A stretch of 64,000 nt of DNA from positions 10,673 through 74,672 of the forward strand of contig DATJQV010000075.1 in assembly GCA_035505375.1 (NCBI GenBank), read 5' to 3'. This stretch comes from a bacterium. Its GTDB lineage: Bacteria; Hydrothermota; Tepidihabitantia; Tepidihabitantales; Tepidihabitantaceae. The notes under the pieces were generated by a model. The model was not told the DNA's origin and searched no databases. It was given only the letters and a program-made list of their open reading frames with translations. Shown here in pieces: positions 1 through 64,000 of the stretch. A program made the position numbers and the translations under genes. Within the stretch, counting starts at the first letter, position 1, and each line of letters begins with the position of its first letter.

Positions 1-2
1 GC

Positions 3-533
3 GGCAACACGCTCATCAGCAACGGTACGAACGGCGCAATGACTGAAGTGACCGCCGGCGCTGACGTCGTCTGGCGCTACATCAACCCGGTCGTCGACCC
101 GGGACCCCTTTACCAGGGCGAGACAACCGGCGTACCGAACGTGGTGTTCCGGGCGACACGTTACTCTCCTGACTACCCGGGACTGACGGGCCGATCACTA
201 GCGCCGGGCTATCCCATTGAGTTGTATCAGACCCCGCGCTCCGGAATCAGCGAGTCCCGAGGCGCATCGACGCGGTTCGCCGGCCTTCACGCCAGTCCGA
301 ACCCATTTGGCCGGCAGACCACGATTCGCCTGAGCCCGTCGCACTCGGCATCGGTCGCGCTCGGCATCTACTCGGTGGCTGGTCGACTCATTCGAACGCT
401 ACCGGTGAACGGCAAAGAGGTCGTCTGGGACGGCGCAGACCAGGCAGGCACGCCGGTTGGCCGCGGTATCTACTGCTGTCGGCTGCAAGGCCCGGGTCTC
501 AGCGAGTCGATGAAACTGGTTAAGGCCGAGTGA
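3..533 (+). CDS. 3'-terminal part of a secreted lectin/beta-propeller protein (5' end cut by window edge); paralog of 762..2921 and 6156..8333; ends in a Por/T9SS C-terminal sorting domain
   Basis: The frame is open from nt 3 (GNTLISNGTNGAMTEV...). Its last ~170 aa align with the tails of the two full-length paralogs (VVWRYxNPV..., RYxPDYPGL, GYPIELY). The tail ...NPFGRQTTIRLSPS...GIYSVAGRLIRTL...VVWDGADQAGTPVGRGIYCCRL...KLVKAE matches the T9SS CTD pattern. Confidence 0.6.
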   Translation, partial: GNTLISNGTNGAMTEVTAGADVVWRYINPVVDPGPLYQGETTGVPNVVFRATRYSPDYPGLTGRSLAPGYPIELYQTPRSGISESRGASTRFAGLHASPNPFGRQTTIRLSPSHSASVALGIYSVAGRLIRTLPVNGKEVVWDGADQAGTPVGRGIYCCRLQGPGLSESMKLVKAE

Positions 534-588
534 CCCCGACCGCCGGATGACCCGATGATTCTATCTACGTCCAAACCGGCCAGGCGGC

Positions 589-616
589 TTGACGCGGCAG
601 AGCACATTGCTAGAAT
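589..616 (+). promoter_or_regulatory. sigma70-like promoter TTGACG-N16-TAGAAT; predicted TSS near 623 gives a ~140-nt leader for the 762 gene
   Basis: -35 TTGACG at 589-594 and -10 TAGAAT at 611-616, with a 16-nt spacer. The same architecture recurs upstream of several other genes in the window. Confidence 0.4.
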
Positions 617-761
617 CTCTCACGCCGAGCCGGAAGACAATCTGCCGTTAGGGTCTGTGAGCGGCTTGCAGGCCGCCGAGTCCGGCCGCGCTCGAAGTCC
701 GGCACTGCCGGGCAGTAGACCCCACGCCGAATTGCACGCACGACAAGCTAAGGAGTACGTC

Positions 762-2921
762 ATGACGATACGAAGGTATTCATGGTCCTTCGCGGCCCTT
801 CTAGTCGGGGTCGCGCTTATCGCCGGCCTCGCCGGCGCAGCCCCCGAGCCATGGGTCCACCCGGACGGGAGCATCCACTACTATGATGCGATAAACACGC
901 CGTCAGGCATCAATTGGAACGTCGCCTGGGATTCGGCGCTCGGTCACGGCGGCTACCTCGCGACCATCACGTCGCAGGCCGAAAACAACTTCGTATTCAG
1001 TCTGATTGACTCGGCCCGCTACTGGTATCAGCGGTTCGGCACCAACAAACTGGCCGGCCCGTGGCTCGGCGGCTCGAAGTACTTCGGCTACTCTGACCCG
1101 GACAGCGGCTGGCACTGGGTCACGAATGAGAGCATGGGTTATCGCAACTGGTCCATGGGCCAGCCGGACAACCAGGGTGGTAGTGAGAACGCATTGCACT
1201 TCGGCGAGTCGGTCGGGGTACGGTCACCGCACTGGGACGACCTGAGCAGCCTCGACGACTCGATTCGTGGCTTCGTGCGCGAGCTCTCGGCCGATTCGAC
1301 CACGGTCGGGCTTCGGTACTGGGACACCTCGGCCTATGCGGGCTACACGCTGTTCGGCAACAACAACGGCCACGACATCTACTTGATCGACAATAATGGC
1401 CGCAGCATCCACCGCTGGCGCGCCGCCGACAAGACTGTGGGAGCGCTCTACCTGCTCCCCAACGGGCTGCTGTCCCAGATCGGCAACCTGAGCAACCCCA
1501 GCTTCCTCAACGGCGGACGCGTGTCGCTCCTCGACTGGAACGCCAATAAGGCCTGGTCCTTCGACTATTCCGACAGCACCCACTGTCTACACCACGACGC
1601 CATCTGGCTGCCCAACGGACACGTGGCGGCGATTGCCTGGGAGCTGAAGACAAAGGCGCAGGCGATCGCGGCGGGACGCGACACGACCAAGCTGACGCAG
1701 GGCAAGCTCTGGTCCGAGGAGGTAATCGAGGTCGACACTGCGACCGACAGCATCATCTGGCAATGGCACATCTGGGACCACCTTGTCCAGGACTACGACT
1801 CGACCAAGCTGAACTACGGCGTCGTTGGTAACCACCCGGAGCTCATCGACCTGAACTGGACCACCAACTACTCACCGCAGGCGGCCGACTGGATTCACGC
1901 GAACGCCCTTGACTATGACTCGGCGTTCGACCAGATTATGTTCAGCGCCCGCGGGTTCAACGAAATCTGGGTCCTCGACCACGGCACGACAACCAAACAG
2001 GCAGCCACTCACACCGGCGGCCGCTATGGCCACGGCGGCGACCTGCTCTACCGGTGGGGCAACCCCCAAGCCTACCGCCGTGGCGACAGCAGCAACATGC
2101 TGTTCCACGCCCAGCACAACTGTCAGTGGATTCGGTCCGGCCTGCGGGGCGCGGGCGACATCATGGTCGTAGACAACGGCCTGCAGCGCAGGGACTCGCT
2201 CTACACGACGATTATCGAGTTCACCCCGCCGGTGGACTCTACCGGCCATTACCCGACGCTGGGACCCGGCCAGCGGTACGGCCCTACGGGTCCGAGCTGG
2301 CAGTACATCGCCACGCCGCCAACGTCCTTCTACACGCCGCAGGTGGGCAGCGCCCAGCGGCTGCCGAATGGCCACACACTGATTTGCGAGGGCACCAAGG
2401 GCCGGTTCTTTGAGATCGGCGCGGACAGTGTCCTGACCTGGTGGTATAGAAGTCCGGTCATCGATACTACACCGCTGAATCAGGGCGATACGATTGCTCA
2501 CACCGACCAATGGACGTTGAAGACCATCGTCCACCGATCGCCTCGCTACCCGCTAAACTACGCCGGGCTGCAGGGCCACGACCTGACGCCCGGCTACCCG
2601 ATCGAGGTCTATCAGACCAAGCAGTACACTGGCCTGGCGCAAGCACCGGTCGCGGGCCGAGTTCGCGTCGGGCTGGCCGCGAGACCAAACCCCTTTGGCC
2701 GGCGCACCGCAATCCGCTTCAGTCTGCCGCAGAAGACGCTGGCCGCCATCGGCATCTACTCGGTTGACGGACGGCTGATTCGAAGCTTCTCGACCACGGG
2801 CGATCAGGTAGTTTGGGACGGCGCTGACAATGCCGGAAGGCAGGTCGCGCGCGGCATCTATTACTGCCGGCTCCATGGTCCAGCTTCCAGCGCCGCGACG
2901 AAGCTGGTCAAGACGGAATAG
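762..2921 (+). CDS. secreted multidomain protein: signal peptide, C-type lectin-like domain (QPD motif), ASST-like (arylsulfotransferase-like) beta-propeller, T9SS C-terminal sorting domain
   Basis: The supplied ORF spans 555..2921, but AAGGAG at 750-755 lies 7 nt before ATG 762, and MTIRRYSWSFAALLVGVALIAGLAGA is a signal peptide. The CTLD is supported by WDSALGHGGYLATITSQAENNFVFSLID...WLGG...GWHWV...YRNWSMGQPDNQGGSENALHFGE...HWDDLSS. Propeller-type motifs are IYLIDNNGRSIHRW, HHDAIWLPNGHV and IIWQWHIWDHL. The C-terminus ...NPFGRRTAIRFSLP...GIYSVDGRLIRSF...VVWDGADNAGRQVARGIYYCRL...KLVKTE is a Por_Secre_tail-like domain. Confidence 0.75.
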   Translation: MTIRRYSWSFAALLVGVALIAGLAGAAPEPWVHPDGSIHYYDAINTPSGINWNVAWDSALGHGGYLATITSQAENNFVFSLIDSARYWYQRFGTNKLAGPWLGGSKYFGYSDPDSGWHWVTNESMGYRNWSMGQPDNQGGSENALHFGESVGVRSPHWDDLSSLDDSIRGFVRELSADSTTVGLRYWDTSAYAGYTLFGNNNGHDIYLIDNNGRSIHRWRAADKTVGALYLLPNGLLSQIGNLSNPSFLNGGRVSLLDWNANKAWSFDYSDSTHCLHHDAIWLPNGHVAAIAWELKTKAQAIAAGRDTTKLTQGKLWSEEVIEVDTATDSIIWQWHIWDHLVQDYDSTKLNYGVVGNHPELIDLNWTTNYSPQAADWIHANALDYDSAFDQIMFSARGFNEIWVLDHGTTTKQAATHTGGRYGHGGDLLYRWGNPQAYRRGDSSNMLFHAQHNCQWIRSGLRGAGDIMVVDNGLQRRDSLYTTIIEFTPPVDSTGHYPTLGPGQRYGPTGPSWQYIATPPTSFYTPQVGSAQRLPNGHTLICEGTKGRFFEIGADSVLTWWYRSPVIDTTPLNQGDTIAHTDQWTLKTIVHRSPRYPLNYAGLQGHDLTPGYPIEVYQTKQYTGLAQAPVAGRVRVGLAARPNPFGRRTAIRFSLPQKTLAAIGIYSVDGRLIRSFSTTGDQVVWDGADNAGRQVARGIYYCRLHGPASSAATKLVKTE

Positions 2922-2946
2922 CGCTTGCGTCGCTAGCGAACCTTAG

Positions 2947-4362
2947 ATGGTCGCTGCCGGCCGGGTAGCCAGAGCATTGCTTGTGCTCGCGCTGCCTGCG
3001 CTGGCAGCGACGACTTTTCACCGGCAGTGGCACTGGTACAAGGCCGACGACGGCCGCTCAGCCGCGCAGCTCAACGACAGCGGGTATATCACCAGCGGGG
3101 TGGTGCAGGAATCTTCCGGTCTCTACGGCGTGGTGCTCGCCCGCATCGACCATCTCGGCGATACGACCTCGGTGCAGCGCTTCCTCAATCTGGATTCAAT
3201 CGGCGGCTTCTCATGCCGCCTGCCGGACGGTGGCTACGCGCTGCTGGCTGAGTCCGCGACGAAGATTCTGGTACGCAGGTACGGTGCGGCAGGTGATTCA
3301 GCCTGGGAGTACCGGTCTGCGTGGGGCGGCCCGATTTCTGCTCTCATGCCGACCTTCGACGGCGGCTGCCTTGTGGCCGGTCGGATTCCTGACACGGCCT
3401 ACTCCATGGGCGCCATCAAGCTGGCAGCGGATGGCCACGAGGAATGGAGGCACTGCTATTACGACCCAACGGTTTCCGCGTCCTCTGCCTACGGCGCTTC
3501 CCAGACCCGCGATTCAGGTTACATCCTCTGCGGTGACGCGAATGACTATATGGGGTCCTATCTGCGACTGGTCCGGCTGACGCCGGGCGGCGATACGGTC
3601 TGGGCCAGAATCTACGCTGGCACGGTCGGCCCGATGCTCAGCGACGTGCGGGAGATGTCCGACAGCGGCTTCCTTGCCGTCGGGTACGTGTTCGACACCT
3701 CGGGCCGCAATGCCTTCTACATGATGCGCACAGCCGGGGCCGGCGACACGGTCTGGACCCGCCGCCTCGCGCCCGCGGGTGCGGCTGCTCAGGCAGCGGC
3801 CATGTGCGCAACCAGCGACGGCGGCTTTGCCGTCATCGGCGTCGCGGACTGGGGTGACTCAGCTCGCGCCTGGCTGGTCAAGACCAACGCCTTGGGCGAC
3901 ACGGTCTGGACCGCGGTCCTGCCCGGCTCCGGACATGAGGTAGGCAATGATGTCGAGCAGACCGCCGACGGTGGCTACGTGATTGCCGGCACATCGGACG
4001 CAGGCGGCGGCAGCATGCTGCTGATCAAGACTGACTCGCTGGGCTATGTGGCATATGGCATTGCTGAGGACAAGCCACTCGCGGTCTCCGGTCGCATCGT
4101 CCTGTCAGTCGAGCCAAACCCCGCGAGCAGTCTCGTCCGCATCGCCTGCTCCCTGCCCGGCAACGATGCGTCCCGCATCACCCTGACGATGTACGATGCC
4201 CTCGGCCGGAAGGTATTCGCATCATCCGGTCTCCGGTCTTCGGTCTCCGGTTCCCGCACTTCGTCCTTCGTCCTTCGAACTTCGTCCTTTCCCCCGGGTG
4301 TCTACCTGCTCCGGCTCGCGTCCGGCGGTAGCTCCGCAGTCCGGAAACTGGTCCTCCAGTAA
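2947..4362 (+). CDS. secreted beta-propeller-repeat protein (recurrent GDTVW[TA]R blades) with T9SS C-terminal sorting domain
   Basis: N-terminal signal-like MVAAGRVARALLVLALPALAAT. Blade-like motifs recur about 45 aa apart (AAGDSAWEYRS, GGDTVWARIY, AGDTVWTRRL, LGDTVWTAVL). The C-terminus is VEPNPASSLVRIACSLPGNDASRITLTMYDALGRKVF...GVYLLRL...RKLVLQ. Confidence 0.7.
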   Translation: MVAAGRVARALLVLALPALAATTFHRQWHWYKADDGRSAAQLNDSGYITSGVVQESSGLYGVVLARIDHLGDTTSVQRFLNLDSIGGFSCRLPDGGYALLAESATKILVRRYGAAGDSAWEYRSAWGGPISALMPTFDGGCLVAGRIPDTAYSMGAIKLAADGHEEWRHCYYDPTVSASSAYGASQTRDSGYILCGDANDYMGSYLRLVRLTPGGDTVWARIYAGTVGPMLSDVREMSDSGFLAVGYVFDTSGRNAFYMMRTAGAGDTVWTRRLAPAGAAAQAAAMCATSDGGFAVIGVADWGDSARAWLVKTNALGDTVWTAVLPGSGHEVGNDVEQTADGGYVIAGTSDAGGGSMLLIKTDSLGYVAYGIAEDKPLAVSGRIVLSVEPNPASSLVRIACSLPGNDASRITLTMYDALGRKVFASSGLRSSVSGSRTSSFVLRTSSFPPGVYLLRLASGGSSAVRKLVLQ

Positions 4363-4420
4363 CCGGCCCCGCTTCCCGTTGCCGGCTTGACGCCATGGCC
4401 GCGCCAGCTAGACTCTAACT

Positions 4421-5845
4421 GTGCGTATAGGCGCTATCACTGGAATCGCAATAGCCCTGCTCCTGCTGCCCGGGCCGGCACAGGCAACGGTCACCTTCCA
4501 CCGCCAGTGGCACTGGTACACACAGGATGCGGGCCGCTCCGTAGCCCAGCTCACAGACAGCGGGTACGTCATCAGCGGCGGCTTGCAGGAATCCACCAGC
4601 ATCTTCGGTGTCGTGCTCGCCCGCACTGATTACCGCGGCGACACGACCTCAGTGAAGCGCATCCTCAATCTGGACGCAAATGGCGGTCTCTCCTGCCGGC
4701 TGTCGGACGGCGGCTACGCGCTGCTGGCCGAGTCCGGCGCGAAAATCCTGGTACGCAAGTACAATGCGTCAGGTGACTCGGTCTGGGAGTACCGGTCTGC
4801 CTGGGGCGGCCAGCTTTCTGCATTCACGCCGACCTTCGACGGCGGTTGCCTTGTGGCCGGCCGGATTCCGGATTCGTCCCCGTACAACATGGGCGCCATC
4901 AAGCTGTCGGCGGACGGCAACCAGCAATGGGCGCGCCACTACCACGAACCGACCATGTCCATGTCATGGGCCTTTGGCGCTGCCCAGACCAGCGACTCGG
5001 GCTACATCCTCTGCGGTGAAGCGACCAACTACTCTACGACCGACGTGCGCCTGGTCCGACTCAAGCCCGGCGGCGACACGGTCTGGACCAGGCTGTACAA
5101 CGGCCCGGTCGGCCCGATGCTCAACGACGTGCGGGAGATGGCGGACAGCGGCTTTCTTGCAGTCGGGTACATGTTCGACACCTTGACCGGCAACCGCGCC
5201 CTCTACATGCTGCGCACGAACTCCCGCGGCGACACGGTCTGGACGCGACACGTCGCGGACACGTTTGCGGCTCGTCAGGCAACAGCCATGTGTGCGACCA
5301 GAGACGGCGGCTTTGCGATCGCCGGGCAGATTGGCTGGACTGACTCCACTCGGGCCTGGCTGGTAAAAACCAACGCCCAAGGCGACACGGTCTGGACCTC
5401 GGTCCTGCCCGGCTCGGGAGATGAGGTCGGCGTTGATGTCGAGCAGACCGCCGATGGCGGCTACGTGGTCGCCGGCACGTGCGACTCGGCCGGCACGCCC
5501 GACAGCCTTCTGCTGATTAAGACCGACTCCCTTGGCCACGTGACGTCCGGAATAGCCGAGGGAAGCCGGCCTTCGCCCGACCACATCGCTTTCCGGGTGG
5601 CGCCCAGCCCGGCGGGCGGGATCGCACGCATCGAATACTCGCTGCCGGGCGGCGCTTCGGCCACCCTGAAAATGTATGATGCCCTCGGCCGGCAGGTGTT
5701 CTCATCGTCCGCCCTCCCGTCTGCGGTCTCCGATTCCCACGCTTCGTCATTCGTCCTTCGAACTTCGTCCTTCTCCCCGGGTGTCTACCTGCTCCGGCTC
5801 GAGTCGAGTCGCGGCTCGGCAGAACGCAAGCTCGTCATCGAGTGA
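4421..5845 (+). CDS. tandem paralog of 2947..4362: secreted beta-propeller-repeat protein with T9SS CTD (apparent GTG start)
   Basis: About 60 % identical in arrangement (TFHRQWHWY, GDTVWTR repeats, ...MYDALGRQVF...GVYLLRL...RKLVIE). The upstream element TTGACG 4387-4392 / TAGACT 4409-4414 would make the mRNA nearly leaderless, so the start assignment is uncertain. Confidence 0.7.
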   Translation: MRIGAITGIAIALLLLPGPAQATVTFHRQWHWYTQDAGRSVAQLTDSGYVISGGLQESTSIFGVVLARTDYRGDTTSVKRILNLDANGGLSCRLSDGGYALLAESGAKILVRKYNASGDSVWEYRSAWGGQLSAFTPTFDGGCLVAGRIPDSSPYNMGAIKLSADGNQQWARHYHEPTMSMSWAFGAAQTSDSGYILCGEATNYSTTDVRLVRLKPGGDTVWTRLYNGPVGPMLNDVREMADSGFLAVGYMFDTLTGNRALYMLRTNSRGDTVWTRHVADTFAARQATAMCATRDGGFAIAGQIGWTDSTRAWLVKTNAQGDTVWTSVLPGSGDEVGVDVEQTADGGYVVAGTCDSAGTPDSLLLIKTDSLGHVTSGIAEGSRPSPDHIAFRVAPSPAGGIARIEYSLPGGASATLKMYDALGRQVFSSSALPSAVSDSHASSFVLRTSSFSPGVYLLRLESSRGSAERKLVIE

Positions 5846-5906
5846 CTTGGCCGCCGGTCTGCCGTCGAAGCGCGCCAGTTAGACATGCCTCACCAGCCCG
5901 CAAGTT

Positions 5907-5924
5907 CCGGCCCTGAGGGGCCGG
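5907..5924 (+). terminator. weak hairpin CCGGCCC-TGAG-GGGCCGG downstream of the 4421..5845 gene
   Basis: 7-bp GC stem found by eye. The following tract (CTTCAATTCC) is only weakly U-rich. Confidence 0.3.
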
Positions 5925-5985
5925 CTTCAATTCCAGTCACTTCCGGCCTCGGCCAGCACCGCCCCGGACACCGCCCCGGACGAGC

Positions 5986-6013
5986 TTGACAGGGCTGCGC
6001 CCGAAGTTAGAAT
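5986..6013 (+). promoter_or_regulatory. sigma70-like promoter TTGACA-N16-TAGAAT for the 6156 gene (leader about 135 nt)
   Basis: TTGACA at 5986-5991 and TAGAAT at 6008-6013. The architecture matches the promoter at 589-616 in front of the paralogous gene. Confidence 0.4.
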
Positions 6014-6155
6014 CGGTTGTCTCTACGAGACTCGGTTTCATGTCAAGGCCTATCGGCACTTGTCGTTCTTCGGGGCCGGTCGTTTCCCAACGCCCGACCC
6101 TGCTGTCGCGCGGAGCGGCGCGGCCGCTGACGCGCACGGGGCTGCGTAGCCGGTC

Positions 6156-8333
6156 ATGACGAAACTGGTTCCCGGCAAGCTCGTACCGGCCTGGGTCGTT
6201 TTGTCCGCGCTTCTTGCCGGCCCTGCCCTCGCTCAACCGGAACCATGGCTGAATCCCGACGGTACAATCCACTATTACGAGGCAGTGGCCGTGCCCGGCG
6301 GCATCACGTGGGACGGCGCCCGCATCCAGGCGCAGAATGACGGCGGCTACCTCGCGACCCTGACCTCCCAGGATGAAAACGACTTCGTCTTCTCTCTGCT
6401 TGATTCGAGTGCGTACTGGTACCGGAGACCCGGGTCCGGCACGCTGGCCGGACCGTGGCTTGGCGGCTACCAGCCGTCCGGTTCGCATGAGCCGGACAGC
6501 GGCTGGCGGTGGGTCACGCCCGAACCCTTCGGCTTTCGCAACTGGTCCACGGGCCAGCCGGACAACGAAGGCAACGAGAACGCGCTCCATTTCGGCGAGT
6601 CGGTCGGCGTGCGGGTTCCAACCTGGAACGACCTGATAAGTACCGATGACTCCATCCGCGGCTACGTGCGCGAGCTCTCGGCCGAAAGGACAACCATCGG
6701 CCTGCTGCAGGACGACAGCGCGGCATCTGCCGGCTACACTATCTTTGCTCCGTGCCTGTCGAATCATACCTACCTGGTCGACGACAAGGGACGCCTCGTC
6801 CACTCGTGGCGGAGCTGGTTCATGCCCGGGCTTGCGGCTTACTTGCTTGAGAATGGCGACTTGCTGCGCTCTGCGAACGTCGGTAACCAGTATTTTTGCA
6901 CTCCCGGCGCCGGCGGTCGTGTCGAGGAGTTCGACTGGAACGGCAACCTCGTCTGGTCCTTCCCGTACTCCGACAGCGTGCACTGCCTGCACCACGACAT
7001 CAAGCGGCTCCCGAACGGCCACGTGCTGATGATTGCCTGGGAACGCAAGACCCGGAACGAAGCCATCGCTGCGGGCCGCAACCCGGCCAGGCTCTGGCAG
7101 GGCATGCTCTGGCCGGACCACATCATCGAAGTGGACCCGTCCACCGACAGCATTGTCTGGGAATGGCACATCTGGGATCACCTGGTACAGGACTACGACC
7201 ATACCAAGGCGAACTACGGGGTCGTGGCCGACCATCCGGAGTTGGTGGACATAAACGCTCTTGCCGCCTGTGACCGCTGGGGCTCGGCCGACTGGAACCA
7301 CACCAACGCGGTTGACTACAATCCGCAGTTCGACCAGATACTCATCAGCGTGCGCCAGCTCTGCGAGGTGATGGTCATCGACCACAGCACGACGACCGAA
7401 GAGGCGCACGGGCACTCAGGCGGCAGACAGGGCATGGGCGGAGATATCCTCTACCGCTGGGGCAACCCCCGGAACTACGACGCCGGGGACGCTTCCGACC
7501 AGAAGTTCTACTACCAGCACAACGCTCGCTGGATCGAGCCCGGTCTGCCCGGTGCCGGGCACATCATGGTTTTCAACAATGGCCGGGATCGTCCCTGCTA
7601 CTTCACCGGCGGACGCCATCCTGAAGACAGCAGCTACTCCACGGTCGAGGAGTTCATCCCCGCCTGCGACAGCGCCGGCGCCTATCCGCGGCCGTCGCCG
7701 TACGAGCCGTTCGGCCCGACCGCACAGAGCTGGATCTACCGCGCCAGCCCGCCGAGCAGCTTCTACACGCCGTACATGGGAGGCGCGCAGAGGCTGCCCA
7801 ATGGCAACACGCTGACCAGCCTTGGTCAACTGGGCACGCTGGCCGAAGTCACCGCCGACACCCACGTTGTCTGGCGCTACGTGAACCCGGTCACGGGATG
7901 TGGCCCCCAGCGCCAAGGCTACGTGCCGAAAGACAGCACGAACTCCGTATTCCGGGCTGAACGTTACGCACCCGACTACCCGGGACTGGCGGGGCGGGAC
8001 CTGACGTCCGGCTATCCTATTGAGCTGTACGGACCGCTGTCCGCCGGTACGAAAGACTCTGAACGTGTCGTAGCCAACGCCCTCCTTCGTGTGAGCCCGA
8101 ACCCGCTTGGTGCCCAAACCACAATCCGCCTCAGCCTGCCGCACGCAGCTCCGGCCGAGCTCGGCATCTACTCGGTAGACGGTCGACTGGTCCGAACGCT
8201 GCCGGCAACCTCCAATCAGGTTGTCTGGAACGGCACCGACAACTCCGGGCAGCGTGTCGGTCGCGGCGTCTACTACTGCCGGCTGCAGTGCGCTGGTTAC
8301 ATTAAGTCGGTGAAGCTAGTCAAGGCCGACTAG
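6156..8333 (+). CDS. secreted protein: signal peptide, C-type lectin-like domain (QPD motif), ASST-like beta-propeller, T9SS C-terminal sorting domain (paralog of 762..2921)
   Basis: Signal peptide MTKLVPGKLVPAWVVLSALLAGPALAQPEPW. CTLD motifs GGYLATLTSQDENDFVFSLLD...WLGG...GWRWV...FRNWSTGQPDNEGNENALHFGE. Propeller motifs HHDIKRLPNGHV and IVWEWHIWDHL. C-terminus ...NPLGAQTTIRLSLP...GIYSVDGRLVRTL...VVWNGTDNSGQRVGRGVYYCRL...KLVKAD. The 492-aa antisense ORF 5937..7415 is rejected. Confidence 0.8.
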   Translation: MTKLVPGKLVPAWVVLSALLAGPALAQPEPWLNPDGTIHYYEAVAVPGGITWDGARIQAQNDGGYLATLTSQDENDFVFSLLDSSAYWYRRPGSGTLAGPWLGGYQPSGSHEPDSGWRWVTPEPFGFRNWSTGQPDNEGNENALHFGESVGVRVPTWNDLISTDDSIRGYVRELSAERTTIGLLQDDSAASAGYTIFAPCLSNHTYLVDDKGRLVHSWRSWFMPGLAAYLLENGDLLRSANVGNQYFCTPGAGGRVEEFDWNGNLVWSFPYSDSVHCLHHDIKRLPNGHVLMIAWERKTRNEAIAAGRNPARLWQGMLWPDHIIEVDPSTDSIVWEWHIWDHLVQDYDHTKANYGVVADHPELVDINALAACDRWGSADWNHTNAVDYNPQFDQILISVRQLCEVMVIDHSTTTEEAHGHSGGRQGMGGDILYRWGNPRNYDAGDASDQKFYYQHNARWIEPGLPGAGHIMVFNNGRDRPCYFTGGRHPEDSSYSTVEEFIPACDSAGAYPRPSPYEPFGPTAQSWIYRASPPSSFYTPYMGGAQRLPNGNTLTSLGQLGTLAEVTADTHVVWRYVNPVTGCGPQRQGYVPKDSTNSVFRAERYAPDYPGLAGRDLTSGYPIELYGPLSAGTKDSERVVANALLRVSPNPLGAQTTIRLSLPHAAPAELGIYSVDGRLVRTLPATSNQVVWNGTDNSGQRVGRGVYYCRLQCAGYIKSVKLVKAD

Positions 8334-8984
8334 CCGCGGCGACGCGACAACAACCACAAAGCTCGCCCCGCGCACGAAGCCGGGGCGAGTTTCTTCCATG
8401 GCGAGGGTCTCGCCCGGGCCTCGAAACAGGGTCGATACCGTGTTCAATATCTCAAACCCGGCCTGTTCGGTCAGGCGCGCCACATCCTCGTACCGATCGA
8501 AATGGGCGTGGCTGAACAAAGGATGGCCCTGCCGGCCCCGTTCGAGGTAGCTCGATCCCCACTTCCCGTCACGGTCGAGATACGCGTTGACCAGCCGGCC
8601 TTCGGGCCTGAGCACTCGCCGGCATTGCCGCAACACCCTTAGCGGGTCTGAAAGAAACTCCCACGTCGTGAGCAGGAATACAGTGCCGAAGCTGGCGGCG
8701 CGGAACACCAGCTCCTCTCCCTCGCCGTACAGCACCTCAATCCCGCGCTGACGCGCCAGGGCGAGCAGGGCCGGGGACGGGTCGATGCCGAACGGGATAC
8801 CCAGGGCTTGAGCAAACCGGCCGGTGCCGACCCCGACCTCGAGCCAGGGCCTGGGGAGATCAGCCATCAGCGGCCGTAGTGCGGCCAGCTCGATCTCGAA
8901 CGCCAGCCGGCCCTTGCCGTCGTACCAGGCGTCGTATCCGGCGGCCAGCGTTTCGAACGGGTCCGATGGTGGAATGACGCTCAT
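8316..8984 (-). CDS. class I SAM-dependent methyltransferase (Methyltransf_11-like)
   Basis: Motif I LEVGVGTGRF and the overall approximately 220-aa Rossmann methyltransferase layout. It is convergent with the 6156 gene and overlaps it by 18 nt. Confidence 0.7.
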   Translation of the reverse strand: MSVIPPSDPFETLAAGYDAWYDGKGRLAFEIELAALRPLMADLPRPWLEVGVGTGRFAQALGIPFGIDPSPALLALARQRGIEVLYGEGEELVFRAASFGTVFLLTTWEFLSDPLRVLRQCRRVLRPEGRLVNAYLDRDGKWGSSYLERGRQGHPLFSHAHFDRYEDVARLTEQAGFEILNTVSTLFRGPGETLAMEETRPGFVRGASFVVVVASPRLVGLD

Positions 8985-9053
8985 GATGTCGGTGCCTTCG
9001 GTTCAAGTATGCGCAGCCGCGTGCAACAGTCAAGCGGCCGTTTCCGCCATCGA

Positions 9054-9081
9054 TTGACCCTCGTGAGACCTGCGCTATATT
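9054..9081 (+). promoter_or_regulatory. sigma70-like promoter TTGACC-N16-TATATT upstream of the 9106 gene
   Basis: TTGACC at 9054-9059 and TATATT at 9076-9081. Confidence 0.4.
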
Positions 9082-9105
9082 GGCCTGTGCCTGCCGGCTC
9101 GGACT

Positions 9106-10314
9106 ATGCGCAACGCTTCTGAACACATGGTGAAGAAAGACCCCCGACCGCTCGAACGTGCAGGCAGAATCGCTGCCGCACTGCTGTTGCTTGCCGGCAC
9201 AGTCGCGGCCGCGCCCGAATTGACCGTGGCCTATCACCTCGATGACCACGCGGCGCCGCTGTTCGACGCCTGCCTGTACCCGAAGGACTTCAGCGCCCGC
9301 TACGGCCTGTTCCTGAGGCAAGCCGAGCCACGGCTGAGTTACTCGCTGATAGACGGGAAGAGCAACACTCTCAAGTTACGCCTGGCCTACTGCGGCAGCG
9401 ATTCGGCGGTCCTTGCCGCGCTGCTATCCGGCCGCGCGCAGGTCGGGATCCTGGCATCCGAGGACGTGCTCGCGGCAGTCATCCAGGGGCAGCCGGTAAG
9501 AATCATAGCTCCACTTCAACGCGCCAGCGACGTGCTTGTCGTCAATCGTTCTGTTCCAGCCAGGAACTGGAAAGAGTTCGCCGCGTGGGCCAAGGCGCAG
9601 AACCGGCCGGTGCTAATCGGCTACCTGGGCCAGTACTCGATGGCAGCACTGGGATTCGCGCAGGCGCTCGAATGCGATGGCATAATCTACTCAACAACCC
9701 TACCCGGCAGCACTCCACACTCAAGCAGGCAGGGGTTTGGCGTCGGGGAACTGGGAACGAAAGACGTCCAGCTCATTCAGGCAGATGACCGTGCTGAGCT
9801 GGCAACGGAGCTCTCGTATGGCAGATTCGACGCGGCCTTACTTCAGGAGCCGGCGGCAACCTGGGTAAGCTCGCTCCGCGGGTGTCCGGCCATCGGCCGC
9901 ACCGACATCCTGCCGCCGGGTCGGTTCGAAGACCGCCCTGGCACTGTCGTTGCCGCGACCGAATCAACCATCGCCACGCGAGGCGATGACGTAGGCCGCT
10001 TCCTTGAACTGATGGCCGTTGCGACCCACTACGCGAACAACCACACTCGGAATACGCTTGCGGCGGTCAACTTGTGGCTAGGACTTTCACCAGAGCTGGA
10101 GAGCATTCCGCTCCGCAGCATGGGCTTCTCCTCGCGGCCGGACTTCTCCTTCACCGACGGCATCTGGAACTGGTACTTCGCCCTGCGCCTGAGAAACGCC
10201 CTGCCGCAGAACCTGGCTGGATACATGGAGGAGAAAGACTGGCTGGGTGTGCCCTATGACTCGCTGCTGCTCATTCCGGCGCTCGACCGCGCCGGCGCGA
10301 GAATCATACGCTAG
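9106..10314 (+). CDS. putative periplasmic substrate-binding protein (NMT1/SsuA/TauA-like fold, tentative)
   Basis: Signal-like N-terminus (AAALLLLAGTVAAAPELTVAYHLDDHAAPLF) and an alternating beta-alpha pattern typical of type-II periplasmic binding proteins. There is no diagnostic motif, so the product call is weak. Confidence 0.5.
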   Translation: MRNASEHMVKKDPRPLERAGRIAAALLLLAGTVAAAPELTVAYHLDDHAAPLFDACLYPKDFSARYGLFLRQAEPRLSYSLIDGKSNTLKLRLAYCGSDSAVLAALLSGRAQVGILASEDVLAAVIQGQPVRIIAPLQRASDVLVVNRSVPARNWKEFAAWAKAQNRPVLIGYLGQYSMAALGFAQALECDGIIYSTTLPGSTPHSSRQGFGVGELGTKDVQLIQADDRAELATELSYGRFDAALLQEPAATWVSSLRGCPAIGRTDILPPGRFEDRPGTVVAATESTIATRGDDVGRFLELMAVATHYANNHTRNTLAAVNLWLGLSPELESIPLRSMGFSSRPDFSFTDGIWNWYFALRLRNALPQNLAGYMEEKDWLGVPYDSLLLIPALDRAGARIIR

Positions 10315-10320
10315 CGGTTC

Positions 10321-10490
10321 GGACAAAGCAGAATTCAGAGATCAGAAACCAGAATGCAGAATGATGGAACCGAGAAGCGAAGCTGCAGCCCGGTCGGCAA
10401 TTCTGATTTCTGGTTTCAGTATTCTGATTTCACTATTGTCCGATGCATTGCTGGTTCTGACTTCTGGCTTCTGAATCCTGAGTTGTCGGA
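10321..10490. repeat. intergenic inverted-repeat element of the GGACAAACCAGAA...TTCTGGTTTGTCC family (REP/MITE-like)
   Basis: GGACAAAGCAGAATTCAGAGATCAGAAACCAGAATGCAGAATG ... CATTCTGATTTCTGGTTTCAGTATTCTGATTTCACTATTGTCC. More than 12 copies of the same family occur elsewhere in the window. Confidence 0.65.
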
Positions 10491-10494
10491 CCGG

Positions 10495-11736
10495 CTACGC
10501 TCTGCGTAACTCGCCAGCGTCTGCAACTAGTTCTGTCGGTCGTCCCCGGCTCATGAAATCGAGCAGGCTCATCGTATAGCCATATGCGCCCGCGTTGAGC
10601 AGGCCCACGAGGTCGCCGGGTTTCGGCATCGGCAGGTGTTCATCCTTGGCGATGCAATCCAGCGGCGTGCAAATCGGGCCGCACACGTCCACCCGCCTCA
10701 ACCCTCGTCCCTCGTCCCCCGCCCCTCGTCCCTCATCTAGCCGGTTGAGAAGTCGGGCCGGATGCCTGATGCGCATGAACACCGGCCGCGAAAACGCGTT
10801 CATGCCGCCGTCGCAGATTGCGAACACCCGGCCCCGTGACTCTTTCACCCGCACCACGCGGGTGACAAACACGCCTGCCTCGGCCACGAGAAATCGCCCG
10901 CTCTCGAAGAGCAACCGGCAGTTTGGATTCTCAGCACGAAACGCCGCCAGCGACGCGGACACGGCCTCGGCCAGCCCGGCCAGGTCCAGCTCCGTGTCGC
11001 CCTCGTTCTGCGGCACGCCGAACCCGCCTCCGAAGTCAACGGTCTCCAGCTTGAACCCGATTTCCAGGCTCAGCCGCCGCGCCAGCTTGAACACGTATTC
11101 GATGTGCGTCCCGAGCCACACCTTGTCCAGCACCTGGCTTGCCGAGTAGACCTGGATTCCCGCGATTCTGGCGTTTTCCAGCTTTGCTCCGGTCACGTCC
11201 GTCACGACGCGCTCCTCGTCGAACCCGAACTTGCTCGGGCCGCCGACCATCACTTCCTTGGCTTCGGGCTGCGACTCCTTCGTGTTGATACGAAGGAGCA
11301 CTCGGGGCCTCACCGCCAAGCTGCGTGCGGCAGCCTCGATCAGTTCGAGGTCTGAGGCCGAATCGGCGACGATTGCGTGAACGCCGGCCCGCAGCACCTG
11401 CTCGACGTCGGCCGCACTCTTGGCCGGCGCCACATAGACGATATTCTCGGGAGTGAACCCTGCGGCAAGTGCCGTCGCGAGCTCCTTCGGCGAGCTGACC
11501 TCGGCGCCGGAACCGGAACGCCTCAGGATGTCGCAGACCGACGGGTTTGGATTTGACTTAAGTGAATAGCAGATGTCGAACGCGGGGAAGCTCTGCTTCA
11601 GCAGCCGTAGCTTCGTCCTGATCGCCGTGGCTGAGTAGAGGTAGAGCGGAGTCTGGTATTTGGCCGCAATCTCCTCCAGCGTCACGCCATCCGCCACGAA
11701 CCGGCCATCCTTCACGAAGAAATCATCAAAGCGCAT
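10495..11736 (-). CDS. PLP-dependent decarboxylase of the Orn/DAP/Arg decarboxylase family (fold type III); most likely diaminopimelate decarboxylase
   Basis: PLP-lysine motif YSLKSNPN (compare YAVKAN). The C-terminal motif VCGPICTPLD resembles the LysA CGPLCESGD motif. The GGGFG glycine loop is present and the length is 413 aa. Confidence 0.75.
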   Translation of the reverse strand: MRFDDFFVKDGRFVADGVTLEEIAAKYQTPLYLYSATAIRTKLRLLKQSFPAFDICYSLKSNPNPSVCDILRRSGSGAEVSSPKELATALAAGFTPENIVYVAPAKSAADVEQVLRAGVHAIVADSASDLELIEAAARSLAVRPRVLLRINTKESQPEAKEVMVGGPSKFGFDEERVVTDVTGAKLENARIAGIQVYSASQVLDKVWLGTHIEYVFKLARRLSLEIGFKLETVDFGGGFGVPQNEGDTELDLAGLAEAVSASLAAFRAENPNCRLLFESGRFLVAEAGVFVTRVVRVKESRGRVFAICDGGMNAFSRPVFMRIRHPARLLNRLDEGRGAGDEGRGLRRVDVCGPICTPLDCIAKDEHLPMPKPGDLVGLLNAGAYGYTMSLLDFMSRGRPTELVADAGELRRA

Positions 11737-11747
11737 ACGCTGCCTCG

Positions 11748-11923
11748 GACAATAGTGAATTCAGAATACTGAAACCAGAAACTAGAACTACCGGCCCCAA
11801 TTCTCTCAGCATGTCGTTGCGGGCATTCTGAATTCTGGTCACTGGCTTCTGACTTCTGCTTTCTCCATCCGCGTTCCTAGAATTCTGCATTGTGGTTTCT
11901 GATTTCTGAATTCTGGTTTGTCC
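11748..11923. repeat. GGACAAACCAGAA-family inverted-repeat element filling the intergenic gap
   Basis: GGACAATAGTGAATTCAGAATACTGAAACCAGAAACTAGAA ... TTCTGCATTGTGGTTTCTGATTTCTGAATTCTGGTTTGTCC. It abuts the stop codon of the DUF364-like gene. Confidence 0.6.
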
Positions 11924-12732
11924 TATGCCCTGCGGTATACCTCGATTGTGCTCGTCCCCTGGAAGATATAGAACGGGAACAATTCGGACACGACCGCATC
12001 CACGCCGATGCTCCGGCAGTACTCCTCGCCGAAGTTGGCGCCGGTCTCGGCGAATACGAGCAGCTTGGTCCCGGCCTTCTTTGCCTCTTCCACGATGAGC
12101 TCAAGCGAATCGGTAGCGATGGTCATGCCGGTGACGATAGCGAGGTCGGACTCACGCACAAGGTCATACGTCCTGGTGCCGTCCTCGACCAGCACGCCGT
12201 GAACCTTGGTGCCGACCGTGTCGCGCTCCATGTCGCTCGCCCGCACGTCGTAGCCGCGCGCCACCAGGTCCCGCACGATGTTCCCCACCAGTCCGACATT
12301 CACCACCCGCGCCGGGCGCGAGCAGATGCCCGAGACCAGTCGCTCGGCCTCATGCAGGATGATCTCGGTCCGCGCGTCAGTCTTCTGTATCGGTGTCCCG
12401 ACCAACTGGAAGCTGGCCGCCGGCCTGCGCTCCATGGTTGCGTAGAGCGAATCCAATGCCGCGATGGAAATGCACGTCTTCTCTCCGACCAGTTCCCGCA
12501 CGTCGTGTCCTACCAGCTCGCGGCCCCGCTGGTCGTCGCCGGTGCAGTAGCAGCAGCCCTGCCCGCGCGTCATCGCCAGCCAGAACGTGTACTTGAATGT
12601 CCGCTCGGCCGGATTGGGCTTGAACGCCAGTTCCACCCTCCATATGCCCCTGACCAGGAAATCCTCTGCTGGCGCCTTCTCCATCCTCTCAAACGCCCGC
12701 TCCCGCAATACGGCAAATATGTCGGTCATCAC
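11923..12732 (-). CDS. DUF364/DUF4213-like Rossmann-fold protein (putative; function unknown)
   Basis: 269 aa with ordinary protein composition, whereas the overlapping plus-strand ORF 11890..12771 is R/H/P-rich. Central VGLVGNIVRDLVARGYDVRASD is a Rossmann-like segment. The family assignment is from memory and is weak. Confidence 0.6.
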   Translation of the reverse strand: MMTDIFAVLRERAFERMEKAPAEDFLVRGIWRVELAFKPNPAERTFKYTFWLAMTRGQGCCYCTGDDQRGRELVGHDVRELVGEKTCISIAALDSLYATMERRPAASFQLVGTPIQKTDARTEIILHEAERLVSGICSRPARVVNVGLVGNIVRDLVARGYDVRASDMERDTVGTKVHGVLVEDGTRTYDLVRESDLAIVTGMTIATDSLELIVEEAKKAGTKLLVFAETGANFGEEYCRSIGVDAVVSELFPFYIFQGTSTIEVYRRA

Positions 12733-12930
12733 TCAGCTCCTGACAATAGTAAACTCAGAATGCAGAATTAAGGAGGACGGGGGTCGAGGATTCAAGGAAT
12801 CTAGGGGTCTAGTGACCGGAAGCGAAGGTCCGCATCCATCTGTGTTCATCCGTGTTAATCCGTGGTCGGCAACTTCGGCCCCGACCCTGAACTCCGATCT
12901 CCCGTTTCTGGTTTGTCCATCCATGGCGGT

Positions 12931-14259
12931 CTATCGCTCTGCCATCCTCTGCCTCAGCCAATCTCCGAGTTCGGCCGCCAAAGCCTGCTCATGCTCAAGA
13001 TAATTGTGCGGCGCGCCCTCGATGACGACACCGGAAAACGACAGGCAGTTATCAAGGCACTCGGCAATCCCCTCGACGAAGCCTTGCGCCGGGCCGACAA
13101 AGTACTCCTCGACCGTACCGACCGCGAGGAATACGGGCACCTCGACCGCCGCGAGTTCCGGAAACTCCTCCTGGTCGGTGCGGCTGATGTTGAAGATGCC
13201 GGTCAGCGACTTCGGGCCATAGGCTTCAACGAAAGTCCGCGCGGAAACCGGGCCCTCATAGAACCGCGGAGGCATCAACTCCGTCTCCCGCCCCTGCCGA
13301 ACCAATCGTTTGGCATAGGCAAGCGCCTTGGGGAACGTCGCGCCCAACTTCTCATGAATCCAGCCCTGCGTATCAGCCGGAGAAAGCAGGATGAGCCCGG
13401 CGACGCGAGGGTCGCGCGTCCTGGCAAGGTAATGGACGACCTTCATCGCGCCAAGGCTGTGCCCCTGCAGAAACACCTTCCGGCAGCCGCGCGACTCAGC
13501 GAAGTCCACCGCCGCCTTCACATCCGGCAAGCAGTCGCCAAAACGCTCAAACATCCCTCCCACCTGCACATAGTCCAGCCGCTCCGCCACCTTTGGCTTT
13601 TGGCTTTTGGCCTTTGCCTTTTGACTTGAGCCGTCTCCCTCTTTTGTCTCCAGTTCTACATTCTGGTTTCTGGTTTCTGACTTCTGGTTTCTCCGACTCC
13701 GCAGCATGTCTGCAACTTCTGTCTGAGGAAAGTCGAGCTCCGGTTCCCGCTCGCGCAATTCTGAATTCTGGTTTCTGGTTTCTGATATCTGGTTTCTCCG
13801 ACTCCTCAGTACGTCTGCAATATAGTCGTGTCCGCGGTTATTGAACGCCGCAAATGAGATGCCGCTCCGTCGGCATGCGTCCGCCGCGTAGTCTATGAAC
13901 CGATTCTCATAGAAGTTCCCATCCCACCCGTGAACATGAACCAGGCAGAAGGGACTAGGGGCTAGGGGCTGGGGATTAGGGCCCGAAAACCTCGTCTCTT
14001 GTCCCTCGTCCCTCGTCCCAGCGGGTTGGTACATCCCACTGAGTTCCAAGCCATCGTCGGTCACGATGCGACACAGCTCGCCGGGTATGCTGCGAAAACG
14101 GGGACTGTACCGCGCCGTGTTTGATGCAGGCGCTCCGAGGGACTGTCCCCGCTTTCGAAGTAAGCTTCTCGCGTCGCTCCGTGGACGTGTCCCCTCCCTG
14201 GGACTGTCCCCATTTTCGCGGTGCCGGGACTGTCCCCGCTTTGGAATTGGTGTCTTCAC
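12931..14259 (-). CDS. alpha/beta-hydrolase-fold protein (GHSLGA nucleophile elbow) interrupted in-frame by a ~200-bp repeat-element insertion; true start probably downstream of the annotated M
   Basis: N-terminal hydrolase segment LVHVHGWDGNFYEN (HG oxyanion motif) and C-terminal segment VFLQGHSLGAMKVVHYL (GxSxG). Between them lies LRSRRNQISETRNQNSELRE...LRSRRNQKSETRNQNVELETKEGDGSSQKAKAKSQKPKVAE, which is the translation of two GGACAAACCAGAA-family repeat copies plus AAGCCAAA repeats. The extreme N-terminus runs through GGGACTGTCCC repeats. Confidence 0.55.
   Translation of the reverse strand: MKTPIPKRGQSRHRENGDSPREGTRPRSDARSLLRKRGQSLGAPASNTARYSPRFRSIPGELCRIVTDDGLELSGMYQPAGTRDEGQETRFSGPNPQPLAPSPFCLVHVHGWDGNFYENRFIDYAADACRRSGISFAAFNNRGHDYIADVLRSRRNQISETRNQNSELREREPELDFPQTEVADMLRSRRNQKSETRNQNVELETKEGDGSSQKAKAKSQKPKVAERLDYVQVGGMFERFGDCLPDVKAAVDFAESRGCRKVFLQGHSLGAMKVVHYLARTRDPRVAGLILLSPADTQGWIHEKLGATFPKALAYAKRLVRQGRETELMPPRFYEGPVSARTFVEAYGPKSLTGIFNISRTDQEEFPELAAVEVPVFLAVGTVEEYFVGPAQGFVEGIAECLDNCLSFSGVVIEGAPHNYLEHEQALAAELGDWLRQRMAER
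13625..13830. repeat. two tandem copies of the CAGAAACCAGAA repeat element plus AAGCCAAAAGCC microsatellite, embedded in-frame in the hydrolase CDS
   Basis: TTCTGGTTTCTGGTTTCTGACTTCTGGTTTCTCCGACTCCGCAGCATGTCTGCAA occurs twice about 95 bp apart. It is preceded by GGCTTTTGGCTTTTGGCCTTTGCC. Confidence 0.6.
14064..14235. repeat. cluster of GGGACTGTCCC(CGCTTT) repeats plus a CTCGCGTCGCTCCGTGGACGTGTCCC unit; the same family reappears at 61300..61495
   Basis: GGGACTGTACCGCG, GGGACTGTCCCCGCTTTCG, GGGACTGTCCCCATTTTCG, GGGACTGTCCCCGCTTTGG and CTTCTCGCGTCGCTCCGTGGACGTGTCCCCTCC. Compare CGTTCTCGCGTCGCCCCGTGGACGTGTCCCTTCG at 61455-61490. Confidence 0.55.
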
Positions 14260-14394
14260 GGCTACGATTTTACCCTTCCCTGCCTGCTCTGCAATCGGTG
14301 CGGCCCTGCCCGCGCCGAGCGCCAGGGATTACCTGTGTCGTTACCGGGACTTCGCCGCGCCGACCTTCTGCAGGAACTCCGGAATGCTGCCGAC

Positions 14395-14525
14395 CCAGAA
14401 ACGGCGGAATCCCTGTGTGCTGTATCCTGTCTACTGTCTACTTCGGGCAGTATGCAGCATACAGCACGCAGCATGCAGGTCGTATCCCTGAATGCTGTAT
14501 TCTGTCTACTGTCTACTTCGGCAAG
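14395..14525. repeat. direct repeat of GCTGTATYCTGTCTACTGTCTACTTCGG (2 copies) flanking CAGCATACAGCA-type motifs; family shared with 25445..25560, 25990..26075 and 39218..39245
   Basis: tgctgtatcctgtctactgtctacttcgg ... cagtatgcagcatacagcacgcagcatgcag ... tgctgtattctgtctactgtctacttcgg. Confidence 0.5.
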
Positions 14526-14543
14526 CATCCCGATTCGTGCCCA

Positions 14544-14861
14544 TCACTCGGTCGTCGAAGTTCGTTGCTCGGCGGATTCGTTCATCGCTTCCGGCCACGA
14601 ACAACGTTGTACGAACCAACGATGAACGATGTCTGCCTGCGCGTCATCCTGAATCTGCCCATAGACGCCTTTCGCAAGCAGCCCGGCGTTGTTGAGGAAC
14701 TTCAGCCGCTGGCGTCGCCCTTGAAGCGGCTCAATCCTCACGCCCCGGCCGACCGATTGCAGGATAAACTTCCGGGCGTCCGTGCCGACTCCTATGTTGA
14801 TGAAGTTGGCGACATTCGGCCGGTTCGAGTCCCAGCCCTCATAGAAGCTACGCGACCCCAT
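14544..14861 (-). pseudogene. remnant resembling the C-terminal helicase motifs V-VI of a restriction/defence helicase
   Basis: ORF MGSRSFYEGWDSNRPNVANFINIGVGTDARKFILQSVGRGVRIEP... carries a QxxGRGxR-type motif preceded by PNV...hhhh, as in SF2 helicase C-domains. There is no upstream helicase N-domain. Repeat-dense DNA lies on one side and the defence operon on the other. Confidence 0.3.
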
Positions 14862-15091
14862 GAGGAAAGGCTAAGGTTAAGGCTTAGGCCGAGCCGGTCT
14901 CAACCTCAACCTTGACCTCAACCTGGCTCATCGTGGCGCTCGTTCACCTCGTACCCGACCAGCTCGTCCTTGAGCCAGCCCGAGACGTCGCCGATTCTAG
15001 TCAGGGCGACTTAGCCAGCGACCGGATAATGGGGGAGTTTCCCTCGCGGGTTCTAAAGAACGGTGTTTATCAACCAGCCCACTGTCCATCA

Positions 15092-15718
15092 TTACCCCGA
15101 AAGGAGTTGGCCAGATGCCTTCCCGACCGGTTCTCCCGCAGAGTGGATTAGCACAGTCGGACCTAGTTCCACAGCTTCCCTGCCTGTGGTAAAGGCAAGC
15201 CCGTACGCAGTGCCGAATGAACCCGCGGGATCACCGCGACCTGGCTCCTTCACGATGACCGCCAGAAGTTCCTGGTCTTCATCCAGAGGGTAGTTCCTCA
15301 CGTCACTCTTGAGTGCCTCCAACCTGGGCCTCACGCTCCTCTCATAGGTCGTCCCTGCAAACCCAACGAAGATGAGTTTGGGGCTCTTCGACGCCAGGAG
15401 TTTCTGAAAGTCGTATCGTATCGCAGGGAGGCTGGCTTGGCATTCGTATTCACACGCAAGTTCTACTGACTGGAAACCGTCGGCACCAACTTTTCCCTTA
15501 GTGAGAAGGAAGTCCCACAGCCATTCATGGCTGTTGGTCTCGGGTCGCGGGCAGTTGGCCGTAGTCGGTCCGGTTTGGCATTGCATGTCCTCGGATCGAC
15601 CGAGCGCGTACAGGTACTCGGCGACTGTAGGTTCCCATGTCCCCTCCCACACACTGTGCTTGGCCATGATGGCTCCACACAACCCAACGTACAGCGCTTG
15701 CGCATCAGGAAGCGCCAC
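15092..15718 (-). CDS. hypothetical protein (208 aa), last gene of the SIR2-HerA-GIY-YIG operon
   Basis: Follows the GIY-YIG gene after a 27-nt gap on the same strand. Amino-acid composition is ordinary. No recognisable motif was found. Confidence 0.5.
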   Translation of the reverse strand: MALPDAQALYVGLCGAIMAKHSVWEGTWEPTVAEYLYALGRSEDMQCQTGPTTANCPRPETNSHEWLWDFLLTKGKVGADGFQSVELACEYECQASLPAIRYDFQKLLASKSPKLIFVGFAGTTYERSVRPRLEALKSDVRNYPLDEDQELLAVIVKEPGRGDPAGSFGTAYGLAFTTGREAVELGPTVLIHSAGEPVGKASGQLLSG

Positions 15719-15745
15719 CGAATCCTCCAGTCATGGTCCTTTGAC

Positions 15746-16228
15746 TCAATGCTCCTTACCCTTGTAGATAGAGAACTCCGGTCGTAGCGCTGCTATGGCA
15801 AAGGCCTCTTTAACTTGGCGCTCCTTCTCGTTCGTGTCCTCGAAGAAACGGTACCCACAGCTCTCTCTCATGAAGCGCTTGGCTTCATCGTGGTCATACG
15901 CGCAGTCAAAGTGCACCAAGGCATTGCGAAGCTGCGAAGCGTGCTTGTCTCCCATCAGGTGATTCTGGTACAGGCGTTGGCGCAAGTTCTTGGTTGTCCC
16001 GACATACACGATTCCTGCGTAAGGCCCACGCGTGATAGAGATGGCATAAATCCCACCGGTCGTGGGTAGCTTGCTTGGCACAAGCGTTCTGAACGGCCGC
16101 GCCCGCGACGCCAAGAAGTCGTCAAGCCATCGGCCAAGGGCTGCGAGTTGGGTCCTTGCGCGATCCCGGACGGGGCCGTTCAGTATTGAGTTGGTGGACA
16201 TGATGTGCGTCTCCTCATCCTGCTTCAC
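15746..16228 (-). CDS. GIY-YIG nuclease family protein
   Basis: GGIYAISITRGPYAGIVYVGTTKNLRQRLYQNH contains the GIY ... YVG ... R ... N signature. The start overlaps the HerA stop by 14 nt, suggesting translational coupling. Confidence 0.75.
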   Translation of the reverse strand: MKQDEETHIMSTNSILNGPVRDRARTQLAALGRWLDDFLASRARPFRTLVPSKLPTTGGIYAISITRGPYAGIVYVGTTKNLRQRLYQNHLMGDKHASQLRNALVHFDCAYDHDEAKRFMRESCGYRFFEDTNEKERQVKEAFAIAALRPEFSIYKGKEH

Positions 16229-17945
16229 TCCATTCCTTCACGAAGCGCGGGTCGTCCGATTTGGGTTCTGGGTCAGGCCGCACTACCGAGACTCGTTGAG
16301 GGAACGGAACTGCGTTGCCCATCACGACTGCCTGCCCTCTCGGCAGACCAGGTATCTCCTTGAGTGTCAGCTTGTCCGCAACTTCGGCACCCGAGGACAC
16401 CGCTTTCTGGTCTGCTTCATTCGTAAGCCTGAATACGAACCAAGTGCCACATTGAGCCAAGACAGTCGGCGACAGCTCGCCTGGCCTCTGCGTACATACC
16501 ATCAGCGAGAGTCCGAACTTCCGTCCTTCCTTGGCCAGCCGTTCGTAGGCCAGCGCCTGACGGACGCCCTCCTCTTCGCCGGGCAACTCCCTTAGGTAAT
16601 GGTGTGCCTCCTCTAGGATGAGCAGCGTGGGATGCGTCTTTCCAGGACCTCGCTTGAATATCTCGGATGCATACGCTTCCAAGAGTGAGCCTAGGACAAA
16701 TGGCATCAAGTCCTTTGTGACTGAGCTTAGGTCCACGAGGTGTACACGCCACCCCCTCTTGCCGCTCCTTTTCTTTCCGAAGAACTTCTCTACCATCATG
16801 CGGCTCTCACATGTCCAGTCGAGCTGCGCGTCACAGGGCTCACCTCCCTCAACGTCGACCACATCGAGGAACCTGGGGTCCTCCGTGAGTCCACGTATGC
16901 GATTGACTAGCGAGCAGACGTGTCCATAGAGAAAGGCATCCCGTGTCGGGACGTTGTTTCTGTCTCTCTTGAGTACGTACCACTCAGCCGCAAGACAGGA
17001 CAGCGCCCGCATGTGAGGCCATTGATCCGCCTTCTTGGCCTTGTTGGACCTGATGTCTTCGAGTGCCTTCAGCGCGAGGTCCGCGCCAGAGTTCCGGCAG
17101 TCGTCAAAGAGCTCGTTGGAGTCACGATCAGTGAGTCGCGCTCCTTCTTTGTCCGCTACAACGTATTGCAGATGCTCGACCGCAAACCGGAAAGCAGGCA
17201 TCTGTGCCCGGTCGCTGGGCAGCACCAGCCGCGCAAGACCATTGCGGCCAAGTGCGTAGTAGGGAATCCGATAGCCGCTTCCGAGTTTGGTTACCTTAAC
17301 ACGTACCCCTAGTCCAGATACCGCAGGCGCGTACTCACCATTCACGTCGAATATGATAATGCGCGAACGCGGGAGAGTGAACAGCTGTTGGGCTAGAGCT
17401 GCCACGAAGTGCGTCTTGCCTTGGCCAGTACCGCCCAGTACGGCCGAGTGCCGCGAGAGCAGTGAGTTGATGCCGACGACGACCTCTGCAGTTCCAGAGC
17501 GAGCATCCCATCCGAGGCTGAGCGGCCTGTCGTTCGCTGGCAGTGCATGTAGGGCCACGTGCAGTTCTGCGTCGGACAAAGGGAACGCCTCCGCGCCGAG
17601 CGCTGGCAGCTTCCATGATTCGGCCACGAAGTGCAGCGCTCCATTCTCTCTTTGGATATACCCAATAGACGCCGTGCTCATTTGTCTTAGAGGCTCGTCG
17701 AACGACTCTGTTGTACCGACACCGCGCGTGTGTGCTTCGCGCGGCTCCATGAACTCGACGGACTGCACCTTCACGATGACTAGAAGGGCACCCGTCGGGA
17801 TGCCCAGGTAATCTCCTGGTTGGGCTACCGAAGAAACGCCGCCCTCGTGCGCGGCCACCTGCCCTTTGTGTGTTTCAAGCAGATTGAGGACTATGGTGGC
17901 CCCGTCGACTTTCACAACGTAGCCTACGGCCGACCTGCCTCTCAT
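16215..17945 (-). CDS. herA: HerA-like (DUF87/FtsK-HerA superfamily) ATPase/helicase of a SIR2-HerA defence system
   Basis: Walker A LGGTGQGKT and Walker B TLLILEEAHHY. The HerA-typical MVCTQRPGELSPTVLAQCGTWFVFRLTNEADQKAV is present. The start overlaps the SIR2 stop by 4 nt. Confidence 0.85.
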   Translation of the reverse strand: MRGRSAVGYVVKVDGATIVLNLLETHKGQVAAHEGGVSSVAQPGDYLGIPTGALLVIVKVQSVEFMEPREAHTRGVGTTESFDEPLRQMSTASIGYIQRENGALHFVAESWKLPALGAEAFPLSDAELHVALHALPANDRPLSLGWDARSGTAEVVVGINSLLSRHSAVLGGTGQGKTHFVAALAQQLFTLPRSRIIIFDVNGEYAPAVSGLGVRVKVTKLGSGYRIPYYALGRNGLARLVLPSDRAQMPAFRFAVEHLQYVVADKEGARLTDRDSNELFDDCRNSGADLALKALEDIRSNKAKKADQWPHMRALSCLAAEWYVLKRDRNNVPTRDAFLYGHVCSLVNRIRGLTEDPRFLDVVDVEGGEPCDAQLDWTCESRMMVEKFFGKKRSGKRGWRVHLVDLSSVTKDLMPFVLGSLLEAYASEIFKRGPGKTHPTLLILEEAHHYLRELPGEEEGVRQALAYERLAKEGRKFGLSLMVCTQRPGELSPTVLAQCGTWFVFRLTNEADQKAVSSGAEVADKLTLKEIPGLPRGQAVVMGNAVPFPQRVSVVRPDPEPKSDDPRFVKEWSEAG

Positions 17946-19261
17946 AAGTCGATGCGTCCCCGCCGTACCTCTTGTGGCCCGATGCCGTTCTCCATCTCAT
18001 CGTCGTCTGTGGTCTCGTTGACGGCTGACAACTTCAGAAGTGGAGCTAGCAAGGCCCTAGCTCGTTCGCTGAACTCATCGAGGAGGGTCGGTTCAGGGAG
18101 GTCGCGGACGAACTCCTCGAAATGCGCGCGATCAGCGTTACCCACCACAGTCACCTGCGGCGATTGGAGCTTGACGAACTTGCTGAGCTCTGAGCCTGCC
18201 TTATCCAGGGACACTTCGTCTATCTTGGCAGCCTTATCAAACGAAACCTCAGGTGCGTAGATGATCATCTGTAGCGTCGGGTTCTGCAGCGCGCTTAGCA
18301 ACACTCGGTTGACGTGAACGTCACCAAAACCATAGCCGTTTATCAAGATCGTTGTCTGTGGTCTGGCTAGGAAGTCGCCGAGGCGTCTGAACAACTCGCC
18401 GAAGAGGTAGTCTGTGGTCTGCATGTACTTTGACGTCCCCGGCATGACTACGAGATCCGGCCATTCCGCACCGACCTCGTTGTCTACCAGCTTCTTCAAC
18501 TTTCCCCATATAGCATTGCATGCTACCTCGCGCACGTGGCCCTCCTGGTTCAGCCTCCATGTTAGAGAGCCGTGCAGCTTAGCCAGATAGAAGTGATAAG
18601 AACCGAACCTTGCTTCGCCGCGGGCAAGGACGTTCCTATAGGCAAGGTCGAAGTTGTGCGGTGCGAATGTCCGATTGTGAAGTCCGCTGAAGCCGTTAAT
18701 CGCCATGAGACGCATCGACTCGGCTGCCCACTCCAAGGCCAAGTCATAGTTGAGGGTGAAAGCCCACGGGGCGGGTTGCCCTGGCTGTCTCGATGCGACC
18801 AGTCGACCCAGGAGCTTGCGGTGCGTGGATAATGACTCTGCGTCGTCGCAACGCGTCGGATGCCCAAATAGCTTCCTGTCGAGCAGTGTAGCCGAGACCA
18901 GAGTCCTCAAGAGCGCCAACCTATGCAACCTGAGCTTGTCTAGACCTTTGGCCTTCTGCCTCTCCCACTCGGCCTCGGCAGTCCTCAATGTGTCCAGCAA
19001 AGTCTCGACGTTCACGCCGGCAGCGTCGCCATCCGACTTGGTCACGAACCCCTCGGCTATCAGCCATTGAAGGCCGTCGGGACTGGATTGCTCGAAGTCA
19101 GTCCACACTTCTGACATCGTCTTACCGCCGACCTCATGGGAGGCACCGGCTCCCAGCAGTACGCCCACATTCTGAAGCCTCATCGCAGCAGCAATGTGCG
19201 ACCGTAGCTCTCTCGTGGTCATCATTCTCTCGCCTCTTAGCGCGACGTTAGACTCAGCCAT
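17942..19261 (-). CDS. SIR2-like (SIR2_2 family) NAD+-binding/NADase protein, partner of HerA
   Basis: GVLLGAGASHEVGG matches the GAGxS Rossmann motif, FTLNYDLALEW matches TxNYD, and KLHGSLTW matches the HG motif. Its position immediately upstream of herA matches the known SIR2-HerA gene order. Confidence 0.8.
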   Translation of the reverse strand: MAESNVALRGERMMTTRELRSHIAAAMRLQNVGVLLGAGASHEVGGKTMSEVWTDFEQSSPDGLQWLIAEGFVTKSDGDAAGVNVETLLDTLRTAEAEWERQKAKGLDKLRLHRLALLRTLVSATLLDRKLFGHPTRCDDAESLSTHRKLLGRLVASRQPGQPAPWAFTLNYDLALEWAAESMRLMAINGFSGLHNRTFAPHNFDLAYRNVLARGEARFGSYHFYLAKLHGSLTWRLNQEGHVREVACNAIWGKLKKLVDNEVGAEWPDLVVMPGTSKYMQTTDYLFGELFRRLGDFLARPQTTILINGYGFGDVHVNRVLLSALQNPTLQMIIYAPEVSFDKAAKIDEVSLDKAGSELSKFVKLQSPQVTVVGNADRAHFEEFVRDLPEPTLLDEFSERARALLAPLLKLSAVNETTDDDEMENGIGPQEVRRGRIDL

Positions 19262-19549
19262 AGTGTCCTCCTAGAAAAAGAAACAGAACGCTACTCGCAT
19301 ACACAACCCTGTCATCTGCGGCTCAGTTCTGGGGGCTGGCTTGCCTGCATGGTAGAGCTCACACAGGGCAGGGCCAAGCTGGCTCGGATAGGACTGACTC
19401 CAGAGTGACGGCACGACCTTCCAATCACTTCCGCTCCAGGAACTGCCGGATGGCGGGGATGCAGGCGGCGAGACCGGCTCCGGTTCGCGGGCGGGCTTCC
19501 GTCACTTCCCTTCTGATGCGCTTCTGGAATCGCCCCGTAGCACACACCG

Positions 19550-22500
19550 TCATGGGTTATGCCTGAAGCCCAGTGCTTCAGCAGCCTCCCAAAGAACGCG
19601 AGCAGTTTCCTCAAGCTCTGCGGGGAGCTTCCTGGCGCTCTCGTGGTATTGTCCAATCGTGAAGGCTAAGTTCCGAGCTTTCGGAGTCAGGTGATCATCC
19701 ATCTTCGCCCATCTGGCCAGCGCGTACCAGGCGGCAGCCTCCGCGGAGGCCTTTGGGCTTGTGGTCTGACGGATAGCTGGGGCGGGTCTGAGCCGAGACC
19801 TGACTTGTGGCCTAACTTCCTTGGCGACAGCCTCTACGGCCGTCGGGGCGACTTCCCACTCGAATGGCGTCTGCGTGGGTGCCTGGCGCGCGGGACTCAC
19901 TTGAGCGTGGTAGCTTGGGGCCGGTAACTCCGCCAGGACACGGACAACCTGCTCAATGCACTGGTCGCGGCTGTGCCAGTACTTACGTGAGGGCACACGG
20001 AAGACATGCCACCCCGCTCTTTCTAGGATGTGCTGGCGCTCGATGTCCTCGATCCTCAACTCGCCGGCGTCATCGTAGTGAAACCGCCCGTCACACTCAA
20101 CTGCCAAGCGCCGTCCGCTTGCGTCGGTCACAACAAGGTCGATGCGGAATCCGCAGGCGGGATATTGGGGTATTACGTTCAGGCCCCGCCGCTCAAGGAG
20201 CATGCACACATCCTCTTCGAACGGGCTGTCATGCACGCTCAGCGCTGGGATGGGACCGCAGTTCGGGTTCTTACAGTGAATCAAGAAGTCTCGAACTAAA
20301 CCCGCAGGGAACTCGCTGACGTCCATGCTTGTGTAGCAGATCACTTTCTTGCGCGCTCGGGTGAAGGCGACATTCATGCGGCTTTCACCTCGATTCGCCT
20401 GCTGAATGGCTAGTACGACGCCTGGGTGCGAGTTTGGGGCGTACCTGAAAGAGTAGAAGATCACATCCCGTTCATCACCCTGGAAGCCATCGACCGTGGA
20501 CGCGATTAGTGGTTCGCGCGCAGACCTCGTCGCTAACGTGCTGTCATCAATTAGGATATCTTCAAGCTTGGCCCTTATGTAGGCTGCCTGCTCCCTGTAG
20601 AGCGATAGCACGCCGAATGACATGTTTTCGTACGCCGGGTCACGCATCCGGCGCGTCAAATCAGCGATGAGCAGATCAGCTTCCTTCTGGTTCACTGAGT
20701 TCTCATCTTCGAGTGCCCCTTGCACGTGAATGACCTCAAAGGCGCCACCCACCGGTGCGGCGGCACCATGGGTCATTATCCTGAGCTGATTGGAATAGAA
20801 CCTCGAGTTGGAGAAGGCGATGATCTCCGGCAGGCTGCGGTAATGCTCATTGAGAAACACCTTCCTTTCGCGCCACAGGGCGACTAGATCCAGCAAGGAT
20901 GATTCCAACACGTCAAAGGCAAACGCCTTTGGGAGGGCGTCTATGCCATATCGACGCTTGATAAGGGCGTTGGTAGGCACTGGAAAGAACATGAGGTCTG
21001 AGTTCGGAAGCTGCTTCTCGTCACCGACCACGATTGCCGACTTCGCCCTGTACAAGAGCGGCAGTGCTCCCATAAGGTGGCATTGCGACGCCTCGTCGAC
21101 TATCACCACGTCGAATAGTCCCGGTTCGAGAGGGAACACCCTGCAGACGTCATTCACATTCATGACCCAGCAAGGCAGCACGTCAAGGATTCTGCTGAAA
21201 TTGACGTCGTTCTTGAGCCGTTCGAAGCTCTCGAAGTTCCTCCTGCTCCTTCTCAGTGCCTTGCGCAACGTGGCAACATCACGCCCCACATCGCGAGACG
21301 CGTACTGCCGGCCGAGGTTTGTGTCGACGCGCCGACGCAGGAGTTTTGCCGTGTTTTCGGCGAGATCGTGCTCGTTCTTCTTAATGGCGACCGCAACGCT
21401 CGCAGTGTCGTGCGGATGAGAGCACAAGTCCGCTTGGACGGCCTCGTTGAAGCGACGCGCTCTCACGAGCCGAAGCAACTGGTCGCGGCCCAACGGTTGC
21501 TGCAGCACTCGTGGCGTCGCGGTCTCATCGCGGAGCCACGCGGCCAAGTGCGGGCCCAACGCAGGTTCCGCCTGCCTGAGCGCAGCAAACTGCTCGATTG
21601 AGAGGGCGAGCCTCCGCATAACCTCAGCAGTTTCCCGCAGTTTCTTGTATTTGTTACCCTCCGTCAACTGAAGCACCTCGTATGCCGAGGCGATCGGCTT
21701 CATGTTCGCGCATGCCGCTACGAGTTCGTCACCCTTCACCAACGCAGACAGAGCCTTCGTGACGATATCAATATGCTCCTTGGCGGATGCGACGGAGAGT
21801 AGGTCGTCAATGGACAGGCAATCAAAAGGTTGTTCTCGCAAGGCCAGCTCGACAGCGGATTGGAGATCAGAAAGGGCTAAGACGTCGAGCAGCCTCCGTG
21901 ACTGCTTCAATAGGGTTGTTGTGTCTCCAGCGCGCGCGGCCAACACGAAACTGTTCTGGCAGAGTTCCACGGGGAGACGACGTGCTAGGTCGGTTATCTC
22001 GGCGCGTGCTCGCATCCTCTGCCAACGTCTCCGCATGTGGTACCAACGGCAATCACGGTTGGCCCTTACTTTCTCTGCAATACTGATCATCCGCGTGAGG
22101 TCATCGCGAGCTGTGCTGCGCATGTCATCATCATATACGCTGAGCGCGGCGGCCTGCTCCCGCAATAGCCCGACATCATCGTATCTTTGTCGCATCAGTT
22201 CCAGGCACTGAGCGAATTGTATAGCGTGCGGCTCGACCTTTCCTATTGCCTGAAGTATGCGACTGGCAAGACTAGGCGAGAACGCCTGGTCAGCAAGCAG
22301 GTCTGTCTTCGTCTGCACTACGCCATCGGCAGCCAGCAGTTCTCCCAGGGTGGCGAGTATGCCGGCAAGCGAAAGCATGCCATTCGCAACCGTCGTGGGT
22401 TCCTCGTTGAGGAGAGGCATCGACTGAGCCCAGGAGGATAACACTCTCCACCAACTGCTGGGCTCGAATCCCGCACTTCCCGACGCGAACCTCCGCAAGT

Positions 22501-23938
22501 AATCCTGCATACGTTGCACGAGCTGCTCGTCCTCCATGTCAGGTAATCTGATGTCGGACGGCATGACGTCATCAGATCGAGTCGCGTGGTATGACCTGAA
22601 CAGCGGTTCGCTTTGGTGCTCCTGCTGTCTGGCGGCAGAGAAACTGTTCGACAACTCAGCAGCATTGTGTCTGAGGCCGACTCGTTCCATCTCAAGGCTC
22701 GACAACGACCTGCTCAGCAATTCCGCTCTGCTGGTTTGCAGGTGAGCGTCAATGGCCTGCAGTTTCTGCTGCAGAAGGCGTTTGGACTCTGCGTCATCCC
22801 TCAGGAGGGTCATTGACAGGTATTCCACGCCGAGCTCGTTCAGTTTGTCGGAGACGACCTCCAGGGCTTTGTTCTTCTGGCTCGTCACAAGCACGGACTT
22901 TCCTTCCGCTACCAGATGGCACACGAGGTTACAGATGGTCTGAGATTTCCCGGTGCCCGGCGGCCCTTGGACTTCCACTAGTCGATGGCTATCTACACAC
23001 GAAAGAACACTGCGTTGCGGCGGATTACTTGCGAAGGGGAAGATGCAGTCCACTGTCTCCTCGCCGCTAGGCGACTCCTCTGCAGCAGCGTCTACCGGCT
23101 GCGAGGCGTCGCCGAACATTGATGCCAACACTGAGCCCTCTACTGACAAGTCTGGATCCGCCAGAGCTGCAAGGTTGCTCTGGAGGTAATACTGCGGATT
23201 CGCGACTAGCAGTAATGCTGCACAGGGCATGACGTCCAGCCGTGGACCAGCTGCTGCCCGCCCCCGGGTTAGTTTTTCTAGTGTCCACTCCCAGTCGAGT
23301 GGAGGTGCGAAGGCGGATGTTGCGTTCGCCACTGTTCTCACGAATTCAGTGAAGTCGGCATCCGCGAGGGGAAGCGATGGCACTCTGAGGTCCCTTACGG
23401 ACAACTCGAAGTAGTGTTGTTGCTGCTCAGTCAGGAGCTTTGGCCAAACCTGGGAGTTGAAAGTCAGACTATCATTGACTAGACGGATCTTCACCGCCGA
23501 AGTCGGTAGGTCGACTGTAACCGCGCAGCGAACGGTAAAGAGTGGCGCGCATATCCGGACGTCTCGCGGGCCGACTCCGACTAGGAAGGGGTAGCCGTAA
23601 ACGATCTCGCGTTCATATGGGTTCAGTACCTGTCTCTGGTGGAGTCGCTTAAGTCGGTCGAATGCGACGGCCGGATCGTTGTTCGCCGGACCTTCGGACG
23701 AGTGTAGCTCAGCAGCCGCTGGGATGTCGAATAGCTCTTCGCGCGCGCTCGGCGGCCTGATGGTAGCCTGTCCTGTACCCTTGAAGAGCGTCTCGGCGTT
23801 TTGCAGAAACGACATGTCAACATAGTCATGCACGCCCGCTTGGAACACATCCGTCAGGTGTTTGTTGGCAGCGTCATAGGTGAGTTTTGTTACGGCTTGG
23901 TAGTACTGGGCGAGTCGGCTTATATCGGAACTAGTCAT
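19550..23938 (-). CDS. giant SF1 (Upf1/DNA2-like) helicase with N-terminal DUF4011-like region and C-terminal DUF559/Vsr-like endonuclease domain; architecture of the single-gene Hhe defence system
   Basis: Walker A VQGPPGTGKSQTICNL and motif II FDVVIVDEASQ. The AAA_12-like motifs NEHYRSLPEIIAFSNSRFYSN and STVDGFQGDERDVIFYS are present. The C-terminal IDLVVTDASGRRLAVECDGRFHYDDAGELRIEDIERQHILERAGWHVFRVPSRKYW is DUF559-like. The protein is 1462 aa long. Confidence 0.85.
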   Translation of the reverse strand: MTSSDISRLAQYYQAVTKLTYDAANKHLTDVFQAGVHDYVDMSFLQNAETLFKGTGQATIRPPSAREELFDIPAAAELHSSEGPANNDPAVAFDRLKRLHQRQVLNPYEREIVYGYPFLVGVGPRDVRICAPLFTVRCAVTVDLPTSAVKIRLVNDSLTFNSQVWPKLLTEQQQHYFELSVRDLRVPSLPLADADFTEFVRTVANATSAFAPPLDWEWTLEKLTRGRAAAGPRLDVMPCAALLLVANPQYYLQSNLAALADPDLSVEGSVLASMFGDASQPVDAAAEESPSGEETVDCIFPFASNPPQRSVLSCVDSHRLVEVQGPPGTGKSQTICNLVCHLVAEGKSVLVTSQKNKALEVVSDKLNELGVEYLSMTLLRDDAESKRLLQQKLQAIDAHLQTSRAELLSRSLSSLEMERVGLRHNAAELSNSFSAARQQEHQSEPLFRSYHATRSDDVMPSDIRLPDMEDEQLVQRMQDYLRRFASGSAGFEPSSWWRVLSSWAQSMPLLNEEPTTVANGMLSLAGILATLGELLAADGVVQTKTDLLADQAFSPSLASRILQAIGKVEPHAIQFAQCLELMRQRYDDVGLLREQAAALSVYDDDMRSTARDDLTRMISIAEKVRANRDCRWYHMRRRWQRMRARAEITDLARRLPVELCQNSFVLAARAGDTTTLLKQSRRLLDVLALSDLQSAVELALREQPFDCLSIDDLLSVASAKEHIDIVTKALSALVKGDELVAACANMKPIASAYEVLQLTEGNKYKKLRETAEVMRRLALSIEQFAALRQAEPALGPHLAAWLRDETATPRVLQQPLGRDQLLRLVRARRFNEAVQADLCSHPHDTASVAVAIKKNEHDLAENTAKLLRRRVDTNLGRQYASRDVGRDVATLRKALRRSRRNFESFERLKNDVNFSRILDVLPCWVMNVNDVCRVFPLEPGLFDVVIVDEASQCHLMGALPLLYRAKSAIVVGDEKQLPNSDLMFFPVPTNALIKRRYGIDALPKAFAFDVLESSLLDLVALWRERKVFLNEHYRSLPEIIAFSNSRFYSNQLRIMTHGAAAPVGGAFEVIHVQGALEDENSVNQKEADLLIADLTRRMRDPAYENMSFGVLSLYREQAAYIRAKLEDILIDDSTLATRSAREPLIASTVDGFQGDERDVIFYSFRYAPNSHPGVVLAIQQANRGESRMNVAFTRARKKVICYTSMDVSEFPAGLVRDFLIHCKNPNCGPIPALSVHDSPFEEDVCMLLERRGLNVIPQYPACGFRIDLVVTDASGRRLAVECDGRFHYDDAGELRIEDIERQHILERAGWHVFRVPSRKYWHSRDQCIEQVVRVLAELPAPSYHAQVSPARQAPTQTPFEWEVAPTAVEAVAKEVRPQVRSRLRPAPAIRQTTSPKASAEAAAWYALARWAKMDDHLTPKARNLAFTIGQYHESARKLPAELEETARVLWEAAEALGFRHNP

Positions 23939-24034
23939 GGAAGCTCAATGGAACACTCCCGGCATTCCGAGCCTCCATCGGGGGTTTGGCGAAGCTAAGT
24001 CTTTGAGGGCAAGGTCTTTGAGGACCTGCAGTTG

Positions 24035-24271
24035 CTAGATGCGCTGCTCGGTCCATTCGCTCTCGCCCGAGAAGACGTACTGGAAGAGCCAGAGGTCGAA
24101 CTGCTCGCGGAGGAAGGCCTTGGCATTCTTGTTGATGAAGTAGTCAACCTCGCTCTGCCGCTCGAACACGCGGAACGCCCGCTCGACCGCTTCTTCCTTC
24201 ACCTCGACGCCGAGCTTGTGCAACTGGCGCATGATGTCGTCCATGGTTCGGCGGATTCGTTCTTCGTTCAT
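24035..24271 (-). CDS. small hypothetical protein (78 aa) downstream of fic
   Basis: ORF with balanced composition: MNEERIRRTMDDIMRQLHKLGVEVKEEAVERAF...LWLFQYVFSGESEWTEQRI. No family assignment could be made. Confidence 0.35.
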   Translation of the reverse strand: MNEERIRRTMDDIMRQLHKLGVEVKEEAVERAFRVFERQSEVDYFINKNAKAFLREQFDLWLFQYVFSGESEWTEQRI

Positions 24272-24385
24272 CGTTCTTCGTTAATCGGCCACACCGCACT
24301 TGCCGGTATCAGGCATGAGAGTCTACGGCGTCAGCGCATATAGGTACTGAAAGCCGGTTCAGTACACAATAATTGCGCATCGTAC

Positions 24386-25432
24386 CTATACCCGCTTCCA
24401 CTTCGCGTCCGGGCCGCGTCCGAGGCATCCGAGTCTTCCCGCCTTGCGTTCGTTGCGCAGGATGCGGCGGATAAGGTCAATGCCGACGTTGGGGCAGCGC
24501 TCAAGGACGTCGCGGGCCGAGAAATCGCCGGATATGTGCTCAAGCATGTCCAGCACGAGGGCGGTCTTGCTGCCGCGTCCGGTCGCGACCAGGCCGACCC
24601 GGCGTTCAAATTCCTGGTACGCCCCGACCAGCATCACGCCGAGGAAGTACTCAAGCCACGGCGTCAGATCGTGTTTGGCCTGATGCCAGCGCTGGGAGGA
24701 ACGGTAGAGCGTGTCGTAGTAGCCGGGTTTCGTGTCTTCGACAACCCGCTCCAGGCTGACGTACCTGCCGACTTCGTAGCCGGCACGGTAGAGAAGTTGC
24801 AGCGTGAGCAGGCGTGCCAGTCTGCCGTTGCCGTCGCTGAATGGGTGAATACACAGGAAGTCGAGGACGTAGGCGGCAATGAGGAACAGCGGTTCAATGT
24901 CGCCTTGGTCCCAGCGAAGGTCGAACCGCTCGTGCAGCGTCGCCATGGCCGCAGGCGTCTGGCGTACGCCGACCGGGACGAACTGCACGACCCGGATTCC
25001 CTCAGGCATGACCGCAACGATCTTGTTGTTCTTTCGCTTCCAGTGCCCGCCTTGTCCCGGGACCAGCCGAAACACCTGCCCGTGCAGGGCCAGCACCGAT
25101 GGCGCGTTGAACGCCATCCGGACGTGGTTGGCGTGAATCGAGTTGAGCGCGTCGCGGTAGCCCGCAATCTCCTGCTCCGACCGGTCCCGCGGCCTGGTTC
25201 TCCTCGCAACCAGCTCGCGAATCCTCTCCGGGGACGCGGTAACGCCCTCTATCCGGTTCGACGATTCAGTGCTCTGGATGATGGCCACTTGTCTCAGCGT
25301 TTCGAGAACCTGCGGTGCTTGCTCTTTGAACAGGTCCTGCCTGCCCTTGTATTCGCCCAGCAGTCTGACGGTCTTGAGCAGGTTCTGACTGACCGGCACG
25401 CGCTCCAGGTAGCCGGTCTTGAACGAGTTCAC
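24386..25432 (-). CDS. fic: Fic family protein (Fic_N + Fic + C-terminal wHTH)
   Basis: Fic motif HPFSDGNGRLARLL. The N-terminal Fic_N-type motif STESSNRIEGVTASPERI (SxxxEG inhibitory-helix pattern) is present. The length is 348 aa. Confidence 0.85.
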   Translation of the reverse strand: MNSFKTGYLERVPVSQNLLKTVRLLGEYKGRQDLFKEQAPQVLETLRQVAIIQSTESSNRIEGVTASPERIRELVARRTRPRDRSEQEIAGYRDALNSIHANHVRMAFNAPSVLALHGQVFRLVPGQGGHWKRKNNKIVAVMPEGIRVVQFVPVGVRQTPAAMATLHERFDLRWDQGDIEPLFLIAAYVLDFLCIHPFSDGNGRLARLLTLQLLYRAGYEVGRYVSLERVVEDTKPGYYDTLYRSSQRWHQAKHDLTPWLEYFLGVMLVGAYQEFERRVGLVATGRGSKTALVLDMLEHISGDFSARDVLERCPNVGIDLIRRILRNERKAGRLGCLGRGPDAKWKRV

Positions 25433-25444
25433 TCAGTGCCCCGC

Positions 25445-25560
25445 AGGTAGTCGCACGGCCTTGAGGCAGCATGCAGTAGGCAGTACACAGCACACAGGCA
25501 TCAAGACGACGGTCCTTTCACGCCGGCGATAGACGCTATCAGGCCATGAAGCATCCCAGA
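25445..25560. repeat. CAGCATACAGCA / GCAGTAGGCAGTACACAGCA repeat block (same family as 14395..14525 and 25990..26075)
   Basis: gcagcatgcagtaggcagtacacagcacacagg ... cagcatgcagcagacagcatacagtatacgg. Confidence 0.45.
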
Positions 25561-25604
25561 GCAGCATGCAGCAGACAGCATACAGTATACGGGGAAGAGA
25601 GTCG

Positions 25605-25985
25605 TCACTGTGACGTGATCCTCGTCCCGTTTGCGACTGATCTTGTCAAACCGTGGAGCATTCTGGCGATCTCTTCGGTACTCTCGACCATCTCGCGGTT
25701 GTCAGGCATGTATCCCAAGTCCTTTGAGAGAATCAGGTAGTAGCGCAGCTCTTCGAGCGAGCCTTGCGCGATATTGTAGAAGTTGAGCTTGTCCCGGACC
25801 CCGCGCTTCTTGAAGCCTTCCGCCAGATTGGCCGGCACCGAGACTGCGGCTCGTCTCATCTGCGAAGTCAGTCCGAACCGCTCCTCAGCCGGGAAGCTCC
25901 CTGTGATTCGATAGACCTGCAGCACCATCTGGTGGGCCTTCTGCCACACCGTCAAGTCCCCGAATTGCCTTATCTTCTCAGCCAT
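25605..25985 (-). CDS. four-helix-bundle protein (23S rRNA intervening-sequence protein family, PF05635-like)
   Basis: MAEKIRQFGDLTVWQKAHQMVLQVYRITGSFPAEERFGLTSQMRRAAVSVPANLAEGFKKR...NIAQGSLEELRYYLILSKDLGY matches the family consensus. The ORF track extends it to 26066 through a repeat, so an internal start at 25985 is preferred. Confidence 0.6.
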   Translation of the reverse strand: MAEKIRQFGDLTVWQKAHQMVLQVYRITGSFPAEERFGLTSQMRRAAVSVPANLAEGFKKRGVRDKLNFYNIAQGSLEELRYYLILSKDLGYMPDNREMVESTEEIARMLHGLTRSVANGTRITSQ

Positions 25986-25989
25986 GCTA

Positions 25990-26075
25990 GCCAGTATACA
26001 GTATGTAGCATACAGCATCCAAGAGCCGCTCCCTGCATACTGCATACTGTATGCTGTATGCTGCAAGGAAACGCT
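25990..26075. repeat. ATACAGTATGTAGCATACAGCA ... TGCATACTGCATACTGTATGCTGTATGCTGCA palindromic repeat block
   Basis: Internal inverted symmetry (CAGTATACAGTATG / CATACTGTATGCTG). Related to the blocks at 14395 and 25445. Confidence 0.45.
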
Positions 26076-26200
26076 CCTGGCTCTTGTCTGCTTTGGCTGT
26101 CGCGTTCACAGCCACGGCAAACCTCCAACACGGTGCATCGACATGCGTCAGAATGTTAGTCTCGTGCCGTACATAGTCAAGCCCGCGCGCGACTGGGCGG

Positions 26201-26590
26201 TCAGTCGGAATCGTCCGTGCTCCCGGCCAGGGGCAGGGCACGGATGCGGACTCGGGCCTGCTCGAAAACAACGACGCTGCCCGATTCGAGCGCCTCAGCG
26301 ACGCCAGGCAGGTTCTTCAGCAGCAGCGCGACCTGACGTTCGGGCCGCCGTTCGGTCCGACGCCGGAACAGGATGACCGACGGCTGTTTGAGAGCCCGGT
26401 GCGCGAGAATCTGTCCGAAGTCGGTGTCCGCAGAAATGAGGATTCGCCCTTCGCGGGCGGCGCAGGCAAAGACTGTCTCGTCGTCGGCGTCACGGATTCC
26501 TTTGTCCCGGACGTGCGACGCATCGTGTCCGGCCCGACGCAACGCCGCGGCCACGTCGGGCGAGAGGGCATTGTCGACGAGGAACTTCCA
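26201..26590 (-). CDS. DUF5615 (PIN-like, Mut7-C-like) putative toxin; the reading frame has no in-frame start codon (possible frameshift or pseudogene)
   Basis: The frame translates [61 protein letters not shown], matching the DUF5615 consensus (xLLLDENLSPRL...AGHDA). A TGA lies immediately 5' of the W codon, and the first ATG is only at 26554. Confidence 0.5.
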
Positions 26591-26817
26591 TCAGCGACCA
26601 GCAGCGGCAGCTCGCGCTCGCGCACTGCTTCTGCGGCATAGCGCATGGCCTCGCGGATGTCCTCGGTCTCGAGGTCCGGGTAGGCCTTGAGTATTTCCAC
26701 CTCGGCCATGCCATCCGCGAACATACCCACGATGGTGGCGACCGGAATCCTCAAGCCCCGAATGCAGGGCACGCCGCCCATCTGGAGCGGGTCAATCGTG
26801 ATGCGTGTGAATTTCAT
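26317..26817 (-). CDS. DUF433 antitoxin-like protein (first ~80 aa) whose frame reads through ~85 low-complexity codons over the DUF5615 gene; probable junction frameshift
   Basis: [65 protein letters not shown] matches DUF433. The remainder ([21 protein letters not shown]...) is an out-of-frame translation of the DUF5615 gene. Confidence 0.5.
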
Positions 26818-27036
26818 GTTCTCACCTCTGGCTTTCGTCAGTCATACTATGCCACATGCAACAGCGGATGTCAACCTGCTCACGCTGCGGAGTCGCATTG
26901 ATTGCGGCGGCGCGACGCTGGCGACGGAGGCGTCGGGTTCGGCCGGATCTGGCCTTGCATCAGTAGGGATGTTATGCGCGCGCCGGCTAGAGTCAAGGCC
27001 AGCGCGGGCCGGAGCGATGGAAAGAAGGGGTCTGGC

Positions 27037-27366
27037 GCAGGCCTGGGTGCCGTTGCAGAAGCAGGAACGGCGGCCGTTGCGTCTGCGGGAACGTGGGCCG
27101 GAACGGACGCTGTTTCGGTGTCTGGAACAGATGCTGTTGCGGGCGCAGGCACGAGAGCCGTTGCGGCAGCAGGGCCGGTAGCCGTTGCGATACGAGGACC
27201 GGGTGCGGTTCAGGGCGCAGGTGCAGTGCCGGAACCAAGTGCTGTTGGGGTGAGAGTTCCGGAGGCCGGTGCGATGCCAGACCATGAGGCCGGAGCGGTT
27301 TCCGTTGCAGCGGCCGGAACGGCTGCTGTTTCCGGGGTTGGGCCGGCCGCAGGAACGAGGGCCGGA
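27037..27366. repeat. array of ~27 degenerate 12-nt units (24-nt super-period GCAGGAACGGCG-GCCGTTGCGNNN) with internal inverted symmetry; open in most frames
   Basis: gcaggcctgggt gccgttgcagaa gcaggaacggcg gccgttgcgtct gcgggaacgtgg gccggaacggac ... gccggaacggct gctgtttccggg. Plus-strand translation gives AGTxAV tetrapeptide repeats. Several overlapping ORFs are open on both strands. Confidence 0.6.
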
Positions 27367-27409
27367 TAGGGGGCAGGAACTCCCCCAGCCGTCTAGGGGA
27401 TAGAGAGAA

Positions 27410-27458
27410 CCGGACAAAGCAGAAACCAGAATTCAGAGACCAGAAACCAGAAATGCCC
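27410..27458. repeat. GGACAAAGCAGAAACCAGAATTCAGAGACCAGAAACCAGAA copy of the intergenic element family
   Basis: Direct match to the family core. Confidence 0.55.
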
Positions 27459-27692
27459 GAACGGGAAAGACTTAGGACACGACGGCGGGGACGAAGTCAA
27501 AAGGCAGCAGCCAAGAGCCAAGAGTCAAGACCGGAGATCTGGAACGATGAACGGGCGAACTCCGGGTTCACCGAGAGGACGAAAAGAACTGAGGGCTTAG
27601 TGACTCTCTCCGGCTGGGCATAACTTCTTCACACTCAGTCGGTTAAGCGTTATCGCGTTGCGGATAATCCGCATATAGGGGTCGCCTGGGGG

Positions 27693-27970
27693 CTAGCCTT
27701 TGAGGAAGCGTTCAGAGGAGCCATGAAACAAGCCTTGAAGTGAGCTTTGAGTTGAGCTTTCAGAGGAGCTTTGCCGCGAGCTTTCGACTGAGCTTTGCCG
27801 CGAGCGATGCGAGGAGCGATGCGCCGAGCTTTGAGATGAGCAATGCACGAAGCGATGAAGCGAGCTTTGCAGTGAGCCATTGAAGAAGCTATGAAGTGAG
27901 CTTTCGAGTTTGCTTTCTAAGGTACTTTCCGGCGAACTCTGAAACGAGCTTTCGGACGAGCTTTGTGGCG
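27693..27970. repeat. array of ~23 tandem 12-nt units NGAGCTTTGNNN (8 conserved + 4 variable nt), immediately upstream of der
   Basis: ... caagccttgaag tgagctttgagt tgagctttcaga ggagctttgccg cgagctttcgac tgagctttgccg cgagcgatgcga ggagcgatgcgc cgagctttgaga tgagcaatgcac gaagcgatgaag cgagctttgcag ... cgagctttcgga cgagctttgtgg. The only long ORF through it (27693..28424 on the minus strand) starts inside der on the antisense strand. Confidence 0.65.
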
Positions 27971-28062
27971 AAGAATTAGACAAGAATTGACGCGCCACCT
28001 CACGAGTCCGCGCCGCCCTCGGAATCCTCGAAAGCGCGGTGCTTTCTGCTATAATACCACCC

Positions 28063-29334
28063 ATGGTCGTCATCGTCGGCCGGCCGAATACCGGTAAGTC
28101 AACGCTCTTCAACCGCCTCGTCGGCGGCCGCGTCGCCATCACGTTGCAGCAATCCGGCATTACGCGCGACCGGATCATCCGCGATGCCGAGTGGCTGGGG
28201 CGCCGATTCAAGGTCGTGGACACCGGTGGTCTGGTCCCGAACTCGAAAGAGGAGATGAACCGCGAGGTCGAGCGCCAGGTGCAGATTGCGCTGGACGAAG
28301 CCAAGGTCATCGTGCTCGTGGTTGACGGCTCGGTCGGGCTGCAGCCGCTGGACGCGGAGATCGCCACGCGCCTGCGCCGGGCCGGCCGGGAGTTCATCGT
28401 CGCGGTGAACAAGCTCGACATCAAGCGGAAGTTCGAGGAGGCCGACTATCACAAGCTGGGCGGGGCAGCGCTCATCCCGATTTCGGCCGAAGCCGGGACC
28501 GGCGTAGACGAGCTGCTGGAAGCAGTCCTGTCCCGGTTGCCCGAGGTTGTGCGGGCGAAGCGGGCCGACGTGTTGTCGCTTGCCATCGTCGGCCGCCCGA
28601 ACGTCGGGAAGTCCTCGTTGATGAACTATCTGCTCGGCCACTCCCGCTCGATTGTCACGGCCACGCCCGGCACCACGCGCGACGTCATCGAGGAGTCGTT
28701 CGAGCTGGAGGGACACGCCTATCGTCTGCTCGACACCGCCGGCATCCGCCGCAAGCCGCGCGTGAGCGAGCCGGTCGAGTACTATTCGGTCACGCGCGCG
28801 ATTGAGCAGATTAAGCACTGCGACGTCGCCCTGGTCATGTTCGACGCCCACGACGGGCCGAACAACCAGGATAAGCGTATCGTCAACCTGGCCGTGGAAC
28901 GGAGCCGGGGGCTGGTCGTCATCGCCAACAAGATGGACACTGTGCCGGACAAGCTCAAAGACAAGGTGCGTGACTGGGTAAAGAAGGAGCTGAGTTTCGC
29001 GGACTACGCGCCGGTCCTGTTCACGTCGGTGCTGCAGGGCCTGGGTGCAACCGAGGCAGTGCACGAGGCCCGCCGGGTCTGGGAGAACGGCGGACAGCAG
29101 ATACCCGGGCCGAAGCTCCGCGAGAAGATTCTGCCGTTGCTCGAGAAGAACCAGCCGCGGTTCGACTGTCGCGTAGTCGCGATCAGCCAGGTGAGCACGC
29201 GGCCGCCGACTTTCCGGCTACGGGTGACCAGGCCCAACGTTCTCGCGCCCGCGTACGAGCGATTCGTTATCGCTGAAATCCGGAAGCGGTTCAAGTTCAT
29301 CGGGTACCCGATACGGATCAAGACCACACGCTGA
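28063..29334 (+). CDS. der: ribosome-assembly GTPase Der (EngA), two tandem GTPase domains plus KH-like C-terminal domain
   Basis: G1 motifs GRPNTGKST and GRPNVGKSS. DTGG/DTAG and NKxD (NKLD, NKMD) motifs are present twice. The supplied ORF starts at GTG 28039, but ATG 28063 (MVVIVGRPNTGKS) lies 8 nt after a TATAAT hexamer. Confidence 0.9.
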   Translation: MVVIVGRPNTGKSTLFNRLVGGRVAITLQQSGITRDRIIRDAEWLGRRFKVVDTGGLVPNSKEEMNREVERQVQIALDEAKVIVLVVDGSVGLQPLDAEIATRLRRAGREFIVAVNKLDIKRKFEEADYHKLGGAALIPISAEAGTGVDELLEAVLSRLPEVVRAKRADVLSLAIVGRPNVGKSSLMNYLLGHSRSIVTATPGTTRDVIEESFELEGHAYRLLDTAGIRRKPRVSEPVEYYSVTRAIEQIKHCDVALVMFDAHDGPNNQDKRIVNLAVERSRGLVVIANKMDTVPDKLKDKVRDWVKKELSFADYAPVLFTSVLQGLGATEAVHEARRVWENGGQQIPGPKLREKILPLLEKNQPRFDCRVVAISQVSTRPPTFRLRVTRPNVLAPAYERFVIAEIRKRFKFIGYPIRIKTTR

Positions 29335-29478
29335 GGCGGACGCGGAGAAACCAGAAATCAGATATCAGAGAACTGAAAGCAGAATTGACCGAGGCTCGGA
29401 CAGAACGCAGTGAGGGCGGACGCGGAGAAACCAGAAATCAGATATCAGAGAACTGAAAGCAGATTCGGGTGTGCCCGG
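29335..29478. repeat. two direct copies (~78 bp period) of GGCGGACGCGGAGAAACCAGAAATCAGATATCAGAGAACTGAAAGCAGA
   Basis: Near-identical copies start at 29335 and 29413. The core belongs to the CAGAAACCAGAA family. Confidence 0.65.
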
Positions 29479-29517
29479 ACTGAGAAGTAGAATGCTGAAC
29501 CGCGCACGGCGGGGCGA

Positions 29518-29937
29518 GTGGATACGCTAGACAGACTGGATGACAGGCTGGACATGGACAGCAGGCTGCTGCACTTCGCGGCAGATGTGATCGCGCTGGC
29601 TCCTCGTCTTCAGCGGTCGCCGACTGGAAGGTACCTTGTGGGACAGATGGTACGCGCGGGCACTTCAGCCGGGGCCAACTTCCAGGAGGCGCGCGGGGCC
29701 GAGAGTCGGGCTGACTTCGTGCACAAGATGCAAGTCGTACTCAAGGAGCTGCGCGAGACCGAATACTGGCTCAGGCTCCTCAGAGAGGCCAAGCTGATGC
29801 CATCGGATCTTCTAGCGGGCCCGCTCGCGGAAGTGGACGAACTGATTCGGATCGTCGTCAAGTCGGTGGTAACGGCGAAGACAAGACATTACAATGCGGG
29901 CGGCGGAGAAACCAGAAATCAGATATCAGAGAACTGA
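29518..29937 (+). CDS. four-helix-bundle protein (23S rRNA intervening-sequence protein family), second copy
   Basis: GQMVRAGTSAGANFQEARGAESRADFVHKMQVVLKELRETEYWLRLL matches the family pattern. The C-terminal 12 aa (GGETRNQISEN) are the translation of the adjacent repeat element. Confidence 0.6.
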   Translation: MDTLDRLDDRLDMDSRLLHFAADVIALAPRLQRSPTGRYLVGQMVRAGTSAGANFQEARGAESRADFVHKMQVVLKELRETEYWLRLLREAKLMPSDLLAGPLAEVDELIRIVVKSVVTAKTRHYNAGGGETRNQISEN

Positions 29938-30046
29938 AACCAGAAATGTCCGAAGCCGGCTTTCTGATTTCTGGTATCTGATTTCTGACTTCACCTTTGT
30001 CCGTGTTTGCATTTCTGGTATCTGGTTTCTGAATTCTGGTTTGTCC
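29899..30046. repeat. inverted-repeat element GGCGGAGAAACCAGAAATCAGATATCAGAGAACTGAAACCAGAA ... TTCTGGTATCTGGTTTCTGAATTCTGGTTTGTCC
   Basis: Overlaps the 3' end of the four-helix-bundle gene and the annotated 5' end of the LCP ORF. Confidence 0.6.
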
Positions 30047-30057
30047 GTTCCGCTGCT

Positions 30058-31296
30058 ATGTCCCGCCGTCTGAATTCTGCCTGGTTCATCGTCGCCGGTG
30101 TCGTCGTAGTTGTCTTCCTCATCGGCTTCTACCTGCTCGGGCCGCGGCCGCGCCGGGCCGCGCCGACAACACTCCAGCCGACCCCTGCCGGCACGCTGAA
30201 CATCCTGATCATCGGCAAGGACGCCCGCGCGATCGGCCCGGTCGTGAACGAAGGCCGGCAGCGCAATAAGCGTGAGGAGCAGTCCCACTCCGACATTATC
30301 ATCATCTGCCACATCAACTTCGGCATTCCTGCGGTCAACCTGGTGGCGATTCCTCGCGACCTGCTGGTCGAGGTGCCGGGCATCACCACTTCGGCCCAAT
30401 CGAACACCGACTTCACGCACATGGAGAAGATCACCCACGTCTACGCCATCGGCGGGGACAAGCTGCTGCGCAAGACCATCACGAACCTCCTGGGCATCCC
30501 CATCCACCGCTCGATCGCGTTCGATTTCGACACCTTCCGGATGGCGTTCGATATCCTCCGGCCGTTCATCGGCGTGCTGAGCATCGGCGGGGTGACCCTG
30601 ACCGAACGCGACCAGGCGCTCATGTTCGCGCGCAAGCGCTACGGACTTTTGTACGATGACGCGGACCGCTGCCGCCACGCGCTCCAGCTTGTAAGCGGCG
30701 TCATGGCACGGACCTGGCGGCTGGGCGGAACCCGGCTTGGCGACATGCTCATCAATCGGCTGCTCGCGATCGTCGGCGAGGATACGGACCTGACCGCAGA
30801 CGAGATCCACGAGGTTATCGATGGCCTGCGGCGGACCGGGTTCAGACCGGCGAGAACGGAGACCGCCGTGCTGGTCAGCGAAGGCGCGGACGTGACGCTG
30901 ACTCGCTACAACCAGACGCTATCCTGCTATCTGCCCGTGTATCGCGAGATCGAGAAGCAGACCCGTCGCTACCTGCTCGATCAGAAGGATGTGGACGCGC
31001 TCGACTTCATGACTCAGGAGAACTTTCGCGTGCCCGCCTACTTCGACTCGAGCTACGTTCTGCCGGTGAGCGCGACGGATACGCTGCGGCCGCTGCCGTT
31101 CGATACGGCCGGCATGGACACGCAGCTCAAGTCGACGCGGCTGAAGGAACTGAGCCAGGAGAACAAAACGAAAGCGGCCGGTGATACGGCGGCCGCCGAC
31201 TCTTTGCACAGTCATCGCCCCCACAAGCCGAAGCCAAAGACACCAACGCCGGCCGACACGCAAAAGACAAAGACCCCCGCCCCAAAGAAAACCTAG
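30058..31296 (+). CDS. LytR-CpsA-Psr (LCP) family cell-envelope phosphotransferase with K/P/T-rich C-terminal tail
   Basis: TM anchor FIVAGVVVVVFLIGFYLL. The LCP core motif is SDIIIICHINFGIPAVNLVAIPRDLLVEVPG. ATG 30058 is preferred over the supplied 30007 start, which lies in repeat DNA. Confidence 0.75.
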   Translation: MSRRLNSAWFIVAGVVVVVFLIGFYLLGPRPRRAAPTTLQPTPAGTLNILIIGKDARAIGPVVNEGRQRNKREEQSHSDIIIICHINFGIPAVNLVAIPRDLLVEVPGITTSAQSNTDFTHMEKITHVYAIGGDKLLRKTITNLLGIPIHRSIAFDFDTFRMAFDILRPFIGVLSIGGVTLTERDQALMFARKRYGLLYDDADRCRHALQLVSGVMARTWRLGGTRLGDMLINRLLAIVGEDTDLTADEIHEVIDGLRRTGFRPARTETAVLVSEGADVTLTRYNQTLSCYLPVYREIEKQTRRYLLDQKDVDALDFMTQENFRVPAYFDSSYVLPVSATDTLRPLPFDTAGMDTQLKSTRLKELSQENKTKAAGDTAAADSLHSHRPHKPKPKTPTPADTQKTKTPAPKKT

Positions 31297-31313
31297 TTCA
31301 CGCGACCCGAGCA

Positions 31314-31411
31314 GGACAATTCAGAAGTCAGATATCAGAGACCAGAAACCAGAGAGCCGGCTCCGGGCATTTCTGATTTCACTTTTCTGGTTTCTGACTT
31401 CTGGTTTGTCC
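31314..31411. repeat. GGACAATTCAGAAGTCAGATATCAGAGACCAGAAACCAGA ... TTTCTGGTTTCTGACTTCTGGTTTGTCC inverted-repeat element between the LCP gene and alaS
   Basis: Family core with inverted arms. Confidence 0.6.
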
Positions 31412-31422
31412 GGACCCGCAGG

Positions 31423-34146
31423 CTAGGCCTGCGCAGATGCGAGCGCTTTGACCGCGCTCCGGAACGCTTCCTGCCCCGCGCCGAGCTTGTCGAGCTGGCC
31501 ACCGCCTTCGGCCAGGTCCGGCTTGCCGCCACCGCCGCCGCCCATTGCCGGGCCGACCGTCTTGGCCAACTTGCCCGCGGGAAGTGATGCCTGCAGGTCC
31601 GGGCTGACGAATACGACGTAGCGGATGCGCGGTCCCTCACCACCGGTGAGCAGTCCCGCGTACTTCTCTTTCAGCAGTTCGCGCACGCGGTCGGATACGA
31701 GCCTGAGCTCGCCGGTCTCGAACCTGGCGAAGTGGCTCACGACGGCCTTGAAGCCGCCGACGTCCTCGGGCTTGGCCGCCAGCTCGTCGCCGGCGACGCG
31801 CGCCAGTTGTGCTGACAGGCCGGCCAGCCTCTCGCCCTGTCGCTTCAGTTCCTCGCCCAGCCCTTCGACCTTCTTGACCAGCGTCTCCTCGGTCCCGCCC
31901 AGATGCTCAGTGAGCTGGGTCACGATGGCGCGCTCGGACGCCGCGTTCTCAAACGCCGCCCTGCCGACCAGCGCCTCGATGCGCCGGATGCCGGCGGCCA
32001 CGCCGGTTTCCGAGATGATGCGGAAAAGCCCGATCTGGCCCGTGCTCTTCAGGTGCGTACCGCCGCAGAGTTCCATCGAGAAGTCACCGACCTTCACGAC
32101 CGTCACCTTCTCGCCATACTGGTCACCGAAGAACGCCAGCGCGCCCATCGCCCGCGCCTCGTCCAGCGGCGTGTTGCGCAGGGCCTGGACATGCCGGTCG
32201 GCCACGACCTGCTCGTACACCGCCCGCTCCACGGCCAAGACTTGCGCCCGCGCCATCGGCTCGAACGCCGCGAAGTCGAAGCGCAGCCGTCCGGGCTCGA
32301 CCAGCGAACCTTCCTGTTTCACATAATCGCCAAGCGTCTTCCGCAGTGCTGCATGCAACAGGTGGGTGGCGGTGTGCGCCCGCTCGATTTCGCGCCTTCG
32401 CTCCGTGTCCACCGCCGCGAAGACCTTGCCGAGGGACATGACCGAACCGTCCGACGGTTCGGATCGTGTCCCGAGGTCCCCCAAGCTCCCCCGCACCAGC
32501 TTCGCCTTGCAGGCAGGCACGCCCTGCTTGTAGTAGGTATTCAGCACTTCGAGCTCGAATCCCTCGCCGATAATCTTCCCGGTGTCGCCGACCTGCCCGC
32601 CCATCTCGGCGTAGAACGGGCTCTTCTTGAGAACGACTTCATACAAGCGCGGGACATGACCGAAATCCTCCTGGGATTTCGGATCGTGTCCCAAGCCGTC
32701 CAACGGTGCGAAGCTCACTATCTCGGTGTCGACCTCGTCGCTGTCGTAGCCGACGAACTCCCAGTCGGCGGCACCTTCGTGCGCCGGACCGGTCGTGCTG
32801 ATGAATGTCTCTTTGCGGCTGCGCTCGCGCTGTTCCTGCATCGCCCGGTCGAATCCGGCCGTGTCGAGCTTCACTCCGGCATCTTCGGCCAGTTCCTTCA
32901 CGAGCTCGATGTGGAACCCGAAGGTGTCGTGCAGCTTGAACAGGTCGTCGCCGGGAATGAGTCCGTCGCGCCTGTGCGCGTCCAGCACGTTCTGCCAGCG
33001 CTCCAGCCCGGCATCGAGGGTACGCAGGAACCGCTCCTCTTCCGACTTGATGATAAGCGCCGCCTGCTCGCGCTTGGCCACGACTTCCGGGTACCACTGC
33101 CGCATCAACTCGACGACCTCGCCCGAGACCTTGTAGAGGAACGGCTCAGCTACGCCCTGCCGGTGGGCGAAGAGCAGCGCCCGACGCAGGATGCTGCGCA
33201 GAACGTAGCCCCGTGCCTCATTTGAGGGAATCACGCCATCGGCGATGGCGAAGGTCAGGGCGCGCGCGTGGTCCGCCGCGACGTATAGCATCGAAGGGAC
33301 ATGACCGAAATCCGCCGGGGATTTCGGATCGTGTCCCGAGACGCCTCGCCCTTCGCCCTTCGCATCCATATTGAGCATCTTTGCCGTCGCCTTCACGATA
33401 GGGGCGAAGAGGTCAGTCTCGAATATCGTCTTCTTCTTCTGGGAGACCATGGCCAACCGTTCCATGCCCATGCCGGTATCGATGCCGCGGTTCTTCAGCG
33501 GCTCGCGCTTACCGTCGGGCAACTGGTTGTACTGAGGGAAGACGATATTGTAGACTTCGCTGAAACGGTCGCAGTCGCAGCCCGGCGCGCAGTCCGCCTT
33601 GCCGCAGCCGAACTCGGCCCCGAGGTCCACGTAGATTTCCGAGCAGGGACCGCAGGCTCCGCCGCCCCCGACCGGGCCCCAGAAGTTGTCCTTGGCGCCG
33701 AGGCGGACGACCCTGTTGGCCGGCAGGCCGACCTTGGTGCGCCAGACGTTGTAGGCCTCATCGTCCTCGGTGAAGACCGAAGCGTACAAGCGCTCCGCGT
33801 CGAGCTTCACGACCTGGGTCAGGTATTCCCACGCCCAGGGAATCGCCTCGTGCTTGAAGTAGTCGCCGAACGAGAAGTTACCAAGCATCTCGAAGAATGT
33901 GCCGTGGCGCGGAGTCTTGCCGACCTGGTCGAGGTCGGACGCGCGCAGGCACTTCTGGATGGAAGTCGCCCGGCGATAGGGCAGTTCGACCGTTCCCGCC
34001 CAGTACGGCTTGAACTGGACCATGCCCGCGCTGGTAAAAAGCATGGTCGGGTCGTCCCTCGGAATCAGGGACGAACTCGGTACGACCCGGTGGTCCCGCT
34101 GGCCGTAAAACTCAAGGAACGTCCGACGCAGCTCGCGGTGATTCAT
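31423..34146 (-). CDS. alaS: alanine--tRNA ligase (AlaRS) carrying three in-frame 40-42-bp palindromic insertions
   Basis: N-terminal RDDPTMLFTSAGMVQFKPYW, with FGDYFKHEAIPWAWE and HTATHLLHAAL (editing domain). C-terminal DHHA1-like region is present. The length is 907 aa. Inserted peptides are GHDPKSPADFGHVP, GHDPKSQEDFGHVP and GTRSEPSDGSVMSL. Confidence 0.9.
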   Translation of the reverse strand: MNHRELRRTFLEFYGQRDHRVVPSSSLIPRDDPTMLFTSAGMVQFKPYWAGTVELPYRRATSIQKCLRASDLDQVGKTPRHGTFFEMLGNFSFGDYFKHEAIPWAWEYLTQVVKLDAERLYASVFTEDDEAYNVWRTKVGLPANRVVRLGAKDNFWGPVGGGGACGPCSEIYVDLGAEFGCGKADCAPGCDCDRFSEVYNIVFPQYNQLPDGKREPLKNRGIDTGMGMERLAMVSQKKKTIFETDLFAPIVKATAKMLNMDAKGEGRGVSGHDPKSPADFGHVPSMLYVAADHARALTFAIADGVIPSNEARGYVLRSILRRALLFAHRQGVAEPFLYKVSGEVVELMRQWYPEVVAKREQAALIIKSEEERFLRTLDAGLERWQNVLDAHRRDGLIPGDDLFKLHDTFGFHIELVKELAEDAGVKLDTAGFDRAMQEQRERSRKETFISTTGPAHEGAADWEFVGYDSDEVDTEIVSFAPLDGLGHDPKSQEDFGHVPRLYEVVLKKSPFYAEMGGQVGDTGKIIGEGFELEVLNTYYKQGVPACKAKLVRGSLGDLGTRSEPSDGSVMSLGKVFAAVDTERRREIERAHTATHLLHAALRKTLGDYVKQEGSLVEPGRLRFDFAAFEPMARAQVLAVERAVYEQVVADRHVQALRNTPLDEARAMGALAFFGDQYGEKVTVVKVGDFSMELCGGTHLKSTGQIGLFRIISETGVAAGIRRIEALVGRAAFENAASERAIVTQLTEHLGGTEETLVKKVEGLGEELKRQGERLAGLSAQLARVAGDELAAKPEDVGGFKAVVSHFARFETGELRLVSDRVRELLKEKYAGLLTGGEGPRIRYVVFVSPDLQASLPAGKLAKTVGPAMGGGGGGKPDLAEGGGQLDKLGAGQEAFRSAVKALASAQA
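32433..32472. repeat. palindromic element GGGACATGACCGAACCGTC-CGACGGTTCGGATCGTGTCCC inside alaS (copy 1)
   Basis: Perfect or near-perfect hairpin with GGGACA/TGTCCC termini. Translated in-frame on the minus strand. Confidence 0.6.
32651..32692. repeat. palindromic element GGGACATGACCGAAATCC-TCCT-GGGATTTCGGATCGTGTCCC inside alaS (copy 2)
   Basis: 42 bp (14 codons), in-frame. Confidence 0.6.
33295..33336. repeat. palindromic element GGGACATGACCGAAATCC-GCCG-GGGATTTCGGATCGTGTCCC inside alaS (copy 3)
   Basis: 42 bp, in-frame. It adds about 14 aa relative to the alignment expectation before the conserved VAADHxRA segment. Confidence 0.6.
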
Positions 34147-34206
34147 TGCGGTTATTTTATAGAGAAACTCAGGCTACGCAACAGGGCACACCGCGTCATG
34201 CGGAAT

Positions 34207-34290
34207 GGGACAAACCAGAAGTCAGAAACCAGAAGAGTGAAACCAGAAATGTCCTGAACCGAATTCCTTGTTTCTGGTCTCTGCGCTCTG
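34207..34290. repeat. GGGACAAACCAGAAGTCAGAAACCAGAAGAGTGAAACCAGAAATGTCC ... TTGTTTCTGGTCTCTG element between alaS and recX
   Basis: Family core. Confidence 0.55.
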
Positions 34291-34308
34291 CGCTAGCCGA
34301 GCCGATTA

Positions 34309-34932
34309 TCAGGTCGATTCGGACTCGTCGAGGTCGATGACGTGCCGAATCGTGTCCGGCGAGAAGCCGCGCCGGGCAAGGAAGGCAAACAGGCGTCGCT
34401 TGAGCACGCCCGGCTCAAGCCGGCGGTTGCGGGACAGGTACTTTTCCGCCACTTCGCGCGCCGCTGCTTTCTCGTCCGGCGCCGAGGCTAGCGCGTCTTC
34501 GATGTGCTCCCTGGCCACCCCACGTTTAAGCAGTTCGCCGCGTATCCGCCACTTCCCTTTGTGCCCGATGGAAATACGGTCCTCGGCAAACCGCCGCGCG
34601 AACCCGGCGTCGTCGATCATCTTCAGCTCCGCCAGCCGCTGCAGGGTCGCGGCGACGATGTCCGGCGAGAAGCCTTTGCGCGTGAGCCGCTGCGTCAGTT
34701 CGCTGGTGGTCCTCGCCTTGTACGTAAGGAGAAGGAATGCATACTGGCGGGATTCGTACAGTTGTTCTTCGCGGGCGATACGGTCGAGTACGGTTCGGTC
34801 TACCTCCTGCCCGACATGCAGGCCGAGCGCGCCGACCGTGTCGCTGGACAGGCCAAACAGAAAGTTGCCGTCGAGGAAAACCGATACCCGCCGCTTGTGT
34901 CTCTTCTGCGGCTCAAGCGCGGTTATCCGCAC
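34309..34932 (-). CDS. recX: RecX recombination regulator (apparent GTG start)
   Basis: 207 aa with three tandem helical repeats (LTYKARTTSELTQRLTRKGF, AEDRISIGHKGKWRIRGELLKRGV, LFAFLARRGFSPD) and a position directly downstream of recA. Confidence 0.75.
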   Translation of the reverse strand: MRITALEPQKRHKRRVSVFLDGNFLFGLSSDTVGALGLHVGQEVDRTVLDRIAREEQLYESRQYAFLLLTYKARTTSELTQRLTRKGFSPDIVAATLQRLAELKMIDDAGFARRFAEDRISIGHKGKWRIRGELLKRGVAREHIEDALASAPDEKAAAREVAEKYLSRNRRLEPGVLKRRLFAFLARRGFSPDTIRHVIDLDESEST

Positions 34933-34944
34933 GGAGTCAGACCA

Positions 34945-35041
34945 GACAAATCAGAAATCAGAAACCAGAAAAGTGAAATCGGGATCAGCAGGAGCCGGCT
35001 TTCTGGTTTCTGGTATCTGGTTTCTGGTTTCACTATTGTCC
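34945..35041. repeat. GACAAATCAGAAATCAGAAACCAGAAAAGTGAAATC ... TTCTGGTTTCTGGTATCTGGTTTCTGGTTTCACTATTGTCC element between recX and recA
   Basis: Family core with inverted arms. Confidence 0.6.
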
Positions 35042-35049
35042 GAGACCGC

Positions 35050-36126
35050 CTAGCTCTTCGCCTTTCGTGCCTTCGTGGCGTCTGCTTCGACCTCCGCGCC
35101 GGTTTCGCGCTGCACTATCTTGCTGACCTTTGGTATCTTGAGCTTTCCATAGAGCTCTGCCTCGGCCTTGGCCTGAACCTGGGCATTCTCGGTCAGGAAA
35201 TCAACCGCCGCATCCCGGCCCTGGCCGATACGCATTTCACCGTACGTGTACCAGCTACCGGACTTGCCGAACACACCCTGCTCGACGCCGATGTCAACGA
35301 GTTCTCCGGCGCGCGAGATGCCCTTGCCGTATATCAGGTCGAACTCTGCCTCGCGGAACGGCGGCGCGACCTTGTTCTTCACGACCTTCACGCGCGTGCG
35401 GCTGCCGATGACGGTTTCCTCCTTCTTGATGGCGGCGATCCGCCGAATGTCGAACCGCATCGTCGCGTAGAACTTCAACGCAAGTCCCCCGGTCGTGGTT
35501 TCGGGGTTCCCGAACATCACTCCGATCTTCTGGCGGATCTGGTTGGTGAAAATGGCGCAGGTCTTGGAGCGAGCGGCCACGCCCGAGAGCTTGCGCATCG
35601 CCTGTGACATCAGCCGCGCCTGCACCCCGACGAACGCATCGCCCATCTCGCCCTCGATTTCGGCCCGCGGCACCAGCGCCGCGACCGAGTCCACGACGAA
35701 CAGGTCGAGCCCGCCGGAGCGGGTCAGCATCTCGGCGATTTCCAGCGCCTGCTCGCCGGAGTCGGGCTGCGACACCAGCAGGTTGTCGAGGTCGACACCT
35801 AACGCCTTGGCGTAGTTCGGGTCGAGAGCGTTCTCGGCGTCGATGAACGCTGCGGTCCCGCCGAGTTTCTGGCATTGGGCAATGATGTTGAGGACGAGCG
35901 TCGTCTTGCCCGACCCCTCGGGCCCGTAGATTTCCACAATCCGTCCGCGCGGCACGCCGCCCACGCCGAGCACCGCGTCCAAGCCGATGGAGCCGGTCGG
36001 AATCGCCTCGACGCTCACCGCCGGCGTGTCCTGGCCGAGGCGCATCACCGCGCCTTTGCCGAACTGCTTCTCTATCTGCCCAAGGGCACTGCCAAGAGCC
36101 CTGATTTTCTCGTCATCTTTTGCCAT
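35050..36126 (-). CDS. recA: recombinase RecA
   Basis: Walker [11 protein letters not shown], followed by [10 protein letters not shown] and [20 protein letters not shown]. The length is 358 aa. Confidence 0.95.
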
Positions 36127-36163
36127 CTTGCCTCCTACGTTCGGGAATCATCAATGCTGGCAG

Positions 36164-36191
36164 AGTATAGATTTCGCTGTCGCCAAGTCAA
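36164..36191 (-). promoter_or_regulatory. recA promoter TTGACT-N16-TATACT (minus strand) followed by GGAGG SD 5 nt before ATG
   Basis: On the minus strand, TTGACT at 36191-36186 and TATACT at 36169-36164. GGAGG lies at 36135-36131. Confidence 0.45.
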
Positions 36192-36229
36192 GCCGACTGC
36201 CGGCCAAAGCCCGAATTGGACATTCCGCT

Positions 36230-36676
36230 TCATTCGGGTTTCAATCGAGCTTCGTGCTTCGTCATTCGAGCTTCGCCTTTGGACACGGCTTCTCGTTCAA
36301 GGTCGTACAGCCTGAATCGCGCTGCCTTGAACTTGCCGGATGAGTCCGGTTCCACGACCTTTAGAACTTCTTCGAGCACACGTGCCGACTCTTCGGCCCG
36401 CTTGAAGTTGGCGAGCAGCACATCCTCGATATTCTTCCGCTTCGTCCGGTCGAAACGGTCGCCGCGCCCGAGGTCGGTTTCACTTCGCCGGCTTGAAATG
36501 ACGCTTCTGCGCAAGACCCGCGCGTCGCGGCCGACCTGGGTTCTGAGCTTCCTGACGCCGGCGAGCAGCCGTCGGTCCTCAAGGCCGAGACGCACGACGT
36601 CCTCGACGACCCGCAGGCCTTCGGTCAGTCGGTTGAGATTGACGTCGATGATGCGGGCGGCGCGGTAATCGGTCAC
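36230..36676 (-). CDS. conserved hypothetical protein (148 aa; IIDVNLNRLTEGLRVVEDVVRL N-terminal motif)
   Basis: ORF with typical protein composition. The family is not confidently recognised. Confidence 0.5.
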   Translation of the reverse strand: MTDYRAARIIDVNLNRLTEGLRVVEDVVRLGLEDRRLLAGVRKLRTQVGRDARVLRRSVISSRRSETDLGRGDRFDRTKRKNIEDVLLANFKRAEESARVLEEVLKVVEPDSSGKFKAARFRLYDLEREAVSKGEARMTKHEARLKPE

Positions 36677-36721
36677 GCTGCCAGCTTAGGATACGCCCGG
36701 CCGGAAGTCAAGACAACGACA

Positions 36722-36746
36722 GCGGCCCGGCTTGACGCCGGGCCGC
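36722..36746 (-). terminator. GC-rich hairpin GCGGCCCGGC-TTGAC-GCCGGGCCGC downstream of the small desulforedoxin-like gene
   Basis: 10-bp perfect stem. On the minus strand it is followed by CUGUCGUUGUCUUG. Confidence 0.45.
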
Positions 36747-36761
36747 GTTTGAGTTCTCTGG

Positions 36762-36917
36762 CTAACGCTTCTTGGCTTTCTTGGTCGTCTTCGCCTTCTT
36801 GACCTTCATCTGCTCGCCGCAGCAGACCGGGCCGCAATCGGCACAGTCGCAGGCATCGCTCACGACCAGCACCAGACCGCATGAATCGCATACGTACTTG
36901 TCGCCTTTTTTCATCAT
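36762..36917 (-). CDS. desulforedoxin-like small Cys-rich protein (51 aa), missing from the ORF track because it is under 60 aa
   Basis: MMKKGDKYVCDSCGLVLVVSDACDCADCGPVCCGEQMKVKKAKTTKKAKKR contains the CxxC ... CC-GE metal-site pattern of desulforedoxin. A strong SD (AAGGAGGAT) sits immediately upstream of the ATG, and a hairpin terminator follows downstream. Confidence 0.6.
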   Translation of the reverse strand: MMKKGDKYVCDSCGLVLVVSDACDCADCGPVCCGEQMKVKKAKTTKKAKKR

Positions 36918-36959
36918 ATCCTCCTTACTCCTGAGACTCTAGGAGAGCCTTAGCGATTC

Positions 36960-37817
36960 TCAGGGCACGTAGACCCAGACGTCAAGACCGCCGGACCAGT
37001 TGGCCAGCGTGCCACCCTCGGAGATGGGCGTCAGCGGGAGGCCCACCTTGGGTCGGATGGTCAGTATTGAGATCGGCTTCCAAATCACCAGCACGTTGGC
37101 CGTGTGCTGGCTGACCTGCGTATGGGGGACCCAAGTCGCGCCCCACACGGTATTGTCACGCATGGACCCCACGAAGGCCAGTTCAGGCGTTATTGTCTTG
37201 GTTACGGAGTAGTCGAAGGTAAGGTTGTACTCGAACATGTCGCCGACTTTGGTCTGGGAGTCGGCTACGGAATCCGGGAGATAGCCGTTGTACCAATACG
37301 CTGCCCGGATGTGGGCGAGGAAATTGCCGAGCTTCTTCGTGGTCGCGGAGAAACCGAACGCGACGTCGGTCGTCCGGTCGCTCAGCGCCGGGTCCGCGGT
37401 CTTGCTCGTGGTCGGGAAGTTGGCGCCGAATATGAGCGCGGCCTTGAGCGGCTTATCCGGGTCCTGGAGCACGCCCCAGCGCGCGTACACCATCAGGTCG
37501 CCCAGCCCCTGCGACTTGAACGTATCCTTCTGCTTCATCGCCAGCGGGAACACCGCGTCGATGTCGAAGTTGTTGGCCAACCCGTACGCCAGCGTCAGGT
37601 CGCAGGAAATCGTCTTGGTCGGCACGAAACCATCCGGAGTCTCGTACTTGCCCGACGACCAGTTGTAGCTTGTCGCTGTCTGGTTGTACCCGAAGTTGGT
37701 CCAGCCGAAGAACTGGTTCTGCTTGTTCATGGTGGACGAGCGGCCGAGGAACGAAGTCGCCATCCCGGTCCCGGCCAGCACCGCCAGAGTCAGCACCATC
37801 ACCGTCAGTCTCTTCAC
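36960..37817 (-). CDS. putative outer-membrane beta-barrel protein
   Basis: Signal peptide MKRLTVMVLTLAVLAGTGMA. Alternating amphipathic beta-strand pattern with an aromatic-rich C-terminus (LDVWVYVP). Confidence 0.6.
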   Translation of the reverse strand: MKRLTVMVLTLAVLAGTGMATSFLGRSSTMNKQNQFFGWTNFGYNQTATSYNWSSGKYETPDGFVPTKTISCDLTLAYGLANNFDIDAVFPLAMKQKDTFKSQGLGDLMVYARWGVLQDPDKPLKAALIFGANFPTTSKTADPALSDRTTDVAFGFSATTKKLGNFLAHIRAAYWYNGYLPDSVADSQTKVGDMFEYNLTFDYSVTKTITPELAFVGSMRDNTVWGATWVPHTQVSQHTANVLVIWKPISILTIRPKVGLPLTPISEGGTLANWSGGLDVWVYVP

Positions 37818-37965
37818 TATCTGCCTCCTTTTAGCTTCTCGCTCAATACCCGTTCACTGCCCCCGCTCCCTGCCATTCGCCCAGTCAGCGTAGCCAAGAC
37901 AAGGGCCGAGTCAAGCGGGAAAGGATGATGTTGACCGGCGTCGAGCTTCACTCTATTCTCACCCG

Positions 37966-38712
37966 ATGAAAACGACGCTGCGCACCCGGAAGCTGGAAGA
38001 ACTGAACTGGATGGAGTTCAAACGCATCGTGCCGGAAACGACCGACGTTGTGCTTCTGCCGGTCGGCACCGTCGAAGCCCACGGCGTGACCGGGCTCGGC
38101 ACCGACAATCAGGTCCCGGCGTCAATCTGCAACCGTATCGCGGCCGACGTGAACGCGCTCATCGCGCCCGGGGTAAACTACGGCATCACCCGGTCGCTCC
38201 TGCCCTATCCCGGCTCGGTCACGGTGCTGCCCGAGACGTTCGAACGCTACGTGTTCGAGGCCGCTTCCGGACTGGCTGATGCCGGCTTTCGCAGAATCGT
38301 CATCATGAACGGCCATGGCGGCAACACCGAGGCGCTCAAAGCCGTCTCCGCCCGGCTCTACTGCGAGAAGGAGGTTTACAGCGCGGTACTCGATTGGTGG
38401 ATTCTCTGCGCCGATGAAATCAAGCGGGTCTACGGCCATGCGGGCGGGCACGCGGGCACCGACGAGACGGCGATGGTGCAGGTTGACCACCCCGAGCAAG
38501 TGAGGAAACAGGACTATCGCAAGGAGATGGCCTTCCTCACCCGGCCCGGCCTGGCTGCGACCCCATTCCCCGGTTCCATCATCCTCTACAAGCAGAACGA
38601 AGGCTATCCTGACTTCGACCCGGCAAAGGCCGAAAAGCTCATGGACGCAGTCTGCGCCAAGATTCGAGCGACCATCCTCGACGTTTTCCGCCGCTGGCAG
38701 ACCATCCGCTGA
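37966..38712 (+). CDS. creatininase-family amidohydrolase
   Basis: LLPVGTVEAHGVTGLGTDN and IVIMNGHGGN motifs of the creatinine amidohydrolase family. Confidence 0.8.
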   Translation: MKTTLRTRKLEELNWMEFKRIVPETTDVVLLPVGTVEAHGVTGLGTDNQVPASICNRIAADVNALIAPGVNYGITRSLLPYPGSVTVLPETFERYVFEAASGLADAGFRRIVIMNGHGGNTEALKAVSARLYCEKEVYSAVLDWWILCADEIKRVYGHAGGHAGTDETAMVQVDHPEQVRKQDYRKEMAFLTRPGLAATPFPGSIILYKQNEGYPDFDPAKAEKLMDAVCAKIRATILDVFRRWQTIR

Positions 38713-38879
38713 GAGCGGCCCAAAGTCGGTATCGCCTCAGTCGTCCACAGCAAACTGCCAACTGGGCAGACTGTGACATCTGGCGCTGAAAGCGCCCGTC
38801 AACGGCCACTGAAAAGCTCACCGGAAAGCGCCTCCTGCAGCAGCTCTAATCGTGAGCATCGTCGTATCTCGGGTTGTGT

Positions 38880-39215
38880 ACTGCATCTTGTCTTCGACTG
38901 TATCTTGAACTGCATCTCAACTTCCACCTTGAGCTGGATTCTCAACTGTTCCCGCCATTGGAGTTGTAGGGCAGTGGGAGGAACAATCCGGGAAGCAGCT
39001 CTCCGAGCAAACCGGAGACCAACGGTCGGAGCTACCTCGGGACCAACGAGGAGAGCAACCCGCGGAGTTAGCCGGGCCGCAACGCTCCGACCAACCCGGA
39101 GAGGAACCGGTGGAGTTACGGATAGACTAACCGGGAAAGCTAACCGGAGAGGAACCGGTAGAGCAACCCGGGGAGTTGCGGTGGAGGTTCATCCGGGAAT
39201 TACGGTGGAGATAAC
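38880..39215. repeat. third 12-nt-periodic degenerate array (units like ACCGGAGAGGAA / ACCGGTGGAGTT; proximal part TTGAACTGCATC-type)
   Basis: aaccggagacca acggtcggagct acctcgggacca acgaggagagca acccgcggagtt agccgggccgca ... accggtagagca acccggggagtt. Translation in one frame gives TRRxTGGV-type tetrapeptide repeats. Confidence 0.55.
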
Positions 39216-39426
39216 TCCCCTGTCTACTGTCTACTGAATCTACTATCCCCCGGGCGGGGGAGGTGACTTAGCGGACCATGGCCTAACGCTTCCCACCACA
39301 AGCAGATAGGCCCGAAATCCGGCCCGGCGTCTTGTAGCCAAAGACATATACAAGCCCGCCCAATCTCCAATCGACAATCTTCAACCGAGAACTTAGATTG
39401 CAGGTTGTGGATTGGCGCGGCGCGGG

Positions 39427-40476
39427 CTAGGACCGGTCGGAGGCGGGGACGCGGAGTTTGGCGCAGCGGGCCAGCGACCAGGCATACCAGTCGCAGACGT
39501 CGCCGATGCAGCGGCCGGTTGACTGGCAAAGCGGCTTGACCCGTGCCGGGTCGACCCCGATCTTCACCAGCTCGGCAATCCGTTCGAGGCTGAGTCTGGT
39601 CGCCGGCACGTCCGCCTGGGTAAGGCTGCCGTTGAGGAGCATCTGCCCCTGTTTGTGGTAGAACCACTCTTCCGCTCCGGGTGAATAGCCCTCTTCGAGC
39701 AACTTCGGGTCGTCGGCTGCGGGATCGAGACCCTTTGCCTCCCGCTCGGCCAGGCGTATCAGCTTGGCGGCTTCGCGCAGGTCCACGCCCGCCTGTTTGT
39801 TCCCGAAGATCGCGACGCTGCCGGACGCCCTCCGCTGAATGACGATTGCCGCCCGGGCCCCGAACTCCGACCGGGCGTACTTGTGGATTCCCTCCTCGTC
39901 CGAGTCGATGGTCACGATTCGCAGCCGCTTCTGCCCCATCGTGATCTCTTCGACTCTGGCCCTGGCGTCGAACTCAGGCTTGACCACGGTGAAGAAGCGC
40001 AACTGCTCCTGGTACTTGGCTTCGATGGCGACGAGCGACCATTCGATTGCCCGTTGCGGGTCGGCCGGGTACTGGCCGTGCAGCAGTTTGACCACGTAGG
40101 AGATGTCGAACGGCGAGGCGTTCCCATCGACGTCCGCGGCCTTGACGAACTTTAGTATCTTGGCAAGTGAAGGGTCGTCGCCGACGCCGAGCTCTTTGGC
40201 GACGAGGGTCGTCGCGCATTCATCCGGCTTCCGGCCTCCCTCCGCGGTCGGGTGCTCGTCGAACCGTCCGCCGCCGATGCCGAGCAGCAAGGTCCCCCGT
40301 GCCTCGTAGTCTTCCGGCTTGAGGCCGGTTTCGGCCAGTTTGCGGATGGAGGTGAAGGAAACGGCCGCCGCACCGATGCCGGGAAACCGCGTCTCGCCGA
40401 ACTTGCGGAGCAGCCAGATGGCCACGATTTCGTCGAGGTGCGGCCGCTCGTGGGTCAGGATGGTATTGAAGGCCAC
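39427..40476 (-). CDS. MYG1/UPF0160-family metal-dependent hydrolase
   Basis: N-terminal ILTHERPHLDEIVAIWLL aligns with the MYG1 signature THxGxFHxDEAxAxxLL. The length is 349 aa. Confidence 0.55.
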   Translation of the reverse strand: MAFNTILTHERPHLDEIVAIWLLRKFGETRFPGIGAAAVSFTSIRKLAETGLKPEDYEARGTLLLGIGGGRFDEHPTAEGGRKPDECATTLVAKELGVGDDPSLAKILKFVKAADVDGNASPFDISYVVKLLHGQYPADPQRAIEWSLVAIEAKYQEQLRFFTVVKPEFDARARVEEITMGQKRLRIVTIDSDEEGIHKYARSEFGARAAIVIQRRASGSVAIFGNKQAGVDLREAAKLIRLAEREAKGLDPAADDPKLLEEGYSPGAEEWFYHKQGQMLLNGSLTQADVPATRLSLERIAELVKIGVDPARVKPLCQSTGRCIGDVCDWYAWSLARCAKLRVPASDRS

Positions 40477-40675
40477 TTCGTGCCAGAGTAGCGGAAAGAA
40501 GACGGGGGGTCAAGGAGACGGACGAGCGAAGTAAGAAGCTAGAGGTCAGAAGTGCCGGAGAGAAAGTCGAGATTCTGCATTCTGCGCCCCGATTTCTGCC
40601 TTCTGACTTCGGCTGGCCTGAAGACAGTACGGGCGGGCCTTCGCCCGCCCTGTGTCAGACCGAGCCTCTGTCCGG

Positions 40676-41038
40676 CTAGCCGCGGTCGCCGCCGCGGCCG
40701 TGTTCATGCCCGCCGTCTCGCGGCCCTTGCCAACCGTGGCGGTCCGGGTGGCGCTGGTCGTTTCTATCCCAGCCTTCGTGACGGCCAAACCACCAGCCCC
40801 AGCGCCAGCCGAGGCCGCGATTCTCTCTATCCCAGTGCTGGGGCGGCCGGGCGTGCTCGCACGGGCGCTCCATCCGCATCTCATGCTGGTGATGCCCCAT
40901 CTCCAACCAGACCAGAACCGGACCCCAGAACCAGGCGTGACGACGTTCCATCCGCCGCTCGTGCCGCGCCGTACTCGCGTAGGTCGCGCTCGACAGGAAC
41001 AGCAGCAGTGCTGCCACGGCAAGGATGCTTCGCTTCAT
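40676..41038 (-). CDS. small secreted His/Arg/Trp-rich protein (possible periplasmic metal-binding or stress protein)
   Basis: Signal peptide MKRSILAVAALLLFLSSATYAST. The mature part is rich in H, R, W, E and G (HERRMERRHAWFW...HHQHEMRMERP...GGHEHGRGGDRG). Confidence 0.45.
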   Translation of the reverse strand: MKRSILAVAALLLFLSSATYASTARHERRMERRHAWFWGPVLVWLEMGHHQHEMRMERPCEHARPPQHWDRENRGLGWRWGWWFGRHEGWDRNDQRHPDRHGWQGPRDGGHEHGRGGDRG

Positions 41039-41113
41039 GCTATCTCCTTTTGGACGGTTGCCATACGACCATATCTACCGAGGGATGGCCGATTCTATTC
41101 CGGTGAGGAGATA

Positions 41114-44100
41114 CTACGCGGGGAGAACGATGGCCGAGGTCGAGTACTCCGGGACCATCTGGAATCCGTCGCTGAGCGTAATCCCGATGCGCTCGGGCCG
41201 GAGCAGGGCGAATACCTTCTGTTGTTCCGAGAGGTCCGGCCAGACCGGGTAGCCCGGGCTGAAGCGAGCGGTCTTTTGCCAGCCCGGTAGTTTCGGCAAC
41301 CGGCGCTGGCTGAATTCCGCCAGGGCCTCGGTCAGTTCGGCGCTCAGGCCGTGCAGGAGAAACTGGTCGTGAACCCGGCCCTGTTCGGCCAGCCTGCGAC
41401 CTTCTGCAGCCGCCTGGGCGCCGGTCGACACAACCTGGAGCGCGACGTGGATACGTGCCGTCCCGTGGCGGCGTTGCAGGCGGCGCGCAAAGGCGGGTGC
41501 AAACCGCAACCGAGTCAGTTCCTGCCCGGTCCCGGGATGAAGGACACGCAACTCGCTGCCGCTGACCTCGGCGGCGAACAGGCCGTAGACAATTGCTCCG
41601 TGCCACAGCACTCGCCGTTGCGCGGTGGCGAGCAGTTGGTCGAGCGTGTACTCGGCATCACGCCAGGCCACCCGGTCCGCTTTGGGCCCGAGCATGCGCC
41701 AGCGTTTCCGAAACAGCGCGTCAAGGTCGAGCAGCGGCGCATAGTTGCGGATTTCGACGTGGACCAGCTTGGTCAGGGCGCGCGCGTAGGCGCCGGATAT
41801 GCGGGGCAGGTTCCTTGCCACCGGCGCTGACGCGTCCGGACTTGTGGAGGCAGGGACCTCTTTGTGTGTCGCGACTTGCGCCTGCTGGACGGCGTCCGTC
41901 CCTTGACTACCGTCTCGGCCACAAATGGCCTGCATGATGCTCAGGCCCTGGATCGCGTCTTTCGCGTAGTACACCTTACCCGGGTACGCCGGCCGCAGCT
42001 CGCGGTCGACGTAGGCGCGGTTCAGGGCCGCGCCGCCGCAAATCACCGGCGTCGAGAGGCCGGCCCCGGCAAAGACTTCCACGTACTCCCTCATGGCGCG
42101 CGCGGATTCGACCAGCAGCCCGGAGAGGCCGATGGCGTCCGGCCGGTGTTCGCGCGCCGCCGCCAGGATATCTTCCGGCGTCTGCCGCACACCGAGGTTT
42201 ACTACCTTGAATCCATTGCTGGACAGGATCATGTCCACAAGGTTCTTGCCGATGTCGTGCACGTCGCCGCGAACCGTCGCGATCAGCAACGTACCGCGTC
42301 CCTTGTCGCCACCCGCCGGCAGGTGCGACTTCAGGATATCGAACGCCGCCCGCACCGCCTCCGCCGACCTGAGCACGAACGGCAACTGCATTTCGCCGGA
42401 CTCGAACCTTCGACCCACCTCGGCCATTGCCGGCAACAACTGCTTTGAAATGACTTCGGTTGCGGGCGTGGTCTTGAGCAGCTCGGCGATGGCGGCAGCG
42501 ATCCCGGCGCGGTCTCCGGCGAGCACGCAGGCCTGTGCCGATAGCGGAGCGTGCGCACTGGACGGTACCCGACGACCGGTGCTCGGCGGCTGGCCCAGGG
42601 CGAGCAACGCTTCGAGGGGCGTTCCCTGCCCGCGTCGGCGGTTGAAGATCACGTCCTCGCAACGCCTGACCGTTTCGGCGTCAAGCGAAGACAGGGGCGC
42701 GATTCCCCCGGCGTGAACGATGGCTGCGTCAAGCCCGTGTGCGACCGCCTGGTGCAGGAAGACGCTGTTCAGCGCCCGGCGCAGCCCCGGCGCGAGGCCG
42801 TAGGAGATATTGCTGATTCCGAGCAGAGTCAAACTCTTGGGGAAACGGCGGCGGGCTTCCCGAATCGCCTTCAAGGTCTCGGCGCCGGCCTCGCGCAGCG
42901 ACTCGTCCCCGCTGGCAAGCGTGAAGGTCAGAAAGTCGAAGAAGACGTCCTGCGGGGCAAGGCCGCCGCGCCGGACCGCCAGGTCGTACAGCCGCCCTGC
43001 GACCTCGAGCTTTCGTCCGCAGGTCATCGCCATGCCCTGGTCGTCGATCGTCATCAGCACGAGCGCGGCCCCCATTCGGCGACAGAGACCTACTGTCTTC
43101 CCGGCCCTTTGCGGGTCTTCGAGGTTGACCGAGTTGACGATGCAGCGCCCGGCCAGGCGCTCAAGCGCCGCCTCCACTGCTTCGTAACGGGTGGAGTCAA
43201 CCATCACCGGGAGGTCGACGTGCGAGTTCAGGCGAACCGCAAGCTCCTTCATGTCTGCCACCTCGTCCCCGCCCGCAGCCGCGACTGAGAGGTCCATGAC
43301 CTGCGCGCCATCGGATTTCTGTTCCTGCGCCACCGCGACCATGCCGTCGAAATCGCGGGCCAGCAGTCGTTCGCGGAACCGCTTGCTGCCGCTCGCGTTC
43401 GTCCGCTCGCCGACGAAGAGCGGGCGCGGTTCAACCTTCAGGTCCTGGGCGCTGAAGAGTGACGAGACGCGCGGTGCCGGGTCAGCCGGCTTGAGCGGCG
43501 CGACACCGTCAAGGGCAGCTCGAAGCTGTCGGATGTGCTCAGGCGTGGTCCCGCAGCAACCGCCGGCGATGGCGAGGCCCGGCCCTTCCGCAAGCCGCTT
43601 CATCTGCTCGGAAAACTCCTCAGGCGAGAGGTCGTAGACCGCCTTCCCGGCCTCGATTCGCGGCAGACCGGCGTTAGGCATGGCCGATAGTAGCTTCGAC
43701 GAGTGGCCGGCGAGGTAGCGCACGGCTGCCGCCATGCCTGCCGGGCCAAGACTGCAGTTAACCCCGATCGCAGTGACCGGGTATGGTTCGATTGCCGCAA
43801 GCACGGAGGCAATGTCGGAACCGGTCAGCGTCCGGCCGTGCTCATTCAAGGTGACCTGGGCTATGACCGGGACGCTGCGAGCAGCCGACGCAAAGGCACC
43901 GAGCACGGCTGCCAGCGCCGCCTTCAGCTGCAACAGGTCCTGGCTGGTCTCAAGTATCAGGCAGTCGACACCACCCGCGAGCAGTCCGTCGATCTGCGGC
44001 CGGAAGCTCGACAACAACTCGGCAAATGTGATCTGCCCGAGGCTGGGCAGCTTCGAGCCCGGGCCGACCGAGCCGGCCACGAACCGCGGTTCGGACGGCG

Positions 44101-44422
44101 TGGCGTAGCTCCGCGCGGCGCGGCAGGCGATCGCGGCCGCGCGGCGGTTGAGTTCGAAGCACCTCTCCCCCAGCCCGCGCTCCGCCAGTGTATGCTGCGC
44201 GCCGCCGAAACTGTTCGTCTCGACGACGTCGGCGCCCGCGGCCAGAAATTGTTCGTGCACTCGGCGCACCAGCTCCGGCTCGGTTTCGACGAGCAGCTCG
44301 TCGCCGCCGGCGGGCGCGCCCAGAGCCTGAAGCGCGGTGCCAAGGCCGCCGTCGAAAACGACGATGCGCTCTTGACCGAACTTTGCAAGCCAGTGCGTCC
44401 CGGCCGCCTGCCGTCGCTTCAA
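41114..44422 (-). CDS. metH: cobalamin-dependent methionine synthase MetH
   Basis: Hcy-methyltransferase domain (GGLGTAL...GGCCGTTPEHI) and pterin-binding domain. B12-binding motif DVHDIGKNLV. C-terminal AdoMet activation domain is present. The length is 1102 aa. Confidence 0.9.
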   Translation of the reverse strand: MKRRQAAGTHWLAKFGQERIVVFDGGLGTALQALGAPAGGDELLVETEPELVRRVHEQFLAAGADVVETNSFGGAQHTLAERGLGERCFELNRRAAAIACRAARSYATPSEPRFVAGSVGPGSKLPSLGQITFAELLSSFRPQIDGLLAGGVDCLILETSQDLLQLKAALAAVLGAFASAARSVPVIAQVTLNEHGRTLTGSDIASVLAAIEPYPVTAIGVNCSLGPAGMAAAVRYLAGHSSKLLSAMPNAGLPRIEAGKAVYDLSPEEFSEQMKRLAEGPGLAIAGGCCGTTPEHIRQLRAALDGVAPLKPADPAPRVSSLFSAQDLKVEPRPLFVGERTNASGSKRFRERLLARDFDGMVAVAQEQKSDGAQVMDLSVAAAGGDEVADMKELAVRLNSHVDLPVMVDSTRYEAVEAALERLAGRCIVNSVNLEDPQRAGKTVGLCRRMGAALVLMTIDDQGMAMTCGRKLEVAGRLYDLAVRRGGLAPQDVFFDFLTFTLASGDESLREAGAETLKAIREARRRFPKSLTLLGISNISYGLAPGLRRALNSVFLHQAVAHGLDAAIVHAGGIAPLSSLDAETVRRCEDVIFNRRRGQGTPLEALLALGQPPSTGRRVPSSAHAPLSAQACVLAGDRAGIAAAIAELLKTTPATEVISKQLLPAMAEVGRRFESGEMQLPFVLRSAEAVRAAFDILKSHLPAGGDKGRGTLLIATVRGDVHDIGKNLVDMILSSNGFKVVNLGVRQTPEDILAAAREHRPDAIGLSGLLVESARAMREYVEVFAGAGLSTPVICGGAALNRAYVDRELRPAYPGKVYYAKDAIQGLSIMQAICGRDGSQGTDAVQQAQVATHKEVPASTSPDASAPVARNLPRISGAYARALTKLVHVEIRNYAPLLDLDALFRKRWRMLGPKADRVAWRDAEYTLDQLLATAQRRVLWHGAIVYGLFAAEVSGSELRVLHPGTGQELTRLRFAPAFARRLQRRHGTARIHVALQVVSTGAQAAAEGRRLAEQGRVHDQFLLHGLSAELTEALAEFSQRRLPKLPGWQKTARFSPGYPVWPDLSEQQKVFALLRPERIGITLSDGFQMVPEYSTSAIVLPA

Positions 44423-45459
44423 CTGAAGGTCGCCTTCAGGACCTCGGCGGTGGCCCGGCTCCGGCCCATGGTGTAGAAATGCAGGCCGGGCACGTCCTGC
44501 CGGAGCAGGTCGCGACAGAGCCGCGTGGTGAACTCGACGCCGGCGCGGGCGGCTTCGGCCGGGGTGGCCGCGCTGGTGATACGGCTCACCAATTCCTCGG
44601 GCAGGTCAACGTGGAATTCGCGTGGTATCGAGACGAGCTGCTTCGCGTTCGTGACCGGCTTGATGCCGGGGATGATAGGCACCTTGATGCCGATGGCGCG
44701 CGCCCGATCGACAAACTCGAGGTACGGCCTGGCGGCGAAGATCATCTGGGTGATGACGTAGTCGGCGCCCGCGTCGACTTTGTCCTTCAGGTGGCGCAGG
44801 TCGTCGGCGAGGTTCGGCGCCTCGTAGTGCTTCTCCGGATAGCCGGCGGCGCCGACGCAGAAGTCGGTCGGCACCGCGTTGTCCAGCTCCTCCAGATACC
44901 GGCCCCGGTTCATGGCCGCAATCTGGGCGGCAAGTTCCGACGCAAACCGGTGGCCGTCGGGCTCGGGGATAAACTCTTTGAAGCCCGGCGCCGGGTCGCC
45001 GCGGATTACGAACAGGTTGGTGAACCCAAGGTACTGCAGGTCGATGAGCGCGTCCTCGGTTTCGTAGCGGTCGAACCCTCCACAGATGATGTGCGGGACC
45101 GTCTCAATCTTGTAGCGGTTGGCAATGGCAGCGCAGATGCCGACCGTACCGGGGTTCTTGCGGCGCGGGATCTTTCTGATAAGACCGGCGCCCACGTCCT
45201 CGTAGACGATCCGCTGCTGGTGATAGGTGACGGTGATGAACGTCGGGCGGAACGGCAGCAACTGATCCACCGAGCTGAACAGCTCGGCGATCGACCTCCC
45301 CTTTTCGGGCGGGGTGATTTCGATTGAGACCAGCGGCTGTTTCCGCCGCGCGATAAGCTCGGTAATGTGCAAAGACCTCTCCTTGCGCGCAAAATAAAGA
45401 ACCGCCCCTACATCAGGCGGCTTGCCGGCAGAAAGGTACTTTTGCCACGTCGGCCGCAT
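44419..45459 (-). CDS. metF: 5,10-methylenetetrahydrofolate reductase MetF
   Basis: PLVSIEITPPEKG (compare SFEFFPPRT), then KIETVPHIICGGF and GADYVITQMIF. It overlaps metH by 4 nt. The start may instead be an internal TTG. Confidence 0.85.
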   Translation of the reverse strand: MRPTWQKYLSAGKPPDVGAVLYFARKERSLHITELIARRKQPLVSIEITPPEKGRSIAELFSSVDQLLPFRPTFITVTYHQQRIVYEDVGAGLIRKIPRRKNPGTVGICAAIANRYKIETVPHIICGGFDRYETEDALIDLQYLGFTNLFVIRGDPAPGFKEFIPEPDGHRFASELAAQIAAMNRGRYLEELDNAVPTDFCVGAAGYPEKHYEAPNLADDLRHLKDKVDAGADYVITQMIFAARPYLEFVDRARAIGIKVPIIPGIKPVTNAKQLVSIPREFHVDLPEELVSRITSAATPAEAARAGVEFTTRLCRDLLRQDVPGLHFYTMGRSRATAEVLKATFS

Positions 45460-45546
45460 CGGACCGCGTTCGGCCCGGGCACCGTAGCGCCTTCAAGCTC
45501 GGTTGCCGTGCCGGCGCCCGAACCGGGCCGCCGGCCGCTCCTGATG
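45457..45546 (-). ncRNA. candidate SAM-I (S-box)-like riboswitch in the metF-metH leader
   Basis: Leader CAUCAGGAGCGGCC...CGGCAACCGAGCUUGAAGGCGCUACGGUGCCCGGGCCGAACGCGGUCCGAUG contains AUCAGGAG (compare AUCAAGAG), GCAACC, GGUGCC, a P3-like helix ACCGAGC/GCGCU-CGGU, a P4-like helix CGGGCC/GGUCCG, and a closing GAUG that includes the metF AUG. The match to the consensus is only partial. Confidence 0.35.
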
Positions 45547-45553
45547 CAGCGGG

Positions 45554-45582
45554 ATTATAACGCCCGGCCGTCACGGGTGCAA
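45554..45582 (-). promoter_or_regulatory. metF-metH promoter TTGCAC-N17-TATAAT (minus strand); TSS predicted at the first nucleotides of the riboswitch candidate
   Basis: On the minus strand, TTGCAC at 45582-45577 and TATAAT at 45559-45554. Confidence 0.45.
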
Positions 45583-46026
45583 GACCCGACGCGGCGCTTG
45601 GCGACGTAGAAGCATGTCGTATCCGGGCACAGAGTCCTTCTTGGCCGGCGGCGAATATTGACACGCCTCGCAAAGGGCGCACGTCTCCCGATGGGGTGCC
45701 TCGGGCAGACGCTCCCCAACCCCGGGCCGAACAGCGACTGGACACCGCGAGCGGTCCGCGATTCCACCTTGACAAGAAGGTCGCGGTGAATAGCATAACA
45801 GTGTGCAGAACCGTCGTCTGCGCGGGTTCTCGCTCCCCTGCCGTCCGCCCGTGGACGGCGCCCAGCGTGACCGCGTGCGACCATCGTCTCTGCCCCCGGG
45901 CAGCGGCGCCGACAGCTGTTCGCCTGACCCGGGCAGAGAGTCATGCTACGCATCCCGGTGTCACGTCGGAAGCATGAAGCTTTCCCCGCCCGGCCGGGCT
46001 GTGACCGGCCAAAAAGGAGTCTCTCG

Positions 46027-47214
46027 ATGACCAAACTTCACTGGGGCTACAAAGACGTCTTTCGCGCCCTGCGACTCGGCTTTTCGGCAAAGAAAGTCTG
46101 GATGATGTCCCTCGGCCTGCTGATCGGTATTGCCGGGTATACGCTGCTGACCTACGTCGCCTACGCCGCTGCCGGCACTGACCTGCTGACCGTGTGGCAG
46201 ACATTCCGGCTGCTGCCGTTCCCGTCGCCGATCGACTACGGATTCCCCTGGTACGCGTGGGTCGTGTTCGCGGTCGGGGTCGCGTGGTTCATCGGTGTGC
46301 TGCTGATAACCGGTACGGCCGTATCCAAGGTCGCCTACGAGCAGTTGCGCGGCGACGAGTTCTACGAGTCGAAGGAGGCGTTCCGGTTCGCGCTGGGAAA
46401 CGGCGCGGCGGTGCTGGCCAGTCCGCTCTTGATCCTAGCGTTTGTCGCCCTGATCGGTGTCTTCGGGCTCATCTATAGCCTGGTCGGCGCGATCCCGGCG
46501 GTCGGCGAAATAGTGGTTGCACTGCTGGCGATTCTCGGGTTCATTGCTTCGCTTTTCATCGTCTACCTGCTCGTAGTCTTCGCCTGTTCGTTAGTGCTCG
46601 GTCCCAGCGTCGTAGGCACCACGCACTCCGACACCTTCGACACCCTGTTCGAGGTGTTCTCCTGCGTCAACGAACAGCCCGCCCGACTCCTCTGGTACAC
46701 GGCGACCACCGCCTGCCTGGCCAAGCTCGGCTCGTTCCTGCTGGGGCTCGCCGCCAGCGCCGCCGGGAGAATCGGCTACGCCCTCACGGGTGCCTTCATG
46801 GGCGGCAAGCTGGCAGACGTCATGGCAAATGCGGCGTACTACTTCAAACTGGCGGTCCCGGACTGGTGCCCGATTCCGTTCCACCAGACTCTTATCGCCG
46901 AGCTGAACCTCTACGGCCTCCCGCAGGTCTACCTTCCCGGCAGCTACACGTCGCTCGGCTGGAGCCAGGATATCGCATCCCTGCTGCTGGGCGTCCTCTT
47001 CTACCTCATCGCAATCATGGTCGTTGCCTACGGCCTGTCGGTCTGGTTCACGGGCATGACGCTCAACTTCGCGGTTCTCGACTACAAGAAGGACGACAAG
47101 AATATCCTGGAACTCCCGGAGGACGAAGAAGAGTTGATCGAGCCGGTGCCGAACCCGGAACTGAAGGACCTGGAGCCCAAGCCGGCCTCGGAACAACCCG
47201 CCAAAGAGGGATAG
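46027..47214 (+). CDS. polytopic membrane protein of unknown function with acidic C-terminal tail
   Basis: About 8 predicted hydrophobic helices (LIGIAGYTLLTYVAYAAAG, WVVFAVGVAWFIGVLLITG, and others). ATG 46027 (MTKLHWGY) is preferred over the supplied 45943. Confidence 0.6.
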   Translation: MTKLHWGYKDVFRALRLGFSAKKVWMMSLGLLIGIAGYTLLTYVAYAAAGTDLLTVWQTFRLLPFPSPIDYGFPWYAWVVFAVGVAWFIGVLLITGTAVSKVAYEQLRGDEFYESKEAFRFALGNGAAVLASPLLILAFVALIGVFGLIYSLVGAIPAVGEIVVALLAILGFIASLFIVYLLVVFACSLVLGPSVVGTTHSDTFDTLFEVFSCVNEQPARLLWYTATTACLAKLGSFLLGLAASAAGRIGYALTGAFMGGKLADVMANAAYYFKLAVPDWCPIPFHQTLIAELNLYGLPQVYLPGSYTSLGWSQDIASLLLGVLFYLIAIMVVAYGLSVWFTGMTLNFAVLDYKKDDKNILELPEDEEELIEPVPNPELKDLEPKPASEQPAKEG

Positions 47215-47267
47215 ACTCGACCAGGAACGGGGCGTAACCACAGTCTGTTCAATAACTTAGCCGGTAG

Positions 47268-49562
47268 ATGGGGCTTCTGTTGGTCAACGGCTACCGGGCT
47301 GTAGTCCGAGGCCAGGTCCAAGGGTTAGGATTCCGGCCCTTCGTCTATCGCTTGGCCGCAGATCTCGGCGTGCGCGGGTTCGTTCGCAACTCTAGCCGCG
47401 GAGTAGTCATCTTGGCGCAGGGCAGGAACGCTCGTCGGTTCCTCGACCAGATTAGGCAGGATCCACCACCGCTGGCCGTCATCACGTCGTTCAGCATTGC
47501 ACGCTCACGGACTCGACCGTTCAGAGGCTTCTCCATCCGGACGAGTCGCACCGAGGACGGCACCGGCGTGGACGTCATACCCGACCTCGCCGTCTGCCCG
47601 GACTGCCTTCGCGAGGCCAGGGATCCGCATGACCGCCGCTACCGATATCCTTTCACCAACTGCACGCAATGCGGCCCGCGCTACACGATCATCCAGCGTC
47701 TTCCCTATGATCGGCCAAACACCACGATGGCGGGCTTCAGGATGTGCGCGCAGTGTCTAGGGGAATACACCGACCCGTCCAGCCGGCGCTACCACGCGCA
47801 GCCCATCGCCTGCCCAAACTGCGGACCCACGCTCGCCGTTCGTGCAGCCCGAAGTAGAGAGGCGTCTCGCCCCCCCATAGAGGCGGCGGCGTGCGCCCTG
47901 CTGGATGGCAGGATCGTGGCCATCAAGAGCCTGGGCGGGTTCCAGCTTGCATGCGACGCGACGAACGGCCGCTCGGTAGAACTGCTGCGCGCGAGGAAGC
48001 GGCGGCCCGCCAAGCCGTTCGCGTTGATGTGCGAGAACGTGGTCGTTGCCCGCCGGTTCTGCCGCGTGTCTCGGTCAGCCGAGGAAGTCATGGTTTCAGC
48101 CGCTGCGCCGATTGCGCTGCTGCCGAAGTCGCCCCGCCCGACGGTTATCATCGCGAACGCCGTGGCCCCAGGCAACCGTCGCCTCGGTGTGATGCTGCCG
48201 TACACGCCGCTCCACGTGCTCCTGTTCGAGCAACTCCGCCGTGAGTCGGGCAAGCCGGCTGTGCTCGTGATGACCAGCGCCAATCATAAGGAAGACCCCA
48301 TCATCGCCGACGACGCGCAATTGGCAAGTGAGCTGGGCGCCGTACCCGACATGGTCCTGACGCACGACCGGCCGATAGCCAACCGCTGCGACGACTCGGT
48401 GGTGCTCACCGACATGGGCGTGCCTTCGCCGGTCGTTTCGGTCAGACGCGCGCGTGGCTACGCGCCGCAGCCTGTCCGGCTGGGTCGGCTGTTTCACGTG
48501 AAACATCCGGTCCTCGCGGTCGGGGCAGAATACAAGAACGCTTTCGCGCTGGCCCGTGGTGGCCAGGTATTCCTAGGCCCCCATATCGGGACGGTCACGA
48601 CCGCAGCCGGCACGCGTTTCTGGCTCGACACGTTTGCGCGTTATACCGAGTGGACCCGGGTACAACCGGAGGTCGTGGCAGCCGACTTGCACCCGGACTA
48701 CGCGGCAGCAAGGCTGGCTGAGCAGTTGAGCAGCGACCTCGGGGTGCCTTTGGTGCGGGTTCAGCATCATCACGCACACGTTCTGTCTGCCATGGCGGAA
48801 CACGACATAGCATACCCCGTTCTCGGCATCGCCTTCGACGGAACCGGCTACGGGACAGATGGCGCAATCTGGGGAGGAGAATTTCTGCTCGTTCGCGACA
48901 GAGCTAACTGGCAGCGTGTTGGACACTTAGGCTACCTCAGCCTTGCGAACGCGGGCGATGAGGTGGCTGACCCAGCCCGCGTAGCGCGCACCTATCTGAT
49001 TCAGGCTCGCGCGTGGGAACGGAGCGGTGTCAGTTCCACCAGTGCGATTGGGGTGCTTCTGACGTCGTCCATGGGACGTCTGTTCGATGCCGCCGCCGCA
49101 ATGACCGGCGCCTGCCGCTCCGCGTCCTTTGACGGACAAGCGCCGACTGCGCTGGAGGCGCTGGCCGAGTCAAGCGAACGCGGACATTGGTACTCGCCCG
49201 ACCTGCTCGACCTGTCGGCCTCCCCCGCTCTGCTCCGGCCTGAGCCCATCCTTCTACATGTTGCACGTGAAACATCCGCCGGTGTGCGCCCGGCGACAGT
49301 CGCAGCGCGGTTCCACAACACGCTGTCCCAGGCCGCGGTCGCCCTCGCCGGCTTCCTCTGCGATCGCCATGGGATCGCGGCCGTCTGCCTGTCCGGCGGT
49401 TCCTTTCAGAACTCGCTGCTCCTTCGCGGCGTAGTAACCGGTTTGCGCTCTCTCGGCAAGCGGGTGTACTGGAATCAAGCCGTTCCGCTCAACGACGGCG
49501 GCATCGCGCTCGGTCAGGCTGTCGCCGCTGCCGCCTGCCTCTCGCAGCGCCACTCCTCCTGA
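47268..49562 (+). CDS. hypF: [NiFe]-hydrogenase maturation carbamoyltransferase HypF
   Basis: Acylphosphatase domain VQGLGFRPFVYRLA. Two Zn-finger pairs (CPDCLRE...CTQCGPRYT, CAQCLGEY...CPNCGP). YrdC-like and Kae1-like domains are present. The length is 764 aa. Confidence 0.9.
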   Translation: MGLLLVNGYRAVVRGQVQGLGFRPFVYRLAADLGVRGFVRNSSRGVVILAQGRNARRFLDQIRQDPPPLAVITSFSIARSRTRPFRGFSIRTSRTEDGTGVDVIPDLAVCPDCLREARDPHDRRYRYPFTNCTQCGPRYTIIQRLPYDRPNTTMAGFRMCAQCLGEYTDPSSRRYHAQPIACPNCGPTLAVRAARSREASRPPIEAAACALLDGRIVAIKSLGGFQLACDATNGRSVELLRARKRRPAKPFALMCENVVVARRFCRVSRSAEEVMVSAAAPIALLPKSPRPTVIIANAVAPGNRRLGVMLPYTPLHVLLFEQLRRESGKPAVLVMTSANHKEDPIIADDAQLASELGAVPDMVLTHDRPIANRCDDSVVLTDMGVPSPVVSVRRARGYAPQPVRLGRLFHVKHPVLAVGAEYKNAFALARGGQVFLGPHIGTVTTAAGTRFWLDTFARYTEWTRVQPEVVAADLHPDYAAARLAEQLSSDLGVPLVRVQHHHAHVLSAMAEHDIAYPVLGIAFDGTGYGTDGAIWGGEFLLVRDRANWQRVGHLGYLSLANAGDEVADPARVARTYLIQARAWERSGVSSTSAIGVLLTSSMGRLFDAAAAMTGACRSASFDGQAPTALEALAESSERGHWYSPDLLDLSASPALLRPEPILLHVARETSAGVRPATVAARFHNTLSQAAVALAGFLCDRHGIAAVCLSGGSFQNSLLLRGVVTGLRSLGKRVYWNQAVPLNDGGIALGQAVAAAACLSQRHSS

Positions 49563-49612
49563 CGTTCGTCTCTATGCGCTCCCGCTTTTTCAGCTGCGTC
49601 ACGAGACCGTGC

Positions 49613-49640
49613 TTGACACGGGGCACCGAGGGTCTAGAAT
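49613..49640 (+). promoter_or_regulatory. sigma70-like promoter TTGACA-N16-TAGAAT upstream of dnaA
   Basis: TTGACA at 49613-49618 and TAGAAT at 49635-49640. Confidence 0.4.
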
Positions 49641-49746
49641 CCTCGTCGGCAGACTAGCGACCCTACAATCAGTCCCTTGTGCCTCCTAACGCGCCAGCGG
49701 CGTGTTGCGTTTTGGCGCCGGCGCGGTCTCTGGTAGGAATGTGGAC

Positions 49747-49768
49747 TGATTGGTGGACAACCGGACGA
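49747..49768. promoter_or_regulatory. pair of DnaA-box-like 9-mers (ATGTGGACT; TTGTCCACC on the minus strand) about 70 nt upstream of dnaA
   Basis: TGTGGAC / GTCCACA cores match TTATCCACA at 7-8 of 9 positions. Confidence 0.4.
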
Positions 49769-49832
49769 CGTGTAGTACTCGCCCGTGGTCGCCTGAGCTT
49801 GTATAGGCGCGAACCTCCGAAAGGGGCTGCAG

Positions 49833-51218
49833 ATGGGTGTGGCTGAAAGCGACATACGACCGCCCGCCGAGCAAGAAGTCCAGATCGACGCGGGAAAACT
49901 ATGGACCGACATCATCGACTACGTGCGGCCACGGGTAAGTCGAGAAGGCTTCGATACTTGGCTTGCTCCGACGAGGGGGCGCACGGTGTCGGGCGGTACT
50001 CTCGAAGTGGAGGTTCCCAACTCTTTCTTCGCCGACTGGTTGAGCCAGCACTATTCGGCTGAGATCCGCGCCGCGCTCGCCAGCATATCGCCATTGGAAT
50101 TGTCCGTGTCATTCCGCCCGCTGGGGGCAGACAACCCCGAGGTTCTGATTCGCCGCGCTCCGGCACGACGCCCGATCATGAGGCAGAGCGGGAACCGGCT
50201 CCAGCCTCATCTCTCCTTCGCGAACTTTGTCGTCGGTGAGTCCAATCGCCTGGCGGTGGCGGCGGCGCGCAGCGTTGCTGAGCAGCCCGGCGCCAGCTAC
50301 AATCCGCTCTTCATCTACGGCGGCGTAGGCTTGGGCAAGACCCACCTGGCTCAGGCCATCGGCAACCAGGCGCTGGGTTCAAAGCCTAACCTCAAGGTCT
50401 ACTACACTGCCGCCGATGACCTCTTCCTCGAGCTCATCCTTGCCATAGAGAAGAACACACGGCTGGAGTTCAAGAACAAATACCGCGGCCTTGATCTCCT
50501 TGTGCTCGACGACATTCACTATCTTGTAGGTAAGGAGCGGCTGCAGGAGGAGGTTTTCTACATCTTCAACTCGCTCCACGACACGGGCAGCCAGATAGTG
50601 TTCACCAGCGACCGTCCGCCACAGGACATCTCGACACTCGAGGGACGGTTGGCCTCCAGGCTTGGTTCGGGACTTGTTGTCGACATTCAGCCGCCCGAAC
50701 TGGAGACGCGCATTGCCATCCTAAAACAAAAGGCGGCGCTGGATCGGGCCGAGTTACCTGACGAGGTGGCCTACTTCATCGCGGCGCGCATAAGGACGAG
50801 CGTCCGCGCGCTCGAGGGGAGTTGGATTCGGCTGCTGGCGCTTGCCTCGCTGGATGGCCGACCCATCACCGTCAACCTTGCCGAGGAGGCGCTAAAGGAC
50901 TTGGTAAGAGAGGAAGAGCCGCCGGACCAAAACCACATCATCAAGGCATGCGCGGAACAATTCGGGGTCACGGTCAAGGACATTACTAACGGCGGCCGGA
51001 CCAAACAACTGGCTCTCGCCCGCCAAGTGGCGATGTACGCGCTGCGGTCGAAGCTCAGCCTGTCTCTGAAGGAAATCGGTGGGCTCTTCGACAACAAAGA
51101 CCATACCACTGTCATGCACGCGATCAAGCGCGTGGCTGATCTCAAGGTAAAGGACCCGGCTTTTTCTGCCAGGCTGGATAAGCTGCTGAAGGAGACAAGT
51201 CGTGGAGAACCACGTTGA
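49833..51218 (+). CDS. dnaA: chromosomal replication initiator DnaA
   Basis: Walker A GGVGLGKTHL and Walker B LLVLDDIHYL. The sensor motifs and the C-terminal DNA-binding domain (KEIGGLFDNKDHTTVMHAIKRV) are present. Confidence 0.9.
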   Translation: MGVAESDIRPPAEQEVQIDAGKLWTDIIDYVRPRVSREGFDTWLAPTRGRTVSGGTLEVEVPNSFFADWLSQHYSAEIRAALASISPLELSVSFRPLGADNPEVLIRRAPARRPIMRQSGNRLQPHLSFANFVVGESNRLAVAAARSVAEQPGASYNPLFIYGGVGLGKTHLAQAIGNQALGSKPNLKVYYTAADDLFLELILAIEKNTRLEFKNKYRGLDLLVLDDIHYLVGKERLQEEVFYIFNSLHDTGSQIVFTSDRPPQDISTLEGRLASRLGSGLVVDIQPPELETRIAILKQKAALDRAELPDEVAYFIAARIRTSVRALEGSWIRLLALASLDGRPITVNLAEEALKDLVREEEPPDQNHIIKACAEQFGVTVKDITNGGRTKQLALARQVAMYALRSKLSLSLKEIGGLFDNKDHTTVMHAIKRVADLKVKDPAFSARLDKLLKETSRGEPR

Positions 51219-51692
51219 TAGAGATGTTGAACTACTCTGTCAGTATTTTCCTGAACCACGTTTCAACATACGTCTCAACACCACAAGGTGACATAGCGCA
51301 TTGTAGATTTGCTACTTGTGTTGATTGCACCGATATCAACAACCCAACATCAGCAGCATCTTCTTTGATACATAGTAATCTTGATGATCTGAACCGTTCG
51401 TTGCGTACCATGTAGGTTATAATAATAATACACTCAACACAATGCGATACTCGGACTATTCTGTGGCAGACTAATGCCAGATAGTGGCGGCGTTGAACTT
51501 AACCAACAGACAACTGTTTACAAAGAGCGACAGTACATCTTGCTTGATAGTAGCGGCCAGTTGGTTCAAACAGCAACAATGCCCGCGCGGCAGAATTGCC
51601 TCACTTGGAGTGATTGAACTAGAAACGACTTGTGCCCAAGACACCACCAGGCAAGGTGGGTCGTAGGGCTGCCCACATTCTGGGTCTAGGAC
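51219..51692. other. AT-rich (about 40 % GC) non-coding region directly downstream of dnaA; candidate oriC/DNA-unwinding element
   Basis: Sharp local GC drop relative to the ~65 % background, with runs such as GGTTATAATAATAATACAC. Weak DnaA-box-like 9-mers are present (ATATCAACA, CAATCAACA). Confidence 0.45.
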
Positions 51693-52388
51693 GTGGCCAA
51701 CGTCAATTATCACGCCGTTCTTTTCGACCTTGACGGGACCCTCGTCGACTCGGGCCGTGACATCATCGATTCGATCCGGTTCACCTTGGACCAGGTCTTT
51801 CCCGGTCGCAACAAACCGAGCGACGAAGAGATACTGCTCATGGTCGGCCGTCCGCTGGAGTCGATCGTCTGTGAGCTAGGCTATCCGGTAGACGACGAGA
51901 ACACGCGCCGTTTCGTAGACACTTACCGTTGCTACTACGCACAACACTACAACGACAGCACAAAGCCATACCCGGGTGTGGAGGCGATGCTTCAAGACCT
52001 GAAGAGCGCAGGTGTCAAACTGGGGCTGGTCACCACGAAACACCAGACGCAGGCCGAATTAACGTTGGCAGGCCTCGGTCTGGCGGGCTACTTCAACGAC
52101 GTCTATGGCTGGGATGAGGGTCGCAAACACAAGCCCGATCCTGAACCGGTTCGGGTCTCACTGAGCAGAATACAGGTAGCGCCGGAACTCGCGCTCATGG
52201 TTGGAGACGCCGAACTGGACATCCAATCCGCCACGGCCGCGGGGGTCGACACGTGTGCCGTTACGTACGGATTCAGGCCGGCTTGGTTTCTCAAGTCCTT
52301 CAACCCCTGCTTCCTGGTTGCCCGCTCCGCCGACATAGTACCGATAGTGATCTCCGTGGGGAGAGATGAGCCACGGTTTGTCGCATGA
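51693..52388 (+). CDS. HAD-superfamily hydrolase (phosphoglycolate phosphatase-like), GTG start
   Basis: Motif I VLFDLDGTLVDS, motif II LVTTK, motif IV MVGDAELDIQSA. Confidence 0.8.
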   Translation: MANVNYHAVLFDLDGTLVDSGRDIIDSIRFTLDQVFPGRNKPSDEEILLMVGRPLESIVCELGYPVDDENTRRFVDTYRCYYAQHYNDSTKPYPGVEAMLQDLKSAGVKLGLVTTKHQTQAELTLAGLGLAGYFNDVYGWDEGRKHKPDPEPVRVSLSRIQVAPELALMVGDAELDIQSATAAGVDTCAVTYGFRPAWFLKSFNPCFLVARSADIVPIVISVGRDEPRFVA

Positions 52389-52472
52389 TGCGCAGACAGC
52401 GACCAACTGAGCAACAACCGAACCGGCGTCGGCGTAAAGACAGGGGATGACGGCCCAAGACGATGCTCATGG

Positions 52473-54752
52473 TTGCTTTGCAACTCACCGCTCGGCGGCC
52501 AGACGTCCATCACTAGGCACATGATTCCGAAACAACCAGACAACACTTTTCCCTTTGATGTCGACGTTGATTTCCAAACCGGCGACATCGTCTTTGCCGT
52601 AGACCGGCTGGGGAGCGTCGTATACTGGAATGGGGTGGCGGAATCGACCTCCGGGTTCAGAGCAGACGAAGTGCTCGGGAAGCACTACGTGTCTGCCTGC
52701 GGGTTTGAACGGGGCGTCGTGGACTTGGCGGCCATACTCGATGGACGCGACTTCACCGGAGGCGTCCGGTGCCACGTGCGGGGTGGAGGAGACGCGATGC
52801 TGTACCTGTTCGCGACGGTCGGGCGCGACCGGACAGGTAGACCGGCCGGCGTCGTCTTCGTCGGGCGCGACGTGACCGGCCTCTGGCGCGCCGAGGAGAT
52901 AGCTCAGGCAGCCGCCGACAAGTACCGCCTGCTATTCGAGAACACACCTGACGCGGTGGCGATTGCGGATATGGAAGGGCACGTGCTTGAAGCCAACCCC
53001 GCGTGCCTCCGGCTGTACGGCTACGCTGCGGCGGATGTTAAGGGTGTGGAACTCGCCGACGTGGTAGTACCCGAGGATCGCCGCGAGGCCGCCAAGGCGA
53101 TGGCGAGCCTGGCCGCTGGCATGCCGGCGACCAGGACGATCCGCGTGCGCAGGAGGGACGGCGGCCAATTCGTGGCTGAGCTCGCGGCGTCAGTTGTAGT
53201 ACTCGGCGGTGAGCGCCGGATAGTGTTAGTCACGCGCGACGTCACCGATCGGGTTCGCGCCGAAGCAGCGCGCAACCAGTCGGAGCGGATGTACCGCGCG
53301 GTCTTCGAGGCGGCGAACGACGCGGTCTTCATCGAGTCAGTGGACGGGCGGATCCTCGACGTAAATCGGAACGGCTGCGAGCTGCTGGGCTACCGAAGGA
53401 ATGAGCTCGTCAATATGAGCGTATCGGACCTGGTTCCGGTCGAGGCGCGGGCCTGGCTGTCGCTGGTCACCGACACGATCCTCCGCGTCCGTGCCTTCCG
53501 GGCCGAGGCCGTGAACCTGCACAAGAGCGGGCGTCATATCCCGGTAGAGGTGAGCGCGTCGGCGATGGAACTGGACGGCAGGACGGTGGTGCTGGCCATC
53601 GTCCGCGACATCTCCCAGCGCAGGCAGGCGGAGCAGGTGCTGCGCGAGAGCGAAGAGAAATTCCGCATCGTCGCCGAGCAGTCACCCAACATGATTTTCA
53701 TCAATCGCCAGGGTCGTGTGGCGTATGTCAACCAGAAGGGCGCGGATGTCATGGGGTACACTCGGGAAGAGTTCTACGCCCCGGGGTTCGACTTCACGGG
53801 CCTGATTGCGCCCGAGTCCGTGGCACAGGTCCGGAAGGTCTACGCCCGGCATGCCAGCGGCGAGGACGTGGGGCCGTATGAACACACGCTGGTTACGAAA
53901 GAAGGTCAGCGCATCGAGTCAATCATCACGACCAAGCTCATCGACTATGAAGGCGCCAAGGCGATACTCGGCATTGTCACCGACATCACGGATCGGAAGC
54001 GGATTGAGCGGCGGCTGCGAGATTCGGAGGAGCAATTCCGAAGGTTGGTCGAGTTGTCGCCGGACGGTGTCGCGGTGCACCAGGACGGCCAGGTCGTGCT
54101 GGCCAACCCGGCTGGCGCTAGAATCCTGGGCTATGAGCGGCCGGACCAGATGATCGGCCGGGAGGTACTCGATTTCCTGCATCCGGAGGAACGTCCCGCT
54201 ATGCTCGATCGGATGGCGAGAGCTTTGGCGGACGGCCAGGCGCCGAGTGCGTCCGAGGCCCATTTCCGTCGACGGGATGGGAGCTACGTGCAGCTTGAAG
54301 TAGCCAACGCACGCATCGAATGGAAAGGAAGCCCCGCGGTACAGGTCGTTTTCCGCGACGTGACCGAACGGAAGCGAGCGGAACAGGCCCTCGCCGCCTC
54401 TGAGGAACGCTACCGCAACCTGGTTGAATCGTCGCCGGACGGTATTGCCGTGTATCAGGACGGGGTCGTCGTCCTGGCAAACCGTGCCAGCGCCAAGCTG
54501 CTCGGTTATCACAACGGGGCAGACTTGGTTGGGCGGCGGGCCGAGAGCTTTGTCGTAGCTGAGGATCTGCCGCGGGTCGACGAACAGGGCGAGCTACTCA
54601 GAGGCGGTGCCGCGACCGTCTCCTTGAAAGTAAGATTCCTATGCCGCAGCGGAGACGTACTCCTGACCGACGTGGCTGGCGCAATCACTACTTGGCGCGG
54701 ACAGCCGGCAGTACAGATCATGGTGCGGCCGCTGTCGAATCGACCTGGATAG
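52473..54752 (+). CDS. multi-PAS-domain sensor protein with at least five PAS repeats and no recognisable output domain
   Basis: Repeated PAS-core patterns recur about 120 aa apart (for example PDAVAIADMEGHVLEANPACLRLYGY and PDGVAVHQDGQVVLANPAGARILGY). No HisKA, GGDEF or HTH segment was seen. The start may be M17 at 52521. Confidence 0.7.
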   Translation: MLCNSPLGGQTSITRHMIPKQPDNTFPFDVDVDFQTGDIVFAVDRLGSVVYWNGVAESTSGFRADEVLGKHYVSACGFERGVVDLAAILDGRDFTGGVRCHVRGGGDAMLYLFATVGRDRTGRPAGVVFVGRDVTGLWRAEEIAQAAADKYRLLFENTPDAVAIADMEGHVLEANPACLRLYGYAAADVKGVELADVVVPEDRREAAKAMASLAAGMPATRTIRVRRRDGGQFVAELAASVVVLGGERRIVLVTRDVTDRVRAEAARNQSERMYRAVFEAANDAVFIESVDGRILDVNRNGCELLGYRRNELVNMSVSDLVPVEARAWLSLVTDTILRVRAFRAEAVNLHKSGRHIPVEVSASAMELDGRTVVLAIVRDISQRRQAEQVLRESEEKFRIVAEQSPNMIFINRQGRVAYVNQKGADVMGYTREEFYAPGFDFTGLIAPESVAQVRKVYARHASGEDVGPYEHTLVTKEGQRIESIITTKLIDYEGAKAILGIVTDITDRKRIERRLRDSEEQFRRLVELSPDGVAVHQDGQVVLANPAGARILGYERPDQMIGREVLDFLHPEERPAMLDRMARALADGQAPSASEAHFRRRDGSYVQLEVANARIEWKGSPAVQVVFRDVTERKRAEQALAASEERYRNLVESSPDGIAVYQDGVVVLANRASAKLLGYHNGADLVGRRAESFVVAEDLPRVDEQGELLRGGAATVSLKVRFLCRSGDVLLTDVAGAITTWRGQPAVQIMVRPLSNRPG

Positions 54753-55258
54753 CCGTCCCTGTCCTGCAGTCGTCGGGTTCGCAGCAGCTTCGGAAGAACA
54801 GCGGTCCAGTGATCCAGTGGGGGATGAAGGGTAGAAGGAATCTGTGACGTCTGCGCAATCTGCGGTTCACGTCAGCTTCTAGTTCCTGTTTCTTTGTCCC
54901 TGGTCAACTCTGAATTCTGGATTATCCGGTTCCTGAATCTGTAATACAAGTGTGCAGGGTCGTCGTTTCCGCGACGTTGTTTCTCTCCGCCGCCCGTCCT
55001 GAGGTCGCCGAGGTCCCGGCAACCGTAGGCAAATGCCGCCCGCGATGACGCCAGATACGGGTTCATTTCTGACAGAAGACCGGAGGCTCCGACTCGGGAT
55101 CCATGAATAGTCTGTGTAATCTGCGATATCTGTGGATAGGTCTCCGGGTTCTGGTCCTTGTCCGGGCCATCTGCGACATCTGCGGTTAGATCCGGCTTGG
55201 TTGCGGTGTCGGGGCGTTTTGAACTCAGGCTCTTGACTTGCCCGCCCTGCGCGCTGGT

Positions 55259-55286
55259 TTGACATTATCCCCGGCCTCCCTATTCT
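55259..55286 (+). promoter_or_regulatory. promoter TTGACA-N16-TATTCT placed so that the 55293 ATG would be at or near the TSS (leaderless)
   Basis: TTGACA at 55259-55264 and TATTCT at 55281-55286. ATG at 55293. Confidence 0.3.
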
Positions 55287-55292
55287 GAATCA

Positions 55293-55922
55293 ATGTTCGT
55301 TTCGTCTGAAATCGCCGGCGATGCCTTCCGCGAACAACTTGCGCGCGCGGCCCGCTCGACCTTCTACCTGAGAATTGTATTCTCGAGTGCTTTGCTGGCG
55401 CTCGCCGGATTCGGGCCAGGGCTGTTACTCCGGTTTCCAATCGCCGGCAGCTTCGCGGCTGAGCCTTTGGTGCAGTTCTACGCAGTGCGGCCGGTTATCT
55501 ACGCACTATTGCTGGTTGCGGTGGTCTGCGTGCTGGCCGTGCTCTGCCGGAGGGCGGTCAATCTGTTCGAGGCAGAGTTTGCCCCCTGCACGGCTCAGCC
55601 CGGCAGCAGCGAGCGCGAGCGGGTCCTGCGACTCTTGCGCCCGAGCCCGTGCCCCTTCGTTCTTTCGGGCAACGTCTATGTCGACCTGGTAATCTTCGGC
55701 GCCGCCCTGCTGGCATACTCTTTCTGGGTCGTCATTCTGGCTGAGACTGCGCCGCCGGAGGTGCCCGGTAATCAGGCCATCAGTATCACCCTCGGTTCGT
55801 ACGGGCTTTTCGCGTCGGTAATCGTCGCCGGAGTCGTCTGGATGGGCTCGTCGCGCCGGCTCCGGCAGCTTGTCCCGGAGCATCCAACTTCCGGCCCCGA
55901 GCGTGGAGCCCGAGAGTCCTGA
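55293..55922 (+). CDS. hypothetical membrane protein (about 4 TM helices)
   Basis: Hydrophobic segments LLALAGFGPGLLL, VIYALLLVAVVCVLAVL, LVIFGAALLAYSFWVVILA and ITLGSYGLFASVIVAGVVW. Confidence 0.5.
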   Translation: MFVSSEIAGDAFREQLARAARSTFYLRIVFSSALLALAGFGPGLLLRFPIAGSFAAEPLVQFYAVRPVIYALLLVAVVCVLAVLCRRAVNLFEAEFAPCTAQPGSSERERVLRLLRPSPCPFVLSGNVYVDLVIFGAALLAYSFWVVILAETAPPEVPGNQAISITLGSYGLFASVIVAGVVWMGSSRRLRQLVPEHPTSGPERGARES

Positions 55923-55937
55923 CCGGGGCGGTTGCCC

Positions 55938-57428
55938 CTATCTTAGCCGGTAGAGTCTGAAGGACCAGGGCGCTCGTGTCTGGGTGATAAGGGTGCGCTC
56001 AGGGAATCTGGCGAGCAGGGCATCGAACAGCGTCAACTCCACCAGGTCGTCGTCCCCGTGCTTGCCCGCAAGGGCAGCGTAGAGCGGTCGACTGCCGGCG
56101 AGCGCCGTGTCCAGCGGGACCGGGACCCCGAACTCGGAGATGTGGCGGTAGTCACGCCAGCCCCACGCATAGCCTGCCAGCTCGGACACGTCTTTATTGC
56201 AGAGCAGTAGTGCGGAATCGGGGACATTGTCCAGCAGTAGACGTTGGTAGGCCGCCTGCACCTTCAGGTGGCGGTCGTGACTTTTCTGGATGGCGACGCT
56301 CAGGAGCGCCATCCCGGCCACGGCGGCGTACACGAGCCGGCGCGCGTGGAGTCGCCCGAGCATGCGATCCGCAGCCAGCACGTATGCGAGGAGGAAGAAC
56401 GGCACCGCGGGCAGGAGGTAGCGTATCCCGACGGTGAGCCGCGCCGCCAGGCTGGGGACGTCGTAGGTGTATGAGAAGAAGCAGTAGAGCGCAACCAGCG
56501 TATATGCGGGCAGGCCAAGTAGCAGCCTGCGACCTTTGCCAGCGGCGATCGGCGCAAGGAGCATGAGCGGGTAGAGTGTCAGGAGCGCGGTCCCGTAGTA
56601 CCAGGCGTTGTGCGGGAAGTAGACAGGGGAGAAGTTGCCGGTGAGATACATCGGAAAGGATAGGGGAGAGCCGTAGGCGAATGCGTTGTATGCGGCTATC
56701 AACGCGGCGAACGGGACAATCCCGGCAAGCATGAACAGGGCCGACCGCAGCCGCGATCCTGCCCGCTGCAGGGCGAGGACCAGAAATACGAGCACGAAGA
56801 TGGCGTTCGAGTACCGCACTAGACAGGCAAGGCCAAGCGCCAGCCCCGAAGCGAATAGCCAGCGTCCCCGGCGCAGTAGGCAGTAGAACGCGGCTAGCAC
56901 GAGGGTGGCGGCCAGTAGGTCGCTCATCACCGTCCGCGACATCAGCACGACTGCAGGGTAGAACAGGTAGAGCAATGCGGCGGCCGGGTCGGCTTCGGGC
57001 TCAAGCCGCCGCAACGTCAGCGAGAAGATCGCTGTCCCGAGGAGAGCGAGCAGCATCCCCGAGACGAATACGCCACGCCAGCCCAGGAGCGTGAATGGCA
57101 TCAGGAAGAGCGAGTTGCCCGGCGGGTACTTGCTCGTGAGGTGGCCGCCCGACTCGACCGTCATGTGCGGGGCAGGGATGGGCGAGCCGTCGTAGAAGAG
57201 ATGGCCGGAGCGGAACAGCAGCGCTTCGGTCAGATAGGCGTCCTCGTCAACGACCGCCGTCGTACGCGGGTAAAGGGCCAGAAAAGCTGCAACATACAGG
57301 GCGGCGCCCGCAAGCGGCAGCCAAATCGTGTGGCCGGTCCGAAGTCTCACGCGCAGGATGATAAGACCGCGTGAAACCAAGTCAAGGAGGCGCGGTCGGA
57401 CAACCGTTGACTTCTGAGGCAATGTCAA
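55938..57428 (-). CDS. GT-C fold membrane glycosyltransferase (PMT_2/ArnT-like, GT39/GT83-type)
   Basis: About 11 TM helices with the N-terminal periplasmic-loop motif VVDEDAYLTE (DE motif of GT-C enzymes). The length is 496 aa. Confidence 0.65.
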   Translation of the reverse strand: MTLPQKSTVVRPRLLDLVSRGLIILRVRLRTGHTIWLPLAGAALYVAAFLALYPRTTAVVDEDAYLTEALLFRSGHLFYDGSPIPAPHMTVESGGHLTSKYPPGNSLFLMPFTLLGWRGVFVSGMLLALLGTAIFSLTLRRLEPEADPAAALLYLFYPAVVLMSRTVMSDLLAATLVLAAFYCLLRRGRWLFASGLALGLACLVRYSNAIFVLVFLVLALQRAGSRLRSALFMLAGIVPFAALIAAYNAFAYGSPLSFPMYLTGNFSPVYFPHNAWYYGTALLTLYPLMLLAPIAAGKGRRLLLGLPAYTLVALYCFFSYTYDVPSLAARLTVGIRYLLPAVPFFLLAYVLAADRMLGRLHARRLVYAAVAGMALLSVAIQKSHDRHLKVQAAYQRLLLDNVPDSALLLCNKDVSELAGYAWGWRDYRHISEFGVPVPLDTALAGSRPLYAALAGKHGDDDLVELTLFDALLARFPERTLITQTRAPWSFRLYRLR

Positions 57429-59221
57429 TAGAATTCACCCCTATGCTAAGCGATATGCGCAAGCAGATCCGTGTCGTCATGTTCATTGTGGCCGCGGCCT
57501 TCATCGCCGGCTTCCTGATGAGCGAGCTCTGGAAGATGATCGGCACCCGCGGCTCGATCCGTCACTCCCAGAACCCCGAGGGCTACGTCGGCAAGATCGG
57601 CGACCACAACGTTACCACTGATGAGTGGCGGGCAGCGGTCAGCTACATGACCGATCAGTACAAGAGCCAGAACCGCTTGCGCGACTTGGACAACGATGAC
57701 TACAAGACGGTCGACGATCAGGCGTGGCGGTACCTTGTCAGTCAGTTGACCTGGGCCAAGGTGCTCAAGGCCGAGAATATCCAGGTCACCCAGGACGAGG
57801 TGATGGAAATCATGCGCGCTAATCCGCCGGCCGACCTGCGCGATCGCCCCGACTTGATGACCGACGGGAAGTTCGACCGCGACAAGTACGACCAGCTCAT
57901 GAAGTCGCCGGACAATCGCGAGTACTTCACCAGGTATTTCCAGCAGATTGCGGAAATGCTGCCCAAAGAGAAATTCCGCATCGATGTGCTCAGCGCCTAT
58001 CGTACCACGAGCCCCGAAATCCAGGACGGGCTCACCGCCGCCAATACGACCTGGAAGACAACCTCGCTCTACTTCGGACCGCAAGCTCTGAAGGAGAAGT
58101 CCGAGCCGACCGAGGCCGAGGCCAGAGCCTGGTACGATGCCCACAAGGAGACGTTCCGCAGCAAGCAGTCGAGGCAGCTCAGCTACGTCTTCTTCCCGCT
58201 GGCAATAACCCGCGATGACTCGGACGCTGCCAGGCAATCCATCGACCACGCCTATGCCGGGCTCATGAAGGGCGACACGTTCAGCAACGCGGCGCTCGAC
58301 GTCAGCGACTTCGAGTACGACTCAGCGGCTGCCTGGGTTGCGCGCGCCCAGCTCGACAAGACGACCGATAGCGCCCTGGCCAAGCTGAAGCCGCGCCAGT
58401 TCAGCCCGCCCTTCCTGGCCACGTACGGGTGGCAGATCGTCCAGCTCGACAGCCTGAAGAAGGATTCGGTCATGTTCCACCGCATCGTGGTCCGGGTAAA
58501 GATGGGCAGCGAGGCGCTCGCCACCGCCCGCGATTCCGTGCGCACCTTCATCGAGAAAGCCGCCGCGGGGAAGTTCGACTCGGTCGCCACTCAGTTCGGC
58601 CTGACCGTGCAAAAGACGAAACCGCTGGTCGGCGACCAGAAAGAGCTGCCCGGTCTCGAAGTCGAGAGCCCGTCCCAGCTCCTTCTCTGGGCCAAAACGG
58701 CCAAACCCGGCCAGGTTTTTGACCAGCCGCAGGGCGGGGCGAACGGCTACTATGTATTCGCGCTCGCCGACGTGAAGCCGGCCGGGATTCAGGAATTTGA
58801 CAAGGTCAAACAGGCCGCCACCTGGCACGCACGTCAGGACAAGGAGAAGCAGGCCTGGCTGACCATGGCCAAGCAGGCGCTCGCGGCGATTAAGGCCGGA
58901 AAGACCCTTGAGCAGTATGCTCAGGAGAATCCGGGCGTGGAGTTGCAGAACGACTCGTTCAGCGGGATTGAAGACTGCCGCGGCAAGAAAGGCCCCGAGT
59001 TTGCCGGCGTTTTGGCCGCGCTCAACCCCGGCGACAAGTACGGGGTGGTCGACGCCGACTGGGGAGCTTTCATAATTCGCTGCGACCAGCGGAGCTCAGC
59101 CGGGACCCTGGCTGCATCCGACTATGTCGACCAACGCCGATCGAAGGTAGGTCAGGATCTGATGCAAGCGGAGCTCACTGCGCCGGAGATCAAAGACTTT
59201 CGGGACGCACTGGCGGATTGA
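57422..59221 (+). CDS. membrane-anchored periplasmic chaperone of the PpiD/SurA-like family
   Basis: N-terminal TM anchor IRVVMFIVAAAFIAGFLMSELW. The ~600-aa architecture includes SurA_N-like and parvulin-like segments. The start codon is uncertain (M at 57371, 57422, 57443 or 57455). Confidence 0.55.
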   Translation: MSIEFTPMLSDMRKQIRVVMFIVAAAFIAGFLMSELWKMIGTRGSIRHSQNPEGYVGKIGDHNVTTDEWRAAVSYMTDQYKSQNRLRDLDNDDYKTVDDQAWRYLVSQLTWAKVLKAENIQVTQDEVMEIMRANPPADLRDRPDLMTDGKFDRDKYDQLMKSPDNREYFTRYFQQIAEMLPKEKFRIDVLSAYRTTSPEIQDGLTAANTTWKTTSLYFGPQALKEKSEPTEAEARAWYDAHKETFRSKQSRQLSYVFFPLAITRDDSDAARQSIDHAYAGLMKGDTFSNAALDVSDFEYDSAAAWVARAQLDKTTDSALAKLKPRQFSPPFLATYGWQIVQLDSLKKDSVMFHRIVVRVKMGSEALATARDSVRTFIEKAAAGKFDSVATQFGLTVQKTKPLVGDQKELPGLEVESPSQLLLWAKTAKPGQVFDQPQGGANGYYVFALADVKPAGIQEFDKVKQAATWHARQDKEKQAWLTMAKQALAAIKAGKTLEQYAQENPGVELQNDSFSGIEDCRGKKGPEFAGVLAALNPGDKYGVVDADWGAFIIRCDQRSSAGTLAASDYVDQRRSKVGQDLMQAELTAPEIKDFRDALAD

Positions 59222-59324
59222 CAACCCGCTGCGGCGGGATAGATTTAACCTGGAGTCGGGCGGGTGTCGGGAGCCTGACGCGTTAGCTGAAGCGTGATGC
59301 CTGAGGCGTCATGCCGGCCAGATT

Positions 59325-59397
59325 GGCCCCATCGTCTAGCGGTTCAGGACATCACTCTTTCAAGGTGAAGACATGGGTTCGACTCCCATTGGGGCCG
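59325..59397 (+). tRNA. tRNA-Glu (anticodon TTC)
   Basis: GGCCCCATCGTCTAGCGGTTCAGGACATCACTCTTTCAAGGTGAAGACATGGGTTCGACTCCCATTGGGGCCG folds as a cloverleaf. The anticodon loop is CTTTCAA. CCA is not encoded. Confidence 0.85.
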
Positions 59398-59500
59398 GAT
59401 AGCTCAGGGGAAATGGTGAGGGGAGAACAGTGAACTGTGAAACGGGAATCGGGACTCATTTCACCCTTCACTGTCTTCAATTCACCTTTGCCCGGTTGAT

Positions 59501-59573
59501 GCGGGAGTAGCTCAGTTGGTAGAGCACTACCTTGCCAAGGTAGGGGTCGCGGGTTCAAATCCCGTCTCCCGCT
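59501..59573 (+). tRNA. tRNA-Gly (anticodon GCC)
   Basis: GCGGGAGTAGCTCAGTTGGTAGAGCACTACCTTGCCAAGGTAGGGGTCGCGGGTTCAAATCCCGTCTCCCGCT. The anticodon loop is TTGCCAA. It is close to E. coli tRNA-Gly(GCC). Confidence 0.9.
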
Positions 59574-59665
59574 CTTAGAATTGCCGAGTGCCGACTGACG
59601 AATGTCGAATATGGGGCGAATCATCCATTCGGCAATCGCCACTCGCAAAGCGTCATTTCCCTTCT

Positions 59666-59737
59666 GGCGGCTTAGCCAAGCAGCAAGGCGACGGTCTGCA
59701 AAACCGTTATACTCGGGTGCGAATCCCGAAGCCGCCT
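59666..59737 (+). tRNA. tRNA-Cys (anticodon GCA)
   Basis: GGCGGCTTAGCCAAGCAGCAAGGCGACGGTCTGCAAAACCGTTATACTCGGGTGCGAATCCCGAAGCCGCCT. The anticodon loop is CTGCAAA, with a 7-bp acceptor stem and a T-arm. The D-arm is short. Confidence 0.7.
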
Positions 59738-59901
59738 CTTTCCATTGTCGATTTTAGATTGACGATTTTCGATTGCTCGGCCGGGCAACCGTCCCTCGAC
59801 TTCTCTGATCGACATACTACGATCACCAAACTGGCGGCTCTAACGATTCGGATTTGCATTCCGCAATCTCCAATCTACAATCTTGAATCTTCAATGGTCT
59901 T

Positions 59902-59989
59902 GCCGGGGTGGCGGAATTGGCAGACGCCAGGGACTTAAAATCCCTTGACCCGGATTCGGGTCGTGCCGGTTCGACTCCGGCCCCCGGCA
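59902..59989 (+). tRNA. tRNA-Leu (anticodon TAA), type II with long variable arm
   Basis: GCCGGGGTGGCGGAATTGGCAGACGCCAGGGACTTAAAATCCCTTGACCCGGATTCGGGTCGTGCCGGTTCGACTCCGGCCCCCGGCA. The anticodon loop is CTTAAAA. Confidence 0.85.
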
Positions 59990-60051
59990 GTTCACGCCAC
60001 CGGCGGGCGACCGGCGGTTTTCGTTTCTTCCCGGCGGGTTCCGGGAATAAA

Positions 60052-60075
60052 GGCGGCGGCCTTTGGGCCGCCGCT
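60052..60075 (-). terminator. hairpin GGCGGCGGCC-TTTG-GGCCGCCGC followed on the minus strand by UUUAUU; terminator for the 60094..61212 gene
   Basis: 9-10-bp GC stem. The T-tract is on the minus-strand side. Confidence 0.45.
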
Positions 60076-60093
60076 GCGGTGTCGGATTGCGAG

Positions 60094-61212
60094 CTAACGC
60101 TGGACGACGAGCTTGCGGCTCAGGGTCGTGCAGCCTGAAGTCAGCTTGCAGAAATAGACGCCGTTCGCCACCGGGCGGCCGCTATCATCGTCGAGGTTCC
60201 ACGTCGCGTGCCGATGGGCCGGGCCGGCCGCGGCCGACCGGACCGAGCGGACCTGCCGGCCATTGACGTCGAACATCGCCAGCGTAGCGCTTGATGCCTC
60301 ATGCATGATGCCGGGCAGAGAGTATTCGATTAGGACCGCCCCGGTCGCCGGGTTCGGCCCGACCGAGAACGCGAAGGCCTGAGCCAAGGCATGCGGCTCT
60401 TCGATTCCGGTCTGCGGCGCGTGCACCCTGAACCGATAGATCCACGACAGCGAGATTGAACTGACGTAGACGCAGCCGCCGTCAACCGAATCGTTTCGGA
60501 ACCCGATTCCCGACATGTAGGACGACAGCCCGGTCGGAAACGTGTCCAGCGGCGTGAACGTGTTGGCGCTGGTATCGAACGCGACGTACATCAGCTTGTT
60601 CGGCGAGCCGGTGGAGGGCGACGTCCAGAGTCGGTTGGGGAACATCAGGTCGAGCTTGAGGTCCCGGGCGATCGTCGACGGGAATCCGCCCGAGCGGCTC
60701 AAGGTCTTCGTCACTGTGCCGTCCGGCGTCATCAGATAGATACTGAGGTCGCTGCTGAACGACGTAGCCCAGAAATGCGACCCGTCCCAGTCCAGGCCGC
60801 GTACCTCCACGCCGCCGGTCGGGTAGAAGCTGCGCACGTACGTCCCGTCCAGCGTGTACACCTCGCAGAACTCGGGGCTGGCAATGCGCGACACGCAGAT
60901 CGAGTCGCCGAACGGGCAGATCGCGATAACCGAAGCGCCCGACTGCGTCGGGAACGAATCGATTACGGCCCCGGTCAACCGGTCCCGGTAATAGACCATG
61001 TACCCCTGCAACGCGCAGAACACCGTGTCATTACGCACGGCGATGCACTGGTACTGGACTTGAGACGGGATGGAATCGAGCTTGACGAGCATCGAATCGC
61101 AGGGACTGCACTCAGGCCGCGCGGGCACACCGACCCGGCTCGCAAAAGGAGCGGCACTGACGAGCGCGGCCGCTAGAACTGGCACGAGCGGAACAAAGAT
61201 ACTCTTCCGCAT
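60094..61212 (-). CDS. secreted protein with T9SS C-terminal sorting domain (function unknown)
   Basis: Signal peptide MRKSIFVPLVPVLAAALVSAAPFAS, taking the internal start at 61212. C-terminus NPATGAVLIEYSLPG...ATLAMFDVNGRQVRSV...ATWNLDDDSGRPVANGVYFCKL...RKLVVQR. Confidence 0.65.
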   Translation of the reverse strand: MRKSIFVPLVPVLAAALVSAAPFASRVGVPARPECSPCDSMLVKLDSIPSQVQYQCIAVRNDTVFCALQGYMVYYRDRLTGAVIDSFPTQSGASVIAICPFGDSICVSRIASPEFCEVYTLDGTYVRSFYPTGGVEVRGLDWDGSHFWATSFSSDLSIYLMTPDGTVTKTLSRSGGFPSTIARDLKLDLMFPNRLWTSPSTGSPNKLMYVAFDTSANTFTPLDTFPTGLSSYMSGIGFRNDSVDGGCVYVSSISLSWIYRFRVHAPQTGIEEPHALAQAFAFSVGPNPATGAVLIEYSLPGIMHEASSATLAMFDVNGRQVRSVRSAAAGPAHRHATWNLDDDSGRPVANGVYFCKLTSGCTTLSRKLVVQR

Positions 61213-61299
61213 TATTACCTCCCGCGCGCTTATGGCGCGCCTCATCATAGTCCGCGTCCTGCCCGTGTCAACGACCATGGGGTAGGCGACACGTCCATG

Positions 61300-61495
61300 C
61301 GGGAAACAGGGACTGTCCCGCGCTGAGTACGACGCAAGCGCTCCGAGAAACTGCGCTCGTTTTCCGCCATCTCAGCGACAGTCCCCATTTCCCAAGACGC
61401 AGAGGGCGGCCGTAGCCGCCCTCTCGAAGCTCGGATTGGGGCCACTCCCGCGACGCGTTCTCGCGTCGCCCCGTGGACGTGTCCCTTCGTACTAC
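61300..61495. repeat. second locus of the GGGACTGTCCC / CTCGCGTCGCYCCGTGGACGTGTCCC repeat family (compare 14064..14235)
   Basis: GGGACTGTCCCGCGCTGAG...GCGCTCCGAGAAACTG...CAGCGACAGTCCCCATTTCCC...CGTTCTCGCGTCGCCCCGTGGACGTGTCCCTTCG. Confidence 0.5.
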
Positions 61496-63234
61496 TGAAT
61501 AACTACGGGCCTCGTGGTTGTACGCGTGCCGGTGGTGGTGAGGCACACGAGGTACGTGCCGGCCGCGACCTTGCCATCCCAGACGAACGAACCGCCCGCC
61601 GGGGCCGCAATGCTCCGCACGATTCTGCCGGCGACGTCGGTGATCGCCAGCCTGGTCGCGCTGCCGCTCCAGCTCACTCGCACCGGCCCGCGCGCCACGC
61701 TCGGCGCAACCCGGAATGCCGCCGCCGGCCGTTCCGGTTGTGCAGGACTCTCGATCGCGCCGTTGAACCACGGTGCGTTGAAGTAGCCATTCACGTCATT
61801 CGGGTACGTATAGCCGGGGAATATGAGCCCGCCGCCGGAGCCCGGTCCGCCCGGCGAGTAGACTATCCTTGGGAACGCGGTCAAGCCGTAGCCGGGATAG
61901 CCCGATTTGTTGACCCACGTGTCGCTCAGGGCAGTCCAGGTAGTGGGTGCGGTGTTGACCGAATAGCCGAGCCAAACATTGTTGTGATGGTTGACCGTGT
62001 CTATCTTCACGTACGACAGGTTGACGTAGGCGTTGCCCGAGGACGCATAGTTCTTCAGGTCCACGTAAGCTTCCGGGGTTGTGGTGTTGGCGACGTGGGT
62101 GGGGCCGACCCAGGAGTCGCTGGCGCTCACGCCCGGATCTTTCATGTAGGCCGAATACACGTCCCAATCGTTGGTGCCATTGTAGTTGTGGGTGTAAGCG
62201 AGCCAGACGTTGGCGCTTTCCGGCGGGGTTGTGAAGGCCGGCGCTATGGCCGCGTCGTTAATCCGGAACGTATCCGGACGGAAATCCACCATGTACCACG
62301 TGCCCGGCGAGGACCAGTTATGTGTAAAGCCCGTAGCCACGGTGCCCTTGAAGTAGGCCTGGTTCGGCACGCAAGCCATGCAACCGCAGGAACCCGCCCC
62401 GAACGCCATGCGTGGCAGGGCCCGGTTGGGTATCGTGTCCGTCACCGCCCAAGTCTGTCCGAAGTCGAAGGACCGCAGGATGAAGCTCCGCGGAAAGTCG
62501 CCGGACTCGAGGCCGTTGTGTGCAATCGCGTAGAGATAGTACGAGGTGTACGAGTAATCGCGGCAGGCGGTGAAGTCGGTGATGGAGTCCGCCCCGGCGA
62601 GAACCGCCCAACCGGTCAGGCCGGAGCCGTCCTTGGCGCACCGCGCCACGTAGAGGTCGCCGTTGTTGGTGGGGACGTTCTCGAACACGTAGACAAACCC
62701 GGAGTCGCCCGAGCCGACCACCAGCTCGATCTTGTTGATGATGTGTTTCGGGGGCCACCAAATTTCCTGGACTGTGGCCCAGTGTGAACCGTGGTCGGTG
62801 GACTTGTAGACCCAGACCGTCGAGTCGCCGTACGAGGCGAAGGCGGCCCACATCGTGCCGTCCATCTCGTAGTCGGCCGACGAGGCGCTCACACGACCCG
62901 TGAAGATTTGCCGGTCGGCCACGAGGTTGCCCTCGGTTCGCGCCTGCGGGCGGGCGCACATCGGCGTGACCTCGTGCGGCACGGCGCCCTGCTGCCGAAT
63001 CAGTGCTGCCTGCACTTGGTTCTCTAGGTCACGGGCACCGGCCTCGTCCCCATTGGCGAGAGCGATGCGCTCCTGCGCCTGCAACGCAGCGATGTCCGGA
63101 CTCACCCGGGAGTGGTAGTTCCCTGACGTTACACTATTCCCGGTCGGCAACGTGGACCGCGCCGGCGGGGTATTGGCCATCACCATGCCTGCCATGCAGA
63201 GCAGCGCGATGGCAACGACGACTACGCTACGCAT
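61492..63234 (-). CDS. secreted BNR/Asp-box-repeat protein (sialidase/glycoside-hydrolase-like beta-propeller) with T9SS C-terminal sorting domain
   Basis: Signal peptide MRSVVVVAIALLCMAGMVMA. BNR motifs STDHGSHW and SFDFGQTW. C-terminus FRVAPSVARGPVRVSWSGSATRLAITDVAGRIVRSI...FVWDGKVAAGTYLVCL...RPVVIQ. Confidence 0.7.
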   Translation of the reverse strand: MRSVVVVAIALLCMAGMVMANTPPARSTLPTGNSVTSGNYHSRVSPDIAALQAQERIALANGDEAGARDLENQVQAALIRQQGAVPHEVTPMCARPQARTEGNLVADRQIFTGRVSASSADYEMDGTMWAAFASYGDSTVWVYKSTDHGSHWATVQEIWWPPKHIINKIELVVGSGDSGFVYVFENVPTNNGDLYVARCAKDGSGLTGWAVLAGADSITDFTACRDYSYTSYYLYAIAHNGLESGDFPRSFILRSFDFGQTWAVTDTIPNRALPRMAFGAGSCGCMACVPNQAYFKGTVATGFTHNWSSPGTWYMVDFRPDTFRINDAAIAPAFTTPPESANVWLAYTHNYNGTNDWDVYSAYMKDPGVSASDSWVGPTHVANTTTPEAYVDLKNYASSGNAYVNLSYVKIDTVNHHNNVWLGYSVNTAPTTWTALSDTWVNKSGYPGYGLTAFPRIVYSPGGPGSGGGLIFPGYTYPNDVNGYFNAPWFNGAIESPAQPERPAAAFRVAPSVARGPVRVSWSGSATRLAITDVAGRIVRSIAAPAGGSFVWDGKVAAGTYLVCLTTTGTRTTTRPVVIQ

Positions 63235-63404
63235 TCTTCCTCCTTATGAAAACTCTCACACGGATATTCCTGTGCCGTGATTCATAGTAGTGCAGAACTG
63301 ACTGGCGTGCAACAGTTTCGAGTCGACGACGGTCTGCGCCGGCCCGCGAAGCCTAAACTGCCGTAATGGTTCTTGTTAAGCGATAGCGCACATAGAAAAC
63401 GAAG

Positions 63405-63720
63405 CTTCCGGAATCGCCCCCGGAGCCGTTCCCGGGACGGTTCGGGGGGTGGTCCGCGGAGGGACTCTCAAGCCGGTTTCCCCGATGATTCTGACTCCGG
63501 TTTGCGGCGCGACAAGGATGGCGACTCACGACCTGACTTGCGAGGGTATGGGCGGGGTGAATTACCGGCCGATTCGGAGGGAGGCTTGCGGGCCGATTCC
63601 GAAAGGCACTGCGGACGTGACTGAGAAGGCGACCCGCGAGCTGGTCTGCCGCGGGGCTTGCAGGGCGAATCCCGCGGCGATTTGCGAGGCCTGGCTGATG
63701 GCGTCTTACCCTCCACGCCG
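63405..63720. repeat. fourth 12-nt-periodic degenerate array (units like CGAGGGTATGGG / CGGGCCGATTCC / CGAGCTGGTCTG)
   Basis: cgagggtatggg cggggtgaatta ccggccgattcg gagggaggcttg cgggccgattcc gaaaggcactgc ... cgagctggtctg ccgcggggcttg cagggcgaatcc cgcggcgatttg. Open in several frames on both strands. Confidence 0.5.
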
Positions 63721-63890
63721 CAGCCGCGCGCGACGCGGATGAGCACCTTCTGGAAGAGGACAACCCCCTTTTTGTCGCAGTCCCGGCTCTCCGCGTGCGC
63801 CTTGACACACCCGTCTATCAGGGCTATCGTCTGGCAATGAGAGTCCTGGATCCGAGCGGCAGGAAGCACAGGAACGCGGCCCCGGCTGAG

Positions 63891-64000
63891 ATGAAGGAGA
63901 TTGCCGTCGTCTTTGACCTGTTCCACACCCTCATCTCGCTCGAGGTGCCCAGAGCACCGGGCCGCCGCGTTTCTGAGATTCTCGGGGTCGACCCGGGCGA
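63891..64000 (+). CDS. 5' end of a HAD-like (haloacid-dehalogenase-type) hydrolase gene, truncated by the window edge
   Basis: MKEIAVVFDLFHTLISLEVPRAPGRRVSEILGVDP. hhhhDLxxTL matches HAD motif I (compare IAFDLYGTL). The antisense ORF 63468..63926 is low-complexity downstream of this region. Confidence 0.4.
   Translation, partial: MKEIAVVFDLFHTLISLEVPRAPGRRVSEILGVDPG

Follow-up and report, generated by a model that had tools for sequence, protein, structure and literature searches.

Degenerate 12-nt tandem arrays in intergenic regions of a candidate division WOR-3 bacterium: interspersed repeat elements that may serve as phased binding tracks

Two long intergenic regions of a bacterial chromosome, at 38880-39215 and 63405-63720, carry degenerate sequence that repeats every 12 nt with a different unit at each place. 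What these arrays are, and why their period is the same, is the question raised by the locus. The window, the whole stretch of 64,000 nucleotides analysed here, has 62% GC and belongs to the metagenome-assembled genome (MAG) of an uncultured candidate division WOR-3 bacterium. Its context is chromosomal, with metH, der and tRNA genes, and the closest species-level relatives are also annotated as candidate division WOR-3. The proteins flanking both arrays are identical in the NCBI MAG, ENA, JGI and Logan assemblies, and three independent records of the organism are 100% identical wherever the arrays are covered, one of them ending inside the array at 63.4 kb. Contigs of independent assemblies break at or inside arrays.

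The first gap (38713-39426, 714 nt) separates convergent neighbours, a gene of the creatininase family on the left (37966..38712, + strand) and, on the right, a gene coding for a 349-aa protein without Pfam domain (39427..40476, - strand). The second gap (63235-63836, 602 nt) separates divergent neighbours: a gene for a 580-aa protein whose homologues bear secretion-tail domains (61492..63234, - strand) and a HAD hydrolase gene that starts at 63837 on the + strand. The preliminary description had placed the arrays in long non-coding gaps of 700 and 650 nt.

The periodicity of the two regions is genuine. Autocorrelation peaks at lags 12, 24 and 36 and nowhere else, both in 38880-39215 (z = 8.8, 9.7 and 7.6 against mononucleotide shuffles) and in 63405-63720 (z = 5.2, 6.3 and 4.6). 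The combined score for the three lags is 0.470 in the first region versus 0.258 ± 0.014 in shuffles that preserve dinucleotides (z = 15.0), and 0.423 versus 0.280 ± 0.015 in the second (z = 9.8); 0 of 1000 shuffles scored as high in either case, a signal far above chance at both loci, as had been proposed from inspection. Lags 3, 6 and 9 are not elevated in either region, so period 12 is not codon periodicity, and lag 7 is not elevated in the two gaps (z = 2.4 and 0.1). Tandem Repeats Finder (TRF) detects only 39092-39175 of the first array and misses the second, because their units are merely ~48% alike. When the 22 intergenic gaps of the window longer than 140 nt were scanned, period 12 was found in three of them (z = 21.6, 12.6 and 6.4), which are the three longest, and period 7 in nine others. 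The third period-12 gap, at 26.6-28.0 kb, contains two arrays, at 27000-27400 and 27696-27975.

A repeat of 12 nt could be a repeat of four codons, and each array has at least one reading frame with no stop or a single one, such as the ORFs 38773..39237 (154 aa) and 63449..63742; for a related array in the contig L093, one database gene caller annotates an ORF of 116 aa. Genes for proteins with four-residue repeats are nevertheless a practically negligible explanation. Stops occur in most frames of every array when translated in six frames, and the remaining frames are open because a stop codon is incompatible with the conserved nucleotides. By a codon-usage log-likelihood trained on long genes of the lineage, ORFs spanning the arrays score -0.36 to -0.006 per codon, against +0.233 ± 0.107 for the genes of the window (minimum +0.05). 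Pfam gives no match in the arrays, and both gaps are without a called gene in the source databases. Mismatches between the first array and its counterpart in the relative L014 are spread over the codon phases (24/18/27) with no excess at third positions, while identity in the flanking gene is 0.88/0.90/0.66 by codon position. TGA is an ordinary stop here, ending 21 of 42 genes, and in the arrays it is found in frame at an unselected frequency (at 27.7 kb, in 6 of 23 fourth codons). Homologous arrays do not agree on which frame is open, and the invariant positions have no three-base rhythm. The arrays are thus non-coding, and the protein gene that the preliminary description named as its own counter-hypothesis falls away.

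The arrays do not have the signature of a structured RNA either. Six folds with shuffle controls, covering both strands, revealed no stable structure (z from -1.13 to +1.67), only four tRNAs reach Rfam gathering scores in the window and permissive Rfam scans of both gaps remain at chance level; a structured RNA was rejected on these grounds. A CRISPR array was also rejected, its repeats being 23-50 nt long and separated by unique spacers of comparable size whereas the units here have 12 nt with 4-5 variable positions.

The 38.9 kb locus is composite: 7 copies of ACTGYATCTYGA are followed by 20 copies of GAGCAACSSGGR, then by a hairpin and a trailer that are both conserved. The span 38880..39215 had been taken for one array; its periodicity holds throughout, but it consists of a block of 7 units and then a block of 20. 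Sub-array 1 (38873..38956, + strand; register print and column counts) is T-rich with C>G on the + strand, and its unit type recurs about 20 times in L033 (1945-2305) as CTGTATCnnnnn. Sub-array 2 (38981..39220, + strand) forms the main body of the first array, with 20 units of consensus GAGYWACSSGGR in column counts, G>C and 61% purine on the + strand; the unit given earlier for this locus, ACCGGNGGAGNN, is that of this second block in another phase. The array ends in a short heptamer run detected by TRF, (CTGTCTA) x2.4 at 39220..39236 on the + strand, and is closed by the hairpin CCCCC-GGGC-GGGGG (39247..39260). Among relatives whose sequence extends beyond the array, the hairpin is retained in L014, L017 and L019; in L014 it reads CCCCT-AGGC-AGGGG, with one compensatory C-G to T-A change. 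No U-tract follows the window hairpin. The trailer motif CAAGCAGATAGSCYYGAA (39299..39316, + strand), found at no other site of the window and exactly matched in L014, L015 and L019, belongs to a conserved non-repeat segment (~39280-39400) that aligns with L014 at 69% identity and without gaps. On the other side of sub-array 1, directly 3' of the creatininase-like gene, 3-5 units that read nnnnGAAAGCKC on the + strand were recognised by eye at 38787..38850. They resemble, on the - strand, the GAGCTTTGnnnn family described below, whose profile gives a weak nhmmer match to 38787-38833 (-; E = 0.15, score 7.3). As a complete array of that family occupies the equivalent position in L025 and L026, these units are tentatively seen as its remnant. 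Given the counterpart of sub-array 1 in L033 and these candidate remnant units, the locus evidently combines two or more elements that face in opposite directions.

In relatives identified by their creatininase-family gene (75-85% amino-acid identity), period-12 arrays repeatedly occur just 3' of it. Homologues of sub-array 2 are present in L014, L017, L019, L015 and L020 (nhmmer E from 1e-7 to 1e-126). The gene for the 349-aa protein is no guide to orthology: synteny is broken, no array follows it in any of the nine relatives and it adjoins sub-array 2 in the window alone, the array travelling with the creatininase-gene side. Compared unit by unit in the same register, orthologous units of the window and L014 are 71% identical versus 48% for non-orthologous ones, and 0 of 10000 permutations gave a value as high. 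The sole internal indel measures exactly 12 nt, one unit, so copy number differs by one unit between relatives whose flanking gene shares 83% amino-acid identity. This unit-by-unit orthology with a single unit-sized indel identifies an old and stable array, not a fast-changing VNTR; by these alignments it is inherited stably, unit by unit.

The 38.9 kb array diverges at about the synonymous rate (71% identity versus 65% at four-fold sites of the flanking gene), and the copies at 38.9 and 63.4 kb could therefore be decaying rather than maintained. Between the window and L017, orthologous units can no longer be recognised (46% identity versus a background of 48%). Between the window and L019, a more distant relative than L014, mismatches affect 33% of the best-conserved, core positions versus 50% elsewhere.

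The second array (63404..63703, + strand; column counts and shuffles) has 25 units of RYTYSCRRGGYG, with G>C on the + strand; the CGRGGNNNNTYN reported earlier is this unit rephased. A leader, GTTAAGCGATAGCGC followed by CACATAG, lies just 5' of the array at 63375..63389 (+ strand, pattern match). The 15-nt pattern GTTAAGCGnTAnCGC behind it has exactly two sites in the 64 kb, at 63375 and 27642, each followed on the + strand, a few tens of bases further on, by a G-rich period-12 array. The array itself stands between two divergent promoter-like sites, TTGACA-17-TATCGT at 63802-63830 and TTGCAC-17-TACTAT, which was assigned by eye to the 580-aa protein gene and is conserved in L092. This position places it probably outside both neighbouring mRNAs. 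Of the orthologues of the 580-aa protein gene, L092 (83% identical) shares with the window the last ~90 nt before the start codon and has no array. L093 (66% identical) has 29 units of AYTnnnGRnnTG, the unit type of the window, then 16 of GAGCTTTGnnnn, and there the orientation of the array relative to the gene is inverted. Orthology of individual units between the 63.4 kb and L093 arrays was rejected, since no offset gives a distinctly better register than the others (all 0.32-0.43) even if the unit type is equal. The nhmmer search for array-wide homology between families gave weak matches at most; the 63.4 kb array is linked to other families by its 15-nt leader and unit type, array-wide homology not being found.

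The second site of the leader pattern belongs to a related element upstream of der (27642..27975, + strand; comparisons and column counts), composed of a leader (GTTAAGCGTTATCGC ... CGCATATAGGGGTCGCC) and ~23 units of GAGCTTTGnnnn that occupy 27696-27975. Its neighbour at 27000..27400 (+ strand) is a period-24 array of GTTGCGnnnGCn GGAACGnnnGCC with position-specific conservation (p = 7e-11). Whole-array copies of the GAGCTTTGnnnn type, in which the order of unit variants is preserved, were found in the window, L004, L093, L025 (two) and L026 (nhmmer E from 1e-56 to 1e-109), and three of them have the leader CGCATATRGGGGTCGCC in common. The copies lie at unrelated loci and in either orientation: upstream of der in the window, upstream of a gene for a 575-aa protein in L093, after the creatininase-like gene in L025 (copy L025b) and L026, beside a transposase gene in L025 (copy L025a), and also at a locus in L004. 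The two copies of L025 flank a DDE transposase gene and a creatininase-family gene. When the copies are compared, identity in the core (the G, A, G, C and T positions) amounts to 72-90%, versus 45-65% in the spacers. Conservation within the 27.7 kb array is uneven over the positions of the unit (p = 3e-9); in it and in the 27.0 kb array some positions are 95-100% conserved and others near-random. A core kept above its spacers and this heterogeneity of positions suggest that selection in the GAGCTTTGnnnn family acts on a nucleotide motif with fixed spacing.

Period-12 arrays extend well beyond these loci. A periodicity scan of 248 kb of the lineage identified 22, which sum to ~7.1 kb or 2.9% of the sequence (2.8% in the window) and of which 18 overlap genes by at most 11%. 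For periods 12/24 and 7/14, TRF reports 27 and 52 arrays, respectively, in 248 kb of the WOR-3 lineage, against 5 and 2 in 347 kb from distant relatives; arrays of both periods are strongly enriched in the lineage. The period-12 arrays are found in variable regions, with toxin-antitoxin genes and a transposase as neighbours, and their orientation relative to genes is mixed. The recurrence of the period is thus no accident, as the preliminary description had argued. Its premise that independent loci each generate their own unit is not supported, in view of the common 15-nt leader, the unit-by-unit orthologues and the whole-array copies. Of the common mechanism or function put forward to explain the shared period, a common function stays plausible. 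Common descent and dispersal of array-bearing elements, together with constraint on a short core, most likely account for the period better than repeated de novo generation would.

Descent alone might suffice. The arrays could be fossils of a selfish or neutral minisatellite, in which an ancestral 12-mer was amplified on one or a few occasions, whole arrays were copied by recombination or transposition and their descendants now decay without host function, the 12-nt period being a historical accident that they inherited. Periods of 24 and 36 on top of the basic one are what satellite-style duplication typically leaves, and the variable surroundings with toxin-antitoxin and transposase genes, the mixed orientation, the lineage-variable array content 3' of the creatininase-like gene, the near-synonymous divergence at 38.9 kb and the loss of recognisable units in L017 are all in line with it. 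Moreover, neither the 38.9 kb array (p = 0.21) nor the 63.4 kb array (p = 0.22) has significantly uneven conservation over the 12 positions, so that these two may be decaying copies and neutral satellites keep substantial weight as an explanation. Uniform decay cannot, in turn, give the almost invariant positions beside near-random ones at 27.7 and 27.0 kb, and cores are conserved above spacers between diverged copies. Arrays of 300 nt persist with unit-sized indels only, where four-fold sites are 57-65% identical, despite the deletion bias of bacteria, and several unrelated-looking cores all retain exactly 12 nt. On balance, a purely neutral origin for the arrays appears somewhat unlikely.

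With units 12 nt apart, one strand richer in C than in G and no fold signal, the arrays resemble the sites on which Rho loads, and their orientation was examined for this reason. Rut sites measure ~78 nt, have more C than G and present cytosines each 11-13 nt (PMC6407284), with regularly spaced YC dimers (PMC13613805). The C-rich strand of an array, transcribed, might form an oversized rut track with one YC per 12 nt that loads Rho, ends read-through or antisense transcripts and insulates genes. Every array has one strand with a C/G ratio of 1.2-1.9 and a conserved YC at fixed phase, and this strand is not more structured than shuffles (z = +1.67 for the 27.7 kb array); C>G, YC spacing, a length of at least 70-80 nt and absence of structure (fold z >= -1.1) are found together on one strand of every array, a combination that is near-automatic for any skewed 12-nt array and so has little discriminating power. 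Both sub-arrays of the 38.9 kb locus turn their C-rich strand to the adjoining convergent gene in the window, and C-rich arrays come after a gene end in L025b, L026, L032, L033 and L023. Counted over the arrays that adjoin a gene end, the C-rich strand is the sense strand in 7 and not in 3, and 5 more arrays occupy divergent promoter regions. Those at 27.0, 27.7 and 63.4 kb and in L093 and L004, being in divergent promoter regions, have no upstream gene to terminate; the orthologues of sub-array 2 in L019, L017 and L015 run with the G-rich strand forward between co-directional genes, and as the 349-aa protein gene is next to the array in the window alone, the fit of sub-array 2 is specific to it. 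The arrays exceed rut sites 3-5 times in length, their C-rich strand still has 23-28% G and a requirement for YC alone would not conserve a core of 7-8 nt. Termination by Rho is a possible but improbable role and is not favoured.

Another conceivable RNA-level role is that of a sponge transcribed from a promoter in the leader which titrates an RNA-binding protein through ~20 short motifs. CsrB and RsmZ, the model for such RNAs, are 250-400 nt long, repeat a short motif ~20 times and come from several paralogous loci. Arrays of 250-350 nt and ~20 motifs resemble CsrB, two of them have a leader ahead of the G-rich orientation and a hairpin stands 3' of the 38.9 kb array. The 38.9 kb family, moreover, has an excess of GGA (17 versus 10.9 ± 2.1 in the window, 18 versus 11.9 in L014). 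This enrichment is absent at 63.4 kb (9 versus 11.9) and barely seen at 27.7 kb, and the conserved core is GAGC rather than GGA. Unlike CsrB and RsmZ, the arrays do not present GGA in hairpin loops and have neither fold signal nor Rfam match. A conserved -35/-10 pair was not found by eye in two alignments of the leaders, and a sigma-70 promoter in them was rejected on that account. Consensus scans, whose consensus may not be that of WOR-3, revealed no promoter before either array and no U-tract terminator after it, including after the hairpin. A sponge function is accordingly very unlikely.

The evidence favours a tentative reading in which both regions are non-coding interspersed repeats specific to this lineage and probably act as tracks where an oligomeric protein binds in phase; a probability of about 0.4 can be given to it. 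Such an element comprises 250-400 nt with ~20-30 units of 12 nt arranged head to tail, each with a core of 7-8 nt and 4-5 looser positions, and in some families a leader outside the repeat, or a hairpin and a trailer, flanks the units. The period would come from a common ancestral element and have been maintained since, one unit corresponding to one binding module; an oligomeric or filament-forming protein would touch the short core every 12 nt along the array. Mixed orientation and the location of the 63.4 kb array upstream of both promoters favour binding to double-stranded DNA over a role at the RNA level. In the long intergenic regions the protein might act, independently of orientation, as insulator or organiser between transcription units. 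A multi-site DNA binding track is favoured because it would fit the mixed orientation, the placement upstream of promoters and the strictly phased core. The cores differ between families (GAGCTTTG, GAGCAAC, AYT..G, CTGTATC), so a single protein would need loose specificity, or several proteins would be involved. A spacing of 12 bp does not hold sites on one face of B-DNA, an observation that speaks against the track model.

Among known elements, the nearest counterparts are heptamer repeats of intergenic DNA, interspersed minisatellites and REP-like elements. Mycobacterial MIRU/VNTR loci have units of 40-100 bp, nearly the same throughout a locus, whose copy number differs from strain to strain and which may hold small ORFs. 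The arrays are, like them, intergenic tandem-repeat blocks scattered on the chromosome with related copies at many loci, but their 12-nt units are old and diverged and their copy number is stable; a minisatellite of this type was rejected for the low likeness of the units (~48%) and the one-unit difference between species-level relatives. REP/BIME and MITE-like repeats are palindromic, form hairpins and have no internal periodicity, and some REP/BIME bind proteins. With these the arrays share the character of a lineage-specific, non-coding, dispersed intergenic family that occurs in either orientation, and differ by having neither inverted-repeat structure nor fold signal. Cyanobacteria, Beggiatoaceae and Bacteroidetes contain tandem heptamer intergenic repeats (STRR; TAACTGA) that were proposed to be protein-binding sites (MacGregor 2015, PMC4679880). 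These are also short head-to-tail units, intergenic and abundant in their lineages, and the WOR-3 genome itself has many heptamer arrays as a separate abundant class. The 12-nt arrays differ from STRR in unit length, in their degeneracy, in the division of the unit into core and variable spacer, in having 20-30 units and in being homologous as wholes across loci and genomes.

Among sites that are recognised by proteins, natural rut sites share with the arrays the ~12-nt C/YC spacing and the unstructured C>G strand (PMC6407284, PMC13613805), but they cover ~60-80 nt downstream of a transcribed region, have no 7-8-nt core and do not form repeat families. Centromeres such as tubC/TubR and parC/ParR consist of ~11-12 bp direct repeats, in blocks (PMC6009700), and the centromere-binding protein also represses a nearby promoter. 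The unit of pBtoxis tubC has 12 bp. Small DNA-binding proteins coat such blocks of direct repeats in plasmid centromeres cooperatively, a precedent for the favoured binding tracks (PMC6009700). Centromeres and iterons have 4-10 near-identical repeats beside par genes on a plasmid or phage, whereas the arrays have 20-30 degenerate units and are many per chromosome (several per 64 kb). A plasmid or phage centromere or iteron array was rejected because the context is chromosomal and no partition genes are near. The literature searched on 12-nt periodicity and on WOR-3 repeats holds no description of such elements, nor do annotation pipelines or Rfam.

A more far-reaching and quite unlikely proposal can be formulated from the same comparisons, namely that the arrays are assembly tracks of a WOR-3-specific nucleoprotein system. 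An oligomer or filament would then read one core per 12 nt, either on DNA or on a C-rich transcript acting as a super-rut, and thereby insulate or co-regulate the neighbouring genes, with paralogous binders for the different families.

About 3% of the sampled DNA of the lineage, including the three longest intergenic gaps of the window, consists of 12-nt-phased arrays. Should the arrays be selfish satellites, they would still be a useful case of long-lived degenerate minisatellites in bacteria and a warning of where assemblies break. If the core is a binding module, the arrays would represent an undescribed protein-nucleic-acid system in a candidate phylum, with roles that may include chromosome organisation, promoter insulation or termination. 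They would also provide a handle for finding the binder, through phyletic co-occurrence of array and protein families or by pull-down with a synthetic array.

Two tandem arrays lie close together between 27.0 and 28.0 kb. The first (27000-27400) has a period of 24 nt and consists of about 17 double units, GTTGCGnnnGCn GGAACGnnnGCC, whose conservation is very uneven among positions (p=7e-11). It is flanked on one side by a DUF433/PIN-like toxin-antitoxin pair and on the other by the period-12 array found upstream of der (engA), from which it is separated by the heptamer runs AAACCAG (five copies) and AGCCAAG (three copies). The period-12 array (27642-27975) is composed of a leader and 23 units of GAGCTTTGnnnn, and ends about 60 nt ahead of the der start. 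Read in the frame GCN-NTN-NNN-NRA, its units form a chain of mini-ORFs with ATG as second triplet and TGA or TAA as fourth; TGA occurs in 6 of the 23 units, the frequency predicted by chance.

Two small GC hairpins, CTGCCAACTGGGCAG and GGCGCTGAAAGCGCC, are present at 38755-38796 between the creatininase-family gene and the array at 38.9 kb, and both lack a sense-strand U-tract. To the right of the 63.4 kb array, a promoter-like TTGACA-17-TATCGT (63802-63830) ends 7 nt ahead of the ATG called for the HAD hydrolase gene (63837). This spacing implies that the hydrolase mRNA would be leaderless or, alternatively, that the true start would be the in-frame ATG at 63891.

A second abundant class of repeats in the window consists of palindromic elements of ~100-180 nt (10319-10497, 11747-11923, 29904-30047 and 34945-35040; further elements at 13583-14040, 14409-14541, 25973-26103 and 31310-31420). 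Tandem heptamers build their arms, WTTCTGR in one and YCAGAAW in the other, between conserved ends (GGACAAWAG ... CTATTGTCC). They occupy short intergenic gaps whose flanking genes are convergent or co-directional, and look like MITE/REP-like hairpins or terminators made of heptamers. Period-7/14 repeats are also found in the spacers of the four-tRNA cluster (Glu, Gly, Cys, Leu; 59222-60093; z=7.9).

Two independent assemblies of the same organism stop near or within the arrays under study: L002 ends at 39351, ~130 nt past the 38.9 kb array, and L227 at 63496, inside the 63.4 kb array. It is therefore possible that these arrays break up short-read assemblies and that MAGs contain fewer of them than the genomes do.

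Period-12 arrays are found also in WOR-3 relatives. In L093 three distinct blocks stand back to back over ~750 nt (2186-2938) upstream of the 580-aa gene orthologue and adjoin a HepT/MNT toxin-antitoxin pair; a near-consensus promoter-like pair, TTGACG-16-TACAAT, was spotted by eye between the last block and the orthologue. L025 carries two complete GAGCTTTG-family arrays in identical orientation (36-397 and 2535-2935), enclosing the creatininase-family gene together with a gene for a DDE transposase (402-1505). This arrangement hints that the arrays are insertion hot spots or travel with mobile DNA.
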